Source of the DNA: Candidatus Bathyarchaeum sp.
GTDB taxonomy: Archaea; Thermoproteota; Bathyarchaeia; Bathyarchaeales; Bathyarchaeaceae
Direction of reading: 5' to 3'
Length of the DNA: 13,673 nt
NCBI GenBank assembly: GCA_026014495.1
Contig: JAOZIF010000073.1
Location: forward strand, 1 to 13,673
How positions within the stretch are numbered: position 1 is the first letter of the stretch; each line of letters opens with the position of its first letter. Positions 1 through 13,673 of this stretch are shown here, in pieces. Under the pieces are notes generated by a model, which had not been told where the DNA came from, did no database searches, and was given only the letters and a program-made list of their open reading frames with translations. The position numbers and the translations under genes were made by a program.

Positions 1-592
1 CGCCTATGGGCACATTAGTTGCTTGATAAGCTGTATAATCATAAGACAAAACTCTGTTTCTTAAAGTGCTAATTTTTCTCAACATTTGTTCAATTATTTT
101 CTTCTTGTTTAAAATTGGCTCTGCTTTGCTCATAATTTGCTTTTGCACATCATATTCTGGAATGTCAAAATCCATTGAATATAATTGGCGAGTCGTGAGT
201 GTTTTGGAACCTTCACTAACACTAGCTTCTTCAAGCTGTCTGTCGTAGAACAAGGTAAAAAATTGAGGGTCAATCAAGTTTTCAGAATCCTTTCTTACAC
301 GAAAGAATCCTGCATGATGGTTTAAGGCGAACCTCTTGTTTTGGACAAAGGTCATTTTCCCTGCACTGCCATCAAGACTTATGATTATTCCAGTACCTTT
401 GAAAATAGTTACTGGTTTGTTCTTTTTTGTTCTACCCTTTTCTGATAAAAAACTTGCGCCCTCAACATGTTCCTGTTGCCCTCCCCATAGAGGGACAAAA
501 CTTTCATTGTATTGAATAGATTTGTAAACAGCTTCGTCTGTAAGTGCAAAATCACCCTTCTTTACGGGTTCAAATAAGTCTAAGAACTTCAT
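1..592 (-). CDS. hsdS: Restriction-modification specificity (S) subunit, HsdS/BcgIB-like; C-terminal part lies beyond the left edge of the window
   Basis: Not in the ORF track; translated by hand. ATG at 592, 4 nt after the stop of the R-M fusion gene, and open for 197 codons to the window edge: MKFLDLFEPVKKGDFALTDEAVYKSIQ...IIISLDGSAGKMTFVQNKRFALNHHAGFF...IDPQFFTLFY...SMDFDIPEYDVQKQIMSKAEPILNKKKIIEQMLRKISTLRNRVL. This is a TRD followed by the conserved 'xPxxxxQxxI' helical spacer typical of HsdS. Confidence 0.88.
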   Translation of the reverse strand, partial: MKFLDLFEPVKKGDFALTDEAVYKSIQYNESFVPLWGGQQEHVEGASFLSEKGRTKKNKPVTIFKGTGIIISLDGSAGKMTFVQNKRFALNHHAGFFRVRKDSENLIDPQFFTLFYDRQLEEASVSEGSKTLTTRQLYSMDFDIPEYDVQKQIMSKAEPILNKKKIIEQMLRKISTLRNRVLSYDYTAYQATNVPIG

Positions 593-596
593 GCTG

Positions 597-2618
597 TTAC
601 GCCAATTTTTTCATTTCATTTTCGATTATTTTAATTTCTTGTTGCAATTGGTCTGGTGTTATAAAGTGCGGTGTGAATGGTCTCAAATAATATTCGGGCA
701 ATAAGCAACAATATGTTTTAGCGTCAGTAATTTTGGAAATACTTACAAAACCGCCTTTTCTTAATTTAACTGTCTCCCCTTTCTCATTAATCCACTCTGT
801 TCCGTTAGTTTTTTCATCATCAAATTGTAACCAATGTTCCTCAAGCAAACCCGTCATTTCTTCGCCTTCAGTACTAACCCATCCCGATATTTCATCATGC
901 ATCCAACCATTCCTGTTATTCCTAAGTTTAGTTGGAAAACGCTTGTCAGAGTTTGCGAGACCGTCATTATCTATGATATACATCCAAATTGGATTTTTCT
1001 GCTTTTTTGTTAATTTTTCGTTCTTTTTAGTCAAAAATACGGCATACATTTTTTCTTTTGTGTATGGTGCAAAAGCAAATTTCGGCAACGAAATTATTGC
1101 TTCAAGAATGCATTTCTCAAATAAATCTTCTCTTAATTTTTTAAAAGATGGATTTTCAAGAACACCATCTGGCAACAATATACAAGCTTTTCCACCATCC
1201 TCAAGTAATTTGATGACTTTATACAAGAACGCAATTTCAGTGCGGTTGGATGTTAACACTGATGTTTCTGCTTTGATTGTTCCTGCACCTACTGGTGGAT
1301 TTGTCATAATGTAACGCCATTTCTGGTTAGGTTCAAATTTCCATTCTGATAAAGCATTAAAAGCTTTCATGTGAGTATGTCCATCGCCAACTAAGAACAT
1401 GTTGAGTTTGGTTCTGGAAATATTTTCGCTTTTGACATCTATTCCCCAAAAGCAATCATTTTCAAGAAATTTCTGTGCTTCACGAGTTAGTGTGTTGGTT
1501 GAAAGATAGACATTTCTAAGGACTTTGAACCCTTCTGTTAAGAAGCCACCTGTTCCACATGCTGGGTCTAAAATGGTGAATTTAGCATTTTTATTGAAAT
1601 AACTCTCATTTTTTAGGAGTATTTTAGCAAAAATATGTGTATAATGTCTTCTTGTGAAGTATTCCCCAAATTCCTTTTTTTCTTTTGTATCAGCAAACAT
1701 CTCATATACTGCACCAAATAAATCGAAACCAGTGCCATGTAATGGTTTCATAGAATCTACAACATCATAGATTTGCTGAACAAATTCTTCATTGATGAGA
1801 GCTTTCTTTTCTTTTGTTCCTGTTATAATCACTCTTACTTTTTCCATCAGATTTGAAAATTCGCCAAATTGTTCTTGTTCCAATCTTGAAATGTATTTTG
1901 ATAATTTTGCCACTGTCTCTTCTGCCGTTGACTCAGCACAACCAGACCAGTATATTTTTGTTTTATCCAGTTTGCCTTTTTGTTGTTTTTCTCGTTCTTC
2001 AAAATATTCTAAAGAAATAATCCCAATTGTGAAATCAATTTTTTGAACGTTATTGTCAAAATTGATGTTACGATATATTTTTGCTAGTTCCCAAAGTTTC
2101 TTGTTAAAAACAGCTTCTGAAATTACTGAAAGAGAGTCAACATTAGTGAGAATGTTTTCCAGTGTTGGGTCTTTTGTGAGACGATTCTTAATTAATCGAA
2201 GTATGTCTATTGTCTGAAATTCTCGAACTGGGTTACCGTTGAGTTTTATTTCATTTCCTGTTTTGGCGTTATAGAATATGGTGACTTTACAATTTGTAAC
2301 AACAAAATATGGAAGTTTTAGTTTAGGTGCTTTAGAGAATCCTTGATTAATGGCGTCTTTCCAGTCTGTATCTCCAACAGCACAGTCATCTTTTACTTCT
2401 GCATAAGCCACCAAATTTTCAATAAATTGTTTTTCATTCTTTGTTGTTGGGTCATATTCAAATTCTGAGATGAGAAGGTCTGGTCGTTTTGAGCCAGTAT
2501 AGTCAACAAAAGTCGTGTCGTTAACGATTTGTCTTGAAGGAATACTAAGTTGGTTAACAAGAATTTCGTGTATAAATCGGTTAACAGATAGAGCTTCTTG
2601 CTTCTTTTTTCTAGCCAT
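597..2618 (-). CDS. Fused restriction endonuclease / N6-adenine DNA methyltransferase (Type IIB BcgIA-like or IIG), 673 aa
   Basis: N-terminal PD-(D/E)XK motif (KRPDLLIS...AYAEVKD), GEYFT motif X, SAM-binding motif I DPACGTGGFL, motif II GIDV, motif IV NPPV, motif VIII LPKFAF. The downstream S subunit is translationally adjacent. No HsdR helicase in the window. Confidence 0.9.
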   Translation of the reverse strand: MARKKKQEALSVNRFIHEILVNQLSIPSRQIVNDTTFVDYTGSKRPDLLISEFEYDPTTKNEKQFIENLVAYAEVKDDCAVGDTDWKDAINQGFSKAPKLKLPYFVVTNCKVTIFYNAKTGNEIKLNGNPVREFQTIDILRLIKNRLTKDPTLENILTNVDSLSVISEAVFNKKLWELAKIYRNINFDNNVQKIDFTIGIISLEYFEEREKQQKGKLDKTKIYWSGCAESTAEETVAKLSKYISRLEQEQFGEFSNLMEKVRVIITGTKEKKALINEEFVQQIYDVVDSMKPLHGTGFDLFGAVYEMFADTKEKKEFGEYFTRRHYTHIFAKILLKNESYFNKNAKFTILDPACGTGGFLTEGFKVLRNVYLSTNTLTREAQKFLENDCFWGIDVKSENISRTKLNMFLVGDGHTHMKAFNALSEWKFEPNQKWRYIMTNPPVGAGTIKAETSVLTSNRTEIAFLYKVIKLLEDGGKACILLPDGVLENPSFKKLREDLFEKCILEAIISLPKFAFAPYTKEKMYAVFLTKKNEKLTKKQKNPIWMYIIDNDGLANSDKRFPTKLRNNRNGWMHDEISGWVSTEGEEMTGLLEEHWLQFDDEKTNGTEWINEKGETVKLRKGGFVSISKITDAKTYCCLLPEYYLRPFTPHFITPDQLQQEIKIIENEMKKLA

Positions 2619-2758
2619 TACGACCCCACATTGTTGGGTTTTTTATTGTCGTACTTCTTGCATTATTAACGTCCATTTTGTCGATTTTCCAACCAAGTTT
2701 TCTATCTTTCACGCTTGGCGTAGTGTAATCGTTTCTTGTATATGTTTCTTGTCCATTA

Positions 2759-2800
2759 TCGTAACGTGTTACGAAAGTATTGAATTTAAGGTTTTCGTAA
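2759..2800. promoter_or_regulatory. Candidate operator: three TCGTAA/TTACGA half-sites forming overlapping inverted repeats
   Basis: TCGTAAC-GT-GTTACGA (2759-2774) and TTACGAAA(2769-2776)...TTTCGTAA(2793-2800), in the divergent intergenic region between the R-M operon and the AbrB gene. Confidence 0.55.
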
Positions 2801-2808
2801 GAGGTTAA

Positions 2809-2816
2809 TTTTTATA
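2809..2816 (+). promoter_or_regulatory. TATA box for the AbrB-like gene
   Basis: TTTTTATA about 30 nt upstream of the TTG start; GTGA RBS-like motif at 2837-2840. Confidence 0.5.
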
Positions 2817-2846
2817 CGAGTTATACTATTTTAGACGTGATTGAAA

Positions 2847-2999
2847 TTGAATAAGACGGTTTCGATAACAAAGGTCAGCAAGAAGGGGACAATTCATATA
2901 CCCACAGAATTGATGACCGAGCTAAAATTATCTGAAGGCGATAAAATACTCTGGAAATTAATGGGCAACAAAGCGGTTATTGAAAAGCTGTCTGAATAA
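2847..2999 (+). CDS. AbrB/MazE/SpoVT-family DNA-binding protein, 50 aa
   Basis: Not in the ORF track. TTG start (alternative in-frame TTG at 2841): MNKTVSITKVSKKGTIHIPTELMTELKLSEGDKILWKLMGNKAVIEKLSE. This matches the swapped-hairpin pattern 'xKVxxxGxIxIPxEL...LxLxEGDxVxW'. Confidence 0.88.
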   Translation: MNKTVSITKVSKKGTIHIPTELMTELKLSEGDKILWKLMGNKAVIEKLSE

Positions 3000-3041
3000 C
3001 CCCCATGCCCCTTTTCAGCGAAAATATTTTTTTAACAACAC

Positions 3042-3079
3042 TTTTCAAATATGGCTTGTTCCGAAAAGCTATTTGAGAA
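3042..3079 (+). repeat. Long imperfect hairpin downstream of the AbrB gene
   Basis: TTTTCAAATA(3042-3051)/TATTTGAGAA(3070-3079) with one G.U pair, a 2-nt bulge, then GCTT/AAGC. Confidence 0.55.
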
Positions 3080-3110
3080 CTCTTATTAAGAAGAAAAATG
3101 GCGAGTTTAC

Positions 3111-3200
3111 AGGGGAATTGGCTGAGAACAACGTCTTCTTCGGAAGTGCGTCTGTTACACCAACTCGGCTGATTCCCCACCCAAAAAAGAATTTTCTTTT
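3111..3200 (+). ncRNA. Candidate small structured RNA (about 90 nt), family unrecognised
   Basis: GGGGAATTGGCTGAG(3112-3126) pairs with CTCGGCTGATTCCCC(3164-3178): 15 bp, 12 Watson-Crick and 3 G.U. Then a 7-nt 3' bulge ACACCAA, AACA/TGTT, ACG/CGT and CTTC-TTCG-GAAG (C(UUCG)G tetraloop). TATA-like TTATTAAG at 3083-3090, about 25 nt upstream of the stem start, and a TTTTCTTTT tract at 3192-3200. Confidence 0.6.
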
Positions 3201-3378
3201 GTAAAGCGTCTTGGAATCCAGTCTTGAAAAAAACGCCCTTATGCGTCTTATGTAGAAAAAGCGTTTTTTGGACATATTTTAGCCAAAAAACCTGTTCTTT
3301 CATCCTCTTTTCATAAATGCTGAAAATTTGCCAATTTCATGGGAAATTAAGTTCTTTTTGGGCGTAATCTGAGGAATA

Positions 3379-3386
3379 TTTATAAG
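3379..3386 (+). promoter_or_regulatory. TATA box for the four-gene ATPase operon
   Basis: TTTATAAG(G), identical to the box at 7599; GGTG RBS at 3409-3412 before ATG 3419. Confidence 0.65.
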
Positions 3387-3418
3387 GTGTTTTGTTCCCG
3401 TTCCTAGCGGTGTAACAG

Positions 3419-3556
3419 ATGCATAGGAAAGATAGAGTCAAGTCTAGCGAAGCTTTGAGGCTAATTTTTAGGACTCTGTTTTCTGAGCCTAGCCCAGAAG
3501 TTTCGTATCGGAATCTCTGGAAGATTCCACAAAACGAATTCGGGAGAGCAAAATAA
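3419..3556 (+). CDS. Small hypothetical protein, 45 aa
   Basis: Not in the ORF track. MHRKDRVKSSEALRLIFRTLFSEPSPEVSYRNLWKIPQNEFGRAK. Has a TATA box and GGTG RBS upstream, and a TAATG stop/start overlap with the next gene. Confidence 0.6.
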   Translation: MHRKDRVKSSEALRLIFRTLFSEPSPEVSYRNLWKIPQNEFGRAK

Positions 3557-3957
3557 TGAAGTCCTGCACTTTGTACAAAATCCGAGAAACCGTTAACACT
3601 CTCTCAACTGACACAGAAGCCACACAGAAAGCAGTAAACGAAATTGAGGACGCAATCCAGAAAGACGCAGAGTATAACGGATACTCAAATTATGAAACTT
3701 GGCTGATGTCCCTTAATCTCGACAATGACCAGTACCTCAATGAGCGAGTTATGGAGATTGCTAACGGATGCGGGGACACCTACGACAAAGCACAGGAACT
3801 TAAGGAATTCATTGAATCTGAGTTCTACGTGGAGGAGTACGGAATTTACAAAATCTCGGACATCTGGACAGAGCGAGACTTTCAAGAAATCGACTTTGCC
3901 GAAATCATAGAGAGCCACTTAGACGAATCATACGCAACTGAAGAGGACGAGGACTAA
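3556..3957 (+). CDS. Highly acidic hypothetical protein, 133 aa, with a YNGxxNYETW...LxxDND motif
   Basis: Hand count 35 D/E versus 10 K/R. TAATG overlaps at both ends. The motif resembles one I recall from phage hypothetical proteins (unverified). Confidence 0.85.
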   Translation: MKSCTLYKIRETVNTLSTDTEATQKAVNEIEDAIQKDAEYNGYSNYETWLMSLNLDNDQYLNERVMEIANGCGDTYDKAQELKEFIESEFYVEEYGIYKISDIWTERDFQEIDFAEIIESHLDESYATEEDED

Positions 3958-4121
3958 TGAAAGCGCAGATTCTAAACTACGCAGTACCACACAGCAAAAA
4001 GAAGCTTCTGTTAGTTGGCAACGGTAATCCGTCTTCAGTGTTTGCGATTCAGTTAGGTAAGACGTTCACACCTAAAGACGCAGAGCAAATAATCAAAGCA
4101 GTTAACACAGGACAGTTCTAA
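3957..4121 (+). CDS. Small hypothetical protein, 54 aa
   Basis: Not in the ORF track. MKAQILNYAVPHSKKKLLLVGNGNPSSVFAIQLGKTFTPKDAEQIIKAVNTGQF. Fills the gap exactly: TAATG overlap upstream, stop 2 nt before the ATPase TTG. Confidence 0.75.
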   Translation: MKAQILNYAVPHSKKKLLLVGNGNPSSVFAIQLGKTFTPKDAEQIIKAVNTGQF

Positions 4122-4123
4122 GC

Positions 4124-5224
4124 TTGTCTTTCTCTCCCTCAATCTTCGACAAATTGTACATTGATATTTTGGAAAGGGGAGGGATTCATACTATCGGCAC
4201 CAAGCAAGTCGGGAAAAGTAACCTCAAAAAGTCGCTGACCGCTTACACGATAAACAAGCATCCAGAGACTAAAACCGTCATAATCGACCCAGAAGGTAGT
4301 TGGCAATACACCTTTAGCAAAGTCCCGTTTTACCGAATCTTACCCAACACTGTTAAGATTTCTGAAGAAATCACAGGACAAAGGTTAAACGGTTCTAATT
4401 TTACCCGAAAAGTTTACAAAATCGAGGAAACAACAAAACAGGACTGTTTACGGCTTCTAGAATCAAAAGAACCCGTATTATTCATTGTTGAACTTGAAAC
4501 ACCCGAAGAAATCGGCTTTTTTTCAGCGTGGATAATTGAAACAATCTACCAAAAACAGAGAATCCTAAGAAAGTACCATAAAGGCAACTTGCCGAAAAGC
4601 TACTTTGTGGTTCTGGAAGAGTCGGAAAACATCTTCGATAATAGCTCACTTGACAAGTCGATTTTTAACAAGCTCCGCAAAAAATACGCAGAGTGCGCTA
4701 ACCTCAAAATAGGCATTCTTAGCAGTTCGCAGAGATTGACGGAAGTTAGCAAGAAGTTCCGTGCAAAGATGGCGGGGTACTTAGTCGGGCACATTCTAGA
4801 GGACGATTTCATAGGACTACTGCAACGTATGCTTAAAATCAAACTAAAGAAAGACGCTGAAAAGGTAACAGGCCCGCAATTCAGATATTCCTTTTTCTAC
4901 ACAGGACTTAATCAGACGTTCAAAGTTCCTCGATTCGAGCAAGAAGGCACACCCTATGAAGTGCCAAGAACCGAACCCGACCCACAACCCGAACCAAAGG
5001 AGGAAACAATCAAATTGAAAAGGCAAGTCAAGAAGCCAAGTCTTAGGGAGCGACTTAAGCACCTGTGGCGCAGATTCGTTTCTTTCCCTATTCCAGTCAA
5101 TGACGAACCCACAAATCAAATAACCTACACAGAAGACGAACCCGAAGACTTGAATGTTTTACTTGCAGAGGATAACGAACAGCTAGACGAAAGTCTGTTT
5201 AGTGACGAATCAGAAGACGATTAA
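4124..5224 (+). CDS. HerA/FtsK-superfamily P-loop ATPase, 366 aa
   Basis: Walker A GTKQVGKS, 'VIIDPEGSW' strand, Walker B variant YFVVLEESE, 'SSSQRL' glutamine-sensor/arginine motif. C-terminus has a Pro-rich linker, a basic amphipathic segment and an acidic tail. Confidence 0.85.
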   Translation: MSFSPSIFDKLYIDILERGGIHTIGTKQVGKSNLKKSLTAYTINKHPETKTVIIDPEGSWQYTFSKVPFYRILPNTVKISEEITGQRLNGSNFTRKVYKIEETTKQDCLRLLESKEPVLFIVELETPEEIGFFSAWIIETIYQKQRILRKYHKGNLPKSYFVVLEESENIFDNSSLDKSIFNKLRKKYAECANLKIGILSSSQRLTEVSKKFRAKMAGYLVGHILEDDFIGLLQRMLKIKLKKDAEKVTGPQFRYSFFYTGLNQTFKVPRFEQEGTPYEVPRTEPDPQPEPKEETIKLKRQVKKPSLRERLKHLWRRFVSFPIPVNDEPTNQITYTEDEPEDLNVLLAEDNEQLDESLFSDESEDD

Positions 5225-5230
5225 ACTTAA

Positions 5231-5250
5231 TCCTCTTCTCTCTTTTTTAT
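5231..5250 (+). terminator. Pyrimidine/oligo-T tract after the ATPase
   Basis: TCCTCTTCTCTCTTTTTTAT begins 6 nt after the stop codon; archaeal intrinsic termination uses oligo-T tracts. Confidence 0.5.
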
Positions 5251-5263
5251 CACAGTAACTAAT

Positions 5264-5619
5264 CTATTTACTACATAGTACTTTATACATACCTGTTATT
5301 TATTACTAAATGGTAATAAAACATTAAAAGTTAACGTTGTAAGATTGTCGTTCTAACCGTATTCTCCCTATGTGAAGAGTCAGTTTTTAGCCACATAATA
5401 CGGCTTGCTGACTAGAGAAATCAGTCATTTTCAACAATTTAGTGGTATAATTTATACAATATTTGTTTAAAATCTGTAAAACATGCCACTACTCCCCCAC
5501 CTATTTTGGTTTAATGAATCATTAATGCAAAAAACATAGTGGGTTGTACGTAGTGAACTAATTTTAATCTGAGGGTAATTTTTCGTAGTTTTGCGGTAGT
5601 AAATAGTTATGTTGTAGTG
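5264..5619. repeat. AT-rich convergent intergenic region with inverted and short repeats
   Basis: CTATTTACTAC(5264-5274)/GTAGTAAATAG(5596-5606) 11-bp inverted repeat; TTTATTAC/GTAATAAA (5299-5320); GTATAA-T-TTATAC (5445-5457); AGTCAG/CTGACT hairpin (5378-5413); GTAGT at 5550, 5585, 5596, 5614 and its complement at 5270 and 5488. Confidence 0.45.
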
Positions 5620-5632
5620 TTTGGATTTTTAT

Positions 5633-6472
5633 CTATAACTTCCATTGTAGGATACAATTTAGAACAAAATTGAAAGTGAATAAAGCTTTTTCTTTAGAGA
5701 ACATTTTCAGTTCCACTTTTCTGCCTTCTTCTTCGTCAAAGGCTGCCATGATTGGGCGGGCATATTTCACATTTTCTTCCTCGTCATCCCAATAAGCAGA
5801 CGGAGCAATTTTTTTGTATTTCCGATAAGTTAGATAATCGATTCCCAGTTTTAATATCGTTACATCCTCTGCTAAGTTGTCAATCAGTTCCCTCATTAAG
5901 GGTGGTCGAAAATTCAGTTCATCAAAGTGTTCCCATTTTGCTCGGCTAAATGCTGCAATAGCGTGTAGCATACATTTTTTGTAATCTCTTTTTTCAAATG
6001 CTTCTTCTGCTATCGTAAGAATTTTTCTGAGAGTGGTGTCTTCAACCAATGATGCCATAAATAACTCGTCAAATTCTATATCAAAAACTTGTTTCAATAC
6101 TGCCTTGATGAAATCAGACACATAAACATCAAATCTTGTAACAAATTCTGATGATAGAGGCGACACACCCCAATGTTGAACATCATTTCGAAAAGCATGA
6201 AGTTGAAACATTTCTGTTTTTTTGGGTAATGGAATTGTTCTGTCAATGGCTTTCCAAAGTTCAGGGAAATAAATGAAGAGTGGTTTTTTTAATTTAATGT
6301 TCTTTTGGATTGCGACACATTTGAGTAAAAGTTCTACAGCGTTATCTAGATTGTGAATTGCAATCATTCTGTCAAACTCTGTTTGATGCGAAATGTGCTC
6401 ATGAGCGTGAAAATACAGTTTCTTGACGTAAACCAGTCGTCTCTTAGTTGGGTAATCGATGTTAGTTGACAT
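5633..6472 (-). CDS. HEPN-domain protein (predicted RNase; defence/toxin-like), 279 aa
   Basis: N-terminal HEPN helix with conserved Glu (AIHNLDNAVELLLK) and an intact R-x4-H motif (FRNDVQHWG), plus an additional helical C-terminal region. Confidence 0.75.
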   Translation of the reverse strand: MSTNIDYPTKRRLVYVKKLYFHAHEHISHQTEFDRMIAIHNLDNAVELLLKCVAIQKNIKLKKPLFIYFPELWKAIDRTIPLPKKTEMFQLHAFRNDVQHWGVSPLSSEFVTRFDVYVSDFIKAVLKQVFDIEFDELFMASLVEDTTLRKILTIAEEAFEKRDYKKCMLHAIAAFSRAKWEHFDELNFRPPLMRELIDNLAEDVTILKLGIDYLTYRKYKKIAPSAYWDDEEENVKYARPIMAAFDEEEGRKVELKMFSKEKALFTFNFVLNCILQWKL

Positions 6473-6529
6473 CAGTAATCCCAGTTAATCTATGTGTCCC
6501 AAATATTTTACATTATTCAATAGTCCATC

Positions 6530-6652
6530 TGGTCACTGTTTGTCCCGTGACCATAAATTTTGGACGGGTAGGTGTTTGCGCCTACCCAATCCCGACCAAC
6601 GACAGATTTTCTCCCCTTTCTGTCCTTTTCTCACTCAATGTCATGAAGTGAG
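6530..6652 (-). other. Multi-hairpin leader upstream of the HEPN gene
   Basis: On the + strand: TGGTCAC/GTGACCA (6530-6553), GGGTAGGTG-TTTG-CGCCTACCC (6566-6587) and CTCACT/AGTGAG (6630-6652). The first two share TGTTTG (CAAACA on the sense strand). Confidence 0.5.
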
Positions 6653-6659
6653 TGTGACC

Positions 6660-6926
6660 TCAGATTTTCCCTCTTCCTCTGAGTCTTAGTGCGTCAAAGA
6701 AGTAACGAATCGCTACCTTTTCGCTGACCACAAAATCGTCTCTTAGGTTCTCGATTGTTTCATTTATGAGCTTCATGAATTCCGTGTCCTCTGGACTTTC
6801 CGTTTCCGACCAATTCGCATTTTTTCCATGTTTTTTGATTAAGATTTCGTACAGTTCGTTTACCCTGTCCAGAATGTTCCCGTACGTTTTTGCGATTTTT
6901 TTCATGCGTTTCAGCTTGTAGCTCAT
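6660..6926 (-). CDS. Hypothetical helical protein, 88 aa
   Basis: ATG with GAGGT RBS; third gene of a compact minus-strand operon. Confidence 0.75.
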   Translation of the reverse strand: MSYKLKRMKKIAKTYGNILDRVNELYEILIKKHGKNANWSETESPEDTEFMKLINETIENLRDDFVVSEKVAIRYFFDALRLRGRGKI

Positions 6927-6936
6927 TTCAAGAACC

Positions 6937-7146
6937 TCACACGATTTTTGGGACTAGCTCCCGCCTTAATGTGCAAAGCTTCTCGATTGTCTCTCTGTCT
7001 GTTGCTCGCTCTAGTGCTCGCTCAATCAACGCAAGACAACCATGTTTCAATAGTTCATCCTGACTTGTGCACTCAAAAAATTCAACTAATTCTTTGATGC
7101 CTTCATGCGTCTTTTTGTGAACCCGTACGGTTGTTGCGTCACTCAT
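6937..7146 (-). CDS. Ribbon-helix-helix (CopG-like) protein, 69 aa
   Basis: AGGTGA RBS. 'TTVRVHKKTHEGIKELV....SQDELL' fits the RHH strand-helix-helix pattern. Confidence 0.7.
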   Translation of the reverse strand: MSDATTVRVHKKTHEGIKELVEFFECTSQDELLKHGCLALIERALERATDRETIEKLCTLRRELVPKIV

Positions 7147-7160
7147 GACTTGTCACCTTC

Positions 7161-7355
7161 TTAAGTTGTGTAAACCAAAATCGCAACGATTTCGTTATTT
7201 GTGGCATCCCACAAAGTTCCTAAACAATGGAGTTCCGTATTCAATCTGCGAGTTCCTAACAATGAAGCAATCTGTGCACTGACTTCAGCTTCCGAACCTC
7301 TCAGAACGTTAACCGTGTAAACGCCACTCTGTGTTGTATTCGTTTCCTCATTCAT
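7161..7355 (-). CDS. Small hypothetical protein, 64 aa (beta-alpha-beta-beta pattern, weakly Cse60/DUF2758-like)
   Basis: Strong AGGTGA RBS 6 nt before ATG. The fold suggestion comes only from the VYTVNVL / helix / AILVY pattern. Confidence 0.75.
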   Translation of the reverse strand: MNEETNTTQSGVYTVNVLRGSEAEVSAQIASLLGTRRLNTELHCLGTLWDATNNEIVAILVYTT

Positions 7356-7373
7356 TTCGTTTCACCTATTCAC

Positions 7374-7408
7374 ATATACATAATATATACGTTTAATATA
7401 CATATAAG
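7374..7408 (-). promoter_or_regulatory. Promoter of the minus-strand operon with three phased ATATAC repeats
   Basis: TTATAT TATA-like box (complement of 7402-7407); ATATAC at 7374, 7385 and 7396 (11-bp period). Confidence 0.6.
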
Positions 7409-7598
7409 TTTTATTGTTTTTGCATTAAATAAAACTAATAAGTCGGGATATGCATAATTAATACTGAGTTTCGGGTACACCAGAATCCAGAACTCAAGTC
7501 GAGAGAAGAATCTAGGGAATAATGGAAACTTCATTTTCCCCATTTTCTTTTTTGCTCAACATTGTTTTTTGCCGTGAAAAGTGCAAATCAACAGTACT

Positions 7599-7629
7599 TT
7601 TATAAGGAAGATATACAAATTTTTGTATA
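7599..7629 (+). promoter_or_regulatory. TATA box followed by a palindromic operator
   Basis: TTTATAAG (7599-7606), then TATACAAA-TT-TTTGTATA (7612-7629) covering the expected transcription start. Confidence 0.6.
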
Positions 7630-7754
7630 AAGAAGGCTGAGAGGTGAAGCGTCAAACATCATGGTCACAGAGAAGACAGAGCGACACCAGAATTACAACA
7701 ATGCTCTGGTTCTATGACTTGACGAAACAACCGAGTTGACCACAGTACGCAGAC

Positions 7755-7909
7755 AGGGAGTTCCTAGCTCGGCAACGGTTAGGTTGGATGCGTCCACTCG
7801 GAAACTCTCTCGCTCCGCTCCCCGCACTTTCAACTGACCCGCAGACACTAGCACGTGTTTACCCTATTTATACGGGACGGGAGTAGTAATAAGTGCTTGC
7901 ATAGTATGC
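7755..7909 (+). ncRNA. Structured leader / candidate cis-regulatory RNA or single-strand origin upstream of the wHTH gene
   Basis: Three-way junction: AGGGAGTT/AACTCTCT (7755-7762/7803-7810), CCTAGC-T-CG-GCAA-CG-GTTAGG (GNRA loop) and TGGA/TCCA. Then nested GCACTT/AAGTGC, CCCG/CGGG and AGACAC/GTGTTT, plus GCAT/ATGC. Confidence 0.4.
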
Positions 7910-7939
7910 CCTAATATACGAGAAAAAACACATTAATAA

Positions 7940-7970
7940 TTAAATCGGCACGATGAACGGCACGATTTAA
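7940..7970. repeat. Direct repeat inside an inverted repeat just upstream of the wHTH gene
   Basis: CGGCACGAT twice (7946, 7958; 12-bp period), flanked by TTAAATCG/CGATTTAA. Confidence 0.7.
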
Positions 7971-7990
7971 ACCAATTAGAGGTTAAAATA

Positions 7991-9145
7991 ATGTTAAAAA
8001 ATAACGAATCAACTAGACAGTCGATGAGTAAGTCAGTTAGTCAATCCACTAGCCTAGATGCTAACCAATTACAGGACATAAAAATTAATGATAATATAGA
8101 TACTAACCAAAAGTCCATCAACTCTAAAATTAACAGGTCTGTTAGTGAGAATGCGCCTTCAAAGTATGAAGAGTTTATAAAAGAACACTGTAAAAACTTC
8201 AATGTTGACTGGTTGAATGCCGAGTTTGATTATTTACTGGGAATGGTCGATAAACACGATTTTCGGCACGATTTTTCTTTGACCCAGAAGGAAATTCCTG
8301 AGCTTAAAGAAGTCCTAAAAGTAATGATAAAACCTGAAAGCGAAAGGATGTTCACTCGAAGTATTGAAGTTTCAAAAAGCATGGGAATCTCTCGAAGAAC
8401 AGCAAGAAAATATCTTCTCAGACTTTGTAAACTAAGATGGTGCATGAAGGGAAGGTGGGTAACATACACTGACATTAACCCATTTTTACAATTCCTGTTT
8501 TTTCTGTCACCAAAAACTACTCCTAAATTCATTCGAAATTTTGTGCCTAAACAGGTTGATTTGCTAGACATGTTTTCTTTTCCGCTATTACAAGCATATC
8601 GAGAAAAAGTTAATGATGTCAAGTTCATTTGGAGTCAAAAAGAACCAAATTTCAACCAACACTATTATCCAGCAATAAAGCGTAACGTGAAATTCTATCC
8701 CTATTTCAACGGTACCTTACAGATTAAAGCAGAAACGGATAACGGAGATTTCTATGCAACGCTCCCCTATAATATACACTGGACGGGAAGAAACAAGCAC
8801 GTAACGCTACCTATGCCCTTCAAGTTTTATGGAATCCAAGAATGCGGTATGTCCGATAAGAGCGATAAGTTAAAGGTTCATTTTGATAACTCAATTACTG
8901 TTGGGATTCCGCTAGGTTCTGCTAGTTATTCAAGTCGAAAACTATTGCATTCATGGGGACAAACTCATTGGTCAGACATGGCAAACAGATTTCTTCATAA
9001 ATTTTGGAAAAATGAGTATGTTGAATGCTTCGACTTTAAGACGCATGAAGAGATAATCAAGAACAGGTTGTTTTACAAAGCAATCCCGATTAAACAGGTC
9101 GAAGAGAGCACACTTCTATTGAAGCAGATAATCGCAGAAATCTAA
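7991..9145 (+). CDS. Winged helix-turn-helix protein, 384 aa; candidate replication initiator
   Basis: GAGGT RBS; internal wHTH 'RSIEVSKSMGISRRTARKYLLRLCKLRW'; low-complexity S/N/Q/D N-terminus. The Rep role is inferred only from size, position and adjacent repeats. Confidence 0.6.
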   Translation: MLKNNESTRQSMSKSVSQSTSLDANQLQDIKINDNIDTNQKSINSKINRSVSENAPSKYEEFIKEHCKNFNVDWLNAEFDYLLGMVDKHDFRHDFSLTQKEIPELKEVLKVMIKPESERMFTRSIEVSKSMGISRRTARKYLLRLCKLRWCMKGRWVTYTDINPFLQFLFFLSPKTTPKFIRNFVPKQVDLLDMFSFPLLQAYREKVNDVKFIWSQKEPNFNQHYYPAIKRNVKFYPYFNGTLQIKAETDNGDFYATLPYNIHWTGRNKHVTLPMPFKFYGIQECGMSDKSDKLKVHFDNSITVGIPLGSASYSSRKLLHSWGQTHWSDMANRFLHKFWKNEYVECFDFKTHEEIIKNRLFYKAIPIKQVEESTLLLKQIIAEI

Positions 9146-9165
9146 CATTATGGAGTCGGGTAAAA

Positions 9166-9432
9166 TTGGCTAAGAAACAACGGTTTACCGCTTACATTCC
9201 GCAACGCCTATACAATGTTGTTAAAGAAATCGAACCTTTGTTTAGGGATTTTGATTCGCCTAACCCTAGACATGGGAGTTTCAGCCGAGCTTTGGCATAC
9301 ATTGTTCAATATTACATGGGATGTGAAGACTATGTACAAAAGAAGGTATACCAAACGAAATTGGATGAAAAGTTGCTTGAGCATTTTATTCAGAAGGATA
9401 GGGAAAAGGTTCAAAAGATTTTGGATGGCTAA
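9166..9432 (+). CDS. RHH-like DNA-binding protein with an inter-helix insertion, 88 aa
   Basis: TTG start; 'RFTAYIPQRLYNVVKEI...SFSRALAYIVQYY'. Confidence 0.65.
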   Translation: MAKKQRFTAYIPQRLYNVVKEIEPLFRDFDSPNPRHGSFSRALAYIVQYYMGCEDYVQKKVYQTKLDEKLLEHFIQKDREKVQKILDG

Positions 9433-9892
9433 ACAGATGGATAAAGACGTAAAGGCGAATAGGAGCAAAATAGTTGAGGAAGCAATACGACTGATAGATA
9501 CTTCACAAAATGACCAACAATTTTTTGACGAAATTGCGATACAATTTCAAAAAGCTAATGAAACGCTATTGACAAAGCATATGGTAGCTAAACTACTGAA
9601 ATGGCTATGTGACAGACATAAGCTTCCGCAACTGAAAATAGAATATGTGGAGTTGCCACAATGGATGGATGGGCTATATACTGGGGAAACCAATACGGTA
9701 CAATTCAAAAATAGTCAATGTGTGACACTACTAACGTTAATGGAAGAATTTGGGCATCATGTTCTGTGGCATCAATACAATGGGATGTATGGACATAACG
9801 ATATTCATAAAACTGTGATTGAAACGACTCAAGATTACATAAAAAATATTGGCTTACAGACATACAATAACAATACGCACTTTTTTGTATAA
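9425..9892 (+). CDS. Zincin-like metallopeptidase (ImmA/IrrE- or SprT-like) with an EExxH motif, 155 aa
   Basis: Start moved from 9215 to ATG 9425 (8-nt overlap with the RHH gene). 'DGLY...TVQF...TLMEEFGHHV...GHND'. Confidence 0.65.
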   Translation: MAKQMDKDVKANRSKIVEEAIRLIDTSQNDQQFFDEIAIQFQKANETLLTKHMVAKLLKWLCDRHKLPQLKIEYVELPQWMDGLYTGETNTVQFKNSQCVTLLTLMEEFGHHVLWHQYNGMYGHNDIHKTVIETTQDYIKNIGLQTYNNNTHFFV

Positions 9893-9946
9893 AGTTGCCA
9901 ACAAAAGTATATGTGTATGTTTCACCTATGCTTTATTGTGGTAATA

Positions 9947-10753
9947 ATGAATCAATTAAATAATGATTTTAACACAGAAGTCACCTGTCAAAGATGCGGT
10001 TTACCTTTAGACCAGTGTACTTGTTCGCCTAGTCAAAAGAAAGCCGACAGAACCATTGAGATTAAACACACGTACGGCAACCCAGAAGCGGTTGATGATG
10101 AAGTAAAACGTCTCCGAAAGGAGTTAGCCTCAAAAAATTCTATTTTGGAGTTACAGGCTACTAAGGAGCTAGAAAAAGAAGTTAACAAATTTGATGCCGA
10201 TTTGGAGACGTTCCTGAATCAAGTGGACGATGAAGACAAAAAAGAGGAACTTGAGGGCATGTTTGAGTATGACCGAGATGACCCATACGACTTGGAGCGA
10301 GTCAAAGACAAACTTGCTAACGCTAAAATTTGGAGTGGATTAATCAAAGCGGGCATTGAAGGGCAAGGTGGGACTGTTTACAGCAACGATGGCGGTAGAC
10401 GCAAGTATGCAGGTAAAGCTAGACTACAGGGAAACGGAAACGAACCAAAACGAGATGCAGTTGCAGACAACTACAAGCAGTACATTGACGGATTATACAA
10501 CGTAGTAAAAGACCCATCAACAACTGTGGAACAGAAAGAAAAAGCGAACCGCACTCTCGATAGCCTATTCGGGGAAGTGATTAGAGGACTTAGAGTTGCA
10601 CGTAATAGAACAGGTTACGCAACGGGAACATATCAAATAGACGAGTGCCCTAACTGTGGAGCGTTGAATCAGGGAATTTTGGGAACTGATTTTGAAGCAT
10701 GCCCAGTGTGCGGATGGACACTTTTCTCAAGAGACGCTAAACGGAGTGATTAA
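9947..10753 (+). CDS. Hypothetical protein with N- and C-terminal Zn-binding motifs and an acidic coiled-coil, 268 aa
   Basis: Start moved to ATG 9947 (GTGGT RBS). CQRC..CTC at the N-terminus and CPNC..CPVC at the C-terminus. Confidence 0.8.
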   Translation: MNQLNNDFNTEVTCQRCGLPLDQCTCSPSQKKADRTIEIKHTYGNPEAVDDEVKRLRKELASKNSILELQATKELEKEVNKFDADLETFLNQVDDEDKKEELEGMFEYDRDDPYDLERVKDKLANAKIWSGLIKAGIEGQGGTVYSNDGGRRKYAGKARLQGNGNEPKRDAVADNYKQYIDGLYNVVKDPSTTVEQKEKANRTLDSLFGEVIRGLRVARNRTGYATGTYQIDECPNCGALNQGILGTDFEACPVCGWTLFSRDAKRSD

Positions 10754-10754
10754 A

Positions 10755-11171
10755 ATGCGTGACCCAGATACAACCGATTGGGCGGGACTTGGCTTCTACA
10801 AAGAATGCACGTTCAAATACGTCAAAAAGAAAGAGAACGGACAAATCATATGTGACGAGTACGACTTTTACGCAGAAGACAAAGACATTGTTTGTGGACG
10901 ATGTGGTCAACCGCAGTACACTTACCTCAGACCCGAAAGGACGGGTGTGATTCGCACATGTGTTTTCTGCAACATGACAAACGGACCAATTTCTAAATTG
11001 CTTGGGATTCACAGAAAAAGCTACGAAATTGACGAAGCGGAAGCCGTCAAAATCTTAGAGGCACGCAATGCGCCAAAACGTATAATTCAGAAATTCAAGA
11101 AACCGAAAAAGCGCAACAGTCCATTACAGAAGATGAGACGTAGCCGAGAGCGTCCCGCAGTCAGCAAATAA
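10755..11171 (+). CDS. Zn-ribbon protein with a basic C-terminal tail, 138 aa
   Basis: Start moved to ATG 10755 (GGAGTGA RBS, 1 nt after the previous stop). CGRC..CVFC, then a K/R-rich tail. Confidence 0.8.
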   Translation: MRDPDTTDWAGLGFYKECTFKYVKKKENGQIICDEYDFYAEDKDIVCGRCGQPQYTYLRPERTGVIRTCVFCNMTNGPISKLLGIHRKSYEIDEAEAVKILEARNAPKRIIQKFKKPKKRNSPLQKMRRSRERPAVSK

Positions 11172-11174
11172 CCG

Positions 11175-11220
11175 TCCATCAATCCATATGGTTTGATGGA
11201 TTCGTCCTTTTTCTTTTTTT
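11175..11220 (+). terminator. Near-perfect 26-bp palindrome followed by T-tracts
   Basis: TCCATCAATCCATATGGTTTGATGGA (one mismatched pair), then TTCGTCCTTTTTCTTTTTTT. Confidence 0.65.
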
Positions 11221-11240
11221 AATCTAACGGAGAGAAAAAA

Positions 11241-11684
11241 ATGAGTTTCAAGTTAAATAAAGAACCTGTACCCGAATTTCGCTGTCCCTACTGTAGGAGC
11301 TTGATTCCAGAAGATTTGGACGGTGCTAAAGTCTGTCCACAATGCGGAAAGATACTCAGATGTAAGTGTGTGATTTGTGGCGTATCTTTTGTTAAACGTG
11401 ATGTGGGAATGCGATGTGTCTGTTTTTCTGAAGAGTGTTTGAAGGTTTATCGCCATGCATGCGGTTCTGGAAATCGTTTTTGGCAAATCCGTTACTGTCG
11501 CTTGTGTAAAAAGAACATTGGGAAAGTAAAAAGAAATTATTGCTCAGATGAATGTCGGTCAGTTTATCTTGAAACAAGAAAGCGCATCAGGGGAACTTTT
11601 GAGAAAAAGGACTGGGAAACCGAGTTTGAGCGTTTAGCTGAACTTGGCAAAGATTACCGTTTTGAAGGTGAAGAAAATGTCTAG
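11241..11684 (+). CDS. Multi-zinc-finger protein, 147 aa
   Basis: CPYC..CPQC, CVIC..CFSEEC and CRLC..YCSDEC; the last two resemble FCS/TRASH-type treble-clef modules. Confidence 0.8.
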   Translation: MSFKLNKEPVPEFRCPYCRSLIPEDLDGAKVCPQCGKILRCKCVICGVSFVKRDVGMRCVCFSEECLKVYRHACGSGNRFWQIRYCRLCKKNIGKVKRNYCSDECRSVYLETRKRIRGTFEKKDWETEFERLAELGKDYRFEGEENV

Positions 11685-12132
11685 AAAGAAGGGACGCTTA
11701 GTTCAGAAAATCATTCTTAGCGATTTAGAATCTTTTGGAGAGTTGAGGGGAAAGCTGTCCAACGCTGACCAAAAGCGAGTTTACAATAGAGCATACAAAA
11801 GATTGTATGACCAAAAGCTCACAAAAGAGCAGATTCAATCTGGATTAGTTGAGTCGGTTCGCTCCGAGCTTTTCAAAATGTTACCGAAACCTGAAACCAA
11901 AATCGTTACTGATGCCGAGAAAGAAGAGCGGGAAGAATTTGAAAAAATAAAGGATTACCCTGTCCGTATGCGTGGATTTGATATCTGGGGAGATTCAGAG
12001 GATAGGAAAGATAAAGCTCTGAAAGATTTGGAAGGCACCTTCAATACTCATGTTAACGAATACATGAGGATGAACATTTGTCCTATCTGCAAAAGTTCTG
12101 TTTGTCGCTGTAATAGAAATGAGCTTGAATAA
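11677..12132 (+). CDS. Hypothetical helical protein with a C-terminal CxxC-x4-CxC, 151 aa
   Basis: Start moved to ATG 11677 (GGTGA RBS, 8-nt overlap with the previous gene). Confidence 0.8.
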   Translation: MSRKKGRLVQKIILSDLESFGELRGKLSNADQKRVYNRAYKRLYDQKLTKEQIQSGLVESVRSELFKMLPKPETKIVTDAEKEEREEFEKIKDYPVRMRGFDIWGDSEDRKDKALKDLEGTFNTHVNEYMRMNICPICKSSVCRCNRNELE

Positions 12133-12133
12133 A

Positions 12134-12289
12134 ATGACTGAATACACGGATTTGTGCGGTTGCGAGTGGGAAGAAATCAAAGGTATTTGGGTATGTGTGA
12201 AACGTTGTGAAAAGCACTCTAAACCTAAACCGAAACCTGAGTTTCGACCTAAGAGCGAGTGCTGTCGTGCTGGTGGAAAGTGGGATTAA
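12134..12289 (+). CDS. Small Cys-rich protein, 51 aa
   Basis: Not in the ORF track. MTEYTDLCGCEWEEIKGIWVCVKRCEKHSKPKPKPEFRPKSECCRAGGKWD. Starts 1 nt after the previous stop and ends 3 nt before the integrase stop. CGC...CxxH motif. Confidence 0.7.
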   Translation: MTEYTDLCGCEWEEIKGIWVCVKRCEKHSKPKPKPEFRPKSECCRAGGKWD

Positions 12290-12292
12290 GCT

Positions 12293-13525
12293 TTAGTTTT
12301 CTTCAGCTTCTTTCTGTTTCCGTTTTCTGATTTCCTCTTGTGTTTCAACCGTTACCTCAAATTCGCCTTTCGCCACAAGCTCTAGCATATGCTCTAACTT
12401 TTCGTAGTTTGTCTTAAGCAGTTCAATTTCCTGTTTCTGTCCCTCAATTTCCGCTTTCTGTTTCTCGTTTTCTTCGCCAATCTGGGAAAGCAATTTTGCT
12501 TGTGTCAGTTGTGTGGTTCTCAAATCCTGTATGTCTTTTCGGTTCTGGATACCGTTTATTGTTAAGAACTGGAAAGTTCTTTCATAAGATTCTTTGATAG
12601 TCGGTTCATCATAATCGTAGTTTGCTCTTGCGCCTCTGCGCTTGTGACCCATCATAGCGTCTTTCAGTTCTTGCGGTTGAATGTTTGCTCTCAACAGTGC
12701 GCTATTGTAAGAGCTTCTTAGGCTTTTGGTTTTGAATTCCTGTACTCTTTCTTCCCCAAAAGCTCTTTCAACCAATCCCCGAATTGCTTCATGTACTGCT
12801 CTGACCTTCAATCGTGTTCCTGTTTGTATTGTTGTTGAAACGAAAATGAATCCTTCTTGTGGGTTGCCCATTTCTTGAAGTAATGCTTTGATGTCGTGAA
12901 CGCATTCAAAACTTAAGCATGTGGATTGAATGTTTCCCGTTTTTTCTCTCGGCTTTTCTATGAAAAAGTGTTCGCCTTCTGGACAATCGTAAAGTCCCAT
13001 CAAATCTTCAATTCTGAGGTTCACAGCATCGATTTCGGATAATCCGCTCTGATACAGACACAAAAGAAGTGCCCTGTCTCTCAAGTTGGCATGACTGTAC
13101 ATTTTCCGTATTTCTTCATTTGTGGGAGTCCATCTTTGACGGATTGCTCTCTGTGTTTGTGTTGTTTCCCAATCTCCACGCTTTAGCACTAAAGGTAAAC
13201 TGTTTCGTGCAAAAAAGCTAGCAACTGTTTTGAGGTAAGCTTTGATTGATGCGTCACTCAGGGTACCTTTTTCTTCCATAAACGCTTTGTATTCTCTCCA
13301 TTTGCTTTCAAAAAAGAATCTCTGTGTTAAATCTGGACTTATGGTATCCTGTATTCTTTTCTGGATTTGCTCGGTTGGAGTCATGACCACAAAGTCGAGC
13401 CAGTCTTTGAATGCGAAAATGTAGTTTCTCTTTGTTTTTTCCGCTAATCCCACTAGCCATTTCTGTACATATTCATCTCTGAGGTAGTTTCGTTGAATGT
13501 ATGCTTTTCTTCCCCTAGTTTCCAA
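12293..13525 (-). CDS. int: Tyrosine recombinase/integrase, 410 aa, with a C-terminal coiled-coil
   Basis: 'RDRALLLCLYQSGLSEIDAVNLRIED', 'REKTG', 'KSLR', 'MMGH' and 'ANY' motifs. The track's GTG (13534) is part of a GAGGTGA RBS, so the start was moved to TTG 13525. Confidence 0.9.
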   Translation of the reverse strand: METRGRKAYIQRNYLRDEYVQKWLVGLAEKTKRNYIFAFKDWLDFVVMTPTEQIQKRIQDTISPDLTQRFFFESKWREYKAFMEEKGTLSDASIKAYLKTVASFFARNSLPLVLKRGDWETTQTQRAIRQRWTPTNEEIRKMYSHANLRDRALLLCLYQSGLSEIDAVNLRIEDLMGLYDCPEGEHFFIEKPREKTGNIQSTCLSFECVHDIKALLQEMGNPQEGFIFVSTTIQTGTRLKVRAVHEAIRGLVERAFGEERVQEFKTKSLRSSYNSALLRANIQPQELKDAMMGHKRRGARANYDYDEPTIKESYERTFQFLTINGIQNRKDIQDLRTTQLTQAKLLSQIGEENEKQKAEIEGQKQEIELLKTNYEKLEHMLELVAKGEFEVTVETQEEIRKRKQKEAEEN

Positions 13526-13563
13526 AGTTATCACCTCTGTATTGTCTTTTTGTCTTCATAAAC

Positions 13564-13582
13564 TGTGCGCTTAAAACGCACA
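13564..13582 (-). promoter_or_regulatory. Integrase TATA box embedded in an inverted repeat
   Basis: TGTGCG-[TTTTAAG on the minus strand]-CGCACA, about 30 nt upstream of the RBS. Confidence 0.55.
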
Positions 13583-13673
13583 TTTTTTTCTGGGGAATTA
13601 AGCGTCTAGAACATACTCTCCATATTAGGAGACTAATAGAGGTACATTGTTGAAAACTAGGTTTTTTCAGAAA

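Follow-up and report, generated by a model that had tools for sequence, protein, structure and literature searches.

A conserved hairpin beside the DUF7249/HerA-like operon of a Bathyarchaeia mobile element: a new RNA family with a predicted antisense target at the operon's messenger start

The question raised by this locus is whether a hairpin present between positions 3083 and 3200 of the window (viz. the whole stretch of 13,673 nucleotides from contig JAOZIF010000073.1 of Candidatus Bathyarchaeum sp. that was analysed here) is the RNA gene that it resembles and, if so, with what it pairs. An earlier note on this DNA, made from the sequence alone, had read the feature as a small RNA gene borne by an element and had suggested a number of partners for it. 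The feature at 3083-3200 is real and its structure is more than a chance occurrence, because it has been kept, with compensatory changes, in nine homologues. Judged by comparison of these sequences, the hairpin is a new RNA family with a well-supported predicted target, for which the best reading is the messenger start of the adjacent operon (3409-3424). The earlier interpretation is therefore supported in part: the RNA gene stands, whereas the partners proposed for it, and an alternative pairing within it, do not.

The body of the predicted small RNA (3112-3178, + strand) consists of 67 bases, comprising a 15-bp clamp stem, a 7-nt bulge, an interrupted upper stem and an apical loop. As can be read in the window, the basal stem is formed by the pairing of 3112-3126 with 3164-3178, three G.U pairs included; the bulge ACACCAA (3157-3163, + strand) is one-sided and unpaired in every predicted fold, and the upper part is made up of three short stacked stems capped by a UUCG loop at 3139-3142. 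The folding energy of 3112-3178 is -32.5 kcal/mol (z -4.98), that of the minus strand being -20.5 kcal/mol, and for 3083-3200 it is -37.4 kcal/mol (z -4.18), with none of 200 shuffles as stable; in two of the homologues described below (G020 and G013), the stability of the fold is about equal on both strands. The stem, bulge, stacked stems, UUCG loop and T-tract described in the earlier note all lie where it had placed them. However, these details, although all present in the window, are not all general: the UUCG loop is not kept in other members, which have UUAG, UUAU, UUCU or a shorter loop, and G020 and L066 lack the T-tract after the hairpin. The core of the bulge, unlike the apical UUCG, is conserved among the homologues.

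The earlier note did not recognise the family of this RNA, and a scan of the whole window with Rfam 15 likewise yielded zero matches at gathering thresholds, the C4 antisense RNA family included; with E values of up to 10 on 2950-3560, just two chance-level matches to unrelated eukaryotic families were seen. Neither a tRNA nor a tmRNA was found in the window by ARAGORN. By reading, the hairpin sequences contain no UGAUGA box of the kind seen in C/D-box guide RNAs, and with regard to H/ACA guide RNAs, the bases after the stem are neither ACA nor conserved and the bulge is one-sided. A conserved coding frame in the hairpin is excluded by indels of 1 nt and 3 nt between the homologues.

Ten distinct hairpin sequences were obtained from Bathyarchaeia genomes and metagenomes. 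When the hairpin was compared by BLAST with 60 relatives, G020 alone matched, a pattern scan of metagenomes identified a second copy on Ga0265594_1010327, and covariance models built from these copies turned up the remaining homologues. They include G013, from the same genus, and G372, from another family of the same order, in both of which the hairpin is found upstream of distant ATPase homologues; five copies reached via homologues of the DUF7249 protein (viz. L066, L060, L062/L063, L067 and L069); and G006 with the identical contig L061, where the match is weaker and lies on the strand opposite to the operon. A covariance model run over 150 genomes of the order yielded nothing more outside the genus, no further copies of the G006-type hairpin were found in 400 genomes, the viral contig collection gave no match either by pattern or by ATPase protein, and the hairpin was not found in L070, a DUF7249 locus adjoining an integrase. 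Both BLAST and the covariance model find the hairpin to be single-copy in the 2.19-Mb assembly (93% complete). The identity of this sequence as a MITE or other dispersed repeat, which would be present in many copies, is ruled out by the presence of a single copy in this assembly.

Covariation among homologues had been recommended earlier as a check on the RNA, and compensatory changes are found. In an alignment of nine sequences fitted to the covariance model, a procedure that favours structure (the margin is still large), 91.5% of the cells form standard pairs, and changes on both sides have occurred at 12 of the 26 stem pairs (25 cells). Not one of 500 shuffles reached any of the five stem measures, and in a control where the partners were slid by 1-3 columns at most 5 both-sided cells were seen. 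On the + strand, 19 of the non-Watson-Crick stem cells are G.U versus 6 that are A.C, which points to a single strand of + sense, as the earlier note had also preferred over a DNA cruciform. These comparisons indicate that the fold of the hairpin is under selection. The alternative pairing of TTGG (3118-3121) with the CCAA of the bulge finds no such support, as TTGG varies among the homologues, CCAA is constant and the two do not covary.

The putative RNA gene has a predicted promoter of its own at the proper distance. Its predicted TATA box, TTATTAAG (3083-3090, + strand), is located 29 nt before the first G of the stem, and each of the ten loci has a TATA-like octamer, as read from the sequence, at 29-33 nt before the stem; in the inverted copy of the G006 type this is a different TATA box, 31 nt upstream in the orientation of that copy. 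The segment 3063-3082 (+ strand), which directly precedes the TATA box and is conserved and aligned in all same-type homologues, is probably an upstream promoter element, and the small RNA would start near 3110-3113. The covarying stems and the predicted promoter seen in 10 of 10 loci bear out the proposal of a stand-alone, element-borne RNA gene with a TATA box. More than one 3' end is conceivable for the RNA, because the T-tract after the hairpin is not conserved. In the window, this tract (3192-3200, + strand) is a candidate terminator that would give an RNA of about 85 nt, and in most homologues it is T4-T5. About 85-95 nt downstream of this tract, 8 of 9 loci share a run of T5-T6 at corresponding positions of the alignment, and in the window this T6 run (3264-3269, + strand) is an alternative candidate terminator, which would give an RNA of about 155 nt. 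The predicted length of the RNA is accordingly either of these two values.

Two other motifs occur in the vicinity. A tandem CTTATG(N3)CTTATGT at 3238-3253, followed by the T6 run, is kept in all homologues including G006, where it retains the orientation of the operon in spite of the inversion of the hairpin gene. This motif resembles an operator or iteron of the operon control region. A AAATTTGCCAATTTCATGG-type motif at 3324-3342 lies about 40 nt before the operon TATA box and is found in 6 of the 9 aligned loci as well as in G006. A weaker look-alike is located about 65 nt before the stem of the RNA gene, and this motif may be a shared regulator site.

Besides the operon that follows it, no other gene in the window travels with the hairpin. 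The predicted TATA box of this operon, TTTATAAG, is located at 3379-3386 (+ strand), and its first cistron (3419-3556, + strand) encodes a basic protein of 45 aa, which is supported by its translation and by homologues. This conserved ORF, which is too short for the default ORF list, overlaps the start of the DUF7249 gene (TAATG), and the homologues of its product have a basic N-terminus in common. The rest of the operon (3556-5224, + strand) encodes the DUF7249 protein, a 54-aa protein and a HerA/DUF87-like ATPase. The same four genes adjoin every hairpin homologue, and the linkage holds even where the ATPase exhibits only 27-29% identity (G013, G372 and L066). The left flank of the RNA gene, in contrast, differs in every locus, consisting of AbrB and a Type I R-M system in the window, an AlbA_2 gene in G020, a large methyltransferase-nuclease and a TIR gene in L066, and the host mgtE gene in a metagenome contig. 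The earlier note had suggested that the RNA was an antitoxin for a HEPN RNase or a regulator of the R-M/AbrB unit. Both partners are rejected because the HEPN-like gene, and likewise the R-M and AbrB genes, are absent from every other hairpin locus that was fetched; one further contig, outside the fetched loci, has a MazE/AbrB-type gene upstream. As for the third suggestion of the note, an anti-defence decoy, no observation made here favours it.

Several observations concern the element as a whole. The slot beside the RNA gene and operon is variable and often holds defence-type genes (window 1-3000; L009 8259-9389; L066 1-4439; L065 3165-4073), examples of which are Type I R-M, AlbA_2/Schlafen, a large methyltransferase-nuclease, and ThsB-like and CAP12-type TIR proteins. 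In the metagenome contig L041 (4414-4663), about 250 nt separate the RNA gene from the start of the host mgtE gene, which is syntenic in two element-free genomes, and a left junction of the element between 4521 and 4609 is possible. An integrase gene is present in the window at 12293-13534. No PF00589 integrase was found on the 310-kb contig of G020 (L009, contig 2), where the related element lies at 188-207 kb, and this element may be a remnant or a user of another recombinase. A direct repeat of part of the hairpin region next to the integrase, such as an attachment site at the end of the integrated element would show, was not found in the window, which stops 139 nt beyond the integrase gene and within a dispersed repeat. 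The last 53 bases (13621-13673) belong to this repeat, which is present in about 100 copies across the assembly, in both orientations and with 82-100% identity, though not in the arrangement of a CRISPR array, and which probably explains the end of the contig at 13,673. A k-mer scan detected no CRISPR array in the assembly, hence there is no host repeat with which the hairpin could be compared as a possible CRISPR-repeat mimic (RNA anti-CRISPR).

The evidence on the partner of the RNA comes from the start of the operon. The segment 3146-3161 (+ strand), made up of the 3' strand of the upper stem and the first five bases of the bulge, is the reverse complement of 3409-3424 (+ strand), giving 16 contiguous pairs that cover the ATG (3419-3421) of the 45-aa cistron. 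The target is offset by two bases relative to the bulge and extends into the stem, and a perfect complement of the whole 7-nt bulge was not found elsewhere in the window. As read from the flanks, the distance from the first base of the operon TATA box to that of the complementary stretch is exactly 30 nt in each of the ten loci, and due to this fixed spacing the target is predicted to be the 5' end of the mRNA, with a leader of about 10 nt.

Complementarity of 15-22 nt to the start region of the first gene is seen in 10 of 10 loci. Over the first 15 positions the ten duplexes contain 140 Watson-Crick pairs, 5 G.U, 1 A.C and 4 other combinations, counts which are not independent events, the loci being related. 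Where the bulge has changed (L062, L069 and G006), the target has changed to match, and in two loci a one-base insertion is present on both the RNA and the target sides. Each RNA also pairs best with its own target, the mean for the ten loci being -26.2 kcal/mol for cognate and -13.1 kcal/mol for non-cognate combinations, and in a permutation test with 200,000 random re-pairings the cognate mean was never attained. When the 16-pair long-range helix was scored on a plain MAFFT alignment of the whole interval, which is not fitted to structure and has two rows partly out of register, 88.8% of it was paired, with 8 of the 16 pairs and 20 cells changed on both sides; its covariation score is 0.418 versus 0.174 for the shuffles, of which 0 of 500 reached it. 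Scanning of 25 distant ATPase loci revealed no comparable contiguous complement of a gene start. In a genome-wide target scan the operon site is level with the best non-self site, as an unrelated intragenic site ties with it at -28.4 kcal/mol; the remaining sites of low energy contain gaps and fall within coding regions.

If the clamp stem stays closed while the upper stem opens, the net binding energy is -7 to -21 kcal/mol, and the cost of opening the mRNA at the target, a region with little structure of its own, is 0-5 kcal/mol. The net values come from an opening-energy calculation, since RNAcofold, which gave small gains, does not allow for helices that cross each other, as the clamp stem and the intermolecular helix do. 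A duplex of 16 bp formed within a stem-closed loop needs threading, which is plausible only with a target at a free 5' end, as is predicted here.

On the basis of these results, we consider it probable, with a likelihood of roughly two in three, that the hairpin is an element-encoded antisense RNA that represses the core operon by pairing with the start of its mRNA. According to this proposal, the small RNA would be transcribed from an archaeal promoter of its own, located on a mobile element that is integrated in a Bathyarchaeia genome, and its 15-bp basal stem would serve as a clamp presenting the 7-nt bulge and the weaker, interrupted upper stem. The bulge, with its first five bases as the seed, would nucleate pairing with the first bases of the operon mRNA, and the helix would then spread along the 3' strand of the upper stem, displacing this weak stem, to form about 16 bp over the short leader and the AUG. 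Loading of ribosomes on the first cistron would thereby be blocked, and because the cistrons overlap or abut, the output of the whole operon (45-aa protein, DUF7249, 54-aa protein and HerA-like ATPase) would be lowered. As the dose of the RNA would follow the copy number of the element, its role may lie in control of copy number or activity, or in immunity against related incoming elements, each element lineage having its own matching pair of RNA and target. The transcription of the RNA, its action in trans, repression and the biological role are what we infer from the sequences.

If the RNA and its target were parts of a single transcript, then the pairing could act in cis. Such a leader switch, in which transcripts from upstream would read through the T-tracts and the 3' strand of the upper stem would pair either with the hairpin or with the start region, thereby setting translation, fits the complementarity data equally well. 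The RNA and the operon share a strand in nine of the ten loci, with 158-230 nt between them, and some loci have a weak T-tract, or none, just behind the hairpin. We consider it unlikely, however, since the hairpin is separated from the operon by a conserved T5-T6 run in 8 of 9 loci, a TATA box belonging to the operon itself stands at a constant 30 nt from the target, and the inverted arrangement of G006/L061 is incompatible with action in cis. This last arrangement, in which the RNA gene points the opposite way to the operon and its RNA is nevertheless complementary to the mRNA, is of one sequence type only, present in two assemblies. It argues for action of the predicted RNA in trans, because with this orientation the pairing could not take place inside a single transcript. 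For the remaining nine loci a contribution in cis is possible.

The formation of the predicted duplex should likewise not be equated at once with repression, as the same pairing evidence would apply if it protected the 5' end of the mRNA, guided its processing or activated its translation. Some antisense RNAs do activate, an example being Asr9 of ISPpu9, which is proposed to open a structure in the leader (PMC8450116). However, in the present case the duplex would span the AUG itself and the whole of the short leader, and with an opening cost of 0-5 kcal/mol there is little structure in the target to open; a non-repressive outcome is thus quite improbable, and repression, rather than activation or processing, is indicated by the masking of the AUG. 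We give even less credence to a purely DNA-level element, where the hairpin and its copy at the operon start would be protein-binding repeats, a single-strand origin or a recombination site at the edge of the element. It is true that the unit forms the left edge of the conserved module, with genome-specific flanks, in one case with host mgtE, that iteron-like tandem repeats are nearby (3238-3253), and that in G020 and G013 both strands fold about equally. Against this, the mismatches are predominantly, and by a wide margin, G.U in the RNA sense (19:6 for the hairpin and 5:1 for the long-range helix), the TATA box keeps its spacing even in the inverted copy, the sequence of the repeat varies freely between close relatives while the complementarity is kept, the other end of the window has no direct repeat of the region, and no HUH Rep protein was found. 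Lastly, the masking of the start of a small ORF by an adjoining RNA is reminiscent of a type I toxin-antitoxin, in which the 45-aa first cistron would be a toxin checked by an adjacent, non-overlapping antisense RNA, as in tisB/IstR-1. This is highly improbable, as the 45-aa protein is by inspection basic and without a long hydrophobic stretch, its ORF overlaps the next start, and three further conserved genes are always found downstream.

The proposed antisense repression has implications for the elements that carry the RNA. The ten loci gave nine different RNA-target specificities, and it is conceivable, although we regard this as tentative and somewhat doubtful, that these pairs represent mutually non-cross-reacting types, viz. 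an RNA-based code of immunity or incompatibility. If this is true, then the specificity code would determine which of the related elements are able to live together in a Bathyarchaeia cell or to invade it, and it would be an archaeal counterpart of P1/P7 heteroimmunity, in which a clamp-and-bulge RNA attacks the 5' end of a nearly leaderless mRNA. In addition, the matched RNA-target types offer a simple means by which element lineages, and possibly their incompatibility, could be classified, and the DUF7249/HerA-like operon is marked as the probable regulated core of this family of elements. The Bathyarchaeia are an abundant, uncultured lineage of sediments, the regulation of whose mobile elements is essentially uncharted, and our literature search found no report on small RNAs of these elements. 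As the predicted fold, promoter, target and mode of action of the RNA rest on covariation and not on a single sequence, the family is ready for curation of the Rfam type.

The predicted mechanism is of a known kind, although the RNA family is new. Its nearest analogue appears to be the c4 RNA of phages P1 and P7 (immI operon c4-icd-ant), together with the CI RNA of P4. These are short structured RNAs encoded just upstream of their target, on the same strand and without overlap, in which bases exposed in loops pair with the ribosome-binding region of a first, translationally coupled gene, and in which RNA-target covariation between related elements defines the immunity types. The c4 antisense RNA of P1 and P7 was reportedly described by Citron and Schuster in 1990 and 1992. 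It acts in trans to repress the synthesis of Ant (PMC8546580). The Bathyarchaeia RNA is similarly short, structured, upstream of its target, non-overlapping and covarying with it. However, it differs from c4 in its archaeal host and TATA-type promoter, and exhibits no similarity to it in sequence or by model. Further, it would be made from its own promoter, whereas c4 is processed from the operon transcript; its predicted seed is a stem-internal bulge instead of hairpin loops, its target would be the extreme 5' end of a short-leader mRNA, and its gene can lie in the opposite orientation to the operon.

Plasmids are also known to encode structured RNAs with a dose that depends on copy number (viz. 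CopA of R1, RNA I of ColE1 and RNAI of pT181), where exposed bases start the pairing, a replication function is repressed and the specificity of incompatibility is defined. These copy-control RNAs are encoded opposite to, and overlap, their targets, whereas the Bathyarchaeia RNA gene is separate, with a complementarity of about 16 nt. In tisB/IstR-1 and zorO/OrzO, a neighbouring RNA gene is complementary, over about 20 nt, to the 5' region of the mRNA of a small ORF. An adjoining RNA gene with this kind of complementarity is seen here as well, but the small ORF is not hydrophobic and it heads a conserved four-gene operon. Among archaea, a single-stranded region of sRNA162 of Methanosarcina mazei pairs with an mRNA and masks its ribosome-binding site (PMC3510493). 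The proposed masking of a translation start by a small archaeal RNA is common to both cases, although sRNA162 is chromosomal, regulates metabolism, has an unstructured linker as its seed and a target inside a bicistronic mRNA, and is unrelated in sequence to the RNA family described here.
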